From the IMG/VR virus record IMGVR_UViG_3300006141_000023: 52,116 nt of DNA. The stretch is one strand, 5' to 3'. Positions 1 to 52,116 of this stretch are shown piece by piece; position 1 is the stretch's first letter, and every line of letters begins with the position of its first letter. This DNA is from a virus. Below the pieces are notes generated by a model. That model was not told the origin of the DNA. It saw only the letters and a list, made by a program, of their open reading frames with translations, and searched no databases. The position numbers were made by a program, and so were the translations under genes.

Positions 1-8834: not shown

Positions 8835-8868
8835 CAAAGTTACTTAAAAATGATTGTAATATAATCAC
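8835..8868 (-). promoter_or_regulatory. promoter with TAACTTTG -7 box plus 19-bp palindrome (ParB-methylase / packaging genes)
   Basis: caaagtta at 8835-8842 and ATGATT-GTAATAT-AATCAC at 8850-8868. The ATG is at 8817. Confidence 0.55.
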
Positions 8869-9269
8869 TTTTGGGCGCAATTAGAGGCTTCCTGTGGCTC
8901 TGCCGAGTATCGCATAGTCTCTCGTATCATGTTGAGCGTTGCGTTGCTGCACAGCTCGTCAGGAATGGTGCGCAGAACTCGCCAGCCCATGACGGTGGCG
9001 GTGTTGTACTTCTCCATGTCGTTGAGAAACCCTTTCGGGGACGTGTGCCGTCCGCCTGTCCACACTCCGCCCTCGACTTCGACTGCTATCTTGTGTTCCG
9101 GGATTGCGTAGTCGAACCGCCACTTGCGTGTGGGGTGGAACTTATGCTCTTTAACACACTCGACTTTCAAATCGGAGCGGCAGAGTAGTGTGAAAAAGTC
9201 CGATTTTAGCTGCTGCGGCTTCGCCTGTCGCGTTTTCTTGCGTCTTGTGGGTGTTTGGTCGTTTTTCAT
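8865..9269 (-). CDS. PD-(D/E)XK nuclease, DUF559/Vsr-like
   Basis: WRFDYAIPEHKIAVEVEGGVW...GWRVLR matches the D...EVEG...GW.vlR pattern of this fold. Confidence 0.5.
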   Translation of the reverse strand: MKNDQTPTRRKKTRQAKPQQLKSDFFTLLCRSDLKVECVKEHKFHPTRKWRFDYAIPEHKIAVEVEGGVWTGGRHTSPKGFLNDMEKYNTATVMGWRVLRTIPDELCSNATLNMIRETMRYSAEPQEASNCAQK

Positions 9270-9320
9270 TGTTTCGTTGAAATTTGGGGCATTTCTGTGC
9301 GTCTGTGGGCATACACGACA

Positions 9321-9342
9321 AACGGGGGATTACTCCCCCTGT
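9321..9342 (-). terminator. possible terminator hairpin after the SSB-like gene
   Basis: ggggg(9324-9328)-attact-ccccc(9335-9339). On the minus strand it is followed by gtttgtcgtg, a weak U tract. Confidence 0.3.
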
Positions 9343-9375
9343 ATGCCCGGTTGCCCGGTCTTGGTTGCGTGGTGG

Positions 9376-9747
9376 TCAGAACGGAAGGTCTTCCTCTGCG
9401 CCAACCATATACGGATTGTTGTTGGCGGTCAAGTCCACAGCCGCCTGTGGCTTCTTGGCGAGGACGTGCAGTCCACCTATGATTGGTTGGGCGGCTCGTT
9501 CCTCGTCGGTCATGCGCTCGTATACCTCCCGGTCATGGCTGACCTTGATGCAGTGAGTGTCGCTGTATTGTGGGTTCTGCATCTCAATTGCGGTCATGTT
9601 GAGATAGCAGCCCTTTTCTCCGAGGAACAGACCGCTCTCGTCGATGGGGATGCAAAGACATTGCTTGGTCGTGGTCTTGCCTTTGATGTTGGTTACGAAT
9701 GCCCCCTGCAGTTTCAGAAGGTCTGTCTTGATGCTGTAATTTGCCAT
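9376..9747 (-). CDS. putative non-canonical single-stranded DNA-binding protein
   Basis: 123 aa in the replication region. It ends in ...GAEEDLPF, which resembles the acidic D-D-D-I-P-F tip of bacterial SSBs. Confidence 0.4.
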   Translation of the reverse strand: MANYSIKTDLLKLQGAFVTNIKGKTTTKQCLCIPIDESGLFLGEKGCYLNMTAIEMQNPQYSDTHCIKVSHDREVYERMTDEERAAQPIIGGLHVLAKKPQAAVDLTANNNPYMVGAEEDLPF

Positions 9748-9759
9748 ATCGTTTTGGGT

Positions 9760-9963
9760 TTAGGAGTGTTGGAACATATCGGGGTATTCGAGGTTGAAGC
9801 AATCCCGGAGAACTGTGTGTTTGTATCCGTCCGCCTTAAGGTTGGACAGGGTGTTCTCTATGCGCCGCTCAAGTGCTGCGCCATTCTCTGCATACAGGAC
9901 TCTGCACTCTGTGGAGAATTCGCCCTGTGCGTTCTTTGTCTCGATGATGATTTTAACCGTCAT
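9760..9963 (-). CDS. hypothetical protein (67 aa)
   Basis: Tightly packed ORF in the minus-strand early operon. Confidence 0.5.
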   Translation of the reverse strand: MTVKIIIETKNAQGEFSTECRVLYAENGAALERRIENTLSNLKADGYKHTVLRDCFNLEYPDMFQHS

Positions 9964-9975
9964 TATTGTTGGGGT

Positions 9976-10326
9976 TTATTTATTAAATGGTTTCTTCAAT
10001 AGTGCGTATCCGTTGCCGTACTCCAGCTTCTCGTATCCACGGCTTATGTAGTGGTCGAGCATCCACGTCGGGGTGTCTGCCGCTTCCCATTCGAGGTACA
10101 CCGCGCTGAGTCCGTTGTTACGGGCAATCGTCTCCGCTTTGTTAAGCAGTTCTTTGGCTTTGCCCTCTTTCCGGCAGTAAGGCTGCACCCATAGGTTGTG
10201 GATAAATGCGCCTATGCCGTACTCTCCCTGTGGCTGCGTGTAGATGTCGAGCTGAACACTGCCGCCGTCGGTTATGAGTAGGTAGAGGGTTCTTTTTGAC
10301 CATGTTTGTTTTTGGATTTGTATCAT
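9976..10326 (-). CDS. GNAT-family N-acetyltransferase
   Basis: LWVQPYCRKEGKAKELL (R-x-x-G-x-A acetyl-CoA motif) followed by a YxxxGY-type C-terminus. Confidence 0.6.
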   Translation of the reverse strand: MIQIQKQTWSKRTLYLLITDGGSVQLDIYTQPQGEYGIGAFIHNLWVQPYCRKEGKAKELLNKAETIARNNGLSAVYLEWEAADTPTWMLDHYISRGYEKLEYGNGYALLKKPFNK

Positions 10327-10508
10327 TGATTTTTTGTTTGAATTATTTTTGTTCGGGTCTCCGATTTGCCGCCGAGCCGCTTTCCCTCTACCGTCGAAGC
10401 CCCTTGCGCAACACGTGCTGAAACCTGCCGGGGCAGTGGATATTTACGAGGGGAGGTCAGTTGTTCCATTTGCGGATGTGGCAGTCTCTCTGGCTGAGTG
10501 CGGTCGTA

Positions 10509-10862
10509 CTACTTGCTTGCGGCTGTGTCGGAGGTTACCTTTCTGAGTTGGTCTTTGAGTTGAATTAATTGCAGGAGCAGTTGGGAGATTGCGGATTTTT
10601 GTCTCTTGATTTTGTCCTTGACATCACCGCGCTTCTTGTTGCCGCTGTAATCTGCGATTGAAGCGAGAGCGTTCATATATCGGTCTCGTTCTTCCCGGAG
10701 TTGGTCGTTCTCCGCTTGGAGCTGCGCTATCAGTTCCTTTTGTCTGCGGTCGTATGCGTGGTACTCCTTGACAAATTTGTGGAAAAATGCGCCCGACACC
10801 GTGTCGTGGTATCCGATGTAAGTACCGAGTGTTTCGGATTGTATCTTGCGGTATTCGTTCAT
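10509..10862 (-). CDS. hypothetical coiled-coil protein (117 aa)
   Basis: ORF in operon context with a heptad-like QLQAENDQLREERDRY segment. Confidence 0.5.
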   Translation of the reverse strand: MNEYRKIQSETLGTYIGYHDTVSGAFFHKFVKEYHAYDRRQKELIAQLQAENDQLREERDRYMNALASIADYSGNKKRGDVKDKIKRQKSAISQLLLQLIQLKDQLRKVTSDTAASK

Positions 10863-11062
10863 TTTAGTTTAAATGGATTGAATAAGGGAATTCTCATGGA
10901 CTCTATCCATAGCTTCTTCTTGTAGTCCTCTATCTGTTCCTCTGTTAGCTGTAATGGGGGAACGTCTAAAATAAGACCTATTGTGATACGCTCTCGGTCT
11001 TTCTGCGCTTGGGCTTCGCGAGCCATCCGCAGGAATTCGTCTATAATTGGGAATTTGCTCAT
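10859..11062 (-). CDS. hypothetical protein (67 aa)
   Basis: 4-nt overlap coupling with both neighbouring genes. Confidence 0.5.
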   Translation of the reverse strand: MSKFPIIDEFLRMAREAQAQKDRERITIGLILDVPPLQLTEEQIEDYKKKLWIESMRIPLFNPFKLK

Positions 11063-11424
11063 AAGTCGAAAAGGGAGGGGCTTGGGTTGGGTTTATAGTG
11101 AAGGTCTCGAAGTTCGCCTTTTACAATCATCAATTCGATGTTGTAGACGACATGGGTGCATTGGAACTTTCCGCGTTCATCGGCTTTGTAGAAGTCCACG
11201 ACAAGTCTCTCGTCGGGACAGACTCCTCTCCGTGGGGCTTCTTCCCGGACGCGTCCTATGTAGCGTTGCTCGTTAATCCATCCGAATAGCCGCTTTAGCG
11301 TTTTTGCGCTAAATGGGTTGTTTTTCGGCTTTAAATACGTCACCCATATGGTATCGCCGGGACGGAGCGTTACGGTTCTGTGTGGGTAATGCTCGAATTT
11401 AATCATGCTTTTTGTCTCTTTCAT
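11059..11424 (-). CDS. hypothetical protein (121 aa)
   Basis: Overlap-coupled ORF. Confidence 0.5.
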   Translation of the reverse strand: MKETKSMIKFEHYPHRTVTLRPGDTIWVTYLKPKNNPFSAKTLKRLFGWINEQRYIGRVREEAPRRGVCPDERLVVDFYKADERGKFQCTHVVYNIELMIVKGELRDLHYKPNPSPSLFDL

Positions 11425-11990
11425 TTTCCCTCGATCATCTTGTGGTAGTGGTTGTCGTTGAGTGTGCCCATCATCGCCACGACCGCTTGAAGTCTGCGGA
11501 GGTCGATTGGTTGGCTGCTCAGTTCTTCTTCAGCATCCTCCGGGTCGTTGCTGCGGTCTCTGAAGATGCGATGCTTCTGAACGTAGGCTTCGAAGACGAG
11601 CTGCTGTGTCTGCTCGATGTCTTTCTTGAGGTTGTTCTTGTGCCAAAAGAAAAGGTTAGAAATTTCTGCAAACTGGTAAGCGGTCAGTTCCACTCCTCTG
11701 ATGATGCTGCTTGTCTCCCGGATATACCGCAGTTGGCGATTCCCGGTTACGTTTGCGTAGCATTGCATGAAAAGACTGAGCCAAATCTTTCCCTTGCCAA
11801 TCTCGAAGCGGTAGCGGTTCTTCTTCTCTTGGTCGAGAACGTCTTCAAGGCTTACTCCATATTGCTCACACAACTTGTCGAGTAATTTCTTGGCTGCTTC
11901 CGCTTCGCCTTTATACCCTTGTTCTGCGAGGGCTTGCAGTTTTCGGAGCTTGCTTTTGATGCTCTCGAATGATTGTTTGTCTTTGTTCAT
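11421..11990 (-). CDS. DUF2786-like protein
   Basis: N-terminal KLRKLQALAEQGYKGEAEAAKKLLDKLCEQYG resembles the DUF2786 helix pair common in phage replication modules. Confidence 0.45.
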   Translation of the reverse strand: MNKDKQSFESIKSKLRKLQALAEQGYKGEAEAAKKLLDKLCEQYGVSLEDVLDQEKKNRYRFEIGKGKIWLSLFMQCYANVTGNRQLRYIRETSSIIRGVELTAYQFAEISNLFFWHKNNLKKDIEQTQQLVFEAYVQKHRIFRDRSNDPEDAEEELSSQPIDLRRLQAVVAMMGTLNDNHYHKMIEGK

Positions 11991-12277
11991 TTCTCCCGGT
12001 TATTTATCTTTCGTTTGGTGTCTCTGATGATTTCTCCGAGCGTAGCGGATTCGCCGTATCCGAGCCTGTCGCTCATGATAATGGCAGCGTACTGGGTTAT
12101 CTTGTGGTTGCTCTCCCGGATTGCTTTCTTCCACCCTTTGCGCTCTCTGATGAAGCGTGTGGAGAGGTGGTATCCGAGAAATGCGCTGCCGTAGATGATT
12201 GCGACTGCAAATGCCAACATTGCGAGGGTCAGCAGTCCGAAAAGAACCCAGCCGCAGATTGTGATCGTTGTCTCCAT
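11987..12277 (-). CDS. small membrane protein (96 aa)
   Basis: One long hydrophobic segment: ICGWVLFGLLTLAMLAFAVAIIYGSAFLGY. Confidence 0.5.
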   Translation of the reverse strand: METTITICGWVLFGLLTLAMLAFAVAIIYGSAFLGYHLSTRFIRERKGWKKAIRESNHKITQYAAIIMSDRLGYGESATLGEIIRDTKRKINNREK

Positions 12278-12288
12278 GTTGTCTCGTG

Positions 12289-12549
12289 TTAAAAATCAAA
12301 ATTGAGGGTATACTGTATTGCTTTCTTTCGTGGGTCGTTGAGGATTTTGTCCACGCTCTTGGCATGAATGGGACATTCTCCTGTGTAGGGACATTGCCCG
12401 GCTGCTGCTTGGAGGTGCGCTCCGTGCCACCGCTCCCATTCTTTCTCTCCGTCTCTCGTGAGAAAGGTTATCAGCTTCATGCAACCGAAGCCGCGCTCAT
12501 TCTGCTTTGTGTCGTGAAGCTCGACGATGCCTGTTTCCTGTGGTCTCAT
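12289..12549 (-). CDS. hypothetical protein (86 aa)
   Basis: ORF in operon context. Confidence 0.45.
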   Translation of the reverse strand: MRPQETGIVELHDTKQNERGFGCMKLITFLTRDGEKEWERWHGAHLQAAAGQCPYTGECPIHAKSVDKILNDPRKKAIQYTLNFDF

Positions 12550-12815
12550 TATTTACCCCTCCCGATAAATGCGAGGCGTAGCACGTCGAATGTCCGCCCA
12601 ATGATGGCAAATTCAAACATAGCCCCTGTGTCGGCTACGTCATTTACTTGTAGGACTGGATATGGAGAATGCATTGTGTTGATTCTCCAATAATCCACTA
12701 TTGCGTCTTCATCGACCGTCTTGAAAAAGTGGTCGAGACTTTCGATAAGGCATTTCACATAGTCGGGACTATATGCTTCCGCTATCTTGTCTTGGTTTCG
12801 TAGTGCGTATCTCAT
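12549..12815 (-). CDS. hypothetical protein (88 aa)
   Basis: ORF in operon context. Confidence 0.45.
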   Translation of the reverse strand: MRYALRNQDKIAEAYSPDYVKCLIESLDHFFKTVDEDAIVDYWRINTMHSPYPVLQVNDVADTGAMFEFAIIGRTFDVLRLAFIGRGK

Positions 12816-12833
12816 CGCTTGCTGTATTTTGTG

Positions 12834-14690
12834 TTAAAATGGTGCTTCCTCATCTGTCGGGCGCAGCCAATCGTCAAAGTCAAAATGAGCCGCTTCCGCT
12901 GCGTCCTGTGCGCGTCTGCGCTCCTCCTCGACAAGATGGTTGGTGTTATCCCATTGAGGCTCCTGTTCGGGATAATAGGGGGTATAGCGTCCGTTGTTGA
13001 GGTTGTATTTCATGAGTGCCGTTCCCGGCTCTCCGAGGTGTCTGAACTTAACCTTTTCGATGCGTATCTCCACCGTGTTGTTCACGCGGTCGCGGTGTAC
13101 GACAATACCGAAATCCGCCTTATTGAAAAAGTGCGCCGAGCCGCTGATGTCGTAGAGTGTCGGAGGGTCTATCTTTCCGTCTTTGTTCTTGGCTGGCTTC
13201 GTGGGGTGCGCCATCAGAATGATGAGAATGTCGTGCTGCTGTGCAAAGTTGGTCAGTCGGTCAAGCAGTTGGCTGATGTAGTCGGTCTCTTTCATGCCGC
13301 TCTTTTCGTCTTCGAGGCGGTTGTATGGGTCAATGACAAGAGCCTTGATGCCTTTGCGCCGGACGAGGTACTTGGCTTTTTCGAGGATTGTGTCCACCTT
13401 GTAGTCGCTCGGTGCGATGAAGAAGAAGTTCTGTTCGAGGTGTTCCTTGACTTGCTTGTACTCCCCGAATGTGAGGTGCTTTTGGTCGAAGTGCTTTCCT
13501 GTAAACTTTTCGATCAGCTTACTTGCGTGGTATGCGAGGGGGGCGTTCTCCGGACTAAAATATGCGAAACGCCAGCCGTACCTCATGTTGAGCCGCTCTG
13601 CCATCTCGTCGATGAATTCTGACTTGCCGCTTCCGGGGTAGCCTGTTACCATGCAGAGACGCTTGGTCTCAAAGCTGATTAAGCGGTCGACGTTCTCATG
13701 TCCCATGACCACTCCTTTCTGCAATCCGAATTCAAAGATTGCGTCGAGGCTCTGTTCAAAGTCCGAGACCGTGAATACCCCCTCGACCTTGATTTCCGGG
13801 GCTTGTGCTATGCAGCGCAGGAGGCTCTCCCTGCCGTGTGCCATGAGGTGTTCGTTGGCATCCTTGCAGTCCTCTCCGAAATCAAGCACCCGGCATCGGT
13901 CAGCTCCGAAGCGTCGTATAAGCTCGTCTCGGAGCATGACACCTTTCGCGTCTGTATCAACCGCGATGTAGATTGTCTCTTTGTCCTCGAAATAGTCCTC
14001 TATGAAATCGTCGAGGTAGTCAAGGTTTGCATTTGCTCCGTTGGGAACGCTGACTACGTCGTGCCGTCCGACTTCGTAGAAGCTCAAGGCATCCATTTCG
14101 CCCTCGACGATGATGCACTCTTTCTTTCCCTTTATTGCGTCGATGTTGTAGGGTATCAGTTCTGCGCCGGAGCAAAGTTTGAAGCACTTGTCGCCTGTCC
14201 TGTATTTCGTGTTGATGAGCTGTCCGTCCCGGTAGTAGTTGAACTGAACCGTATTGATTTTGCCGTTCTTCTGCGGCATCCATTCTTCGCCCTCTGTTAC
14301 CTTGAGGGCTTCGAGAGTCGCTTGGCTGATGCCCCTGCTTGCGAACCATGCGAGTGCGCGTTCCTCCATCGGTGCGTGTGGCTTCGGGGTGGGTCGCTTG
14401 TATTCCGGCTTCTGCTTGCGGATTTGGGCGGGTCTGAACCACGGCTGTCTCTCCATCCACTGCTGCTTCTCGCTTTCCGTGGGAACGGCTGCGCATCCGC
14501 TGAAACCGCAGTAATGACACTTGAACATACCTGTGCGCATATTGACCGAGAGGCTCTTGTCTCGCTTGTCTCTGCGTTGGTCGTGGCATTGGGGACAGTA
14601 TGTCTTGGCATTTGTAGCGTGGCTGTTCAGTCGGCTCACGTCGATGCCGTATTTTTCAAAGTCGAAGTTGTTCATATCGTTTTCTCCCAT
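12834..14690 (-). CDS. bifunctional primase-helicase (T7 gp4/Twinkle-like: zinc finger + TOPRIM + RecA-type helicase)
   Basis: Zinc finger CPQCHD...CHYCGFSG, TOPRIM IIVEGEMDALS, Walker A TGYPGSGKSEF, Walker B ALVIDPYN. Confidence 0.85.
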   Translation of the reverse strand: MGENDMNNFDFEKYGIDVSRLNSHATNAKTYCPQCHDQRRDKRDKSLSVNMRTGMFKCHYCGFSGCAAVPTESEKQQWMERQPWFRPAQIRKQKPEYKRPTPKPHAPMEERALAWFASRGISQATLEALKVTEGEEWMPQKNGKINTVQFNYYRDGQLINTKYRTGDKCFKLCSGAELIPYNIDAIKGKKECIIVEGEMDALSFYEVGRHDVVSVPNGANANLDYLDDFIEDYFEDKETIYIAVDTDAKGVMLRDELIRRFGADRCRVLDFGEDCKDANEHLMAHGRESLLRCIAQAPEIKVEGVFTVSDFEQSLDAIFEFGLQKGVVMGHENVDRLISFETKRLCMVTGYPGSGKSEFIDEMAERLNMRYGWRFAYFSPENAPLAYHASKLIEKFTGKHFDQKHLTFGEYKQVKEHLEQNFFFIAPSDYKVDTILEKAKYLVRRKGIKALVIDPYNRLEDEKSGMKETDYISQLLDRLTNFAQQHDILIILMAHPTKPAKNKDGKIDPPTLYDISGSAHFFNKADFGIVVHRDRVNNTVEIRIEKVKFRHLGEPGTALMKYNLNNGRYTPYYPEQEPQWDNTNHLVEEERRRAQDAAEAAHFDFDDWLRPTDEEAPF

Positions 14691-15592
14691 TGATTCGTTG
14701 TCTCACTCCAATAGTGGGCTTCTGATGGTCTTGGGGGTGCTTGCGGCGGCACAGGCTGTCCGCTCGTGCCGTAGGTGCGTATTCCTTTGCTGTTGATGAA
14801 TTCGCCGACACCGAGGCTCTGTGTGCCTTGTACGGGGGGCTGCGCCCTGTCTCTCGATGCCCATGTTCGAACGGTCGCTCTCCAGTCTTTCATGGGGTTG
14901 CGTCCTACGCGCCAGCCGTTGGAGGTGTAGTAATCCACAAAATGTTCCGGGTCGATGTTGTAACCCTTTTCTTGGGCGTAAGCTCTGACCTCATCAACCG
15001 TGGGGGCGGAAAAACGTGAGGCGGTTTTCTTTTCCCCTTTAGGGGATTTTTCTTTTTGTTGCTTTACTCTGCTATACTCTACGTTACTCTGCTCTACTAT
15101 AGGGTTATCTTCGGTTATCTCTTGGGTTATGTTTGGGTTATCTTCCATAACCGGTTCGGTTGTCCGATAGTATGGATTTGGCTGTCCTTTCTTGAAGTTC
15201 GGGTTACCGCCCTTGCGTCCGTTTCTCCGGGCTGCTTCGGCTCTCCTCTGACGCACCTCAAGCATCCGCACAAAGCGTCTCTTGTGTGCTGCGCTGAATA
15301 TCTTTCCATCTTCGTGCTGAAGGAGTCCGATTTTCACGCTGTAGTCGATTATCTCCCTTAGTTCTGCGACAGGCACGTCGAAATCTGAGGCGAGCAGCTC
15401 TTGACTGACCTCGTTGTAGTCAAATTCAAAATTTGTGCAATCCGTGAGGTATTCAAGCATGAAGCACCACACGGCATATCCTGTGTGGCTGAATTTACGA
15501 CGCAGGGCTTTGACCTTGATGTCGTTCCTCATGTCTATGTCGTGGCTGAAGTAGTCTGCTCCGCCGTTGTCGTTATTCTTTTGTCGTGCCAT
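14672..15592 (-). CDS. replication initiator/organizer (DUF4373-like N-terminus, DnaD-like phage C-terminus)
   Basis: N-terminal YFSHDIDMRNDIKVKALRRKF...AVWCFMLEYL and C-terminal VDEVRAYAQEKGYNIDPEHFVDYYTSNGW. Iterons lie inside the linker coding region. Confidence 0.65.
   Translation of the reverse strand: MARQKNNDNGGADYFSHDIDMRNDIKVKALRRKFSHTGYAVWCFMLEYLTDCTNFEFDYNEVSQELLASDFDVPVAELREIIDYSVKIGLLQHEDGKIFSAAHKRRFVRMLEVRQRRAEAARRNGRKGGNPNFKKGQPNPYYRTTEPVMEDNPNITQEITEDNPIVEQSNVEYSRVKQQKEKSPKGEKKTASRFSAPTVDEVRAYAQEKGYNIDPEHFVDYYTSNGWRVGRNPMKDWRATVRTWASRDRAQPPVQGTQSLGVGEFINSKGIRTYGTSGQPVPPQAPPRPSEAHYWSETTNQWEKTI
15065..15153. repeat. iteron cluster I (candidate replication origin inside the initiator gene)
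   Basis: TACTCT occurs three times at 10-bp spacing (15065, 15075, 15085), plus a TCTACT variant at 15094. GGTTAT occurs four times at 15103, 15113, 15125 and 15136 (10-12 bp spacing), with an inverted ATAACC at 15148. Confidence 0.6.
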
Positions 15593-15606
15593 GTCGTGGG
15601 TCGGTC

Positions 15607-16983
15607 TTATAGTGTCGCAACAATGGATTTACGCAGCCGCTCGTTCCGGCTGTTCCATTCGAAGGTTCGTATCATCCATTGCTTGTAATCTGATGGAATG
15701 TCCTTAATTCTTTCCCCTTTGTATTTGCCAAAGGGCATTATTTCGATTGGTGGTTCTTGTTTCGTATCGATTGCCGTCGTGTCCTCTCTTGTGTACTTGC
15801 CGATTTGGTCGATGGGTATGCCGGAGAGAAGCACTCCTCCTGTGCCGAAAAGCCGCCACATCTTGCCCTGCTCGAATACCAAGTCTTCAATTCTGCCGAA
15901 CCGCTTCACGTTCCCTCCGAGGTCAACGATGAGTGCGTCTTCCTTGTCGGGGTCTATTCGTGTGGCGCGTCCGAGGATTTGGTAATAAAGGGCTATTGAG
16001 GCGGTGCTGATACCGAGGACGATGCAGTCTATCTTGGTGTAGTCAAATCCTGTAGAAAGCACCCGGACATTGAACAGCACCCGGAGTCTCCCTGCCCGGA
16101 AGTCTGCGATGTTCTGTTCTCGCTGTGCTTTGTCCATGTCTCCGTAGATGACCGCTGAATGTGGATAATGCTCGGAGAGGGCTATTGCGTCCGCTACGCT
16201 TGGCGCAAAGGCGAGGATATGCTTTCGGTCGGGATTGCTGTCAAGGGCGCGTATGATTGCGTCTGTGCCGCCGTTTGCGTCGTATGCTCGCTGTACGCTG
16301 TCCTCGGTATATTCGCTCTTGCTGCTGTTGAATACGAGGAGGCTGTCATCGAACCCCTCGGTCTGGTATCGCAGCTTGCACCAAAATCCGAGGCGCACCA
16401 TTTCCTGCACCTGTCCTACATGGATTATCTCTTTGAAGAAGTTCCCTTTCTTACTCCGGCTCGTCAGCATGACAAGTTTGGAGTATGTACCTCCGTCTCT
16501 GTCACGATTCGTCTGCAATTTGACCGGGGTTGCGGTTATGCCGAGGACGTGCGTAATTCCGCTCTCTTGGAGGAAACGTCCGAGCATTGAGTCTGCTTCT
16601 CTTGGATAAAGGTGCGCTTCGTCTATGAGCATCTTCGTGAAGCCGTGTCTCTTGAATTCCGCACCGAGGTTTTTGATTGAGCCGATGGTCGCGTATGTAA
16701 TCTGTGCCATCTCTCGTTTCCCGAAGCTCGCGCTGTAAATCCCGGCATTGCTCCCGAAGCCACCGCAGAGGGTATCGTACTTTCGGAAGTTCTGCTCAAG
16801 CAATTCTTTTGATGGCTGGAGGACGATGAGCTTGTCGGTCGTGTTCTTTGCCACAAAAGCCGTGAGGATTGACTTGCCCCATGCCGTCGGCAGGACTATG
16901 AGGCTCGGCTTCGGTTTCTTCTCTTGGAAGAAAGCGATTGCTTTGCGTATTGGTTCTTCTTGGTTTTCCCGGAGTGTAATCAT
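15607..16983 (-). CDS. SF2 DEAD/DEAH-box helicase
   Basis: LPTAWGKS (motif I), LIDEAHL (DEAH), GITATP (motif III) and a C-terminal MPFGKYKGERIKDIP tail. The start is set at ATG 16983 (MITLRENQ). Confidence 0.75.
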   Translation of the reverse strand: MITLRENQEEPIRKAIAFFQEKKPKPSLIVLPTAWGKSILTAFVAKNTTDKLIVLQPSKELLEQNFRKYDTLCGGFGSNAGIYSASFGKREMAQITYATIGSIKNLGAEFKRHGFTKMLIDEAHLYPREADSMLGRFLQESGITHVLGITATPVKLQTNRDRDGGTYSKLVMLTSRSKKGNFFKEIIHVGQVQEMVRLGFWCKLRYQTEGFDDSLLVFNSSKSEYTEDSVQRAYDANGGTDAIIRALDSNPDRKHILAFAPSVADAIALSEHYPHSAVIYGDMDKAQREQNIADFRAGRLRVLFNVRVLSTGFDYTKIDCIVLGISTASIALYYQILGRATRIDPDKEDALIVDLGGNVKRFGRIEDLVFEQGKMWRLFGTGGVLLSGIPIDQIGKYTREDTTAIDTKQEPPIEIMPFGKYKGERIKDIPSDYKQWMIRTFEWNSRNERLRKSIVATL

Positions 16984-17139
16984 TTCGTAAAAAAGTAATG
17001 CTCCGCAGGTAGGGCTAACCACGCACTACAGCCGCGTCGGGAGTCCTTTCGGTCTTCCCACCCATGTGCGGAGCAAATATTTTCATTCTTTTTCATGTCG
17101 TCGTTTCGGTTATCGCAACCATGTATGATTGGGAGGTAA

Positions 17140-17346
17140 TCACTTTTGTGGTTGCTTTTGCTTCTTGTCGAGCTTTGATTCCACCGGGAGCGTCTGCTTG
17201 CGCTCCAGCTTCTTTGCAAGGTTAAGTGCCATTCTACGGGCGTTAAACTGCGTTGTGGTGCGCATTCCACGTTCTTGGAGCATAGAAGCGTATGCTCTGA
17301 TGAATTCGACCGCTTTGTCCCGGTCTGCGTTGGAAATGCCAATCAT
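17140..17346 (-). CDS. hypothetical protein (68 aa)
   Basis: ORF in operon context. Confidence 0.45.
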   Translation of the reverse strand: MIGISNADRDKAVEFIRAYASMLQERGMRTTTQFNARRMALNLAKKLERKQTLPVESKLDKKQKQPQK

Positions 17347-17372
17347 AACCCTATCTGTATATCTCGGTTTTG

Positions 17373-18323
17373 TTATTTGAGCAGAAGTCTTCGCGCTCCC
17401 TGTACTTGGTGCGTGTATGCGGCAGCAAGGTCGGGGTGTTCGGCGACAAAGGCTTTATCGTCGAATTTGTTGCTTGGCTTCGGGGCTTTCCATGTGGCGA
17501 TGGTGTCTCCACCGTAGGAGAGTGCTTCTGCGTCTTCAAAAGCCATCTTCAGGGTTGCTTCAAGACTTTCCTTGCGCTCCTTGAGTGCGTCGAGTTCTTT
17601 CTTGACCACCTTGAGGTCTTGGTATGCCGAGAAGACCTCCTCGCTACACTCGATGATTTTCCCTCCTGTGTGGCGATTGTATTTGATGAGAACGTCGGCT
17701 ACGTTGACCGCGCTGGGTTCTTGACCTCCTACGATGTTGTCAGTCCAAAAGCGCGAGACGGAGTCGATGAGCCACTCGAAGAAGTCAGGCACGAGCTTGA
17801 GGTCTTGGTATCCGAAATCGAAACCTTGTCCGGCTGAAAGCCATGCGAGGCTACCCTGCGTATATCCGGCTACACCGAGCTGATACTGCACCTGCGCAAA
17901 CCAATATTTAGGGAGGTCTTCCGGGTCAACTTTCATGCGCGTGGTCTTGATTTCGAGGATGCCCTTATTGTCGTTGGCTCGGCTATCGTCTGAGAGCCAA
18001 TAGGTGCGGTCGGGGCTTACTTGGAGATAGGGACGGTCGTTGTCTCGGATAATCCAATCGATCGCGCTGCGCTTGATGATTTCGCGTCCTGTCGCGTCGT
18101 TCCACATCCGGCTGACTGCGTCTTCGAGGTGGTGTCCGTTGCGCATGGCTGCGTTCTCCTGTTTCGGCTCGTCGAGTCCTGTCTTGCGTCTCCATAGTTG
18201 GTAGGGGGTCTCCCACGGGTTGAGTCCTACGATTGTGGCAACCTCGGAGCTGCCGATTCCGCTCTTGCGGATTTCGAGCCATTCTTCACGGCTCTTGGGT
18301 CTGATGATGGTTACGTTGCTCAT
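17373..18323 (-). CDS. YqaJ/lambda-Exo-like recombination exonuclease
   Basis: WLEIRKSGIGSSEVATIVGLNPWETPYQLWRRKTG is the YqaJ N-terminal signature. The start is set at ATG 18323 (MSNVTII) because the longer ORF to 18413 overlaps the upstream gene and a hairpin. Confidence 0.75.
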   Translation of the reverse strand: MSNVTIIRPKSREEWLEIRKSGIGSSEVATIVGLNPWETPYQLWRRKTGLDEPKQENAAMRNGHHLEDAVSRMWNDATGREIIKRSAIDWIIRDNDRPYLQVSPDRTYWLSDDSRANDNKGILEIKTTRMKVDPEDLPKYWFAQVQYQLGVAGYTQGSLAWLSAGQGFDFGYQDLKLVPDFFEWLIDSVSRFWTDNIVGGQEPSAVNVADVLIKYNRHTGGKIIECSEEVFSAYQDLKVVKKELDALKERKESLEATLKMAFEDAEALSYGGDTIATWKAPKPSNKFDDKAFVAEHPDLAAAYTHQVQGARRLLLK

Positions 18324-18354
18324 TGTGCTGATGTCTTTTTTGAGGTTATGAAAT

Positions 18355-18376
18355 GGGGAGAGCCGAAGCCCTCCCC
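18355..18376 (-). other. GC-rich hairpin with UUCG loop immediately after the stop of the VR2-bearing ORF
   Basis: Minus sense: GGGGAGGGC-UUCG-GCUCUCCCC, a 9-bp stem including one G-U pair. Confidence 0.6.
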
Positions 18377-18382
18377 GGTGGA

Positions 18383-18982
18383 TTACTTGCAGAATAGGTT
18401 GAAATCCATCCAAAGGTCGATGAAGGTCTTCCCGGCGTAGTCCGCGAGCTTGTCGCTCTTAAAGCAAAGGCGAGAGCCGAAGGACGCAGTCGTAGACGAG
18501 GGGGCGTAACCCGAGGACGCAAAGGCGAGACCCGCCCATTCCCCTCGGTGGTACTGCATCGTAGTGAGGTGGCGGTCACGCTTCCATTCTTCGCTCTTTT
18601 CGGCGAGTTCCTCGTCTGTGTAGAGGAAAAACCACGGATACCATCGTTCTTCGTCCTGCGTGAACTGAGGCTCCCAGCCCTCGTTGAGTGCTGCCGTGAT
18701 GATGCGGAGCTTGAGGTATGCGACCACGTCGTTGTTGACGTTTGCTCCGGCTTTCTCGCTTTTGTCGTAGATGTCTCGGAACATCTGAACGTAGAGGTGG
18801 TCTTCGCCGAGTTCTGCACAGGCATCCGCGAATGTCTTGATGCGTTCCGTTACCGGGCGGTTGTCTGCCGGAGTGAAGTCGATGTCGGGGTAGAGGGTTT
18901 CGAGTACTTTGCAGGTGCTGTCTGCTCCTGTCTCTTTGGCTACGTTGTACGCCTTGATGATGTTTTCTTTTGTCGTTTCCAT
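18383..18982 (-). CDS. DGR target protein 2 (199 aa, function unknown) carrying variable repeat VR2
   Basis: The segment ...AGLAFASSGYAPSSTTASFGSRLCF is encoded by a 74-80 bp copy of the DGR template repeat in which only template-adenine positions differ. Confidence 0.75.
   Translation of the reverse strand: METTKENIIKAYNVAKETGADSTCKVLETLYPDIDFTPADNRPVTERIKTFADACAELGEDHLYVQMFRDIYDKSEKAGANVNNDVVAYLKLRIITAALNEGWEPQFTQDEERWYPWFFLYTDEELAEKSEEWKRDRHLTTMQYHRGEWAGLAFASSGYAPSSTTASFGSRLCFKSDKLADYAGKTFIDLWMDFNLFCK
18456..18535 (-). repeat. DGR variable repeat VR2 (remote)
   Basis: Ungapped alignment of 18462-18535 to TR 34767-34840 gives 16 mismatches. Fifteen fall at plus-strand T of TR (coding-strand A). 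The remaining one (TR 34772) is shared with VR1. Confidence 0.8.
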
Positions 18983-18988
18983 GTTCTT

Positions 18989-19921
18989 TTATTTTTTGGA
19001 TGATTTCTTGACTTTCTTTACCTCCCCGGTTTCGGGGTCTATTTCTTCAGCTTCGACATCCTCAACCGCCGGGGTAGCAGGGAGGGGGGCTTCGCCTGTT
19101 GCAGCAGCGAGGGCAGCCGCCGCTTTGTCCTTTGCTGTGGTTGCGTTCTTGACCGCTTCCGCTGCCGCCTGTGCTTCTTTCTCCGGGTCGATGAATGTTT
19201 CCTTGACCGTGGTCGTTCCCTCCTCTATGGCATTGCGGAGGGCGCGGAGTTCGAATATCATCCGTTGGTCGATTTCCTCGATGCTCTTGACACCGAGGTA
19301 TCGGAGCAACTGGTCGGTTTTTACCCCCACGCGGTTGTAGTAGGCGATGACGTTCTTGCGGCTCTGTTCGAGGTCGATTGATTGACCCATTGCCACCGCC
19401 TTGACATCATTGATGATTTTCTTGGTTATGGCTTTGGGAATGACTGCGAGGACTGCGTTTCGGAAGGCGATGCTGCTTGCTGCGTTCCCGGTCACAATCT
19501 GCATATCCTGTGAGTAGGTCTTGCCTGTGCGCGTAGTGATGGAGCGTGAGACCTCTTTGCAGACCGCTACGTTGCTTTCGAGGTCATGGCACATCGCCTG
19601 TGCTGTTATCATGCGTCCGTCGTTGCCGATGATTCGTGTCTGAATTCGGAGGTTGCCCCATGCGGAAGCGATGATTTCTGCCATTCGGACTGACAACCCC
19701 TCGATGAGCGAGTCGTTGCCATCTCTGTCCTTACGTCGGAGGACGTAGAAGCAGTCTTCTGCCGTCTCCTTGTCCATCTTGGCGAAGGTGGCGATTTTGT
19801 TCAGCACCTGTGACAAATCGCGTGGGTACTGCTTGGCGGTGGCTATCTGCATATCCACCTCGGTGCGGTTGATTGCTGCGAGCATCTCAGCTTGTTTTAC
19901 TTCGATGATTTCATTTTCCAT
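18989..19921 (-). CDS. single-strand annealing protein (RecT/Red-beta-like, called by synteny)
   Basis: 310 aa in the recombination module containing the YqaJ exonuclease, separated from it only by the VR2 ORF, with an Ala/Glu-rich low-complexity C-terminal tail. The family call is not verified by motif. Confidence 0.45.
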   Translation of the reverse strand: MENEIIEVKQAEMLAAINRTEVDMQIATAKQYPRDLSQVLNKIATFAKMDKETAEDCFYVLRRKDRDGNDSLIEGLSVRMAEIIASAWGNLRIQTRIIGNDGRMITAQAMCHDLESNVAVCKEVSRSITTRTGKTYSQDMQIVTGNAASSIAFRNAVLAVIPKAITKKIINDVKAVAMGQSIDLEQSRKNVIAYYNRVGVKTDQLLRYLGVKSIEEIDQRMIFELRALRNAIEEGTTTVKETFIDPEKEAQAAAEAVKNATTAKDKAAAALAAATGEAPLPATPAVEDVEAEEIDPETGEVKKVKKSSKK

Positions 19922-19954
19922 TTTGAATGGGTTTTGTGGGGTTTATAAATTGGG

Positions 19955-20359
19955 TTAGATTTTCCGTATGGGGGTCGCGGTCATGATTCTGTACCACTCG
20001 ATGCCGTCCTGTTCTGTGGGTTTGGCGGCAAGGAGGAAGGTTGCAGATTTCTCTGCTTTGACCGAGTCGAGGATTTCGATCGCGGCGGTTTTGTATTGCG
20101 CCCGGTATCCGCTTGTCGGCTTGCCTTGCGCCCGGAGCTTCATGCCGTCCAGCTTTTCCCCAAATGCGACGTACCAATCGTTGCGGCTCTCCTCATCTTT
20201 GGCGATAAGGATTCTTGTTTCGTTGGTCAGTCCGAGTTCTCGGATGCACTTGCTGTTGAAGCTGAAATAGCCACCTTTCCTGTTCGCGTTCACGAGGCGT
20301 TCCTGTGACTGCGGAAAATTGCCGCCTCCGTGCGCTCTTTTGATAATCTGTAGTTTCAT
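19955..20359 (-). CDS. hypothetical protein (134 aa)
   Basis: ORF in operon context. Confidence 0.5.
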   Translation of the reverse strand: MKLQIIKRAHGGGNFPQSQERLVNANRKGGYFSFNSKCIRELGLTNETRILIAKDEESRNDWYVAFGEKLDGMKLRAQGKPTSGYRAQYKTAAIEILDSVKAEKSATFLLAAKPTEQDGIEWYRIMTATPIRKI

Positions 20360-20372
20360 ATAGGTTGAGGGT

Positions 20373-20891
20373 TTAAAGTGCGACAGCGGCGAATTCTCGG
20401 CGTGTCTGCGTGATTATTCTGTTGGTCGTGTTGTTGATTGCAGTTGTGCCTATCCCGAAGGTGTCCGTAATATCCCGGCAGGAAAAGCCGAGCAGTCGGA
20501 GTTCAAGGATTCGCACGTCTCTGCGTGGGAATGTCGCCCGGATATGTCGTTGTATTTTTGCGACAATCTTTTCGGTCGAGGATTCTTCCGGCGCGTCTTC
20601 CATAGGGTCTGCGTCTTCGGAAGGAAGCAGAGAGAAGAACAACTCGTCGGGATGCCATGTGGAAAATGTCTCGCTGAGGTTCTTCCCGGAAAACTTGCGG
20701 TATGCTTTCATGAAGGCTACCTCGTAGCCGGCATGGTCATCTTCTGTCTCTGCAGTAGTGGCGAGGGTTAGGTATGCGTCTTGAAATGCGTCCTCGTCAA
20801 ATGCCGTGTAGAGGCTCAGTTTCTGTTTGAGCGCAGATGCGTTCTTGCAAATCCACTCGTTTAATGATACTGTGTGCATGGCTCTTTTCAT
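20373..20891 (-). CDS. sigma-70-family-like transcription factor (region 2/region 4 HTH)
   Basis: DAFQDAYLTL (region-2-like) and RDVRILELRLLGFSCRDITDTFGIGTTAINNTTNRI (region-4 HTH). The start at ATG 20891 forms an ATGA overlap with the upstream stop. Confidence 0.45.
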   Translation of the reverse strand: MKRAMHTVSLNEWICKNASALKQKLSLYTAFDEDAFQDAYLTLATTAETEDDHAGYEVAFMKAYRKFSGKNLSETFSTWHPDELFFSLLPSEDADPMEDAPEESSTEKIVAKIQRHIRATFPRRDVRILELRLLGFSCRDITDTFGIGTTAINNTTNRIITQTRREFAAVAL

Positions 20892-21178
20892 TTGTGGGTT
20901 GCTACATAGGTCTGCGCTTTGCTGTTTATCTCTCGCTGCGTTAAGACCTTGTTCTCGGTCATCCATGCTTCGAGTTCGTCTTTCTTGAAGTAGAGCTTGC
21001 CGTTCTTCTTGTAGTGTGGTATCCTCTTTTCACTCGTGAGCGTGTAGATGCCCTTGACGGTGTATCCTGTCAGCATTGCCGCTTCCTCCACGTCGATGAC
21101 GTTCTTTGCGGCGAGGAGTGTCGCGGTCTGCAATTGGTCGAACCGCCGCTCCATGTAGTCTCGTATCTCGCTTGTCAT
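20888..21178 (-). CDS. excisionase-family/MerR-like HTH DNA-binding protein
   Basis: IDVEEAAMLTGYTVKGIYTLTSEKRIPHYKKNGKLYFKKDELEAWM. Confidence 0.55.
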   Translation of the reverse strand: MTSEIRDYMERRFDQLQTATLLAAKNVIDVEEAAMLTGYTVKGIYTLTSEKRIPHYKKNGKLYFKKDELEAWMTENKVLTQREINSKAQTYVATHK

Positions 21179-21181
21179 GGT

Positions 21182-21412
21182 TCAGTCCTCCTCGTCTTCT
21201 TTGATTTCCGGGAGTAGTCCCTTTTTGTTGAGCCATTTCCCGGTGCGGAAACAAAGCCAAAGGCTTGCCATTGCTGCGAGCTTCGAGCCGAAAAACTTTA
21301 AATCGCTCATAGGCTGTCCGGGGATGTCCTCTCCGGCGAGGATAAAGAAAGAAATAACCGCCCAAATACCCAGCAGACTCAGCCGGATGTTCTGTTTTGT
21401 CTTGGCTTTCAT
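21182..21412 (-). CDS. small membrane protein (76 aa)
   Basis: Two hydrophobic segments: LLGIWAVISFFILAG and LAAMASLWLCF. Confidence 0.5.
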   Translation of the reverse strand: MKAKTKQNIRLSLLGIWAVISFFILAGEDIPGQPMSDLKFFGSKLAAMASLWLCFRTGKWLNKKGLLPEIKEDEED

Positions 21413-21642
21413 ACCGTCTCCTCCTGTGCGTTGTATCGTTCCTCCACTCGCTTCAAAATCACATAAAGCGTCGCGTTGGAGCGGATGTTATATTTCTGCA
21501 TCAGATACTTGTTGACCTCGGTTCGGCTCTGCCCCTCGATAGAGACAAGGTCGTTATACTCTTTGAAGACTGCGAGGTCTCGTGCTTCGCGCTCCTCTTG
21601 AAGCGCGGTCTTCTTTCGAAGTTGAGGTGTTGTCTGTTCCAT
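21409..21642 (-). CDS. hypothetical protein (77 aa)
   Basis: Overlap-coupled ORF. Confidence 0.5.
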   Translation of the reverse strand: MEQTTPQLRKKTALQEEREARDLAVFKEYNDLVSIEGQSRTEVNKYLMQKYNIRSNATLYVILKRVEERYNAQEETV

Positions 21643-21667
21643 TTTATCGGTACTTTAAATTCTTGTT

Positions 21668-21823
21668 TGGTAGAAGGGGCAGGATTCGAACCTGCTGCGC
21701 CGAGGTTTCATGTCGGTTCTCCGCAGACCCTCCCGAAATGCCGCCGGGCTTGCAATTCCGGCGACGGTTCTTATGTTTTGCCTTTCGGCTTTCCCGGCTC
21801 TCTTGCCGGAGGATTGCCCCTCT
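21668..21823 (-). ncRNA. GC-rich structured intergenic region ending in a tRNA-like T-arm/acceptor/ACCA (non-canonical tRNA, tRNA 3' fragment or attP core)
   Basis: The minus sense ends ...GCAGG-TTCGAAT-CCTGC-CCCTTCT-A-CCA. Upstream lie CCGAC-ATGAAAC-CTCGG (an anticodon-arm-like hairpin, U33, GAA) and further hairpins (GCC-GAAA-GGC; CGCCGG-N10-CCGGCG). No canonical D arm can be drawn. Confidence 0.4.
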
Positions 21824-21831
21824 CTTGGGGT

Positions 21832-22098
21832 CTAACCCTGTATCGTGAATGTCTCCTCAAAGGCGCAACCGTCTATCTTGGAGCAGTATGTCAATTCGTT
21901 ACGGGCGGCAAGTATGAGCATCCTGTTGGTTGAAAAGAAGAAGAAGTCCTGCGCTCTCGCTCCGCGCACCTCGTATCCGTGGCGGTCTTGGTCGTACTTG
22001 ATTGCTGTGATTGTGAATGCCGTGAGGCTTCCTGTAAAGCCGTCGTGGTAGCTTATTTTCTTGCCCACGAGTCCGTTGATGTCCGCTGTCTGTCCCAT
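21832..22098 (-). CDS. hypothetical protein (88 aa)
   Basis: ORF in the early operon. Confidence 0.5.
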   Translation of the reverse strand: MGQTADINGLVGKKISYHDGFTGSLTAFTITAIKYDQDRHGYEVRGARAQDFFFFSTNRMLILAARNELTYCSKIDGCAFEETFTIQG

Positions 22099-22101
22099 GT
22101 C

Positions 22102-22512
22102 TTATCGGAGATTGTCGGTTATGTATTCGTTGTCTGTCTCGCTCAGTGCGAAGCCTTTGTGCAGTTTCCATTTGATGCAGTCCTTGCGTCCGATGAGCGT
22201 GGCTGCTATCTTGTCGATCGCGTCTGCCGAGGCTTCCATGCCGCCCTGTCTGATTTCGTCGGCTTCCCGGAGCAGAGCATGGGCTGTGCTTTGTATCTTT
22301 GTCTCTTGGTCGCGTATCCATATCGATTGGCTGTTGACCCTATCTCCGAGTGTTTCGATGATGACGCTTCCTTTGTGCTTCTTGTAGTCCGCACAGAATG
22401 CGTCCTTATCAAGGTTTCCGGCGTTCAGGTAGATGGCATCTGCTGTGGCGTATTCTTCATCCGAGCAAAAGCCGAGGTATCCCATTCGGGTGCTGTATTC
22501 TTCGATTGTCAT
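22102..22512 (-). CDS. hypothetical protein (136 aa)
   Basis: ORF in the early operon. Confidence 0.55.
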   Translation of the reverse strand: MTIEEYSTRMGYLGFCSDEEYATADAIYLNAGNLDKDAFCADYKKHKGSVIIETLGDRVNSQSIWIRDQETKIQSTAHALLREADEIRQGGMEASADAIDKIAATLIGRKDCIKWKLHKGFALSETDNEYITDNLR

Positions 22513-22523
22513 AGTTGTTTCGG

Positions 22524-22746
22524 TTATGCGTTCTTGTCGTTTAGCTCGTCTTGGTTCTCAGCTACCTCCCATGTCTTGCCGGGGTTCAACTTTTCCATTC
22601 GTGCCTTTACGTCTTCAGGAGAATTCTCCGAGCCGGAGAATTCGTAGAAGGTGGGCTTGGCATAACGCTCGCCATTGTTCTTAATGCCGTAGAGCCATGC
22701 TCCTTTAGGCTGTCCGTTGCGGTTTTTTTGTCTTGGTCGGTCTCAT
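22524..22746 (-). pseudogene. first ORF of the leftward early operon, interrupted at a 7-nt homopolymer
   Basis: ATG 22746 opens a 13-codon frame. A 66-codon protein-like frame (...GAWLYGIKNNGERYAKPTFYEFSGSENSPEDVKARMEKLNPGKTWEV...) has no start codon. Removing one base from the T7 run at 22723-22729 joins them into 73 codons. Confidence 0.5.
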
Positions 22747-22819
22747 ATTCTTTTCAGTTAAATTTCCGTTTTTAGTTCTTTATTTGTATCTTTGCGCGTT
22801 CTTTCTTTTGGACGCGATG

Positions 22820-22850
22820 CAAAGTTAAACAAATTGTTTGGAATACCAAA
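22820..22850 (-). promoter_or_regulatory. leftward early promoter (Bacteroidota type) overlapped by a palindromic operator
   Basis: Minus sense: TTTG (22850..22847), 19 nt, TAACTTTG (22827..22820). The palindrome TTTGG-AATA-CCAAA (22837-22850) covers the -33 box. Confidence 0.6.
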
Positions 22851-22897
22851 TAAAATGTTTGGAAATATTAGCGTTAAAGAAAGTTAATAAATACATT

Positions 22898-23371
22898 ATG
22901 GCTGAAACAGAAAGACTTAGGGCAGTATTCGACTATCTTCGTGAGAACAAGATAGTTCGCAACCAGCAGGACTTTGTCGAGCGCATCGGCTCTGACAAGT
23001 CCACGGTATCTCAAATCTTAAATGGTCGCATTCCTATTCCAAATATTTTGTTTGGAAAGGTGGTCGCTGCCTTTCCGCAGTTTGATGAAGGGTGGTTGCG
23101 TTCAGGCGAGGGTTCGATGCTTAAACCGTCTGTGCAACAAACCTCGTATGGCGACCATTCTCCGAATGTAAACGGCGACGGCAATCATTTCGGGGGCTGC
23201 GCGTCTATTGACCGGGCATTTACCACTCTCGACAATTCTTTGGCTCAAAATGCTGCGATGCTTAAGACCCTTGATGCCGCCCTTGCCGAAATCGCCGCCC
23301 AGCGTGAACTCGTGGCTCAGTCAATGGCTCAGACCGCCATGCTCATTCAGTTGCTCCAAAATCAAAAATAA
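22898..23371 (+). CDS. XRE-type HTH repressor (cI-like)
   Basis: NQQDFVERIGSDKSTVSQILNGRIPIP...GWLRSGEGSM. It is divergent from the early operon. The start is set at ATG 22898. Confidence 0.65.
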   Translation: MAETERLRAVFDYLRENKIVRNQQDFVERIGSDKSTVSQILNGRIPIPNILFGKVVAAFPQFDEGWLRSGEGSMLKPSVQQTSYGDHSPNVNGDGNHFGGCASIDRAFTTLDNSLAQNAAMLKTLDAALAEIAAQRELVAQSMAQTAMLIQLLQNQK

Positions 23372-23377
23372 CCCGGT

Positions 23378-23815
23378 ATGGAAAAATTGCTATTTGCGGT
23401 TGTTGCCGTCATATCGCTCGTCTGTTCTGCACAGACCTCTAATGAAACGAAGACGAGTGTTGATGCGCTTAAATCCTCTATCCCATATCCCAAATACAAC
23501 ATAGGAGATACGCTGTTTATCGCCTTTATCAATGACCCGGAGGTTGCTGCTGATGCCGCTCGTTCTGCTGATGTGAGCGTCTCCAAAGTCCGCATCGTAG
23601 AGATGATGCTTTATAATACTTTTGGAGGTAAGGACTACCATAAGGGGGTATTTCTTAATTCTCCTGTCGAAGAGTTTCCTCTAAAATGGCAGTATCAGTT
23701 TCTCGATGTTTCGCTTCAAAATCCGAAATATGGAGACCGCTCGGAATTCCAAGATGAAGACCGCTTTTTCTCAAATCCCGAAGATGCCGCTTCATCTCTA
23801 ATAAGTCAGCAATAG
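23378..23815 (+). CDS. secreted protein/lipoprotein (lysogeny-module moron; superinfection-exclusion candidate)
   Basis: Signal peptide MEKLLFAVVAVISLVCSAQT with a lipobox-like LVC. Confidence 0.55.
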   Translation: MEKLLFAVVAVISLVCSAQTSNETKTSVDALKSSIPYPKYNIGDTLFIAFINDPEVAADAARSADVSVSKVRIVEMMLYNTFGGKDYHKGVFLNSPVEEFPLKWQYQFLDVSLQNPKYGDRSEFQDEDRFFSNPEDAASSLISQQ

Positions 23816-23906
23816 TTATTTTACTCAAAAATCGCCACACGGCGCGTTTGTTGTCTTTCGTGGGTGCTTGTTCCACCCGAAGCCAAACGGCGCGACACGC
23901 GGCAAA
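23811..23906 (-). promoter_or_regulatory. conserved leader element, copy b (antisense to the lysogeny genes)
   Basis: Minus sense: UUGCCGCGUG-UCGCGCCGUUUGGCUUCGGGUGGAACAAGCACCC...CGUGUGGCGAUUUUUGAGUAAAAUAACUA. Confidence 0.55.
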
Positions 23907-23920
23907 ACAAAGGCTATCTC

Positions 23921-24400
23921 ATGAATAATCGTCTTTTGGATATAATCAAGTATAAAACCGGTGGTCGGCAGAAAGCTTTTGCCGAGCTTCTCGGTTGGAC
24001 TCCTCAGTATCTCGCCAAGTTGTTGCGCGGCGATAATTTCGGGTTGCAGCCTGTGTTGACCCTCTTGGAAAAACTGCCGGAGATAAATGCCCGGTGGCTG
24101 CTCTTGGGTGTGGGCGAAATGCTGAACGATGATAAAGTTTTCGGTCTTCGACGGGAGACCTATTCTCGTGTGCAGTCTATCCTCATGTTCGACCGCTTCC
24201 TGTCCGTAATGTCTCCCGACGAAATCCATCGCTTTGAGGAGGTCTTGAGCGGCCAGTCCTACCCGGACTTCTCGGACGAGGAGGTTGCCCGGTGGGAGGC
24301 TCTGCTTGCTGAACGTCGGCAGTCGCTCGACGCTCGTGTAGATGATGCAATCGCTAAATCTGTAACGCCATGCAAACACCCGAAAGTCAAGCAATCGTGA
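23921..24400 (+). CDS. HTH DNA-binding protein
   Basis: RQKAFAELLGWTPQYLAKLLRGD...ARWLLLGVGEM. The start is set at ATG 23921. Confidence 0.6.
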   Translation: MNNRLLDIIKYKTGGRQKAFAELLGWTPQYLAKLLRGDNFGLQPVLTLLEKLPEINARWLLLGVGEMLNDDKVFGLRRETYSRVQSILMFDRFLSVMSPDEIHRFEEVLSGQSYPDFSDEEVARWEALLAERRQSLDARVDDAIAKSVTPCKHPKVKQS

Positions 24401-24642
24401 AGCGGTTCTTTGCCGCTCTCTATCGTCTGAAGGAAGACCGAAAAATCCGGGGCAAGCAGACCTTTACTCGTGAGTATGGTATCAATCGGTGGAACTTGAA
24501 CACATTGGAAAAAGAGCCGGAGCGCGACATCTTTCAAGTGTCATGGCTCTCGTATCTCGTGAGGGACTATGGCGTGTCTCCCATGTGGCTGCTTACAGGC
24601 TTCGGGGATTTCTACACAAAAAAAGCGGAGACCATTCGCTGA
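24370..24642 (+). CDS. small DNA-binding-like protein (90 aa)
   Basis: Its C-terminal MWLLTGFGDF motif is shared with the two upstream HTH proteins. Confidence 0.45.
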   Translation: MQTPESQAIVKRFFAALYRLKEDRKIRGKQTFTREYGINRWNLNTLEKEPERDIFQVSWLSYLVRDYGVSPMWLLTGFGDFYTKKAETIR

Positions 24643-24655
24643 CCTCCGCTTTCCG

Positions 24656-25831
24656 TTATTTCTTGCTTTGCTCGTCTCCTGCGATCGGCAAAATCGGGGG
24701 GATGAGCATTGCTGCTTCTTGCTTCTTCTTATCCATTACCTTTGCGTAGATTTGGGTCGTGTGGATTTCCTTATGTCCGAGGAGCTTCTGCACCGTGTAG
24801 ATGTCCGCTCCGAGGTCGAGCATCATCACGGCGAAGGTGTGCCGTCCGCTGTGGAACGTGATGTCTTTCGTTATTCCTGCCCGGACTGCCCATCGCTTCA
24901 ACTCCATTAGGTAGTACGAGGAATAGGAAAAATTCGGGAAGACGTGGTCTTCGGGATTGCGTCGCTTTCCCATGAAAGCCACTGCCTGTGGGTTGATGTC
25001 GATGTATTCCTGTCCGCCTGTCTTCTTCTGCTTGAAGACAATTCTCGTGAATTCTCCCTGTTGCCGTACCTCGCTCCATTTCATCTTTTCGATGTCGCTC
25101 TTGCGCAGTCCTGTAAGGCACGAAAAGAGGAAGGCGTTCCGAAGCACCGGGTATTTGCACTCTGCCGCTGCCATTGCTCTGACCTCGTCAAGCGTGAGGT
25201 ACACTCGCTCTCGTTCTTCGAGCTTGAACCCCTCTATACCTCGCAGGGGGTTCCGGGGTATGATGCCGTCCTCAAAGGCTTGGTTGATACAGGCTCGGAG
25301 TTTGTTGAAGTACGACACCTTTGTTGCGTTGGATATCGGTTTCATGTCCTCGGTTGTGGTAGCTTTCTTCCTCTTGTCTCTGACACGGGCAGTCTTGTCG
25401 AGGTAGTCCTTAAACCCCTGCACAAATGCCGGGGTCACGTCTCTGAACGTCATGTCGGGGCGGCAGTATCTTTCGAGGTGCTTGAGTGCGCTGTACCAAT
25501 TTCCCCAATTACCGAGGCTCTCCGGGTTCTGATGCCGTCTCTCGCAGAGCATCCTGTAATAGTCGAGAAAGTTGATGTCAAGTTTGTAGCCGTCCTCGAA
25601 ACCGAAGCGACCGTTCTGAAACTCGACCACTCTCTGCGCCCGGACTGCATCGGCAAGTTTGAGGGTCTCTTTGTTCTTCTCCTTGTCTGCTCTTGTCTTC
25701 TCCGGCACAAGATAGAGGTTGAGGAACTCGTAGCTCCGCTTGCCGTTCATGTAAATGTCGAGGTAGAGGGAGATGTTGCCGTTCCGCAACGCTCGCTTTC
25801 GGATGCGGATTGGTTCTTTCGATTTTTCCAT
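24656..25831 (-). CDS. int: tyrosine site-specific integrase
   Basis: HSGRHTFAVMMLDLGADIYTVQKLLGHKEIHTTQIYAKV (H-x-x-R ... Y catalytic box). The start is set at ATG 25831 (MEKSKEPIRIRK). Confidence 0.9.
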   Translation of the reverse strand: MEKSKEPIRIRKRALRNGNISLYLDIYMNGKRSYEFLNLYLVPEKTRADKEKNKETLKLADAVRAQRVVEFQNGRFGFEDGYKLDINFLDYYRMLCERRHQNPESLGNWGNWYSALKHLERYCRPDMTFRDVTPAFVQGFKDYLDKTARVRDKRKKATTTEDMKPISNATKVSYFNKLRACINQAFEDGIIPRNPLRGIEGFKLEERERVYLTLDEVRAMAAAECKYPVLRNAFLFSCLTGLRKSDIEKMKWSEVRQQGEFTRIVFKQKKTGGQEYIDINPQAVAFMGKRRNPEDHVFPNFSYSSYYLMELKRWAVRAGITKDITFHSGRHTFAVMMLDLGADIYTVQKLLGHKEIHTTQIYAKVMDKKKQEAAMLIPPILPIAGDEQSKK

Positions 25832-25874
25832 GTTCTCGTCTGTATTTTTGTTACTCGTGTTACTTCTTTCTTTG

Positions 25875-25895
25875 GAGTAACAAAGTAACAACAAA
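25875..25895. repeat. 21-bp direct repeat copy 1 (candidate integrase arm-type site / attP region)
   Basis: gagtaacaaagtaacaacaaa is identical to 26108-26128. Inverted GTAACA-type half sites lie at 25848-25866. Confidence 0.8.
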
Positions 25896-26107
25896 AATTT
25901 CGGAACTCAAAAGGAAAGGTTTAGAAAACGCTAAAATTTTCGAGGCTGCGTACTCGACTGATATTCGGCTGTCTTTTTCTGTCTCTTTGCGGATTGTTTG
26001 CGGTTTCTTTCCGTGTGGTTTTTCTGCTTCACTTTCCGATGCAATATGTGAAGAAACGACGTTATTATATTGATTATCAGTGTTTTATATATCTTGCTAT
26101 TTACTCC

Positions 26108-26128
26108 GAGTAACAAAGTAACAACAAA
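26108..26128. repeat. 21-bp direct repeat copy 2 (candidate integrase arm-type site / attP region)
   Basis: Identical to 25875-25895. Lies in the 460-bp AT-rich non-coding region next to int. Confidence 0.8.
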
Positions 26129-26291
26129 TCTGCAAAAATGGGGCTTTTTGACCGTGTCCTCCCTGCAAATATACGCTTTTATTTCGTCTCTTACAAATCC
26201 GGGGTGGTGGATGGTTTCGCGGATAAAATAAGAGCGACCTATCCTCTCGGACACGCCGCTCTTGAGAACATGAAATTGACTCTCTGTCTGC

Positions 26292-26816
26292 TTATGTGGT
26301 CTTGGTCAGTAATCGCCGGGCGAGGGTTATCAGTGGCTTCCTGCAAACCCGGCCGATGCAGAGGACAAGGGCGGTTACGAGCCAGCCCCATGTATCGAGG
26401 CGTATCTTCTGCCATGAGGTCAGTTCTCGCTCGACTTCTTTCGGGACTTCCACCGGGACTGGCTTCTCGATGAATTTGTCGACGTACACCGTGTCTGTCG
26501 AATTCTTGACCGGGACTGGCTGCTTTGTCGGTTTATTGTGTAGCGTGTGGGTCAGAGTGCCGTCCTCGTTGATTCTTGCGTCGCTCTCGGCATAGTCGGT
26601 TTCGAGGTGGGATTCCTTTCCGGGAGTGGTGCGTTCTGCGCTCTGCGCCGGAATTTCAATGAACACCGTGTCGATAGTCTCGATGTGGACTATCTTCGTG
26701 TCAGTGTTCGTCTCGATCGGCACAATAGGGAGCTGTTCCTGTACCGTCTTGTGAGTCTTGCAGCCTGTCGTGAGGAGTGCCCCCGACAGGAGAATTAATA
26801 AAGTGGTCTGCTTCAT
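26292..26816 (-). CDS. unimolecular-spanin-like lysis protein (N-terminal lipoprotein signal plus C-terminal transmembrane domain)
   Basis: MKQTTLLILLSGALLTTGC lipobox and C-terminal WGWLVTALVLCIGRV. Overlaps the endolysin stop. Confidence 0.5.
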   Translation of the reverse strand: MKQTTLLILLSGALLTTGCKTHKTVQEQLPIVPIETNTDTKIVHIETIDTVFIEIPAQSAERTTPGKESHLETDYAESDARINEDGTLTHTLHNKPTKQPVPVKNSTDTVYVDKFIEKPVPVEVPKEVERELTSWQKIRLDTWGWLVTALVLCIGRVCRKPLITLARRLLTKTT

Positions 26817-27466
26817 GGCTTCTGTGCTTTGAGATAGTTGATGATTCCGTTGACGTGGAGTGCCGTGAGATGCTTCTTACCGTCCTCGGAATTGAGGAAG
26901 TCCACGTCTGCCTTGTTGTCTTGAAAGAGCGACTCTGTGAGGACTGCCGGACATTGAGTGTGAACGAGAATGTAAAATCTCGCTTCATAATCGGGGTCTC
27001 CGTCGGAGTAGTCTGTGCGCACGGGTCTCTGTTTGCTGTCATATTTGCCGAGGCTCTTGTGGATTGGGAACTGCTGAATATATCCGGCAAGCTCCACCTC
27101 TGCGGCATTGTAGAGGCTTGTGGCGAGAATGTCGGCTTTCGTCTGTCCCGGCGAGGTGTATGCGCACCAACCTCCGGCGGTCTTCCATTTGCCGTCCGCT
27201 CCGGCTGCGTTGCAGTGTATTGAAACGAGGATTACGTTCTGTGTTCCGAGCTTGTCGCACATCGCGTTCACTCGCCTGCATCGCTCTCCGAGGCTGATGT
27301 CCCGGTCTTCCGGCACGATACGCTCTGCGTCGTAGCCATTGGCTTTGAGTTGGGCTACGATTCGTGTGGCGATTTCTCTCGCCCATTTGTATTCCCGAAG
27401 GCTTTTGTCCGGGGCGCATTTCCCGGCTGTGTCTGAGCCGTGTCCGTTGTCGATTAAAATCTTCAT
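26813..27466 (-). CDS. N-acetylmuramoyl-L-alanine amidase endolysin (Amidase_3-like)
   Basis: KILIDNGHGSDTAG...EYKWAREIA...ILVSIHCNAAG. Confidence 0.8.
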   Translation of the reverse strand: MKILIDNGHGSDTAGKCAPDKSLREYKWAREIATRIVAQLKANGYDAERIVPEDRDISLGERCRRVNAMCDKLGTQNVILVSIHCNAAGADGKWKTAGGWCAYTSPGQTKADILATSLYNAAEVELAGYIQQFPIHKSLGKYDSKQRPVRTDYSDGDPDYEARFYILVHTQCPAVLTESLFQDNKADVDFLNSEDGKKHLTALHVNGIINYLKAQKP

Positions 27467-27900
27467 TGGGGTAATAATTTTTGTGAATGATACTCTTCCT
27501 TTGTCATTCCCGGTTTGGGAGGGGTCTGTGCGTTGGGCGGTCTTCTGAACGGGCAGTCGTTATCGTCGCAGCGAACCTTTACAAGTTCAATTCGCAGCTC
27601 TGCTTTCTCCTGCTCATGCTTTATCTCCATCTCCGCCATCTTGGTCGTGAGGTCGAGAATTTCGGTGTTCTGCTTTCTGACAAGTTGCGTCTGTTCTGCA
27701 AACCGTTCCTCTTTCGCCTGTAGCTGCTTTTGCAGCCATTCGTTTGTTTCCTGTAGGTGGTGGAATTCTGCGCTCTCTGCTTCGGCGAGGGCTATGCGAG
27801 TGTTCGTCTTGCGGTTGAAGAACCACTTGATGCACTCAAACCCTCCCAAAGCTCCGAGAATTGCTACGAGAACCTGCCACCATGTCGTTGCTTGTTCCAT
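27463..27900 (-). CDS. lysis-cassette membrane protein (holin or i-spanin-like)
   Basis: A single N-terminal transmembrane domain (WWQVLVAILGALGGFECIKWF) followed by a coiled coil. It is the first gene after a phage promoter and lies upstream of the endolysin. Confidence 0.35.
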   Translation of the reverse strand: MEQATTWWQVLVAILGALGGFECIKWFFNRKTNTRIALAEAESAEFHHLQETNEWLQKQLQAKEERFAEQTQLVRKQNTEILDLTTKMAEMEIKHEQEKAELRIELVKVRCDDNDCPFRRPPNAQTPPKPGMTKEEYHSQKLLPQ

Positions 27901-27931
27901 GCGTCGATGTGGGGTTTTTATGGTTCAATTG

Positions 27932-27965
27932 CAAAGTTAGTCATTTCTGATTACATTATAATCAC
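27932..27965 (-). promoter_or_regulatory. promoter with TAACTTTG -7 box plus 19-bp palindrome (lysis cassette)
   Basis: caaagtta at 27932-27939 and CTGATT-ACATTAT-AATCAC at 27947-27965. The ATG is at 27900. Confidence 0.6.
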
Positions 27966-27979
27966 TTCGCGCTACGAAT

Positions 27980-30900
27980 TTAGAGCGTACTCCACGAATT
28001 GCCGCCGTTGGTTGTCTTCTGTACGCCGCTCGTGGTCACTCGCAGTCCGTAATTGCCCACGCGGACGATGAGTCCCTCTCCCGAATGGAAGCGCAGGTAG
28101 TTCGCGTTGTAAATCGCCATGAAGCCGTTCTTGGCAATAAAAACCTCCTCCTTTGCGGTCTTCGCCTGTAAGCCTTGAGACAGGACTTGGAGTGTGCCGT
28201 TCCACAAGCTGTACCCGGTAACGTACACCGTGAGGTAAATCGCGATTCTGATACGTCCGGCTGTTGGGATTGTGATTTCTCCCTGTCCTTGCGAAAGTGC
28301 GACCTGTCCGATTAAATCCCAAGAGTTGCCGTTCTTTTTGAGGACGTTTGCGTACATGGATGTCGTGATTTTGTTGTATGGGATCGCGTTCCCGTTAAAG
28401 TCCTTGAGTTGGCAGTTCCCTTGAAGGTCTCCGAAGTCTATTCGGGTGGAATTCTCCGCTATGTCATACTCCACGTAACCATAGAGGGTATTGTCTTCGG
28501 TCGGGGCATAGTCATCACGTCCTTCGTCATAAAAGGCTGCGTATTCAAATGCCACTTCGGTCGGGGTCTCTCCGATGTAGGTCGCGCTTCCTCCGTAGGC
28601 TTTCACGACGAGATCTGTGGTCTTTCCGGCTGCGTTGACCGAGGGCAGGGCGTTGGGCGTGATGCGGAGGCGTTCTATGCCGTCGTTGTCCACTCCGACT
28701 AAATCCTTGCCATCGACGAAGATCCAGCCAATCCTTGCGCCTGTGCCATCGAACACGACCTTGCCGGCTGCAAAGGACGCGATGTTCTTCAGTCCGTCGA
28801 TGAAGAAGTTCGGGACTCCGTTGGTCGTTGCCAAGCTCTCAAGACGTTGGTTTCTGAATATGAGGTTGGCGATGTTGGCGTTCTCCGCGAGGAGCAGTCC
28901 TGTTGCCACGCTTTCAAACGATGAGCCGAACTGATTCCAATAATCCGTATTTGTCGGGACTTTGTTGGAGAAGCCGCCCACGCCATTGGGAGCGTCCGTC
29001 CTTGCCACATAGTATGTGCTGCCGTAAAATACGCAGTCCACCCTGCTGGCGTTGCCGTAGTAGGTCTTTGATGAGCTGTAGTTCCCTCTGAAAACAAGAG
29101 CAGGACTTTTGCCGTCTTTGCCGTCTTTGCCGTCCTGCGGAGTCATGCGTACCGGGATTGACCATGCGCTGACGAGGGATGTTCCGCTGCCGTTCTTCAC
29201 GGCTTTCGTCATCCACAGGTAGAATCCTTTGTTGACGGTCGGCATCGCCGTTGACCACCCGGATGGGTTGAGGGAATTCCGCACAAGTGTCGGGGGAGTC
29301 GTTGTCGAACCATTGACAGCAAATCGGTACTCGGTATAGTTGCCCGGCTGTCCTGTCGAGCCGTTCTGTCCATACTTCGCCCAAAGTGCGGCAACCGCGT
29401 TATTGCTCGCACTCCCGATGAATGCTCCCCATGCGCCCTCAGTCTTCTTCCTGTAGCAAACCCATTCGTAGGGGTATGATGATGTTACCCCTGTCGGGTC
29501 ATCCGTCCAGCCGCTTGGCACGAAGCCGTCGGTCTGACTGATATCCGTGGGGGTTGACGGTGCGCTTGAGGAAGCGGTGCGCTTGTAGATGAATTCATAG
29601 CCGAGACCGTCTTGCCCTGTCCACTTCATCCACTTGTAGTCGTTCCATGAGGAGCTGTCCGTGGGGTTGTTGTCTGAGTAGATGCCTATGTATTCTCCGG
29701 GGGTTTCCCCGTTGTTGGCTGTCCAATCGTTTACCGTGAGGCTGTTGGCGAATTTGATATGAACGTATGCGTTCTTTCCAGCAGCTCCGGGATTACCTGT
29801 ATCTCCTTTGATGCGTCCTACGTTTACCCATCGTTCTGTGTCGGCGACAAAGAGGTCTCCGTCTTCAGAAGAGTCATCATTTGACATGATGTAAGCATCG
29901 CCCGGTTCTGCATACTTGGTCATCCATCCCGGTGCAAATCCAGGGCGAGGGATACCGTATTGCTTGATGATGCAATATTTCGTTTCCTCTGTGGCTTCCG
30001 TTCCGGCTTCGAGGTCTGTATCGATGAGGTATGTTCCGAAGCGCGTTGCTCCTATGCCGGACGCTGTCCACTCCGATAGTTTTCCGAAGTGTCCTGTACA
30101 ATTTCCCTTGATATGGATTGAGGAACCGTCTTCACCACTCTCCCCCTTGATGCGCGACATCTGCCATTCGCTCCATACTCCGTTGCTCTTGCGTGAGGTC
30201 GCCATCCATATTGTGTCAGTAGAGGACTCGTTGCTCCATTGGGTATTTGTGTTGGGGTGTCCTGTCGGAGCGGTCGGGTTTTCCTCTGACGAGAATTCGA
30301 CATCGAAGTCTGCGGTGTCGGTCATCTGTCGTGGGGCTGTCCATGCGCTCTGCTGCGGTGCTTTGCCGTCAGTCGTGAATATGCGTGTAGATGCCCATAG
30401 CTTCGCTTCTCCGGCAGGGATACCGTCGCTCCAGCCTGTCGGTACGGGATTGCTGAAACTGCCGCCTGTCGGTCGTGCAGGATTGCTGTTTGTCCGGCAG
30501 AACACGGTTGATTTGAATGAGGCGTTGGGACTGATTCCGTCTTTGCCCGGTTCTCCGGCGACACCTGCCGCCGAGACTTGCCATGAGAGCGTGTTGGTGG
30601 GCGGCACTCCTGTTATGGGTGTCGGCGAAATGCAACGGTATGAGGATGTCGGACTCTGCTCGTCGGGGCGGTAGACAACCTCGTCTCCGTTGAAATAGGT
30701 CGTCTGTGCATTGTATTCCCCTCGGTAGCAGCCGAGCGGAGATTCGTCGATTCCGTTTTGGCTCTGCACCATCACACCTTTGAATTTCAGTTCTCCGTCT
30801 CCGTCAATGTTGAACTGCAACTTGTCTTTCAGCTTCATGGCGGCATTGAGCATATCGAAGTAACTCTGTCCATCAGATGCGAGGAGGCGGTCTGCGGTAA

Positions 30901-33043
30901 TGCGTCCGGGGAGTATCTCCGTGAAGCCGTAGAGGGTTGCAAAGCTGCGCTCTCCGTCGTACTCCGTGTTGAGGACTCCGACAAGCAGCCAGTAATAATT
31001 GCCTTCTTCGAGCTTATGGGCTACGGTTTCAAGTCTAAACTCCGCGCTCCCTGCGACTCCGCTGAATTGCTTGACTGCGCGAATGTAAAGGTAATATTTG
31101 ACTGCTCCGTCTGTCAGTGATGCGCTCTCGAAAGATGCCACGTTCCAATAGAGGTACTCATTCGGCTCGTGGCTCGGTCGTATGCTGTCAATGCCGAGAG
31201 TGAGGTGCTGTATCGTTCCGGCAGGAGCGACGAGCTGCTTGGTTTCTTCGCTCCATTCTATATTGTGAGGAACAGCTTCTGTACTGCCCGGCTGTGCTAC
31301 AAACTGATATTGCAGTCTCTCGTCGCCTACGAGCAAGGACATCGTTTCGACCGCTATCGGGTTAATGCGATTCGTGAAATTGTCGGACAGCGCGGCTTCG
31401 ATCATCTCGATTGTTTCCTTTGCGTCTCTGAACCTACGCTTCGTAAACTGCAACGCTGCCCGGTGGTTCTCGTCTATGACTACTTCCGTGCTTTGCAGTT
31501 CCTTGAGGGTTGAGGAAACGCTGCCGGAGACGGTCTCGTTGCTCAGTGTAATCTTTGGCTTATGTGGATTGTTGATGTAGTCCTTGATGTTGGTAATGCG
31601 CACAAGCACTCCCTCTCGCTCGAACTGCTCGTTAGTAAAGCGCACGAACCCTCCGAGGCGGATTCTTCCCCCGATGTTTATCCAATCTTTTTTTGCCCAT
31701 ATACCGTCGAGTTCCCCGGTAAAGGAGAACTTCATCTGCTCGTTGTCAAAGAGGTGCTTGACCGCTGCTCTGAACATATCCCATGACGCTCCGCTCTTGT
31801 CTGCGTCATTGCGAATGTATGCATCGGGGAGCATGACGTTGAAGACAGCGTAAGTGTCGCCCGGCTTTGGAACAAACGAGCCGCCGGGCATCATCATTCC
31901 GTCGATTTCCTGCGCCACGATTTCAAAGCGTCTTCCGGTTTTGTTCTTGCCGTTGATAGTCTTCGGCTCATGGTAATATTTGACATCGAATTCGCGCCCG
32001 GCAAGTTCCCCGGATTGGAAAACAACAGTCATCTGCTCCTCTCCGATGAGGTAGTCTTCATAGTTGAGGTCTGCCGGAATGCTGCTGTCGATGAAGTCGT
32101 AGAAATTCTTGTCTTTGTCCACCTCTACCACTTGGCTGATTGTGCCGACGCGCTTCGGGTAGTCATCGCTGCGGTCGAGGCTGTCTTCTGCAAGCGTGGA
32201 TAGCTCCTTGTCGATGTTTCGGATTGACAGACCGAGGTCATCGACAATGTAATGCCGGGCTGCATCGGGATTGTATCCGTCTTCATTCTCGAAGTGTTCG
32301 CCGTCATATCCGATGGTCTGTCCGACCGGGAGCAGAAGGCAACCGCCACTCGTTGCCCGGAGAGTCTCCGATGCAGGGTATTTGCTTCTGTCGATGTTTC
32401 TGTCTCCGCCTTGAACAAAGAGGATTTCGGTCGGCAGGGAGTCTCCGCTATTGCTCCTACCGACACCCGATTTGAAGCCGTTTCCCCTGCCGTATGAAAG
32501 AGGCAGAGGTTGGCTCTTGCTGTATTCCACTTTTCGCAAGGATACCCTTTTCCCCACAATCTCGAATTCGGTTTTGAATGTGGTGGCTTGCTTCGTGAGG
32601 GCATCCCAGCAGTAGTCGTGGTCGTAGCTGATGAGTGTCTCCACATCGTCAATGCATTCGCCGACCGTCCAGCCGGAGTCTCGCCTGTTCATATTGTCCA
32701 CGAACATCTGAAGGTGTTCTTTCGGCTTTGCTGTCAGTGGAAATTTGAGGCGACCATCTACCGGGTTTCTGAATTTCCAAATCTTTGCCTTGTCCTGTTC
32801 GCTCGAAAAGGTTACGGTGTAGTCGTAGAGCCGCGTGTGCTTCATCTTTAGCTGTTCCGGGCGCAAGAGAAAATATCGCGTACCCTCGTACTCGCAATAT
32901 GAACCTACGGGTATCTCGACGTGTGTCGGGAGCGAGTAGTAAAGAGTGAGGTTGTGGTCGCCCATAATCGCCCGGTTGCGGTAGCTGTTGTCATTTACCA
33001 CAATGTCGAGAATGAGCCTGTCGGTTTTGTCGTAAATCTTCAT
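27980..33043 (-). CDS. tail-tip/tail fibre protein (Tal-like N-terminus, long fibre)
   Basis: 1687 aa and the last tail gene. It has three internal P[ST]GW[ST]...W...AW..P repeats, a short GKDGKDGK stretch and a C-terminal LRVTTSG strand motif. Confidence 0.7.
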   Translation of the reverse strand: MKIYDKTDRLILDIVVNDNSYRNRAIMGDHNLTLYYSLPTHVEIPVGSYCEYEGTRYFLLRPEQLKMKHTRLYDYTVTFSSEQDKAKIWKFRNPVDGRLKFPLTAKPKEHLQMFVDNMNRRDSGWTVGECIDDVETLISYDHDYCWDALTKQATTFKTEFEIVGKRVSLRKVEYSKSQPLPLSYGRGNGFKSGVGRSNSGDSLPTEILFVQGGDRNIDRSKYPASETLRATSGGCLLLPVGQTIGYDGEHFENEDGYNPDAARHYIVDDLGLSIRNIDKELSTLAEDSLDRSDDYPKRVGTISQVVEVDKDKNFYDFIDSSIPADLNYEDYLIGEEQMTVVFQSGELAGREFDVKYYHEPKTINGKNKTGRRFEIVAQEIDGMMMPGGSFVPKPGDTYAVFNVMLPDAYIRNDADKSGASWDMFRAAVKHLFDNEQMKFSFTGELDGIWAKKDWINIGGRIRLGGFVRFTNEQFEREGVLVRITNIKDYINNPHKPKITLSNETVSGSVSSTLKELQSTEVVIDENHRAALQFTKRRFRDAKETIEMIEAALSDNFTNRINPIAVETMSLLVGDERLQYQFVAQPGSTEAVPHNIEWSEETKQLVAPAGTIQHLTLGIDSIRPSHEPNEYLYWNVASFESASLTDGAVKYYLYIRAVKQFSGVAGSAEFRLETVAHKLEEGNYYWLLVGVLNTEYDGERSFATLYGFTEILPGRITADRLLASDGQSYFDMLNAAMKLKDKLQFNIDGDGELKFKGVMVQSQNGIDESPLGCYRGEYNAQTTYFNGDEVVYRPDEQSPTSSYRCISPTPITGVPPTNTLSWQVSAAGVAGEPGKDGISPNASFKSTVFCRTNSNPARPTGGSFSNPVPTGWSDGIPAGEAKLWASTRIFTTDGKAPQQSAWTAPRQMTDTADFDVEFSSEENPTAPTGHPNTNTQWSNESSTDTIWMATSRKSNGVWSEWQMSRIKGESGEDGSSIHIKGNCTGHFGKLSEWTASGIGATRFGTYLIDTDLEAGTEATEETKYCIIKQYGIPRPGFAPGWMTKYAEPGDAYIMSNDDSSEDGDLFVADTERWVNVGRIKGDTGNPGAAGKNAYVHIKFANSLTVNDWTANNGETPGEYIGIYSDNNPTDSSSWNDYKWMKWTGQDGLGYEFIYKRTASSSAPSTPTDISQTDGFVPSGWTDDPTGVTSSYPYEWVCYRKKTEGAWGAFIGSASNNAVAALWAKYGQNGSTGQPGNYTEYRFAVNGSTTTPPTLVRNSLNPSGWSTAMPTVNKGFYLWMTKAVKNGSGTSLVSAWSIPVRMTPQDGKDGKDGKSPALVFRGNYSSSKTYYGNASRVDCVFYGSTYYVARTDAPNGVGGFSNKVPTNTDYWNQFGSSFESVATGLLLAENANIANLIFRNQRLESLATTNGVPNFFIDGLKNIASFAAGKVVFDGTGARIGWIFVDGKDLVGVDNDGIERLRITPNALPSVNAAGKTTDLVVKAYGGSATYIGETPTEVAFEYAAFYDEGRDDYAPTEDNTLYGYVEYDIAENSTRIDFGDLQGNCQLKDFNGNAIPYNKITTSMYANVLKKNGNSWDLIGQVALSQGQGEITIPTAGRIRIAIYLTVYVTGYSLWNGTLQVLSQGLQAKTAKEEVFIAKNGFMAIYNANYLRFHSGEGLIVRVGNYGLRVTTSGVQKTTNGGNSWSTL

Positions 33044-33152
33044 ATTCTGATGCGGAGTTATTTTATTGGAATTTGCGCCCTGCTGCGTCGTAGTCGTTCA
33101 GATGTGCGGTTGTTCCACTCGACCCGAAACGATGCGACACAGGGGCGCATTT
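33044..33152 (-). promoter_or_regulatory. conserved leader element, copy c (upstream of the 1687-aa tail fibre gene)
   Basis: Minus sense: UGCGCCCCUG-UGUCGCAUCGUUUCGGGUCGAGUGGAACAACCGCAC...CAGGGCGCAAAUUCC-N-AAAAUAACUCC-N11-AUG. Confidence 0.6.
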
Positions 33153-33166
33153 GGCTTCACTGCGGA

Positions 33167-33565
33167 TTACTTGATGCCAAGCTCGACGCAGTCTGCATCG
33201 ACCTGTTCCTTGAGGGTCTTGCGACATTCGAGGAATTCCTTGTATGCCGCGATTCTCTCTTTGGCTTCGTCGCTTGTCTTCGAGCCGCCGACCATGCCGA
33301 GATTGGCTGCGTTAAACTCGTTGACGAGCTTCTGCTCGTGCGAAGCCGGACAGATTGCCGTGATGACCGCTTCCGTGATTTTGTTGGGCGATAGCGGAGC
33401 CCACACGATTACTTCATCGCACTTCCACGAGGTTCGGGTGCTGACGGGTTCGTCTGTTCCCTCGGCATGGATTTCCGAGGTCTGTTCTTCGATGTTGAAA
33501 CGGTAGATGTAACTGCCGTTCCCTACTGCTTCCAAAACGGAAGGCTTTTCGTCATAAAATGCCAT
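33167..33565 (-). CDS. hypothetical protein (132 aa) overlapping the RT stop
   Basis: Overlaps the RT gene by 14 nt, so it is possibly part of the DGR cassette. Confidence 0.5.
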   Translation of the reverse strand: MAFYDEKPSVLEAVGNGSYIYRFNIEEQTSEIHAEGTDEPVSTRTSWKCDEVIVWAPLSPNKITEAVITAICPASHEQKLVNEFNAANLGMVGGSKTSDEAKERIAAYKEFLECRKTLKEQVDADCVELGIK

Positions 33566-34622
33566 TTTGAAATTCGGGTTTAATTATGGTTTTTAATAAG
33601 TGCTTGCTGTTGCTGTGCTGCGCCCAACCGAGCCACGATGCGACTCTCTGCTTGTAGTCGGCAAGTGAAATGTCGTTGCGTTTGTTGAGCTTGGCTACGG
33701 TGCGGCAGAAGTTCTGCTTGATGCTCTTGCGTATCAGCTTCTGTTCCCGGTAGAACTTATATCCAACGAAATCGAGGGCGCGTCCGTGGCGGTCTTCCCT
33801 GTTCTTGGCGAGAGGGAAGATTTGCCAATTGCCCTTTATCTCAAGTTCAAGCTCGTTCTCAATGAAAGGCTTGATGTGTTCAAAGAACATTCGGCGAAGC
33901 CATTCCGGGCTTGTGCCGTAGAACGCGAAATCGTCAGCGTATTCATCTACGTCGATGCGCCATTCCTCATTGCATAGGTGCATGAATACTGCAAAGACAA
34001 GGTTGGCAAGGTACTGCGACAAATAATTCCCGATGGGGAGGTTTTCTCCGTCGCATATCTCGTCCCTGCGCACTGGGTGGGGAGTACCGTTCACGCTGTC
34101 GATTATCTCGTCAATCAGCCATAGAGTGTCAGGACATTTGATTTTCCACCTTGCGGCTTTCTTCAGAACCTTGTGCTTGAGCGACGGGTAGAACTTCTTG
34201 ATGTCGATTTTGAGGATGTAGAGGGGTTGTCCGTCGTACTTGCGGATGTGCCGCTCGACGCTTCGAGCGCATCCCTCTATTCCTCTGCCTTTGACGCAGG
34301 AGTATGTGTTGTGCGTAAAGGCTGCGACCCATATCGGTTCGAGAATGTTCATTATTGCGTGATGAACTATTCTGTTGGGGTAATATGGAAGACGGTAAAT
34401 CAGCCGTTCTTTTGGCTCATAGACCGTGAATACTTCGTAGGCTGAGGTTTTGTATGTCCGGGTTAGCAACGCTTCGTGCAGGGCTTCAAGATTGGCTTCT
34501 CGGTTTCGATCATGATGCCGCACTCCGTATGTGCGGTGTTTCCCCCGGCGAGCCTTTTGGTCAGCCAGCCGGAGGTTCTCCACCGAGATTATCTTTTCGT
34601 ATAAGTTTCCTATACGCTTCAT
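33552..34622 (-). CDS. DGR-type reverse transcriptase
   Basis: YADDFAFYG catalytic box and the IGNYLSQYLANL motif ([LIV]GxxxSQ, typical of DGR RTs). It lies 145 nt downstream of the TR. Confidence 0.9.
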   Translation of the reverse strand: MKRIGNLYEKIISVENLRLADQKARRGKHRTYGVRHHDRNREANLEALHEALLTRTYKTSAYEVFTVYEPKERLIYRLPYYPNRIVHHAIMNILEPIWVAAFTHNTYSCVKGRGIEGCARSVERHIRKYDGQPLYILKIDIKKFYPSLKHKVLKKAARWKIKCPDTLWLIDEIIDSVNGTPHPVRRDEICDGENLPIGNYLSQYLANLVFAVFMHLCNEEWRIDVDEYADDFAFYGTSPEWLRRMFFEHIKPFIENELELEIKGNWQIFPLAKNREDRHGRALDFVGYKFYREQKLIRKSIKQNFCRTVAKLNKRNDISLADYKQRVASWLGWAQHSNSKHLLKTIIKPEFQNGIL

Positions 34623-34766
34623 TGCTTTGCTTTCTTACTTGGGGCTTTCGGTCGTCGATACGAGGGACGTGCCTACTAACTCCTTTTAGGGTGGTCGATA
34701 TTTTTTGCCAAGAGGCACGGTCGTCTTCCTGTTATTTCGTCGGGGTTTATTCCGTCGAGATTCTTT
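34623..34766 (-). ncRNA. DGR spacer between TR and RT (part of the presumed TR-containing template RNA)
   Basis: Non-coding 144 nt between the TR 3' end and the RT start codon. Confidence 0.5.
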
Positions 34767-34882
34767 AAGCAGAGGTGAGAGCCGATGTTCGCATTCGTAT
34801 TCGAGGGGGTGTTATTCGAGTTCGCATAGGCGAGACCTGCATTCGCACCGTTATTCGCGTTACCGCTGAACAGGACACCACG
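34767..34882 (-). repeat. DGR template repeat (TR)
   Basis: 116 bp. Ungapped match to VR1 (35372-35487) and, over its 3' 74 bp, to VR2. The coding sense is rich in AAC/AAT codons. Confidence 0.9.
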
Positions 34883-34908
34883 AGGAAGACCAACCTTTAT
34901 GTTATTTG

Positions 34909-35277
34909 TTATTCAAAATAAAACCTGTTGCCGTTTGAGCGAAGCGTAACCTTACGAGGAAATGCGTCGCGCTTCTGTATCTCTTTGAGGACATAAAGGA
35001 TTTCGGCAGACCCTGTGAAAAATTTCTGCGATTCAGATTCCGGGCTGTCCTTGCTCGGTCGGATTTGCACGAGTGTCTGTCCTGCCGTTCCTTTCTGCTT
35101 GCTGAAACGGGTGGGGATGTCTTCAAGGAATTTGAAAACCCAGAACGAAGTGTTCACAATCTTCGACTGCTTGATTTCGTCTCCGATGAGGCTTCGGCTG
35201 TTCTCGTCTCTTGGGATTCTGAGGAAGGCAAGGCTTCCGTCATCTACTCCCTGCTGTACGTTGTCTTCATTGTTCAT
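34909..35277 (-). CDS. DGR accessory-position ORF (122 aa), not obviously Avd-like
   Basis: It occupies the slot between the target gene and the TR where avd normally sits. The sequence does not look like a basic four-helix bundle. Confidence 0.45.
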   Translation of the reverse strand: MNNEDNVQQGVDDGSLAFLRIPRDENSRSLIGDEIKQSKIVNTSFWVFKFLEDIPTRFSKQKGTAGQTLVQIRPSKDSPESESQKFFTGSAEILYVLKEIQKRDAFPRKVTLRSNGNRFYFE

Positions 35278-35310
35278 GTCTGTAATGTTTTGAGGTTATT
35301 GGTTTGGTTA

Positions 35311-35347
35311 AGACCCTGCTCCCCATCGGGGGACGAGGAGCGAGGGT
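35311..35347 (-). other. imperfect GC-rich hairpin 12 nt after the stop of DGR target 1
   Basis: gaccctgctcc...ggagcgagggtc forms an outer stem with one bulge. Confidence 0.5.
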
Positions 35348-35358
35348 CGGGGGTCGTG

Positions 35359-36801
35359 TTAATCGGGTAAAAAGCAAAGGCGAGAGCCGACGGACGCAGT
35401 CGCATCCGAGGGGGCGGTATGCGAGCGCGCAAAGGCGAGACCCGCACGCGCACCGCCATACGCGCTACCGCCGAACAGGACACCACGGAGCGTCTCTGCT
35501 GTGGGTATGTTCGTGTAGTGATAATCGCAGAAGAACGTGGTGCTTCCACCGCCTGTGCAAAGGGTCGGCATGATGTCACCCTCCTCGCCGAAGATTATCT
35601 CCTTGACATATCCATCGGTTCGGGCTTCATTGCCTACGTGGTGGTATCCGTCGTATCCGTTGTCCTTAAACTTGGAGGGGTCGGAGCAGACGAATACCTT
35701 GCTCAGTTCGTCTCCGCCGTTGGCTGCTGTGGGAGAGATGCGGACGTTGATGCCGTCTGTCCACTGCCAAATATGACCGAAGGGGTTCTCTACGCCACGA
35801 TAGCGAGGAACGGAGACAGAGACGGTGGTGGCGTTGTATTCCGAGGGCATATCGAATGAAACAACGCCTGTGCCGTTGCCGATGCTGTCCGTATAACCGC
35901 AGGGAATAAAGGGATAGTAGCCGTTGAAGGTGTTCCACTTTCCTTCGTCGAGTGTTGTCACACCTGCACCGAGACCGCCCTGCTTATAGCCCTCGGTGGT
36001 CGGCTCTGCGTTAAATGCCGCCTGTGTATTGAGGTTGGCATATTCGACCACGAAGAGCCAATAGAGGGTCTTCTGTACATCGTAGGTCATGCAGTTCCAT
36101 TCGGTGGAGTTAGCCTTGCGGTTTCGGGCGTAGGTTCTGAAATTCGTGCGGCTGATGGAGGTCGCCGGGACACCGAGTTGTGTTTTTGCTGTGCCGTCGA
36201 GAGTAGCGTTGTTGTTGCCGCCACGGTAGTCTGCGGTGTTATTGGCTACGGATGCCAGCTTGTTGGTCGAGCGTTGTACGGTGGCTTCGTATGCCGAAAC
36301 GTAGCACTTGGGGACTTGATGGTATCCGGGCAGCGGAAATTCTGAAAGCATAACGCGCTGTTTGTTTCCGTCCGTGATAAAGCGGCGGTAGTGCAGAGGA
36401 ATTTCTACCATGACCTGTCCGTGCGAGCCGTCGCGGTGCTGTCCTGTCCAGTTTTTGGGGTCGAGGTATTCGACCACTTCGCCCTCATCATTGAGGAGGA
36501 CACCACGCATCCTGTTATGGATTGGGAGCGATTTGTGTAGGGCTACACTGCCGATGCGTGTGCAAACCGAGGAACTTACCGTCTTGTCTCGCTCGATGCC
36601 GTATGCGCACTGTTCCTCAAGATATGGGAGGAGGGTAGCGAGTGCTGCTTTTTTGCTCTCGCCGTCGGTGTCGAGAACCTCGACGTAGAGGTCATAGGGA
36701 TTTGTCCCTTTTACGTTTGGCAAGTCGGAGATCCGCTTGCCGTTCTGAAACGCTTCGATCAGTTGTTTGAGAAGCGATTCTTCTGCTGCTGTAAATGCCA
36801 T
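35359..36801 (-). CDS. DGR target protein 1: receptor-binding/tail fibre protein with C-terminal variable region (C-type-lectin-like expected)
   Basis: 480 aa. The C-terminus ...GVLFGGSAYGGARAGLAFARSHTAPSDATASVGSRLCFLPD is encoded by VR1. Confidence 0.8.
   Translation of the reverse strand: MAFTAAEESLLKQLIEAFQNGKRISDLPNVKGTNPYDLYVEVLDTDGESKKAALATLLPYLEEQCAYGIERDKTVSSSVCTRIGSVALHKSLPIHNRMRGVLLNDEGEVVEYLDPKNWTGQHRDGSHGQVMVEIPLHYRRFITDGNKQRVMLSEFPLPGYHQVPKCYVSAYEATVQRSTNKLASVANNTADYRGGNNNATLDGTAKTQLGVPATSISRTNFRTYARNRKANSTEWNCMTYDVQKTLYWLFVVEYANLNTQAAFNAEPTTEGYKQGGLGAGVTTLDEGKWNTFNGYYPFIPCGYTDSIGNGTGVVSFDMPSEYNATTVSVSVPRYRGVENPFGHIWQWTDGINVRISPTAANGGDELSKVFVCSDPSKFKDNGYDGYHHVGNEARTDGYVKEIIFGEEGDIMPTLCTGGGSTTFFCDYHYTNIPTAETLRGVLFGGSAYGGARAGLAFARSHTAPSDATASVGSRLCFLPD
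35372..35487 (-). repeat. DGR variable repeat VR1
   Basis: There are 22 mismatches to TR over 116 bp. Twenty-one fall at TR plus-strand T (coding-strand A). The one exception is at TR 34772, in the 3' invariant block. Confidence 0.9.
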
Positions 36802-36827
36802 GTTGAAATTGTTGAATTGTTAAAAAA

Positions 36828-37628
36828 TCAGTTCAGCCTTATTGCTCCGCTTGAAATCAGCCGGAGCTTCTTCCGGGTATTGACCATGCGAAGTGTCGGG
36901 GCTTCTACCCTTATGATTATTGTTTTTGCGAGGTCGGTGTTGCAAGTCGGTATAATCTGCACCTCGCTTGCTCCGATTCCAACCACCTTAATTCTTCCTT
37001 TTTGGTCGATTCTGACGGCTTCGTTATCGGAAATGAATATGATGTTCGGCATCGTTCCATTGGGCGTGAGAGTGGCTTCTATGCGGTTCTCTGCGGTGTT
37101 TCCGTAGGTTATCCGGCTTATGGACTCCACTTTAAGTCCTGTCGGAATAAGTCGGGCAAGTGCGGCGATTGTCTGTTCCGTGGCTAACTGCGCAGCGATA
37201 GTCGCTTCGTGTGCCTCTTCTGTCGCTTCTATTGCGGCGGTAGTCGCAGCGTCTGCATTGTTCTTGGCAGTGGTCGCTTGTCCGGCTGCGTCATTGGCGG
37301 CAGACGTTGCGGCATTTGCTTTCCCGGTAGCTGTGTTCGCATCGTAGGCTGCTTTGTTGGCTGCAGAGGTCGCTGTCCGGGCATTAGAAGCGGCGGTGGT
37401 TGCGCCCGATGTCGCTGTCTGCGCAGCGGTGGTAGCGGTTCGAGCCGCAGTGGTTGCCGCCTGTGCTTCTCGTGTCGCGGTTTCAGCGTTTTCTACTGCT
37501 GTGTTGGTCTTCTCCTCGACAAACTCAAGCGAGACCTTGACCGAGCGATTGTCTTTGTCTGTGCCGATTGTAAACAACCCTTTGAGGGACGAGTAAAGTG
37601 GTAGTTCTGTAATCTTTATTTTTTTCAT
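36828..37628 (-). CDS. Ig-like (BIG2-type) domain fibre/decoration protein with an Ala/Thr-rich helical region
   Basis: IFISDNEAVRIDQKGRIKVVGIGASEVQIIP is Big_2-like. It ends in RMVNTRKKLRLISSGAIRLN. The start is set at ATG 37628 (MKKIKITELP). Confidence 0.6.
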   Translation of the reverse strand: MKKIKITELPLYSSLKGLFTIGTDKDNRSVKVSLEFVEEKTNTAVENAETATREAQAATTAARTATTAAQTATSGATTAASNARTATSAANKAAYDANTATGKANAATSAANDAAGQATTAKNNADAATTAAIEATEEAHEATIAAQLATEQTIAALARLIPTGLKVESISRITYGNTAENRIEATLTPNGTMPNIIFISDNEAVRIDQKGRIKVVGIGASEVQIIPTCNTDLAKTIIIRVEAPTLRMVNTRKKLRLISSGAIRLN

Positions 37629-37642
37629 CTTGAGGAATGATA

Positions 37643-38653
37643 TTAGTTGTTGAACCTTAATGTGCCGCTCCCGGTCAGCCTTAATGATGCCCGGTTGTTC
37701 ACGAAGCGCATCGACGGATATTTGAAGTAATCCGGCAGCATCTCGATAGCGTTCTCTCCGTCCTGCGTGAAGATGATGATGCCGTCCTCGGAAGCGAGAA
37801 CATAATCGTCGCCGTTGAGCCGGAAAGAGTGCGTGAATGTGAGGGTCAGCGTGAACCGCAGCCATATCTTGTCTTCCGGGTAAAATTCCGAAACGCTTGC
37901 GCTCTTGTAGTGACATGGGAACTCCTGCTCCAATGAGGAAACCTCCAGCAGTCGCTCGTCGGGTCGCGTGAGGTCAAAAAGCAGAGCGTCGTAGTTGCGC
38001 CACAATTCATCGAGTGTCTCGGCTCGCATCAGGCAGTTCAGCTTAACGTCCTTGCTCTTGAATGTCACTGCTGCGTCATCGTATATTGCCCCGGACTGGG
38101 TTGCGATGTTGCGCAGGAGGTTCTCCTTGACGGCTGCTGTCTTCATTACTTCCGACAGACTTCCCTGCAATATCCGGCATCCGTAGTCCGTGAACGGCAA
38201 TCCGTCGATGAGGTAGTCTTCCGCTCTCATGACGCTGCTTCTCGGTGCTTTGTAGCTGTATCCTTTGAGGGGGAAGTCGTTGCTGAATTTGAGAGTGGCG
38301 AAGCCGAGGGTCTGTGCGTGGTCGAGGTTCGGCATCTGTGTCAGCCGAAGCGTGTACCGTCTTCCGATGTGGGCGCAGTTGAATTCGTGGTATGCCCTGT
38401 CCGAAAGCATCGTTACAAATTCGATGAACCGACTGAACAGACCGCCGTATGCGATGTTGATGGAGACTTCTTTCGTATTGAGTTTCGGGTCGGAGAGGTC
38501 GGCTTCGATGCCATCCTCCTCTTGCCAATCATTGTATTCGACGGTCTTAAGCGGAGGGTATGCGATTAGCTCGTTCCACCCTCCGCTCACGACATAGACA
38601 CCCCACTGCTTGTATGCGTCGTGTCCGTCGATGTATAGTCTCCCGGTCATCAT
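37643..38653 (-). CDS. distal tail (Dit-like) protein, called by position
   Basis: 336 aa, the second gene after the tape measure. It ends in RFVNNRASLRLTGSGTLRFNN. Confidence 0.45.
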   Translation of the reverse strand: MMTGRLYIDGHDAYKQWGVYVVSGGWNELIAYPPLKTVEYNDWQEEDGIEADLSDPKLNTKEVSINIAYGGLFSRFIEFVTMLSDRAYHEFNCAHIGRRYTLRLTQMPNLDHAQTLGFATLKFSNDFPLKGYSYKAPRSSVMRAEDYLIDGLPFTDYGCRILQGSLSEVMKTAAVKENLLRNIATQSGAIYDDAAVTFKSKDVKLNCLMRAETLDELWRNYDALLFDLTRPDERLLEVSSLEQEFPCHYKSASVSEFYPEDKIWLRFTLTLTFTHSFRLNGDDYVLASEDGIIIFTQDGENAIEMLPDYFKYPSMRFVNNRASLRLTGSGTLRFNN

Positions 38654-39141
38654 AAAATTATCGCATTGTCAGATGTTCTGCGGATTATATTGGTTGAGAC
38701 TCCGGCTTCGGTTCTGACAACCGCCCAGCCGGAAGCGAGGACGGTTGCCGATGCTCCGTGCATGGTTATGACGGTATGATTCTCGCAAGTGTCGCATTTG
38801 ATTGTTGCCGTTGTCTTGCCGATGAGAACTGCTGTCTTCGGATTCTTGAGTGTTATGTTCCCTGCGTCAATGTAGAAGCTATATTGCTCCGGGTTGAAAC
38901 GCTTGAACAGACGGAATGTCGCAAGGTTTGGAAAATTCGCCGCGAGGCAAAATTCCACACCCTGCGGAGACGTGAACAGCCGGGCAATCCCGGCGATGTC
39001 CTCCGTTCCTTTGAAAAGGTTGCAAGCGGCGAGTTTCTCTGCCACAACACTCATGTGGCTTGCTTCGCACCGCTGTCTGCGTTGTTCTTTGGCTATAAGC
39101 CATTGGCGGTGTATCCGCTCTATGATGTCTTTTGCTTCCAT
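38650..39141 (-). CDS. tail-associated hypothetical protein (163 aa)
   Basis: Immediately downstream of the tape measure gene, with an ATGA-type overlap to the next gene. Confidence 0.5.
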   Translation of the reverse strand: MEAKDIIERIHRQWLIAKEQRRQRCEASHMSVVAEKLAACNLFKGTEDIAGIARLFTSPQGVEFCLAANFPNLATFRLFKRFNPEQYSFYIDAGNITLKNPKTAVLIGKTTATIKCDTCENHTVITMHGASATVLASGWAVVRTEAGVSTNIIRRTSDNAIIL

Positions 39142-39144
39142 AGG

Positions 39145-42100
39145 CTATGGCTTTAATTTAATTCCTTTGGTGGCTATATCGTCGAGGGTGTCTGTCATCT
39201 CTTGGATATTATTCTCCATGCGTTGAAGGCGTGCGCCGAACCCCTCGGTCTCCGTCTCGATGTTCATCACGCTTCGCAGGATTGCCTGTGTAATGGCGAG
39301 AATTGCTTTCGTGTTCTCGCTGATAGAGAAAGTATGCCCCTGCACCGCTGTCATGCGACCGTTGAGTTCGTCGATGCTGTCTTGGTCGGCTGTGGCGATT
39401 CCTTTCTGTGAGGCTTCTCGTTCCGCGTCGCTCGTGACCGTGAACATATTCTTGACGCTGTCCGGGAGATTCTCCCAAATGGCGGCGAAGTCTGCGCCCA
39501 CTGCGTTGAGGTCATTGGCGAAGCCCTGCATGGAGTTGATGACGCTGTCGAGCCCTTGAAATTGTCCGTCTTTGAACCACTTGGCTTTATACTTGTTGAA
39601 GATGTCTCCGAGAGGTTCTTCCAAGAACTTGCTTATAAGCATACGTTTCAGAACATCAGCGACAATCTCGTTAACCTTTTCGCCCCATGCTTCGGCAGCG
39701 TCCTCTCCGGCTTGGAAGGCTTCAAAGAAGGCATCTGCAAGTTCTTCAGCGATTCCTGTTGAGGTGTCTCCGATGATGTCCTCGACCATATCGTTAATCA
39801 GCTCGATAGACTGCTGTCCGAGTTCCTCGATTTTATTCTTCCATTCTTGGATTTGTCCGCTGTCGGAGTCTTTCTTCGAGGCTTCCGCGTTGATTTGCTC
39901 CTGTAGAAGTATCTGCTGCTGCGCGAGGTTCTTGAGCTGCTCGTTGGCTTGCTGATACTTCGCTCCACCGAGAGCCTTGTCTGCGGTGTAGGACATCGAA
40001 CCATAAGCCTGTGCGAGTTTCTCTGCGGTCTTCTGCATCAGAACTTGGCTGTCGGAGGCTTTCATGAAATAAATCCACCATTTCTGCCAGCCTGCTGCTC
40101 CGGCTGCAAGTTCTACCTTTGTCTGCCACAGCGTCTTGTTAAGTCTATCTATGGCAGTGCCATATTGCTGCTGAACCCTGCCTATTTCTTGATGGTCGAG
40201 TTCCCACTGGAGTTGGTCGATGCGTTCTTGGAGGTGTTCTATCTCCTTTTGCTTCTCCTCATCATCGTTAAAGAGACTTGCTATCTGCATCGCAATCTGT
40301 AAGGCTGCGCTTATAATCGTGAGGATTACCGAGGCTTTCTCCATCGTTGAAATGGCGGACGCTCCGGCTACAGCGGTAGCTTGCATCGAGGTTGAGCTCA
40401 TCTGCACAAGTTGAACGATGCCATTAATCATCGTGAGCGTGGAGGAGGCGAATTGTCCGCACTCGGATATTATTTCGCCGACCGTGCCACCGATGGTATC
40501 GCCCATGCTCTCGAATTCTTTCTCTACCTCGTTCAGAGTCTTGTATAGGTCTTCCCACTCCTTTATGGTGCGCTTTCCGGGATTGGTCTGATTCTTGGCG
40601 TTAGCCTTGTTTACAGCCGTCTGTGCAGTAGCGACCTTTGCTCGTGCCTGTGCGAGTTGCTGTGGGTCGGCTGTTCCGCTCTTTTCGAGTTCGTCGAGGT
40701 TCTTCTTTGCCTGTTCAAGAACTGCGTTGAGCTGCTTGAGGGAGAGGTTTGCGATTTCCTCGCACCATGCTTGGTATGTCTCCTCTCGTGAAGCAAACTG
40801 CTCGTCAACTGCTTTGAGGGCTTCTGTCTCCTGTCGGTCGAGTTCATCGAGGTTGCCTTGCGTCACACCTTTCCGCATGACCTTGTTGCCGTCTGCATCG
40901 GTCTTGAATGTGCCGTCTTCGTTTTTCTCGTAGAGGGCATCGCGCTTCCGGGTATATTCTTCGGTTATCTTGAGACGCTGTTGCTCGTAGGTCAGCACGT
41001 CTCCGAGCATCTTGTCAAGTGCTTCCTTTTCTCCCTGCGCCCGGATTTCCGTAGCAATCCGGGAGTAGGCTTTGAGTTGGTCGAGCATACCCTGCAAGCG
41101 GTCTGCTTCTGCATTTTTGCCTTGCTCCCGAAGGGCAGCGACGTTGGCTTCTGACAAATAATCATCAGAAACCGACGAGCGATCGAATGTCAGACCGTTC
41201 TTTTTGGCGGTGGGATTTGCGTTCTCCCATTCGAGTTCTTTGAGGTCGCGGATTCCCTCAAGCATTTCTGCGCGTCTCTGCTGATTAGCAAACACGAGGC
41301 GGTCGTAGTTAAGCTCGACCTGCTTGAGTTCTTTTTCCACTCCGTCCTTGAGCAAATCTATTTCGTTCTGTCGTATGTCGAATTCCGCTTCTCTTTGAGC
41401 CTTGATGACCGATTCGGCGTATTCCTTGATTTTCTGATTACGCTCTGCCGTCTGAACTGCGATTTGGTTGTCTTCTCGCTCCTGTTTTGCAGCCGCTGTT
41501 TCTCCACGTTTTGCGCTCCCGGTTACGTTGTAACCTTGCACCTTTTGGTCGGCACGAAGAATTTCAGCAGCAAGCGCACGACCTTTTTTGCTTGTGCGCT
41601 CTGCTTCTGTCATGGCATCATATTCAGCCTGCTTCGCTTTCTTGTAATCCTCCCAATCTTTTTTGTTGTACTGGGCTTCGGTCTTGGCTGCGGCGGCAGG
41701 AGCGGTTTTCTTCTCCGGGGCTTTACCGTACATGGCTTCGGCTTGGGCGAGTGCATCGTCATACACTTTGCGAGCCTTGCCAATTTTGCTATAAATTTCG
41801 GTTATTTCGTTTGTTGTGTATGTGAGTGTCTGTGCCCCTATGTTGGTCATGGGGTCTCCGGGAAGATATTTCTCATGTTTGACATCCCAGCCTTTTAGCC
41901 AATCAGCATTAAGCGTAGCAATCGTGCCGCCATTCTGAATGTGTCGTTTGAGTTGGTCGAAATAGTCAAGGTACAGGAGCTGTCCACTCTTGTTTTTCTT
42001 GTTGCCATATCGTTTTTTGAGGGCTTCCTGCAATTTCTTCATCTGCTCACCCTCTGCCTGTCCGTATGCGTCGGCTTCTCCCTTGACAGCGGCTTCCATT

Positions 42101-44211
42101 GCCCTTGCACGGGCTGCTTCAAGTGCCGCCTGTTTAACGGCTTTGTATGCAGCTTCAACATCTTTGAGGGTGGCAATTTCGTTGTTCAACCCTTGCAGAT
42201 AGCTTCCGTACTGACTGAGGATTGCATCTTTGGCATCCTTGTATTCCTGCGTTCCCTCTTTGGCATTTTTAAGGCGAGTGAAGAGGGTGTCAATCTGTAT
42301 CTGCTCCGATGCGCAGGTCGCATTAAAATCCTCATTGACCTTGTTGAGGCGCTCCTGTGCTCTCTGTGCATCGGTCTGATAAGTGATGAGCTTGTATATC
42401 CCATAACCTAATGCCACAACCGCTGCTGCCGCAATCGCCCACGGGTTTGCCATGATGACGGCATTGAGCTTGGCGGCTACGGCTGTCAGTTTGGTCTTTG
42501 CGGCTGACAGAAACCCGGTTGCGGTCGCGTTGGCTGTCTCTGCTGCGGTATCGAGAGCCGTTTCGATTGTTCCGGCTTTTCTGACGGCAGTATTCACATC
42601 CGCCGCTTTGCTCTGAACCTCTCGTGCGGCTGTGTTACGGACTTTGGAAGCTGTGTTGAGTTCTTCCTGTGCTGTCTCCAGCGCGGCTTCTGCGGTCGCT
42701 ATTTTCTTCGAGGTCGTAGCATCAACTTGTGCCGCCATCTCCTTTCGGAGTGCGACGATGTTGCGGCTATGCTGAACTTCTTCGGCTCGCGCAGTCGCAA
42801 TTTTTTCGCTGATTGTGGCTATCTCCCGGTTCTTGGCTGCTATGACCTCCTGCGAGGCTCCGGCTTCCTTGAGAGCCCTTGCCTGTGCTATGGCAGCGTT
42901 CTTCTGTTCCTCCAACTTGACCGCAAGGAGGGCAGCTCGGCTCTGCGCTTCGCTCTCCGCTGCTATCTTCTTGATTGTTGAAGACTGTTGGTCTGCGGCT
43001 GCGGAAGCGTAGGCTGCTTCCACCTCTGCTTGTCGTGAAGCCACCTTTTCCGCAGCCGCGACCTTTGCCGATTCTGCTGTTGCGAGACGCTCTCGTGCGG
43101 CGGTCAGCTCTACTTGTGTCGTTTGGGCGAGCTGTATCTGCCGCTCCATCTCGGTCTTCATTTCAGCAATCACGGCAGCACGATAGGCTTCCGAGGTCTC
43201 TGCAAGACCGAGTTTTGAGATTTTGGCTTTCTGCTCTGCTGTCATGACAGCGTAGATTTGAGCCGCTTCTTCTGTATGCTTTATCGCTGTTACGCTGCGG
43301 CGCACGGCTTCTGTTGCGATGAGTGCCGCTTTGTATGCTCCGTATGTCCCGACAATAACTGCGAGGATTTCTGCGATTTCCTTATAGTGCTTGACTATGG
43401 TTGTAGCACCACCGATGACCTCGACGGTCGCTCCCTGTGCGGCTGTACCGAGGTCATTGTACATATCATCGATTGCGCCCTGTAAATTGGAGATTGCGCC
43501 CTGCGTTCCTTTGCTCTGTTTCTCAAGCATCCCGTAGAACTTGCCCCCGGCAGAGGTTGCTGAAATAAAGGCTTCCGTTACCATCTCGGTCGTGATTTTG
43601 CCTTTCTCCATTTCCTCTTTGAGTTCGCCTATCGACTTTCCTGTCTTCTCGCTGATGACCGACAAGGGGTTGAACCCTGCGTTAATCATCTGCAAAAGGT
43701 CTTGACCCATCAGTTTTCCTGTCGCGCTCATCTGCGAAAAGGCAAGAGTGAGGGAATTGAATTTCTGCGCGTCGCCCATCGAAATATCTCCAATCGCCCG
43801 GAGCATCGGCATGACCTTTTCGGCTTCAATATTAAAAGCGAGCATGGTCTGTGCGCCCGAAGCGAGGTCTTTCAGCATCATGGGCGTGTTCACGGCAAAT
43901 TCCCTGATGTCTTTGAACATCGCAGAACCCTTGATGTCGCTTCCGAGGAGAGTGTTGAACGAGATTTCAAAACTTTCAATCTCTCCACGGAGTTGTATAA
44001 TGTTGGAGGTAAATTCTTTAATTTGCCCCACAGCAAAAACACCTCCTGCGGCTTTTGCTATTCTGCCGAAGGTGGCATCCATCTTATTGCCCTCCTGTAC
44101 TGCGGTCTGCCCGATACTTGCGAGTATGTTCCGGGATTCTGCCGCGTCGCTGCGGAGCTGTGAATTGTCTATGCCTGTGGCGTAGAATAGTCTGCCGTTA
44201 TCAGTGTTCAT
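39145..44211 (-). CDS. tail tape measure protein
   Basis: 1688 aa and highly helical. It contains a conserved core, GQDLLQMINAGFNPLSVISEKTGKSIGELKEEMEKGKIT, and follows the frameshifted chaperone pair. Confidence 0.9.
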   Translation of the reverse strand: MNTDNGRLFYATGIDNSQLRSDAAESRNILASIGQTAVQEGNKMDATFGRIAKAAGGVFAVGQIKEFTSNIIQLRGEIESFEISFNTLLGSDIKGSAMFKDIREFAVNTPMMLKDLASGAQTMLAFNIEAEKVMPMLRAIGDISMGDAQKFNSLTLAFSQMSATGKLMGQDLLQMINAGFNPLSVISEKTGKSIGELKEEMEKGKITTEMVTEAFISATSAGGKFYGMLEKQSKGTQGAISNLQGAIDDMYNDLGTAAQGATVEVIGGATTIVKHYKEIAEILAVIVGTYGAYKAALIATEAVRRSVTAIKHTEEAAQIYAVMTAEQKAKISKLGLAETSEAYRAAVIAEMKTEMERQIQLAQTTQVELTAARERLATAESAKVAAAEKVASRQAEVEAAYASAAADQQSSTIKKIAAESEAQSRAALLAVKLEEQKNAAIAQARALKEAGASQEVIAAKNREIATISEKIATARAEEVQHSRNIVALRKEMAAQVDATTSKKIATAEAALETAQEELNTASKVRNTAAREVQSKAADVNTAVRKAGTIETALDTAAETANATATGFLSAAKTKLTAVAAKLNAVIMANPWAIAAAAVVALGYGIYKLITYQTDAQRAQERLNKVNEDFNATCASEQIQIDTLFTRLKNAKEGTQEYKDAKDAILSQYGSYLQGLNNEIATLKDVEAAYKAVKQAALEAARARAMEAAVKGEADAYGQAEGEQMKKLQEALKKRYGNKKNKSGQLLYLDYFDQLKRHIQNGGTIATLNADWLKGWDVKHEKYLPGDPMTNIGAQTLTYTTNEITEIYSKIGKARKVYDDALAQAEAMYGKAPEKKTAPAAAAKTEAQYNKKDWEDYKKAKQAEYDAMTEAERTSKKGRALAAEILRADQKVQGYNVTGSAKRGETAAAKQEREDNQIAVQTAERNQKIKEYAESVIKAQREAEFDIRQNEIDLLKDGVEKELKQVELNYDRLVFANQQRRAEMLEGIRDLKELEWENANPTAKKNGLTFDRSSVSDDYLSEANVAALREQGKNAEADRLQGMLDQLKAYSRIATEIRAQGEKEALDKMLGDVLTYEQQRLKITEEYTRKRDALYEKNEDGTFKTDADGNKVMRKGVTQGNLDELDRQETEALKAVDEQFASREETYQAWCEEIANLSLKQLNAVLEQAKKNLDELEKSGTADPQQLAQARAKVATAQTAVNKANAKNQTNPGKRTIKEWEDLYKTLNEVEKEFESMGDTIGGTVGEIISECGQFASSTLTMINGIVQLVQMSSTSMQATAVAGASAISTMEKASVILTIISAALQIAMQIASLFNDDEEKQKEIEHLQERIDQLQWELDHQEIGRVQQQYGTAIDRLNKTLWQTKVELAAGAAGWQKWWIYFMKASDSQVLMQKTAEKLAQAYGSMSYTADKALGGAKYQQANEQLKNLAQQQILLQEQINAEASKKDSDSGQIQEWKNKIEELGQQSIELINDMVEDIIGDTSTGIAEELADAFFEAFQAGEDAAEAWGEKVNEIVADVLKRMLISKFLEEPLGDIFNKYKAKWFKDGQFQGLDSVINSMQGFANDLNAVGADFAAIWENLPDSVKNMFTVTSDAEREASQKGIATADQDSIDELNGRMTAVQGHTFSISENTKAILAITQAILRSVMNIETETEGFGARLQRMENNIQEMTDTLDDIATKGIKLKP

Positions 44212-44214
44212 TGT

Positions 44215-44655
44215 TTAATCTATTGAGTCGAGAAATGCTCGTACCTTTTCTTTGTTCTTGGGGTCTCCGGCATCGATGTTCTCCTGTTGGTCGCCTTTGT
44301 CTTTCTTGTCTTTGGGGCTTTTGTAGGAGGGTAGCGATGCGCCGTAAAGCGTGAGGTTTGCATAGCTGAGTTCATAAAGAACGTAGTCTATCGGAAGGTT
44401 GAAAGCCTTGACCGTTCCGGCGACTACTGCCCAGATGCTATCGCTTCGGTTTCCACTTTCGTCGGGCGCATCAGATTTATCTCTGTCAGGAAAGTGGTAA
44501 GCCCGAAAAAATCGCCGACCTGCATTTTGAGAAGGGTTTGGGCGATGATGTTGTGGAGGTCTCTCGGTGTCGTGTCTTCCAGCAATTCCCGGCTCAGTCG
44601 TTCTTTCTTTGTTTCGTACTTGACTACCGTATGCTTCGTGCTGAATAACCCCCAT
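44215..44655 (-). CDS. tail assembly chaperone -1 frameshift extension (gpGT-like), entered from 44424..44954 at 44511..44505
   Basis: The -1 frame at the heptamer reads FFRAYHFPDRDK..., which is exactly this ORF. It ends 3 nt before the tape measure start. Confidence 0.65.
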   Translation of the reverse strand: MGVIQHEAYGSQVRNKERTTEPGIAGRHDTERPPQHHRPNPSQNAGRRFFRAYHFPDRDKSDAPDESGNRSDSIWAVVAGTVKAFNLPIDYVLYELSYANLTLYGASLPSYKSPKDKKDKGDQQENIDAGDPKNKEKVRAFLDSID

Positions 44656-44954
44656 AGATGCCGTTTCTTTTCCGTGTGGCGGCTTTCGACAATGTCGTTT
44701 ATGTGTTTTGCCCCAAGAATTAAAGTCGCGGCTATATCGCCTAATTCTTGGCAGTCTTTGGCTACTGACAATGTCTCCTCGATTACCTTGTCTTCGTCGA
44801 GGTGGAGGTGGGGTAAACGCGAGACCCCTCCCGAAACGAGGATTAAGGTCGCTACGCTCGGAGGGGCTATTGTGTATGTCTTGCCGCCTATTGTCATTCC
44901 CTCCGGCTGTTGGAGGATGGTTTGGGCGACCTTTTCTTCAATTGTCTTTTCCAT
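44424..44954 (-). CDS. tail assembly chaperone (gpG-like)
   Basis: Start at ATG 44954 (MEKTIEEK); the longer ORF to 45032 reads through a tRNA gene. It contains the slippery T TTT TTC. Confidence 0.7.
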   Translation of the reverse strand: MEKTIEEKVAQTILQQPEGMTIGGKTYTIAPPSVATLILVSGGVSRLPHLHLDEDKVIEETLSVAKDCQELGDIAATLILGAKHINDIVESRHTEKKRHLWGLFSTKHTVVKYETKKERLSRELLEDTTPRDLHNIIAQTLLKMQVGDFFGLTTFLTEINLMRPTKVETEAIASGQ

Positions 44955-44971
44955 CGCTGTGAGGTATTGAT

Positions 44972-45046
44972 TGGTTGCGAGAGTGGGATTCGAACCCACG
45001 ACCTCTGTGCCGGGAACACAGCGAGCTGCCACTGCTCTATCTCGCT
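44972..45046 (-). tRNA. tRNA-Gly (anticodon CCC)
   Basis: Hand-folded cloverleaf: acceptor (A)GCGAGA/TCTCGC(A), D arm GAGC-AGTGGCA-GCTC, anticodon arm CTGTG-TTCCCGG-CACAG, variable loop AGGTC, T arm GTGGG-TTCGAAT-CCCAC, then A-CCA. Positions 1:72 form an A-A mismatch. Confidence 0.75.
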
Positions 45047-45062
45047 TGGGCTGTAGTGTGCG

Positions 45063-45164
45063 CTACGGGGTAATTGTGCTGAGGTTGTTGAACCTCAGTG
45101 TTCCGTCTGCTGTCAGTCTGAATGTCGCCCAATCATTCACGCACCGCACACCACTTAGTTTTTT
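45063..45164 (-). other. candidate -1 frameshift site (A AAA AAC abutting the stop) plus a 30-codon extension of the major tail protein
   Basis: Minus sense is cc-A-AAA-AAC-TAA. The -1 frame reads KKLSGVRCVNDWATFRLTADGTLRFNNLSTITP and stops at 45063. Confidence 0.45.
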
Positions 45165-45619
45165 GGAGCGTTCTTGAAGTAGGGTTTGACCATCTTGCCC
45201 TCTTTGGGCTTGAGGACTTTCGCCACATAGTGGAGCATGATACCGTCTGCGGTGGTATAGCTCTCCTCGACGCGCAGGGTGCAGCGGTCGATTTGGATAC
45301 CCTCGCAGTCCGGGTCTTCGGGCGTGATACGGAAGGCGTGTTCTCCGGCGATGATGCCGTCGTTGTCTTCCCACGGACGCTTCTTGCCTTTCTTGACGAA
45401 GTGGTCAAATTCTAACTGATATTTGTTCTTCCCGGTGCGCGAGTCTACGACATCGCCACCTTCTTCGAGTGCTTCGGTCTCCGTACCGGCGGTCGGAGTG
45501 AGCTTGGTCGTTGTGTCTTTGGGGGTGTCGATTGATTTCCACGTTGCAGCGGCAGCGGGTGCGCCGTCGGTGGATTCTGCGGTCTCGATATCGGGTTTAC
45601 CCCATGAAAGTAATGCCAT
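45155..45619 (-). CDS. major tail protein
   Basis: 154 aa, lying between the tail terminator-like gene and the chaperones. Confidence 0.6.
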   Translation of the reverse strand: MALLSWGKPDIETAESTDGAPAAAATWKSIDTPKDTTTKLTPTAGTETEALEEGGDVVDSRTGKNKYQLEFDHFVKKGKKRPWEDNDGIIAGEHAFRITPEDPDCEGIQIDRCTLRVEESYTTADGIMLHYVAKVLKPKEGKMVKPYFKNAPKN

Positions 45620-45640
45620 ATTATTCTTGTTTATGGGTTG

Positions 45641-46198
45641 TTAATTATTCTGTTTCTGAACAATCGGAGTGATTATGACCTCGTCTCCGTTCTCCGTCTC
45701 AAGAAGAGGGAAGTATCCGTCATCGGTGTCGGAGTCCGTGGCATCGATCATCGCCGACTGCGGTGTCTGTATCGGGTCATTGTCGTGTCCGAAATACTCG
45801 TACTTGAGCTTGACGACCACGAAATGCTGATTAATGCTCGGTTCGGCTTCCGTGTAGATTGTCTGCTGCAACTTGAATTTGTAGCATGAAACCTCTGCCG
45901 TAAGGCTGTCAGCCCATGCCTGTGCGAGTTTCTCTATCTCCTCGGTTCGTCTTCCGTCTTCCAGCCATGTGCCGTTGTCTTCGGGGTCGATGTCCGGCAC
46001 AAAGATGTTGACGGTTACCACGCCTGTCTGTATTTGGTCGGGCAGTCCGGCAGTGAATGTCACAACCGCATCTTCCATGCGGCTGTCTCGTGGGCGGTAG
46101 CCGTTCCGATAGACCTCTCCCGATATTTGGGTGTAAAGGGTCGAGTCTTTCAAGAGACGGCTAATGTCGCCCTGTATCTGCTTTCCTGTCTTTGCCAT
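45641..46198 (-). CDS. tail terminator / tail-to-head joining protein (by position)
   Basis: 185 aa, directly upstream of the major tail protein gene. Confidence 0.45.
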   Translation of the reverse strand: MAKTGKQIQGDISRLLKDSTLYTQISGEVYRNGYRPRDSRMEDAVVTFTAGLPDQIQTGVVTVNIFVPDIDPEDNGTWLEDGRRTEEIEKLAQAWADSLTAEVSCYKFKLQQTIYTEAEPSINQHFVVVKLKYEYFGHDNDPIQTPQSAMIDATDSDTDDGYFPLLETENGDEVIITPIVQKQNN

Positions 46199-46207
46199 TG
46201 GGTCGTG

Positions 46208-46648
46208 TTATTTAAATCCGAGTTGTTTCAAAATCTGCGGCACAAGTTTGTCAGCAAGCAATTCCGCGCTGTCGAGAACGTCTCGCCCTGTGGCGGAGAC
46301 AAAGGAGGCGTAATTCATTCCGGCTACCACGATGAGAACAATGCCCTCCGGGAATTGCCGGGCGACCTCTTTCGCGTATTGGATTCCGCTCTTTGCTCCG
46401 CTGTCGCCTTGCATGACCACCTCGAAGTCACTCTGATATTTTATCTTTCCGTCAAGAACGATGACGTATCCGAGCGAGCTTCGAAGGTTGCCTGTGCGGT
46501 CTTTGTAGGAGTTTGTCTCACGGGCGGCATTGAGGCATTTTTCGCCGATGAACTGCAAGTTGTAAATAAGCGCATTTGTCATGCGTTCCACCTGCTGTTC
46601 AATGTAAGCGTCAATCTCTGCTGCCGGGGTCTTCTGCGTGATTCCCAT
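46208..46648 (-). CDS. HK97 gp10-like head-tail component
   Basis: KDRTGNLRSSLGYV resembles the gp10-family DTGNLRNSI motif. Confidence 0.55.
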   Translation of the reverse strand: MGITQKTPAAEIDAYIEQQVERMTNALIYNLQFIGEKCLNAARETNSYKDRTGNLRSSLGYVIVLDGKIKYQSDFEVVMQGDSGAKSGIQYAKEVARQFPEGIVLIVVAGMNYASFVSATGRDVLDSAELLADKLVPQILKQLGFK

Positions 46649-46756
46649 TTTCGTGAGTTATTTTCTCCGAATTTGCCCTCTGTGGCGTTTTGTCGTGCAA
46701 ATGGTATGGTTGTTCCACCCGACCGAAAGAAGCGCGACACAGGGCAACACACGGGG
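46649..46756 (-). promoter_or_regulatory. conserved leader element, copy d (upstream of the gp10-like gene)
   Basis: Minus sense: UUGCCCUGUG-UCGCGCUUCUUUCGGUCGGGUGGAACAACCAUACC...CACAGAGGGCAAAUUCGGAGAAAAUAACUCA-N6-AUG. Confidence 0.6.
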
Positions 46757-47086
46757 TCATATTAAAATCCTTATTTCTCCGACCGCTTCAAGGGCTTCCG
46801 GGGGCGCAATCAATGAGAATTCTCCGAGGACCTTGCCGCTTCGTTCCGTCAGCCGGATTTGTTCCGAGGAGGGCAGCGGCTGTTCCTCAATCAGTACCGT
46901 GTAGGTGGCTGTCGTGAAACGCTCGCCGTTGACCCTGCCGAGGTTCGTGCGGTTGTTGGGGATAAACTGACAAGGGATCGGTTTGCTCCAGCCGACCGCT
47001 GTCGCTTTCGTTGGATAGCCTGTCTCCGGGTCAATCTTTCCGGGGGTCTTCTCTTTGAATTCGATTGTGCCGTTCTCGATTATCAT
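46757..47086 (-). CDS. head closure / head-tail adaptor protein
   Basis: The start at ATG 47086 forms an ATGA overlap with the upstream stop. Function is assigned by position. Confidence 0.5.
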   Translation of the reverse strand: MIIENGTIEFKEKTPGKIDPETGYPTKATAVGWSKPIPCQFIPNNRTNLGRVNGERFTTATYTVLIEEQPLPSSEQIRLTERSGKVLGEFSLIAPPEALEAVGEIRILI

Positions 47087-47415
47087 AGTCTGTCTCCTTT
47101 GTAGCCGTATGAGACGCACCCGGCATTTGCCGTAGGCTCGTACACGTCATAAATCGCGTTAGCCTGTCGCTTAAAATCTTTTCGCTGCTCGTCGGTAAAC
47201 GAGAAGGACTGACCGCCCTGTGAAATGTTCGGAGCTCCAGAGAGCCAAAGCAGAAGGTCTGCTTTGGCAAGGAGATAATCCTTGCCTTGCAGACTCTCCT
47301 GCGAGGTTTCAGCGGCAAGCGAAATATTACGACGTTCCGCTGTCTCCGTGAGGGTGCGCAGCGGTATCGGGTAAGCGTTCACGCTCTTTAATGCGTCGAG
47401 GTTGGTTTGTGCCAT
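47083..47415 (-). CDS. gp6-like head-tail connector protein
   Basis: 110 aa, the first gene after the major capsid gene. Confidence 0.5.
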   Translation of the reverse strand: MAQTNLDALKSVNAYPIPLRTLTETAERRNISLAAETSQESLQGKDYLLAKADLLLWLSGAPNISQGGQSFSFTDEQRKDFKRQANAIYDVYEPTANAGCVSYGYKGDRL

Positions 47416-47438
47416 TGATGCTTCGCATTACGGGGAGA

Positions 47439-48536
47439 TTAATCCCATGAGGTTTTGTCGGTGCGGACGTAAACGTTGCGGTATGCCGTGTCGAGGACGG
47501 GGATTGCGTCGGCTTCGCCGATGGTTACCTCGCCTTTCGGCTCGATTGTGCCATATTTCTTGATGACGGTGTGAGAGCGCACGGCGCGGATTATGCAGTG
47601 GCTCGTGTCGTCATCTTCGAGTATGTCGTACTGGGTAGAACCCAGCTTCTCGGTTTCCGAAAGAACGAGACGGTGGTCGGCGAATGGGTTTCCTGTAATG
47701 TCCGGCTTGTCATCAAACTCACGAGTGATGTCTTGGTCGATGATGCGGAGCTGAAGACCGCCCAGCCATGCCTGTTCCTTGAGCATCGCGTTAATCTGCG
47801 CGAGGTTCGGGGTTTGCGAAATGTTGAGGGCGTTGGATGCAAACGAGGCGCAAGCCTTGATGATTTGGTCGGTCGAGGCGATGCGGTAGAGTTCGTTCAA
47901 GTTGATGAAAGCGAACTTGGGATTGCGTCCGTATTTCTTCTGCTCCTCGCGGATTTTCACGAGGTCGCCGATGATGTCGGCAGATGCCTTGTTGCCCCAA
48001 TCGGTCAGAGCGACGACTTTCTGCTCATCATCGACATCGTAGTCGAGGTCGAATTCGTTTGCAAATGTCGCGTTGGTCGTGGTCGTGAACTTCATCACGC
48101 CTGCGTTTGACAGGAGCGTCCATGCGATGTATTCAAGCTCGGACTGAACACCGTTTGCGCAGAAGTCCACGTCTTCGCCCCAAAACTCGACGAGGTTGGT
48201 CGCGTCATCGTCTTTGGCGAGAGCGCGTTCTGTCTGATAACGCTTCATGTCCGCACGTGTCATTTCACGAGAAATGGCGATGTACGGCAGGTCGCCTTTC
48301 GCGCTCTGAAAGATGGGACGACGCTTGCGGATGATAGTGCCGTTGTCTGCGTGGAGGTCAGCGGCTACGTTCTTTTTTGTGAGCTGATTGGTCAGCGTCT
48401 CCCAATTGAACCCGGTTCTTTTCTTCACGGGGAAGTAAGTGCCGAAAAGGAAGGGCTTCATGTCGATGCTGTTCAGTCGACATTCCACCATCTGTTGATT
48501 CAGCCCGTGGATAAGTGTATTTACTACTGTTGCCAT
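47439..48536 (-). CDS. major capsid protein (lambda gpE-like arrangement)
   Basis: 365 aa, preceded by scaffold-like and decoration-like genes. Confidence 0.75.
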   Translation of the reverse strand: MATVVNTLIHGLNQQMVECRLNSIDMKPFLFGTYFPVKKRTGFNWETLTNQLTKKNVAADLHADNGTIIRKRRPIFQSAKGDLPYIAISREMTRADMKRYQTERALAKDDDATNLVEFWGEDVDFCANGVQSELEYIAWTLLSNAGVMKFTTTTNATFANEFDLDYDVDDEQKVVALTDWGNKASADIIGDLVKIREEQKKYGRNPKFAFINLNELYRIASTDQIIKACASFASNALNISQTPNLAQINAMLKEQAWLGGLQLRIIDQDITREFDDKPDITGNPFADHRLVLSETEKLGSTQYDILEDDDTSHCIIRAVRSHTVIKKYGTIEPKGEVTIGEADAIPVLDTAYRNVYVRTDKTSWD

Positions 48537-48548
48537 TGCTTATCGGGG

Positions 48549-49130
48549 TTAGAGGTTGATGATTCCTTTCAGTTTGGCGATGAGGAATTCGGGGACGGGG
48601 TTGTTGCGCGTCACACCGATTACCCATGCGTCAGTGCTGATGTTCGACTTGGGGTCGAAAGGTTGCCCGGTGCCGTTGACGGACTGCGGCTCGTATTTGA
48701 GCTGCGACTTGCTGTTTTCTGCGCCTGTCGCTTCTTCTGCCGCTTCAACGATGAAGCCACCGAGGGCGATTGCGCCGAGTGTGGTGTTTACCGTGATGGT
48801 GTCATACTTTTTGTTGGTCTCGTCGATCGCCGTGATTTTGTGTGCGACCTTGCCGGGTTCAACCATGATGCAGTCGCCGACTTTGAAGTTATGGAACTTC
48901 GAGACCTTGATGGTCTTGTCGGCTGCGGTGACCTCGGCGATAACCTCGGCGGTCTTGACCACATGAGTGATGCCCTCGACGGGTGCGCTCAGAATTGCGC
49001 CCTCCCGGAGATAGTCTCCACCGAGTTCCGAAGCTGCCACAGAAACGCCACCACGAATGTCTGCGTTCTTGTGCAGGAAGACGCGAGGTGTCTGGTCATC
49101 GCGTCTTTTCTTTACGGTCATTTTTGCCAT
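48549..49130 (-). CDS. head decoration / capsid-associated protein
   Basis: 193 aa, between the scaffold and the major capsid gene. Confidence 0.4.
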   Translation of the reverse strand: MAKMTVKKRRDDQTPRVFLHKNADIRGGVSVAASELGGDYLREGAILSAPVEGITHVVKTAEVIAEVTAADKTIKVSKFHNFKVGDCIMVEPGKVAHKITAIDETNKKYDTITVNTTLGAIALGGFIVEAAEEATGAENSKSQLKYEPQSVNGTGQPFDPKSNISTDAWVIGVTRNNPVPEFLIAKLKGIINL

Positions 49131-49155
49131 TCTTCAGTGAGTTAATGGGTTAAAC

Positions 49156-49845
49156 TTAGAAAGGCTGATTACCTGCGGCAGGGATGCCCTCTCGATGCGA
49201 GATTGCAGCTTTCTGCGCTTCGGTGAGTTCAGTCTTGTTCTGTGCGCCTGTTGACGCGGAAGGTTTGCCGAAGACAGCCCCTTGTGCTGCCGTATCGTCA
49301 GCGATGCCCTCGACCTCGGTCGTGATGTCTGCGATAAGGGTGTTGAACTCCTCGGCAGAATATTTGTCGATAGGGAGTCGCTCATAAGCCTTACGCATGG
49401 GTTCGGGTAATTTGCCTATTACGGCGTTGAGTTGCTGGGTTCGGGTTTCGGTTGTCTTGGCGGTCTCCATGCGTTCGATACGCTCGATGAGTGTTCTCGC
49501 CCATGCAGGAGTCTCGTCAGTTCCCCCGGTTGTTGGGTTGGTTGCGCTGCCGCCTGTCGGCTGCTCGCCCCCGGTCGTTGTGGTTGTGGTCTTCACTCCG
49601 TCTTTCAGTCCGTAGCGGCTCTCGTATTCCTGCACCGCGTTCTTGCGAGCGGTTTCGGATGCTTCGGTCGCTCGGCTGTCGCCGTAGCTTTCGATGACCT
49701 GCTGAATGGTCACTCCCTCTACTGCGGTCTTGACCTGTTCTGCTGTTGTGGCAGTCTTCGCGAGCTTGGTCGCTATCCTGTCGAGAATGCTGTCGCTGAC
49801 CCCCGGAAATTTGGCTTTCAGCGCATCAAATAATTCTTTTTTCAT
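49156..49845 (-). CDS. scaffolding protein
   Basis: 229 aa, helical and Ala/Glu/Thr-rich. It is the first gene of the structural operon. Confidence 0.5.
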   Translation of the reverse strand: MKKELFDALKAKFPGVSDSILDRIATKLAKTATTAEQVKTAVEGVTIQQVIESYGDSRATEASETARKNAVQEYESRYGLKDGVKTTTTTTGGEQPTGGSATNPTTGGTDETPAWARTLIERIERMETAKTTETRTQQLNAVIGKLPEPMRKAYERLPIDKYSAEEFNTLIADITTEVEGIADDTAAQGAVFGKPSASTGAQNKTELTEAQKAAISHREGIPAAGNQPF

Positions 49846-49880
49846 CGCGATTTGGGTTGGTTTACTAATCAGTTAATGCG

Positions 49881-49922
49881 CAAAGTTACAAAGAAATTTT
49901 GATGTGATTATAATAAAATCAC
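49881..49922 (-). promoter_or_regulatory. promoter with TAACTTTG -7 box plus a perfect 19-bp palindrome (structural operon)
   Basis: caaagtta at 49881-49888 and GTGATT-ATAATAA-AATCAC at 49904-49922. The ATG is at 49845. Confidence 0.6.
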
Positions 49923-50013
49923 AAAAATCCAAATTATTCTCCGGGAATTTTCGTCTGAACACACTATTTAGCATAGTTGGGTGTAAAAGAATAAAAGAGT
50001 TAAAAATTGCCTG

Positions 50014-50071
50014 TTCGGTTAATTTTTCTCTCAAAAGATGAAGTATTAACCGAATAGTTAATGTAACTTTG
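50014..50071 (+). promoter_or_regulatory. plus-strand accessory-operon promoter with a 10-bp inverted repeat
   Basis: TAACTTTG at 50064-50071. TTCGGTTAAT (50014-50023) and ATTAACCGAA (50045-50054) form a perfect inverted repeat over the -33 region. Confidence 0.5.
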
Positions 50072-50120
50072 TGTCGTGAATATGAACCACGGGCGTTCAG
50101 CCCCTCTAAAACTTGAAATC

Positions 50121-50366
50121 ATGGCTTCTGCATCTGCATCCGTTTATCCCTCCTCCTACATCAACCGCAACTACCTCATCAAGGTTAACGGTCTTTCGCC
50201 CTCCGGCGACAAGCTGAACGTGTTGGTCGGCGTTTCCGGCGCGATTGCTCTCATCGGGGAGGAGCTGTTCTACAAGTTTGTCGGTCGTGCCGAGCGCGAC
50301 ATCAACAACGATGTTACCCACTGCAAACTCCGCCGTGGTATCAAGTTCTCTTTCTATCGCAAATAA
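50121..50366 (+). CDS. hypothetical protein
   Basis: The ORF runs 50076..50366. The start is set at ATG 50121 because the -7 box ends at 50071. Confidence 0.5.
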   Translation: MASASASVYPSSYINRNYLIKVNGLSPSGDKLNVLVGVSGAIALIGEELFYKFVGRAERDINNDVTHCKLRRGIKFSFYRK

Positions 50367-50377
50367 ATTTTACTTTT

Positions 50378-50581
50378 ATGCTTACTTCCGAACAACTTAC
50401 TGTCGTGCGCCACGTAAATGCGCACCGTCGCGCTCCGAAATGCTACGGATGCATCCATTCCGTTGATAGCTGCTATGGTTGTCAGCTCTGTGAAATTGAC
50501 AATAAGTGGCGCGATTCATTCGCCGACCGCTCCGAATGTGCGAATTGGAAGACGAAGTTTCCGCTTCTTTCTGAAAAATGA
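50378..50581 (+). CDS. small Cys-rich protein (67 aa)
   Basis: CYGC...CYGCQLC...C spacing suggests a zinc-binding protein. Confidence 0.5.
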   Translation: MLTSEQLTVVRHVNAHRRAPKCYGCIHSVDSCYGCQLCEIDNKWRDSFADRSECANWKTKFPLLSEK

Positions 50582-50628
50582 ACAATAAACCGGGTCGGCT
50601 TCAGGGTCGCCCCTCAAAATAAGTTGAA

Positions 50629-50970
50629 ATGGAAAAATTACGCAATCTTGAAATGCTCCGCTTCGAGAATTGGCTTTGGAAGCATTACAACCCTGCCGAG
50701 GTCTTCGAGGACTGGGCAGAAAAGACCACCGAGGCTGTCATGGCTCTTGCTATTGCCGCCGACCTCGACCCCTCTGATATCGTTCTTCCTCTCTCGGAGG
50801 AGGGCATCTTCAAACCCATCTGTGGTCTCCATGACTTTCTCCGCACTCCTGTTGAAGAGCGCGACCCCGGCGAGGTCTGCCGGGAGTTCTATCCGGGTGT
50901 CGCCTTGACAAAGGACGAGCTTCGGTGGGTGGCTCTGCACATTCAGTCGGCTCTCATTCCGGCTGTGTGA
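50629..50970 (+). CDS. hypothetical protein (113 aa)
   Basis: ORF in the plus-strand accessory operon. Confidence 0.5.
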   Translation: MEKLRNLEMLRFENWLWKHYNPAEVFEDWAEKTTEAVMALAIAADLDPSDIVLPLSEEGIFKPICGLHDFLRTPVEERDPGEVCREFYPGVALTKDELRWVALHIQSALIPAV

Positions 50971-50973
50971 AAA

Positions 50974-51104
50974 GATAACCCATTTGGTTATGTCTTCGGT
51001 TATCCCTTTGGTTATCCCCGCTTATGAAAAGATAACCGGGGGATAACCGAAAGATAAGCCATAGTAGAGTAAAGTAGAGTATATTATTGGTTATTGGCAT
51101 AACC
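50974..51104. repeat. iteron cluster II (same GGTTAT/GATAACC and TACTCTAC words as cluster I)
   Basis: GATAACC at 50974, 51031 and 51042. GGTTAT at 50986, 50998, 51010 and 51089. AGTAGAGT at 51063 and 51073. ATAACC at 51099. The region is intergenic. Confidence 0.6.
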
Positions 51105-51203
51105 ATATAAAAAATCTCCCTACGGGAGACAAAAAGCCGTCCCAGCCGTTGTTTCGGGTTATCCGCCTGTATCATCCGCAAGGGAGGCGAAAAATTAAAA
51201 ATC

Positions 51204-51485
51204 ATGGGAGTAATCGCAAAATCCGGCGCAAAGCCAAAAGAGACGGGCGACCGTTTCGTCTATTCCGTGGTGTTCTTCGGCGCACCTATCCCCGACAAAC
51301 CTCGACAGAAGTTCTTCCTGTTCTCGTCGCTTGCCGCCATCTACGAGGTCTTCTCCGTGGAGCAGATAGGCTGCACTCTCGGACACCTCTACAACCTTAA
51401 AGTGCCAGACGGCTCTGCCTTTGCCGGAAAGCGATGTATCATCAAGCGTGAGCCTGTGGTCTCAAAGCGTCAGAAACGGCTCTAA
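51204..51485 (+). CDS. hypothetical protein (93 aa)
   Basis: ORF in the plus-strand accessory operon. Confidence 0.5.
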   Translation: MGVIAKSGAKPKETGDRFVYSVVFFGAPIPDKPRQKFFLFSSLAAIYEVFSVEQIGCTLGHLYNLKVPDGSAFAGKRCIIKREPVVSKRQKRL

Positions 51486-51588
51486 TTTCGTTTTCCGGCT
51501 CTCCGGCGGTGTCTCGCTCGTCTCATGGCTCTCTCGTGCGACAGCGGCGAAATTTGGCGGCTTCTGCGGTATTCTCGAATAATTAACG

Positions 51589-51596
51589 TAACTTTG
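51589..51596 (+). promoter_or_regulatory. TAACTTTG -7 box upstream of the ARH gene
   Basis: Exact TAnnTTTG match 25 nt before ATG 51621. Confidence 0.5.
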
Positions 51597-51620
51597 TAAT
51601 CTTAAATCTCTGAACTGCTT

Positions 51621-52116: not shown

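Follow-up and report, generated by a model that had tools for sequence, protein, structure and literature searches.

A second, actively diversified DGR target encoded among replication and recombination genes of a Bacteroidota temperate phage may act inside the host cell

The window, by which we mean the whole 52,116-nucleotide stretch of DNA that was analysed, holds a circular assembly of ~52,039 bp in which positions 1-77 recur at 52040-52116, and corresponds to JGI contig Ga0081461_1001645 of sample 3300006217. It is the genome of a 52-kb temperate phage that occurs as a prophage of Duncaniella/Muribaculaceae; we call the phage temperate because an integrase gene is present and its relatives are integrated next to trmE. 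The locus considered here is a minus-strand open reading frame, ORF2, together with the genes that flank it and a short repeat within its coding sequence. Its features are as follows.

15607 to 17022, minus strand: SF2 helicase gene of the same putative early operon (ResIII and Helicase_C domains; called genes on near-identical contigs)
17373 to 18323, minus strand: YqaJ/lambda-exonuclease family gene immediately downstream of ORF2 (PF09588, E 1.3e-23; phrog_434; TIGR03033)
18383 to 18982, minus strand: ORF2, the 199-aa second DGR target protein (ORF listing; phrog_11581; exact sequence identical to WP_287117905.1 of Duncaniella sp.)
18462 to 18535, minus strand: VR2, a 74-nt variable repeat that corresponds to the 3' 74 nt of the template repeat and codes for residues 150-174 of ORF2 (gapless alignment)
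18462 to 18480, minus strand: 3' block of VR2, a putative IMH, identical in VR1 and differing from the template repeat at two bases
18989 to 19921, minus strand: 310-aa gene that ends 6 nt upstream of the ORF2 start, a possible annealing protein (phrog_3657, unknown function)

The genome carries a single DGR, all components of which lie on the minus strand. It consists of a reverse transcriptase (RT), a 122-aa accessory protein and a 116-nt template repeat (TR), adenine-mutagenised copies of which are written into two variable repeats, VR1 at the C-terminus of a tail-type protein and VR2 in ORF2. The cassette comprises the following features.

33552 to 34622, minus strand: DGR reverse transcriptase (RVT_1; phrog_1423, E 6e-108; single ORF)
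34767 to 34882, minus strand: TR, 116 nt with 27 coding-strand adenines (repeat search and alignment)
34909 to 35277, minus strand: 122-aa basic accessory protein between VR1 and the TR (phrog_19665; pI 9.0)
35312 to 35348, minus strand: strong hairpin downstream of VR1 (DNA fold -14.2 kcal/mol, z -2.2)
35359 to 36801, minus strand: target 1, a 480-aa tail-type protein with VR1 at its C-terminus (phrog_5302 'tail protein', E 1.2e-133)
35372 to 35487, minus strand: VR1, 116 nt, with 22 differences from the TR, 21 of them at adenines

The TR is positioned 145 nt upstream of the RT, which is 32-46 % identical to the RTs of crAss-like phages and to BPP-1 Brt in tblastn comparisons. The accessory protein has no match in Pfam or NCBIfam and was not recognised as a member of the Avd family; it is homologous (E 1e-6) to a 98-aa ORF that adjoins the RT in other cassettes, and is thus conserved beside related RTs.

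VR2 lies 16.3 kb from this cassette and is templated by the same TR, as the original prediction had claimed. A gapless alignment of 18462-18535 with TR positions 34767-34840 contains 16 mismatches, 15 of which are at plus-strand T of the TR, that is, at coding-strand A, while the remaining one is a G/A difference at 34772; the predicted coordinates and counts were exact on recount. Given that A occupies 18 of the 74 TR positions, the probability of finding at least 15 of 16 mismatches at A is 7.6e-9. A repeat search of the window independently recovered VR2, TR and VR1 as a three-copy family. The coding-strand 3' 19-mer is TCGGCTCTCGCCTTTGCTT in both VR1 and VR2 versus TCGGCTCTCACCTCTGCTT in the TR, so that the two VRs do share an identical 3' block that includes the 34772 G/A difference. 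This is the pattern expected if the VRs carry an IMH and the TR an IMH*, and we regard the homing role of the block as putative. Allowing up to 3 mismatches, the VR-end 19-mer has 5 matches in the window versus 0.04 expected; a search with this 19-mer and with the TR identified no third VR in the 52-kb window. A weak match at 49672 was considered as a third VR and rejected, its 35 of 116 bases identical to the TR being a chance level of agreement.

VR1 and VR2 differ from one another at 10 positions, every one a TR adenine, in agreement with the independent diversification that had been proposed for them. At the sites mutated in both VRs, the same base is present in 7 of 12 versus 4 expected, a difference that is not significant (P ~0.07, hand binomial). 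The VR1 and VR2 of the window have four of ten variable residues in common, and a comparison by eye of three other VR2 alleles with VR1 gave 3-4 of 10. Co-selection of the two VRs or gene conversion between them was dropped as an explanation on these figures, the P value for shared bases and a residue sharing that lies within the range of other alleles. The peptide encoded by VR2 is AGLAFASSGYAPSSTTASFGSRLCF and is followed by 26 further residues of the 199-aa protein, exactly as first described; its theoretical repertoire is ~2.9e9 peptides. VR2 spans merely 74 nt of the TR because an 11-residue stretch at the VR 5' end, found in relatives such as P0064 and P0084, is missing in the lineage of the window. 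A downstream hairpin of the BPP-1 type, which is not a universal feature, is absent after VR2 (z -0.09, DNA fold) versus z -2.2 after VR1.

VR2 is actively diversified and has been rewritten many times in nature, solely at TR-adenine positions. A contig from a separate sequencing run (L005) can be aligned with the window over 17,053 nt at 99.8 % identity; of the 33 differences, 11 fall inside the 74-nt VR2, all 11 of these at TR-adenine sites (Fisher tests: 8e-19 for VR2 versus the rest and 8e-9 for A versus non-A sites within VR2). Among the 15 near-identical proteins in the protein collection, defined as those with at most six changes outside the VR, there are 12 distinct VR peptides. Variation is limited to ten columns, which coincide one for one with the A-bearing codons of the TR (Y, N, N, N, T, N, T, N, N, I); the other 15 columns are constant, and the residues found in the variable columns are those permitted by A-to-N changes, for example C/F/S/Y at the TAT codon. 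An alignment of 25 wider relatives shows the same pattern, with the flanking scaffold almost invariant. It is unlikely that these VR2 alleles are assembly chimeras with VR1 reads, because the flanks of the VRs differ. The original prediction had named an invariant VR2 beside a varying VR1 as the sign of a dead relic; VR2 is instead highly variable among near-identical genomes, and at TR-adenine sites only. Diversification is nonetheless episodic: the ORF2 sequence of the window (WP_287117905.1) is found unchanged in 158 index blocks and its target-1 protein likewise in 23 contigs, so one pair of alleles is stably inherited in a widespread lysogen. A search for paired VR1/VR2 alleles from relatives, based on a pattern of both VR ends, returned no stretches from IMG/VR, one short contig from the metagenome collection and none from the species genomes.

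ORF2 matches phrog_11581, a family of unknown function, over its full length (residues 2-197, E 1.7e-65) and has no significant match in Pfam, NCBIfam or PADLOC; DUF4088 was considered and set aside, its E value of 0.011 falling short of its cut-off. Database searches recover 6,324 proteins at E <= 1e-5, and the 50 %-identity clusters number 2,826 at E <= 0.001 and 292 at E <= 1e-30. Single 90 %-identity clusters of homologues contain 11,135 to 37,449 distinct sequences, a diversity within clusters that is as expected of a hypermutated protein. Prophages of Muribaculaceae, Prevotella, Bacteroides, Phocaeicola, Alloprevotella and Rikenellaceae carry members of the family, as do environmental Bacteroidota and Ignavibacteria. 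The numerous relatives of ORF2 are small proteins (about 125-270 aa) that serve Bacteroidota phages as DGR targets, either as remote second targets or as tandem targets beside the RT. A scan of IMG/VR for the VR-end 19-mer identified 37 tail-type targets and about 90 small targets; many of the small targets form tandem pairs or triples directly upstream of an RT and the 98-aa accessory ORF, and several contigs hold both a tail-type and a small-type VR. When the sequence up to 10 kb from family members was searched for a TR in 80 species genomes, only paralogous modules emerged and no clean TR/VR pairs. Megablast detected no close relative of the region in the phage collection, and homologues of ORF2 are present in nine records of the INPHARED phage collection.

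The gene neighborhood of ORF2 had been described as a recombination module in which ORF2 is encoded between a RecT-like gene and a YqaJ exonuclease gene. The exonuclease downstream is well supported by its three family assignments (PF09588, phrog_434 and TIGR03033). For the upstream 310-aa gene, searches of Pfam, NCBIfam, PHROGs and PDB sequences revealed no RecT, Erf or Red-beta signature, and its product bears no similarity to the recombination protein of Versailles, a cultured relative discussed below; given that no annealing-protein family matches it, the name 'RecT-like' is a guess from gene position that no family search supports. The broader claim that ORF2 belongs to a replication/recombination operon outside the virion module is upheld. 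ORF2 is tightly packed in this region: only 6 nt separate it from the upstream gene, and its strand has no terminator-like site. A scan for promoters and terminators gave results not above shuffled expectation, with a sigma-70 model that is unsuited to Bacteroidota.

This neighborhood is conserved. Near-identical and related contigs have a constant order of the 310-aa gene, ORF2, the YqaJ exonuclease gene, the helicase gene, a gene encoding a Lin1244_N domain and a primase-helicase gene. Among 80 species-representative genomes, the 310-aa gene is found near a family member in 19 (immediately upstream in 16), a YqaJ gene in 17 (downstream in 14) and an RT within 10 kb in 13, usually directly downstream; of the 80, 19 preserve the succession of 310-aa gene, target, YqaJ and helicase. 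Cassettes with small targets beside the RT are likewise located in early regions: one is composed of a methyltransferase, a primase, three targets and the RT (L013), a second of an exonuclease, two targets, the RT and a replication initiator (L085), and a third of Mu-like transposase A and B, Gam, two targets and the RT (L106). Only transposase genes and targets are visible in a fourth (L033). The small family was never found in a tail module, and in every annotated context it is surrounded by replication, recombination, transposition or DNA-modification genes.

We modeled both ORF2 and P0084, a relative that is 68 % identical to ORF2 and has a VR spanning the whole TR. The AF2 models (pLDDT 72.6 for ORF2 and 80.2 for P0084) are each confident for a mostly helical N-terminal region and for two helices at the C-terminus, and in both the VR segment is unmodelled, with pLDDT <50. 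Foldseek comparison of these models with the PDB produced no match, and comparison with BFVD retrieved uncharacterised gut-phage homologues only. A sequence profile search of the PDB with ORF2 found no match, a negative that carries no information since the canonical tail target likewise matches nothing. When ORF2 was compared with the 37 tail-type targets using hhalign, only the 38-aa VR was aligned, with a probability of 98.4, which falls to 0.2 when the VR is removed. Homology is thus confined to the VR, and we conclude that the VR cassette is common to the two proteins but that the ORF2 scaffold is not detectably related to the domain of the tail target. The VR of C-type lectin targets is C-terminal; the VR of ORF2 is followed by 26 residues, which make up the two confidently predicted helices, and across the family 23-36 residues follow it, so its position is atypical. 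A lectin domain has been reported in the Quimbyvirus homologue on the basis of HHpred (Benler 2021, PMC8008677). No C-type lectin scaffold could be shown for ORF2 by sequence comparison and by AF2 models in which the VR is unmodelled. We raise tentatively, and consider on balance unlikely, the wider possibility that phrog_11581-like proteins are a distinct non-C-type-lectin DGR scaffold that presents a hypervariable loop between a helical N-terminal domain and a C-terminal helical hairpin, and that they are made early as cytoplasmic, evolvable binders of host defence or takeover targets; in that case a host-range determinant that acts after entry would be a routine target of Bacteroidota phage DGRs, besides or instead of a receptor-binding protein.

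For ORF2 itself, we hypothesize with a probability of roughly 60% that it is a cytoplasmic hypervariable binder that acts after DNA entry, with the DGR rewriting both VRs. We infer 'early' and 'intracellular' from synteny, from a reading of the sequence by eye that found no signal peptide or hydrophobic N-terminal segment, and from an acidic and hydrophilic composition (pI 4.8, GRAVY -0.54); a cytoplasmic post-entry role is placed first because the gene context is uniform. We envisage, on the model of BPP-1, that the RT would copy the TR into cDNA, that the shared 3' block would guide this cDNA to one or the other VR, and that upstream homology would resolve it. ORF2 would be co-transcribed with the early replication/recombination genes and would remain in the cytoplasm as a soluble acidic protein with a hypervariable loop on a mostly helical scaffold. 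There it may bind a variable intracellular partner, and most likely it would neutralise or evade a host defence or takeover target after DNA entry. The DGR would thereby diversify both adsorption, through the tail, and a post-entry determinant of host range. Speculation that the distal target is involved in host conflict is already found in Benler 2021 (PMC8008677) and in Dahlman 2025 (PMC12629997).

Several observations count against this proposal. ORF2 matches no PADLOC family, VR2 does not have the downstream hairpin of VR1, exact alleles recur and are stable in the lysogen, and the VR segment is unmodelled in the AF2 models (pLDDT < 50). A single TR for both VRs also fits binding of the same kind of ligand as that of the tail protein, such as a surface glycan.

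This last point leads to an alternative that we regard as unlikely, in which ORF2 binds its ligand outside the cytoplasm, either as a minor virion adhesin or tail accessory protein or as a decoy or receptor blocker that is released at lysis and directed at the surface-ligand class of the tail protein. It is consistent with the derivation of both VRs, and of the same type of loop, from one TR; with the presence of small family members as the sole targets seen beside the RT in some phages and in environmental Bacteroidota; with the receptor-binding proteins that phage DGRs are best known for diversifying (PMC8144416); and with the general lack of signal peptides in phage DGR targets (PMC6199706). 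However, the gene is located in replication, recombination or transposition modules in all annotated contexts and never in tail modules, ORF2 is tightly packed into its putative early operon, and no part of it other than the VR is detectably homologous to the tail target. The two VRs also show no sign of co-selection, the 4 of 10 variable residues that they share being within the 3-4 of 10 of the three other alleles.

Expression from the prophage is a further alternative, which we consider quite improbable: ORF2 would protect the lysogen as a hypervariable protein that senses or excludes phages or mobile elements entering the cell. The phage is temperate, with an integrase and relatives integrated next to trmE, bacterial DGRs have been linked to anti-phage defence (cited in PMC12629997), and the Quimbyvirus homologue has been placed among defence and counter-defence genes (Benler 2021, PMC8008677). 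Nevertheless, the orientation and spacing of ORF2 are those of a lytic replication/recombination operon, the 6-nt upstream gap leaves no space for a promoter of its own, and no PADLOC family is matched. Finally, it is exceedingly improbable that rewriting of VR2 by the DGR has ceased, whether because the repeat is a decayed relic or because it arose as a single recombinational copy of VR1. Its 5' truncation (74 of 116 TR bases), the missing hairpin and the widespread occurrence of the exact VR2 allele of the window are outweighed by an intact 3' block identical to that of VR1, an open reading frame with an almost invariant flanking scaffold, eleven A-site differences from a 99.8 %-identical genome and 12 VR peptides among 15 near-identical proteins that vary only at A-containing TR codons, population data that exclude this reading.

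A cytoplasmic binder that acts after DNA entry, the reading that we favor, would bear on how phage DGRs are understood. They are usually explained as tools for receptor switching; the presence of an actively diversified second target among early replication/recombination genes in several unrelated Bacteroidota phage groups suggests that targeted hypermutation also serves something inside the cell. Remote targets are probably under-counted as a class because large DGR surveys could not detect them, as was the case for the survey of Roux 2021 (PMC8144416). In gut phages, no genomic feature correlates more strongly with broad host range than carriage of a DGR (PMC12636319). If proteins of the ORF2 type bind host defence or takeover factors, this would help explain that correlation and would provide a natural, compact scaffold for evolving intracellular binders. 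The window offers a clean and testable case: its 52-kb genome is complete, the host genus is known, natural alleles on an isogenic background are numerous, and Versailles, a relative of the same design, is in culture.

The original prediction considered a DGR-diversified protein of this kind unusual. ORF2 is indeed a non-structural remote target, but such targets have precedents in Quimbyvirus (PMC8008677) and in the four gut prophage species of Dahlman 2025 (PMC12629997), and ORF2 is homologous to the LoVEphage-type target. In the Quimbyvirus DGR described by Benler 2021, one VR belongs to the structural module and the other to a remote ORF that is non-structural, and a role in phage-host conflict was proposed (PMC8008677). 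Dahlman 2025 reports four induced human-gut prophage species in which a second VR is distal from the RT and near counter-defence genes, and gives Benler 2021 and the LoVEphage paper as joint references for one and the same phage (PMC12629997). Tentaclins are two-target cassettes of another kind (PMC10743442). In a limited literature search we did not see the family-level picture, the cassette-proximal tandem forms in early regions, the VR-restricted homology or the conserved non-Avd accessory protein.

Among the closest published parallels are Quimbyvirus and LoVEphage, which as in the window use one RT and one TR for two VRs, one in a tail-module protein and the other in a remote small protein. 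The LoVEphage-type protein BI-TP1 gp84 is a full-length homologue of ORF2 (34 % identity over 97 % of its length). In LoVEphage, BI-TP1 and PV4-TP1 the homologue is encoded beside a TIGR02757 nuclease, methyltransferases and a tRNA ligase, the remote target of this type lying among nucleases, methyltransferases and tRNA ligase, and its VR is present in three copies per genome. These systems differ from the window in several respects: they are phages of 71-75 kb on Bacteroides/Phocaeicola, whereas the window is 52 kb and Muribaculaceae-associated; their RT is frameshifted, whereas that of the window is a single ORF; their target is beside methylases, whereas ORF2 is between the 310-aa gene and the YqaJ exonuclease gene; and VR2 of the window corresponds to only the 3' 74 nt of the TR. 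The prophages of Dahlman 2025 are similar in having a remote second VR in Bacteroidota temperate phages, a feature that is read as part of a phage-host arms race (PMC12629997). That paper does not appear to define the target family or to test its fold, and our comparison with these prophages is by description, with sequences compared for the LoVEphage-type genomes only.

Versailles (ON453897), cultured on B. caecimuris, has the same design, with VR1 in a tail protein next to the TR and RT and VR2 in a homologue of ORF2. This 193-aa homologue (10181-10762, 33 % identity to ORF2) is encoded after SbcC-like, recombination and NinB genes and before a replisome organiser, and it is annotated as 'tail protein', probably owing to the similarity of its VR. 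The Versailles repeats are VR2 at 10550-10661, the TR at 53831-53938, which adjoins the RT, and VR1 at 53629-53736 in the tail protein. The VRs differ from the TR at adenines except at two positions in the 3' block that are common to both VRs, one of which is also a TR adenine. Unlike that of the window, Versailles VR2 covers the full 108-nt repeat.

The DGR of Bordetella phage BPP-1 (Mtd, Avd, TR and Brt) shares with the window adenine-specific mutagenic retrohoming from TR to VR, a VR-specific 3' element (IMH versus IMH*) and an RT that is 32 % identical. In BPP-1 the only target is a virion protein encoded next to the cassette, its VR is C-terminal and part of a C-type lectin fold, the accessory protein is Avd, and a hairpin follows the VR, whereas the window has a remote non-structural second target with 26 residues after its VR and no detectable lectin scaffold, an accessory protein that is not recognisably Avd and no hairpin after VR2. 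The nd4/nd12 tentaclins resemble the window in that one TR diversifies more than one gene and a shorter VR2 uses part of the TR; however, both of their targets are within the cassette and are interpreted as receptor-binding proteins (PMC10743442). Remote targets of bacterial DGRs, such as those of Treponema denticola, also have one TR serving more than one gene, but these targets are surface or secreted proteins (PMC10743442, PMC5758913). A distal, non-structural second DGR target has therefore been published as a kind, and the window adds to it a member from a different phage group and host family that is encoded in a replication/recombination operon.

Small genes of the ORF2 family, to which the 199-aa second DGR target protein of this phage belongs, occur in other loci as tandem pairs or triples with one variable repeat (VR) per gene, and one protein of the collection (P0410) is a fusion of two ORF2-family modules. 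The tandem genes lie in the early region in all four loci, where their neighbors are primase and methyltransferase genes, exonuclease and replication initiator genes, or Mu-like transposase genes:

Locus L013, 5555-6786: tandem ORF2-family genes directly upstream of RT
Locus L085, 6510-7357: tandem ORF2-family genes directly upstream of RT
Locus L106, 9686-10527: tandem ORF2-family genes directly upstream of RT
Locus L033, 992-1821: tandem ORF2-family genes

Upstream of ORF2 in the window is a gene encoding a 310-aa protein (18989-19921, (-)), whose position beside ORF2 homologs and YqaJ is kept in many genomes. Its product matches no known annealing-protein family, and could be an unrecognized recombinase partner of the YqaJ exonuclease.

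The first 19 nt of VR2, the variable repeat of ORF2 (18517-18535, GCGGGTCTCGCCTTTGCGT), are identical at 16 of 19 positions to its terminal 19-mer, the putative IMH (18462-18480), so that the truncated VR2 has an IMH-like sequence at one end and the true 3' block at the other; the IMH-like start may be connected with the origin of the 5'-shortened repeat. Approximately 23 nt past VR1, the variable repeat of the tail-type target, is a strong GC-rich hairpin (35312-35348, (-); -14.2 kcal/mol, z -2.2), for which a folding comparison within the window revealed no counterpart at VR2 or the template repeat. Four ORF2-family proteins (P0144, P0159, P0197, and P0267) are natural alleles with in-frame duplications or a one-residue insertion within the VR; imprecise homing, or the assembly of hypervariable reads, could have produced these changes. 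The window's ORF2 falls in a 90%-identity cluster together with 292-310-aa sequences of the neighboring gene, and the cluster's count of 544 members is therefore no measure of VR2 diversity.

The usual position of Avd in the DGR cassette is occupied by the following ORF:

34909-35277, (-): 122-aa basic protein (phrog_19665, pI 9.0)

This ORF lacks the Avd signature and is homologous (E 1e-6) to a 98-aa ORF found near RT in 27 IMG/VR loci; its product appears to be a conserved DGR accessory protein, an alternative to Avd.

A repeat search of the window identified an exact terminal direct repeat of 77 nt (1-77 = 52040-52116); the contig represents a genome of ~52,039 bp that was assembled as a circle. 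An element of ~97 nt is spread over this genome in three to four copies (6737-6833, 33055-33151, and 46655-46751, repeat families D4, D5, and D14, with a partial copy at 23865-23909), and possibly acts as a common promoter or regulatory sequence.

A homolog of ORF2 is also present in a named phage:

Bacteroides phage Versailles (L003; ON453897), 10181-10762: ORF2 homolog WAK79127, annotated in the record as 'tail protein'

The neighbors of the Versailles homolog are recombination and replication genes, and its label probably derives from the resemblance of its VR to those of tail-type DGR targets.

Follow-up and report, generated by a model that had tools for sequence, protein, structure and literature searches.

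Does the tail region of this phage carry a diversity-generating retroelement (DGR) that is still at work, and, if so, with which partners does its reverse transcriptase (RT) operate? The window analysed here is a 52,116-nt stretch of viral DNA (IMG/VR record IMGVR_UViG_3300006141_000023), and its minus strand from 33167 to 36801 very probably constitutes a complete, currently active DGR, carried by a siphovirus-like temperate phage that infects gut Bacteroidales. The sources label the host as Duncaniella. The phage is temperate, of the tape-measure type and ~50 kb in size, and is not a crassvirus; no phage in INPHARED showed DNA similarity to the window.

Organization of the cassette

The first-pass annotation had described an element spanning 33552–36801 with a 480-aa target, a 122-aa ORF and a 356-aa RT, and all three ORFs were found in place. 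The parts of the cassette thus stood, but its 3′ limit did not: it moves out to 33167, because a 132-aa ORF, here termed orf132 (33167–33565, minus strand), also belongs to the element. The predicted protein is acidic (pI 4.72), belongs to PHROG 11557 (function unknown) and is encoded by an ORF that overlaps the RT stop by 14 nt. In 171 loci, that of crAss-like phage cr7_1 among them, a homologous ORF begins at the RT stop, and orf132 travels with the RT as part of the cassette. The element had also been placed between Dit-like and Tal-like tail genes. These labels held as gene order only: the flanking genes fall into PHROGs annotated as 'tail protein' or of unknown function, and two more ORFs lie between them, namely a fibre-like ORF of 266 aa (36828–37628) and orf132.

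The product of the target gene (35359–36801, minus strand), 480 aa long, is a tail protein that belongs to the crAss 'tail-collar fibre' family and carries the VR C-terminally. It matched PHROG 5302 ('tail protein', E 1e-133) and is 28–48% identical to tail and tail-collar fibre proteins of crAss-like phages; a Pfam search of the target returned no matches. The AlphaFold2 (AF2) model had a pLDDT of 67, falling to ~30 in the VR region, and its best PDB fold match was the DGR variable protein TaqVP (5vf4), a weak match (probability 0.82, TM 0.32–0.39). A C-type-lectin fold of the target is therefore weakly supported by the model.

Adenine-directed differences between TR and VR

A repeat finder returned a 116-nt repeat, 34767–34882 and 35372–35487, with 81% identity. 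The first copy is the TR (minus strand), with 27 adenines and an IMH*-like end at 34767–34785; the second is the VR (minus strand), with a hypervariable core at 35391–35466 that accounts for 13 variable residues (446–471). The VR had been reported as 'VR1', a numbering that we drop because the window holds only one VR. Ungapped comparison reproduced the reported 22 TR/VR mismatches; 21 coincide with an adenine of the TR (hypergeometric p for at least 21 of 22 on A, 9.5e-17), and the sole non-adenine mismatch, C to T, is at TR position 34772. All 13 variable residues correspond to adenine-containing TR codons (ten AAY, plus TAT, ACG and ATC), and randomising them could yield up to ~4e13 protein variants.

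The last randomised adenine lies at repeat position 97, and the 19 nt beyond it form a 3′ block free of randomisation. In the VR this IMH-like block, TCGGCTCTCGCCTTTGCTT (35372–35390, minus strand), carries two fixed differences from the TR, A107G and C111T. Both were present in every copy, and repeat positions 107 and 111 also differ between TR and VR in six other TR groups. Judged from these sequence differences, the 19-nt block is the putative IMH, distinct from the IMH* of the TR. A GC-rich hairpin, a candidate cruciform or terminator (35312–35348, minus strand), lies 24 nt downstream of the VR; its DNA fold was −14.2 kcal/mol (z = −2.1), and similar hairpins occur in many, not all, relatives.

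The reading of the adenine mismatches as a signature of retrohoming needs one amendment: all 21 do fall on adenine, but four of them are fixed A-to-G changes rather than random outcomes. At repeat positions 16, 45, 73 and 107 the change was fixed in essentially every copy. We observed that TR adenines in C-A-G/C contexts are essentially always G in the VR, including at one synonymous site. Four TR adenines that never appear randomised, the synonymous one included, are not an expected outcome of plain adenine mutagenesis. Possibly, these could reflect a deterministic step beyond the current DGR model, such as context-locked misincorporation, RNA editing or a CpG repair bias; this is a weaker reading than the cofactor role considered below for the 122-aa protein.

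Population variation and activity

Exact-protein look-ups combined with a scan for the TR DNA identified 30 loci (L161–L190), of which 21 loci of this phage were fetched (L161–L173 and L183–L190). The TR was identical to that of the window in 19 of these 21; L173 was one nucleotide off, and L162 had an aberrant TR slot. Twenty loci together with the window gave 21 copies with a canonical TR, from near-identical phages in different samples, and these carried 15 distinct VRs. These VRs show 276 differences where the TR has an adenine and 3 elsewhere, and 23 of the 26 variable columns coincided with a TR adenine, in agreement with the proposal that polymorphism would concentrate there. The per-site difference was 0.68 at A and 0.002 at the other positions, a ~300-fold excess. 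The flanks (~8 kb) contained 0–5 SNPs per feature, except for the mosaic Tal-like gene (52 differences, one lineage). In the corresponding 90%-identity clusters there were 440 distinct target sequences, compared with 3–47 for the neighbouring genes, among which the RT has 39 and the 122-aa protein 3.

Variation of this kind might be relict, with the mismatches recording past activity of a fossil element and the present VR diversity consisting of old alleles shuffled by recombination. Several VRs are indeed common to more than one sample (L164, L169, L183 and L184 share one, as do L171 and L189). Against this stand genomes that are identical over ~8 kb and yet have VRs differing at 9–22 positions, nearly all at TR-adenine columns, the three non-adenine differences each being singletons. 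In two contigs, moreover, the ambiguous bases (N) coincide with adenine columns, a sign of heterogeneity within a sample, and the RT, TR, RNA elements and 122-aa ORF are all intact and conserved. We therefore regard a fossil element as very unlikely and an active one as very probable.

The reverse transcriptase

The RT (33552–34622, minus strand; 356 aa) is an RVT_1 protein matching PHROG 1423 (E 6e-108), and contains the YADDFAFYG and IGNYLSQ motifs noted in the first-pass annotation, the latter in agreement with the I/LGxxxSQ form of motif 4 that marks DGR RTs. Its best solved relative was PDB 8ub7 (E 4.6e-36 over the full length), deposited only as 'Reverse transcriptase', which we take to be the DGR RT of Bordetella phage BPP-1 (bRT). 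The PIGNYLSQ stretch of the window RT aligns with PIGSLTSQ of bRT, and five Bordetella phage records matched the window RT. The closest annotated RTs were those of crAss-like phage DGRs (39–46% identity), including LMMB.

If this RT were a group II intron, retron or defence-system enzyme and the repeat a coincidence, that origin would fit the observations that the best NCBIfam match by name is a group II RT/maturase family and that some database records label its relatives 'retron-type'. The group II match, however, scored 79.5 bits where the family requires 300, and the retron (34.5 versus 235 bits) and DRT models were likewise below their cut-offs. Group II intron RTs (1e-10) trailed 8ub7 by 26 orders of magnitude in E-value, and retron-type RTs reached 2e-9. 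The only Rfam match in 33000–37000 was the RT-17 RNA, with no intron or retron RNA family, and an adenine-biased TR/VR pair was found upstream of the RT in 169 of 190 related loci. Such an origin is consequently improbable in the extreme; by sequence, the RT is a member of the DGR clade, as had been suggested.

Spacer RNA and a helix bracketing the TR

The spacer between TR and RT measures 144 nt, as originally reported; across the clade, the distance from the called TR end to the RT start is about 100–165 nt, most often 136–150. The spacer contains a structured RNA (34623–34722, minus strand) that cmscan assigned to Rfam RF03020, 'RT-17 RNA', over model positions 1–95 of 95 at 40.4 bits, exactly the gathering score of 40.4. 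In 11 of 16 sampled relatives, too, RT-17 reached the gathering score, immediately before the RT (41.7–53 bits). Covariation analysis, independent of Rfam, found 98.8% of cells paired and 57 compensatory cells for the spacer RNA, a result reached by none of 500 shuffles.

A second structure encloses the TR. Its 5′ strand, GGTTGGTCTTCCT (34883–34895, minus strand), pairs with a 3′ strand in the spacer, AGGAAGACGACC (34719–34730, minus strand); pairing of these 13 nt, immediately before the TR, with the spacer leaves the TR itself as a loop between the strands. The helix comprises 12 bp, with 97% of cells paired and compensatory changes at 8 pairs, and its observed score was reached by 0 of 500 shuffles. 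No consistent register was found for a BPP-1-like template:primer duplex.

A conserved protein, possibly in place of Avd

The RT of BPP-1 is inactive without Avd, a small basic four-helix bundle of the Pfam 23S_rRNA_IVP type. The 122-aa ORF, here termed accX (34909–35277, minus strand), encodes a basic protein (pI 8.96; PHROG 19665, function unknown). As a candidate Avd it was ruled out, having no sequence match and a mainly beta model as opposed to a four-helix bundle. A Pfam scan of the other ORFs in the cassette or just upstream also found no Avd. AccX had no matches in Pfam, NCBIfam or PDB sequences, whether searched singly or as a profile. Its AF2 model (pLDDT 82) is beta-rich, with five strands and one long helix; PDB fold matches were weak and OB-like only, and matches in BFVD were to proteins annotated as RTs, maybe fusions. 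The accX family (PHROG 19665) is conserved and unannotated, and is unmentioned in the main texts of PMC5758913 and PMC7290462.

Of 143 related cassettes, 138 have a homologue of accX, which lies either between VR and TR or after the RT; the two positions are mutually exclusive. The cassettes that bear it come from gut phages and environmental Bacteroidota and have unrelated targets, and accX always adjoins the RT/TR. We see an evenly balanced chance that accX is the missing cofactor of Avd-less DGRs, a protein of unrelated fold that replaces Avd and positions the RT-17/TR RNA on the RT.

A passenger, that is, a moron or phage structural gene lying between VR and TR, in an RT clade that needs no protein cofactor, would account for the lack of a known domain in accX and for the five related cassettes without it. 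The crAss-like DGRs, whose RTs are 39–46% identical, likewise have no detectable accX homologue, and Wu et al. (PMC5758913) suggest Avd-independent homing for the avd-less Lineage 3. What speaks against a passenger gene is that accX follows the RT through changes of both position and host element, remaining beside the RT/TR in 138 of 143 cassettes whatever the target. AccX further occupies the place that avd has in BPP-1, is basic like Avd, and has its BFVD fold matches among RT-annotated, possibly fused, proteins. We thus consider a passenger rather unlikely, and favour accX as a cofactor.

Proposed mechanism and significance

On the BPP-1 model, the RT would bind a transcript that begins shortly before the TR and continues through the spacer, and cDNA synthesis would be primed in cis from the spacer. 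The TR would then be copied with misincorporation opposite adenines until synthesis halts at the TR-bracketing helix, and the resulting cDNA would replace the VR upstream of the IMH. From its co-occurrence with the RT, accX probably fills the role of Avd as RT cofactor and RNA positioner, possibly together with orf132, which would be translationally coupled to the RT.

A DGR aimed at a tail protein of a gut Bacteroidales phage is expected biology. The locus is nevertheless an unusually clean natural case of DGR diversification, because one abundant phage, present in hundreds of assemblies, combines one TR with hundreds of target variants. What it adds concerns mechanism: a candidate partner protein, a putatively RT-coupled ORF, an RT-17 RNA and a TR-bracketing helix for an Avd-less lineage. 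A minimal construct would begin ~15 nt before the TR and end at the RT start, together with the RT, the 122-aa protein and orf132, and possibly offers a compact alternative diversifier.

Comparison with known systems

The cassette parallels that of BPP-1 (mtd-VR / avd / TR / Sp / brt) in its succession of target-VR, small basic ORF, TR, ~140-nt spacer and RT, in the adenine specificity of its variation, in a VR at the C-terminus of a receptor-binding-type tail protein, and in the IMH/IMH* distinction and structured spacer RNA. The helix formed between the spacer and the sequence upstream of the TR resembles the 11-bp avd:Sp 'cPRT Stop' of BPP-1. The cassette differs in having no Avd, its small ORF encoding a predicted beta-rich protein without sequence or fold similarity; in a spacer belonging to Rfam RT-17 rather than RT-10; in the additional, apparently RT-coupled 132-aa ORF; and in a target that, apart from the presumed lectin fold, has no relationship to Mtd.

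The spacer RNA agrees with the Rfam RT-17 RNA in being a full-length match directly upstream of an RT start. In the original description (Weinberg et al. 2017, PMC5737381), RT-10 was the single motif attributed to a DGR, the other RT motifs being a subject of speculation. Here RT-17 occupies the interval from a verified TR to its RT, and is extended on its 5′ side by the helix whose partner strand precedes the TR.

Provisionally, we assign the DGR to a known Avd-less type, Lineage 3, which Wu et al. 2018 (PMC5758913) describe as Avd-less, with a CLec3 VR and the order target-TR-RT, and in which the DGR of crAssphage LMMB was placed by its authors (PMC7290462). The same study (PMC5758913) describes a CH1 accessory gene product of 160–169 aa and pI 4.7; neither accX nor orf132 fits in size, and orf132 fits in charge only. 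Shared with Lineage 3 and the crAss-like DGRs are the lack of avd, a TR directly upstream of the RT and the same VR motif type, and with the crAss-like DGRs also the related RTs (39–46%), a target homologous to the tail-collar fibre protein (28–48%) and, in cr7_1, an orf132 homologue after the RT. In contrast to the crAss-like Lineage 3 DGRs, the present one resides in a temperate ~50-kb phage and has a 122-aa gene between VR and TR.

Hankyphage is reportedly another Bacteroides phage with a DGR. The Bacteroides pilus DGRs (bioRxiv 10.1101/2024.11.15.621889) and the Bacuni phages (PMC8143477) reportedly encode Avd-like proteins and have RTs of other lineages, in which they differ from the present element; in common with it, these Avd-containing Bacteroides DGRs are found in gut Bacteroidales, place the VR at the C-terminus and show active mutagenesis at adenines.

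Repeat pair and its boundaries

The first-pass annotation had proposed a complete diversity-generating retroelement (DGR) from the sequence alone, and its ORFs, their sizes, the repeat coordinates and the motifs of the reverse transcriptase (RT) were all reproduced. The parts, all on the minus strand, are a 480-aa tail protein ORF, the target (35359-36801); a 122-aa ORF, here called accX (34909-35277); a 356-aa RT ORF containing the motifs PIGNYLSQ and YADDFAFYG (33552-34622); and a 116-nt pair of 81% identity returned by a repeat finder, consisting of the template repeat (TR, 34767-34882) and the variable repeat (VR, 35372-35487). Aligned without gaps in the coding sense (minus strand), TR and VR differ by 22 mismatches, 21 at adenines of the downstream copy and one a C-to-T change; with 27 adenines among the 116 nt of TR, the chance of this distribution is ~1e-16. 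The homology ends sharply on either side, and a window-wide search found no further repeat copy beyond TR and VR. Within the target ORF, 15 nt at 36493-36507 resemble the repeat 5' end with 2 mismatches; this weak third copy does not extend and was taken as chance.

Randomised adenines run from repeat position 22 to position 97. The final 19 nt are invariant, reading TCGGCTCTCGCCTTTGCTT in VR and TCGGCTCTCACCTCTGCTT in TR, with two fixed differences between the copies; six further TR groups of related phages show differences at these two positions as well. Judged from the sequence, such an end has the look expected of an IMH/IMH* pair. At the other end, the adenine at position 16 appears as G in all VRs except one, consistent with a loosely defined 5' boundary. 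Beyond VR, at a distance of 24 nt, sits a GC-rich hairpin that is not universal in relatives.

Variation of VR in natural populations

A population set of 30 loci (L161-L190) was assembled through exact-protein look-ups in an assembly collection, whose index lists 648 blocks for RT and 2097 for the 122-aa protein, and through an exact TR 47-mer scan, which matched 9 contigs. An N-masked TR/VR pattern gave no match in IMG/VR or the metagenome collection. Outside VR, the copies of this phage carry 0-5 SNPs per feature relative to the window over ~8 kb, apart from the Tal-like gene in one lineage, and three of them (L163, L168 and L172) carry 0-1 in total. The 21 copies with the canonical TR nevertheless contain 15 distinct VRs, which differ pairwise at 9-22 positions. 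Of the 26 variable columns, 23 are at TR adenines and three are singletons. Summed over the distinct VRs, and leaving aside the fixed C111T, differences from TR number 276 at adenines versus 3 elsewhere, or per-site rates of 0.68 versus 0.002. The population test suggested in the first-pass annotation, which asked whether VR polymorphism is confined to TR-adenine positions, was thus borne out save for the singletons. Additionally, two contigs of the WFLX01... series (L174 and L177) have N in VR precisely at TR-adenine columns, suggesting VR heterogeneity within the sample. These data are direct evidence of recent, repeated, unidirectional and adenine-specific rewriting of VR.

At the protein level, variation falls on 13 residues of the target (446, 448, 449, 452, 457, 459, 461, 462, 466, 467, 468, 470 and 471), all with adenine-containing TR codons (ten AAY plus TAT, ACG and ATC), allowing ~3.7e13 possible variants. 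Protein clusters at 90% identity contain 440 distinct members for the target, 39 for RT, 3 for the 122-aa protein and 24-47 for the neighbours.

Two side observations concern TR itself. In L162 (ENA ERZ4239743 NODE_289), the slot equivalent to the window TR (3741-3856) holds a VR-like sequence with 15 adenine and 6 non-adenine changes and a retained IMH*, within 9 kb otherwise identical to the window; the GGCTTC variant is also present in relatives. This could be a real overwrite, gene conversion from a related phage, or an assembly artefact or chimera. Separately, five human gut metagenome loci (L175, L176, L178, L181 and L182) belong to a different phage, whose flanks are unlike those of the window and whose VR-TR gap is short, yet their TR matches that of the window at 111-112 of 116 nt. 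Exchange or strong conservation of the TR/VR module between mouse-type and human gut phages is suggested.

Template adenines read as guanine

Four TR adenines are not randomised and appear as G in essentially every VR: repeat positions 16, 45, 73 and 107 (TR 34867, 34838, 34810 and 34776; VR 35472, 35443, 35415 and 35381). All four are CpA in TR and CpG in VR. Position 107 lies within IMH and position 16 at the 5' edge, and for position 73 (Thr to Ala) selection on the protein could be responsible. Position 45 is a synonymous change (GCA to GCG) with randomised sites on both sides, and the same behaviour is seen in five further TR groups that diversify independently. In a clade-wide set of 167 unique TR/VR pairs, counts from which are non-independent because the pairs are related, C-A-G adenines appear as G in 98% of 171 cases and C-A-C adenines in 76%, with other contexts mixed. 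The published context bias of bRT (PMC12875486) was considered as the cause; it does not predict ~100% A-to-G change at C-A-G.

Reverse transcriptase and class of element

The RT contains an RVT_1 domain and matches PHROG 1423 (6e-108). Among solved structures, 8ub7, which we take from its sequence to be BPP-1 bRT, aligns end to end (E 4.6e-36); group II intron RTs reach 1e-10 and retron-type RTs 2e-9. The window RT also has matches in five Bordetella phage records, and all of its scores against the NCBIfam RT families are far under the cut-offs. In several loci RT is called as a 266-aa protein; truncation was rejected, since the DNA is identical among loci and the shorter form therefore reflects nothing but where the gene caller placed the start codon. 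Together, the adenine pattern of TR and VR, the population variation and the RT match show the DGR interpretation of the first-pass annotation to be right: the phage has an intact DGR RT, an invariant TR, adenine-templated rewriting of VR and a fixed 3' boundary.

Target and neighbouring tail genes

The target falls in PHROG 5302 ('tail protein') and is 28-48% identical to tail or 'tail-collar fibre' proteins of crAss-like phages, several of which are themselves DGR targets (PMC7290462). Its AF2 model has a pLDDT of 67, falling to ~30 in the VR region, as expected where columns are hypervariable. The top PDB match of the model is the DGR variable protein TaqVP; the match is weak (probability 0.82, TM 0.32-0.39), so a lectin fold is plausible, not more.

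Between the Dit-like gene and the target lies a 266-aa ORF (36828-37628, minus strand), whose Ala/Thr-rich repetitive middle matches tail-fibre PHROGs; in the mechanical ORF list it has 362 aa and then overlaps the Dit-like gene. On the other side, the Tal-like 1687-aa tail-tip gene adjoining the DGR (27980-33043, minus strand) shows 52 differences over 2135 nt in L164, L166, L169 and L171, against 0-5 in the rest of the locus. Its called lengths vary from 1304 to 1690 aa, and it looks like a recombination mosaic.

Conserved RNA structures around TR

An alignment of 52 TR-RT spacers revealed two helices with compensatory changes: 98.8% of cells are paired versus 23-54% in slid registers, 57 cells are compensatory, and none of 500 shuffles reaches the score. 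Independently of this covariation, Rfam places RF03020 ('RT-17 RNA') at 34623-34722 (minus strand), full length and exactly at the gathering score, and 11 of 16 sampled relatives have RT-17 at the gathering score just 5' of RT. Weinberg et al. linked no motif but RT-10 to a DGR (that of BPP-1), and for the other RT motifs they offered speculation (PMC5737381).

A further helix brackets TR, pairing GGTTGGTCTTCCT (34883-34895, the 13 nt directly 5' of TR) with AGGAAGACGACC (34719-34730, at the 5' edge of RT-17). Over 42 distinct sequences, 97% of its cells are paired versus 35-57% in slid registers; both partners have changed in 8 of 12 pairs, and none of the shuffles attains the score. Other pairings were tried and rejected: for a template:primer duplex joining the spacer to the 3' end of TR, no consistent register or energy emerged among relatives, and a naive covariation screen for more long-range spacer pairs returned G-U noise only.

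Two ORFs coupled to RT

RT-based searches yielded 160 related loci from IMG/VR and GTDB genomes, mostly gut Bacteroidales and their phages with some environmental Bacteroidota, for a clade set of 190. All-against-self BLAST recovered an adenine-biased TR/VR pair from 169 of the 190; the TR end as called lies ~100-165 nt 5' of the RT start, 136-150 nt being the commonest distance. Two architectures occur: in one, a homologue of the 122-aa ORF sits in a VR-TR gap of ~400-560 nt; in the other, the gap is 40-165 nt and has none. A family profile of accX detects diverged homologues in the short-gap loci, located 3' of RT and of orf132 (the 132-aa ORF that follows RT), and weaker ones directly after RT in environmental relatives with unrelated targets; homology across positions is confirmed by a profile-profile probability of 98.3% (E 1.8e-14, 98 columns). 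Among 143 loci with called TR/VR, the accX gene lies between VR and TR in 78, after RT in 60 and at both places in none; it is absent from five, two of them truncated.

Singly or as a family profile, accX has no match in Pfam, NCBIfam or PDB sequences, and its family forms only 110 clusters, all of small standalone proteins, among 1.84 billion representative proteins. The protein is basic (pI 8.96), and its model (pLDDT 82) has five strands and one long helix, and is therefore not an Avd-type helical bundle; fold matches in the PDB are weak and mostly to OB-fold proteins. An origin as a duplicated RT fragment was rejected, there being no similarity to the RT family (BLASTP E 2.7; hhalign probability 0.2%). 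A fusion of accX to RT in the crAss-like phage cr7_1 was likewise dismissed: the annotated RT runs ~95 aa beyond RT homology if TAG is read as Gln, and this extension has no profile similarity to accX. In BFVD, the accX fold matches proteins annotated as reverse transcriptase (E 8e-7, TMq 0.64), a modelling lead that hints at accX-RT fusions. The main texts consulted, Wu et al. 2018 (PMC5758913) included, do not mention the accX family. From its co-occurrence and position, we infer that accX is the lineage's own RT partner.

The acidic orf132 (pI 4.72) occupies 33167-33565 on the minus strand of the window, where it overlaps the RT stop by 14 nt, and 4657-5049 in locus L191. A homologue begins at the RT stop in 171 loci, among them cr7_1, a phage of unrelated virion type in which in-frame TAG codons interrupt it (recoding). 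It is absent in the environmental clade, where accX comes directly after RT. We propose that orf132 may be a second DGR accessory gene, and possibly the acidic accessory gene CH1 of Wu et al.; the pI values agree (4.72 versus 4.7) and the sizes do not (132 versus 160-169 aa), a 167-aa member of the orf132 cluster being a C-terminal frameshift variant. RT is accompanied by two conserved partner ORFs and by cis RNA structures that are likewise conserved.

Phage and host

The window encodes an integrase, a portal, a major head protein, a 1688-aa tape measure, a primase/helicase and a RecE-like exonuclease. Independent assemblies comprise contigs of ~50-52 kb and others of 80-256 kb, which points to a temperate phage occurring both free and integrated. 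RT, the 122-aa protein and neighbouring ORFs are labelled 'uncultured Duncaniella sp.' at NCBI, and the closest RT in GTDB genomes (78% identity) is from a Muribaculaceae MAG. A DNA search of INPHARED found no similar, let alone near-identical, phage.

One phage-encoded tRNA, tRNA-Gly (CCC; 44972-45046, minus strand), lies upstream of the tape-measure gene among tail-region ORFs. A 921-aa protein (724-3489, minus strand) matches head-morphogenesis/minor-head-protein and ADP-ribosyltransferase families. The latter include a Bxa-like family, matched at the N-terminus, and an ADP-ribosyltransferase exoenzyme toxin family, matched over residues 779-906. The protein may carry a virion-delivered toxin domain. 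A 486-aa protein (7420-8880, minus strand) matches ParB-like nuclease/partition and DNA methyltransferase families and is apparently a fusion of the two.

Proposed mechanism and comparison with known systems

In topology, the bracketing helix corresponds to the avd:Sp 'cPRT Stop' duplex of BPP-1, which encloses TR and terminates cDNA synthesis, as described in the cryo-EM preprint related to BPP-1 bRT (10.1101/2023.10.23.563531). By analogy with BPP-1, the TR-spacer RNA would be held by this helix and reverse transcription would be primed in cis; misincorporation at TR adenines would occur during cDNA synthesis, which would terminate at the helix, and VR would then be replaced upstream of IMH. 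Comparative genomics suggests that the 122-aa protein, and perhaps orf132 too, may stand in for Avd. The class of element, an Avd-less DGR directed at a tail-fibre-type protein in gut Bacteroidales phages, is already known; the interest of this locus lies in its clean evidence of natural activity and in comparative leads on how Avd-less DGRs are built.
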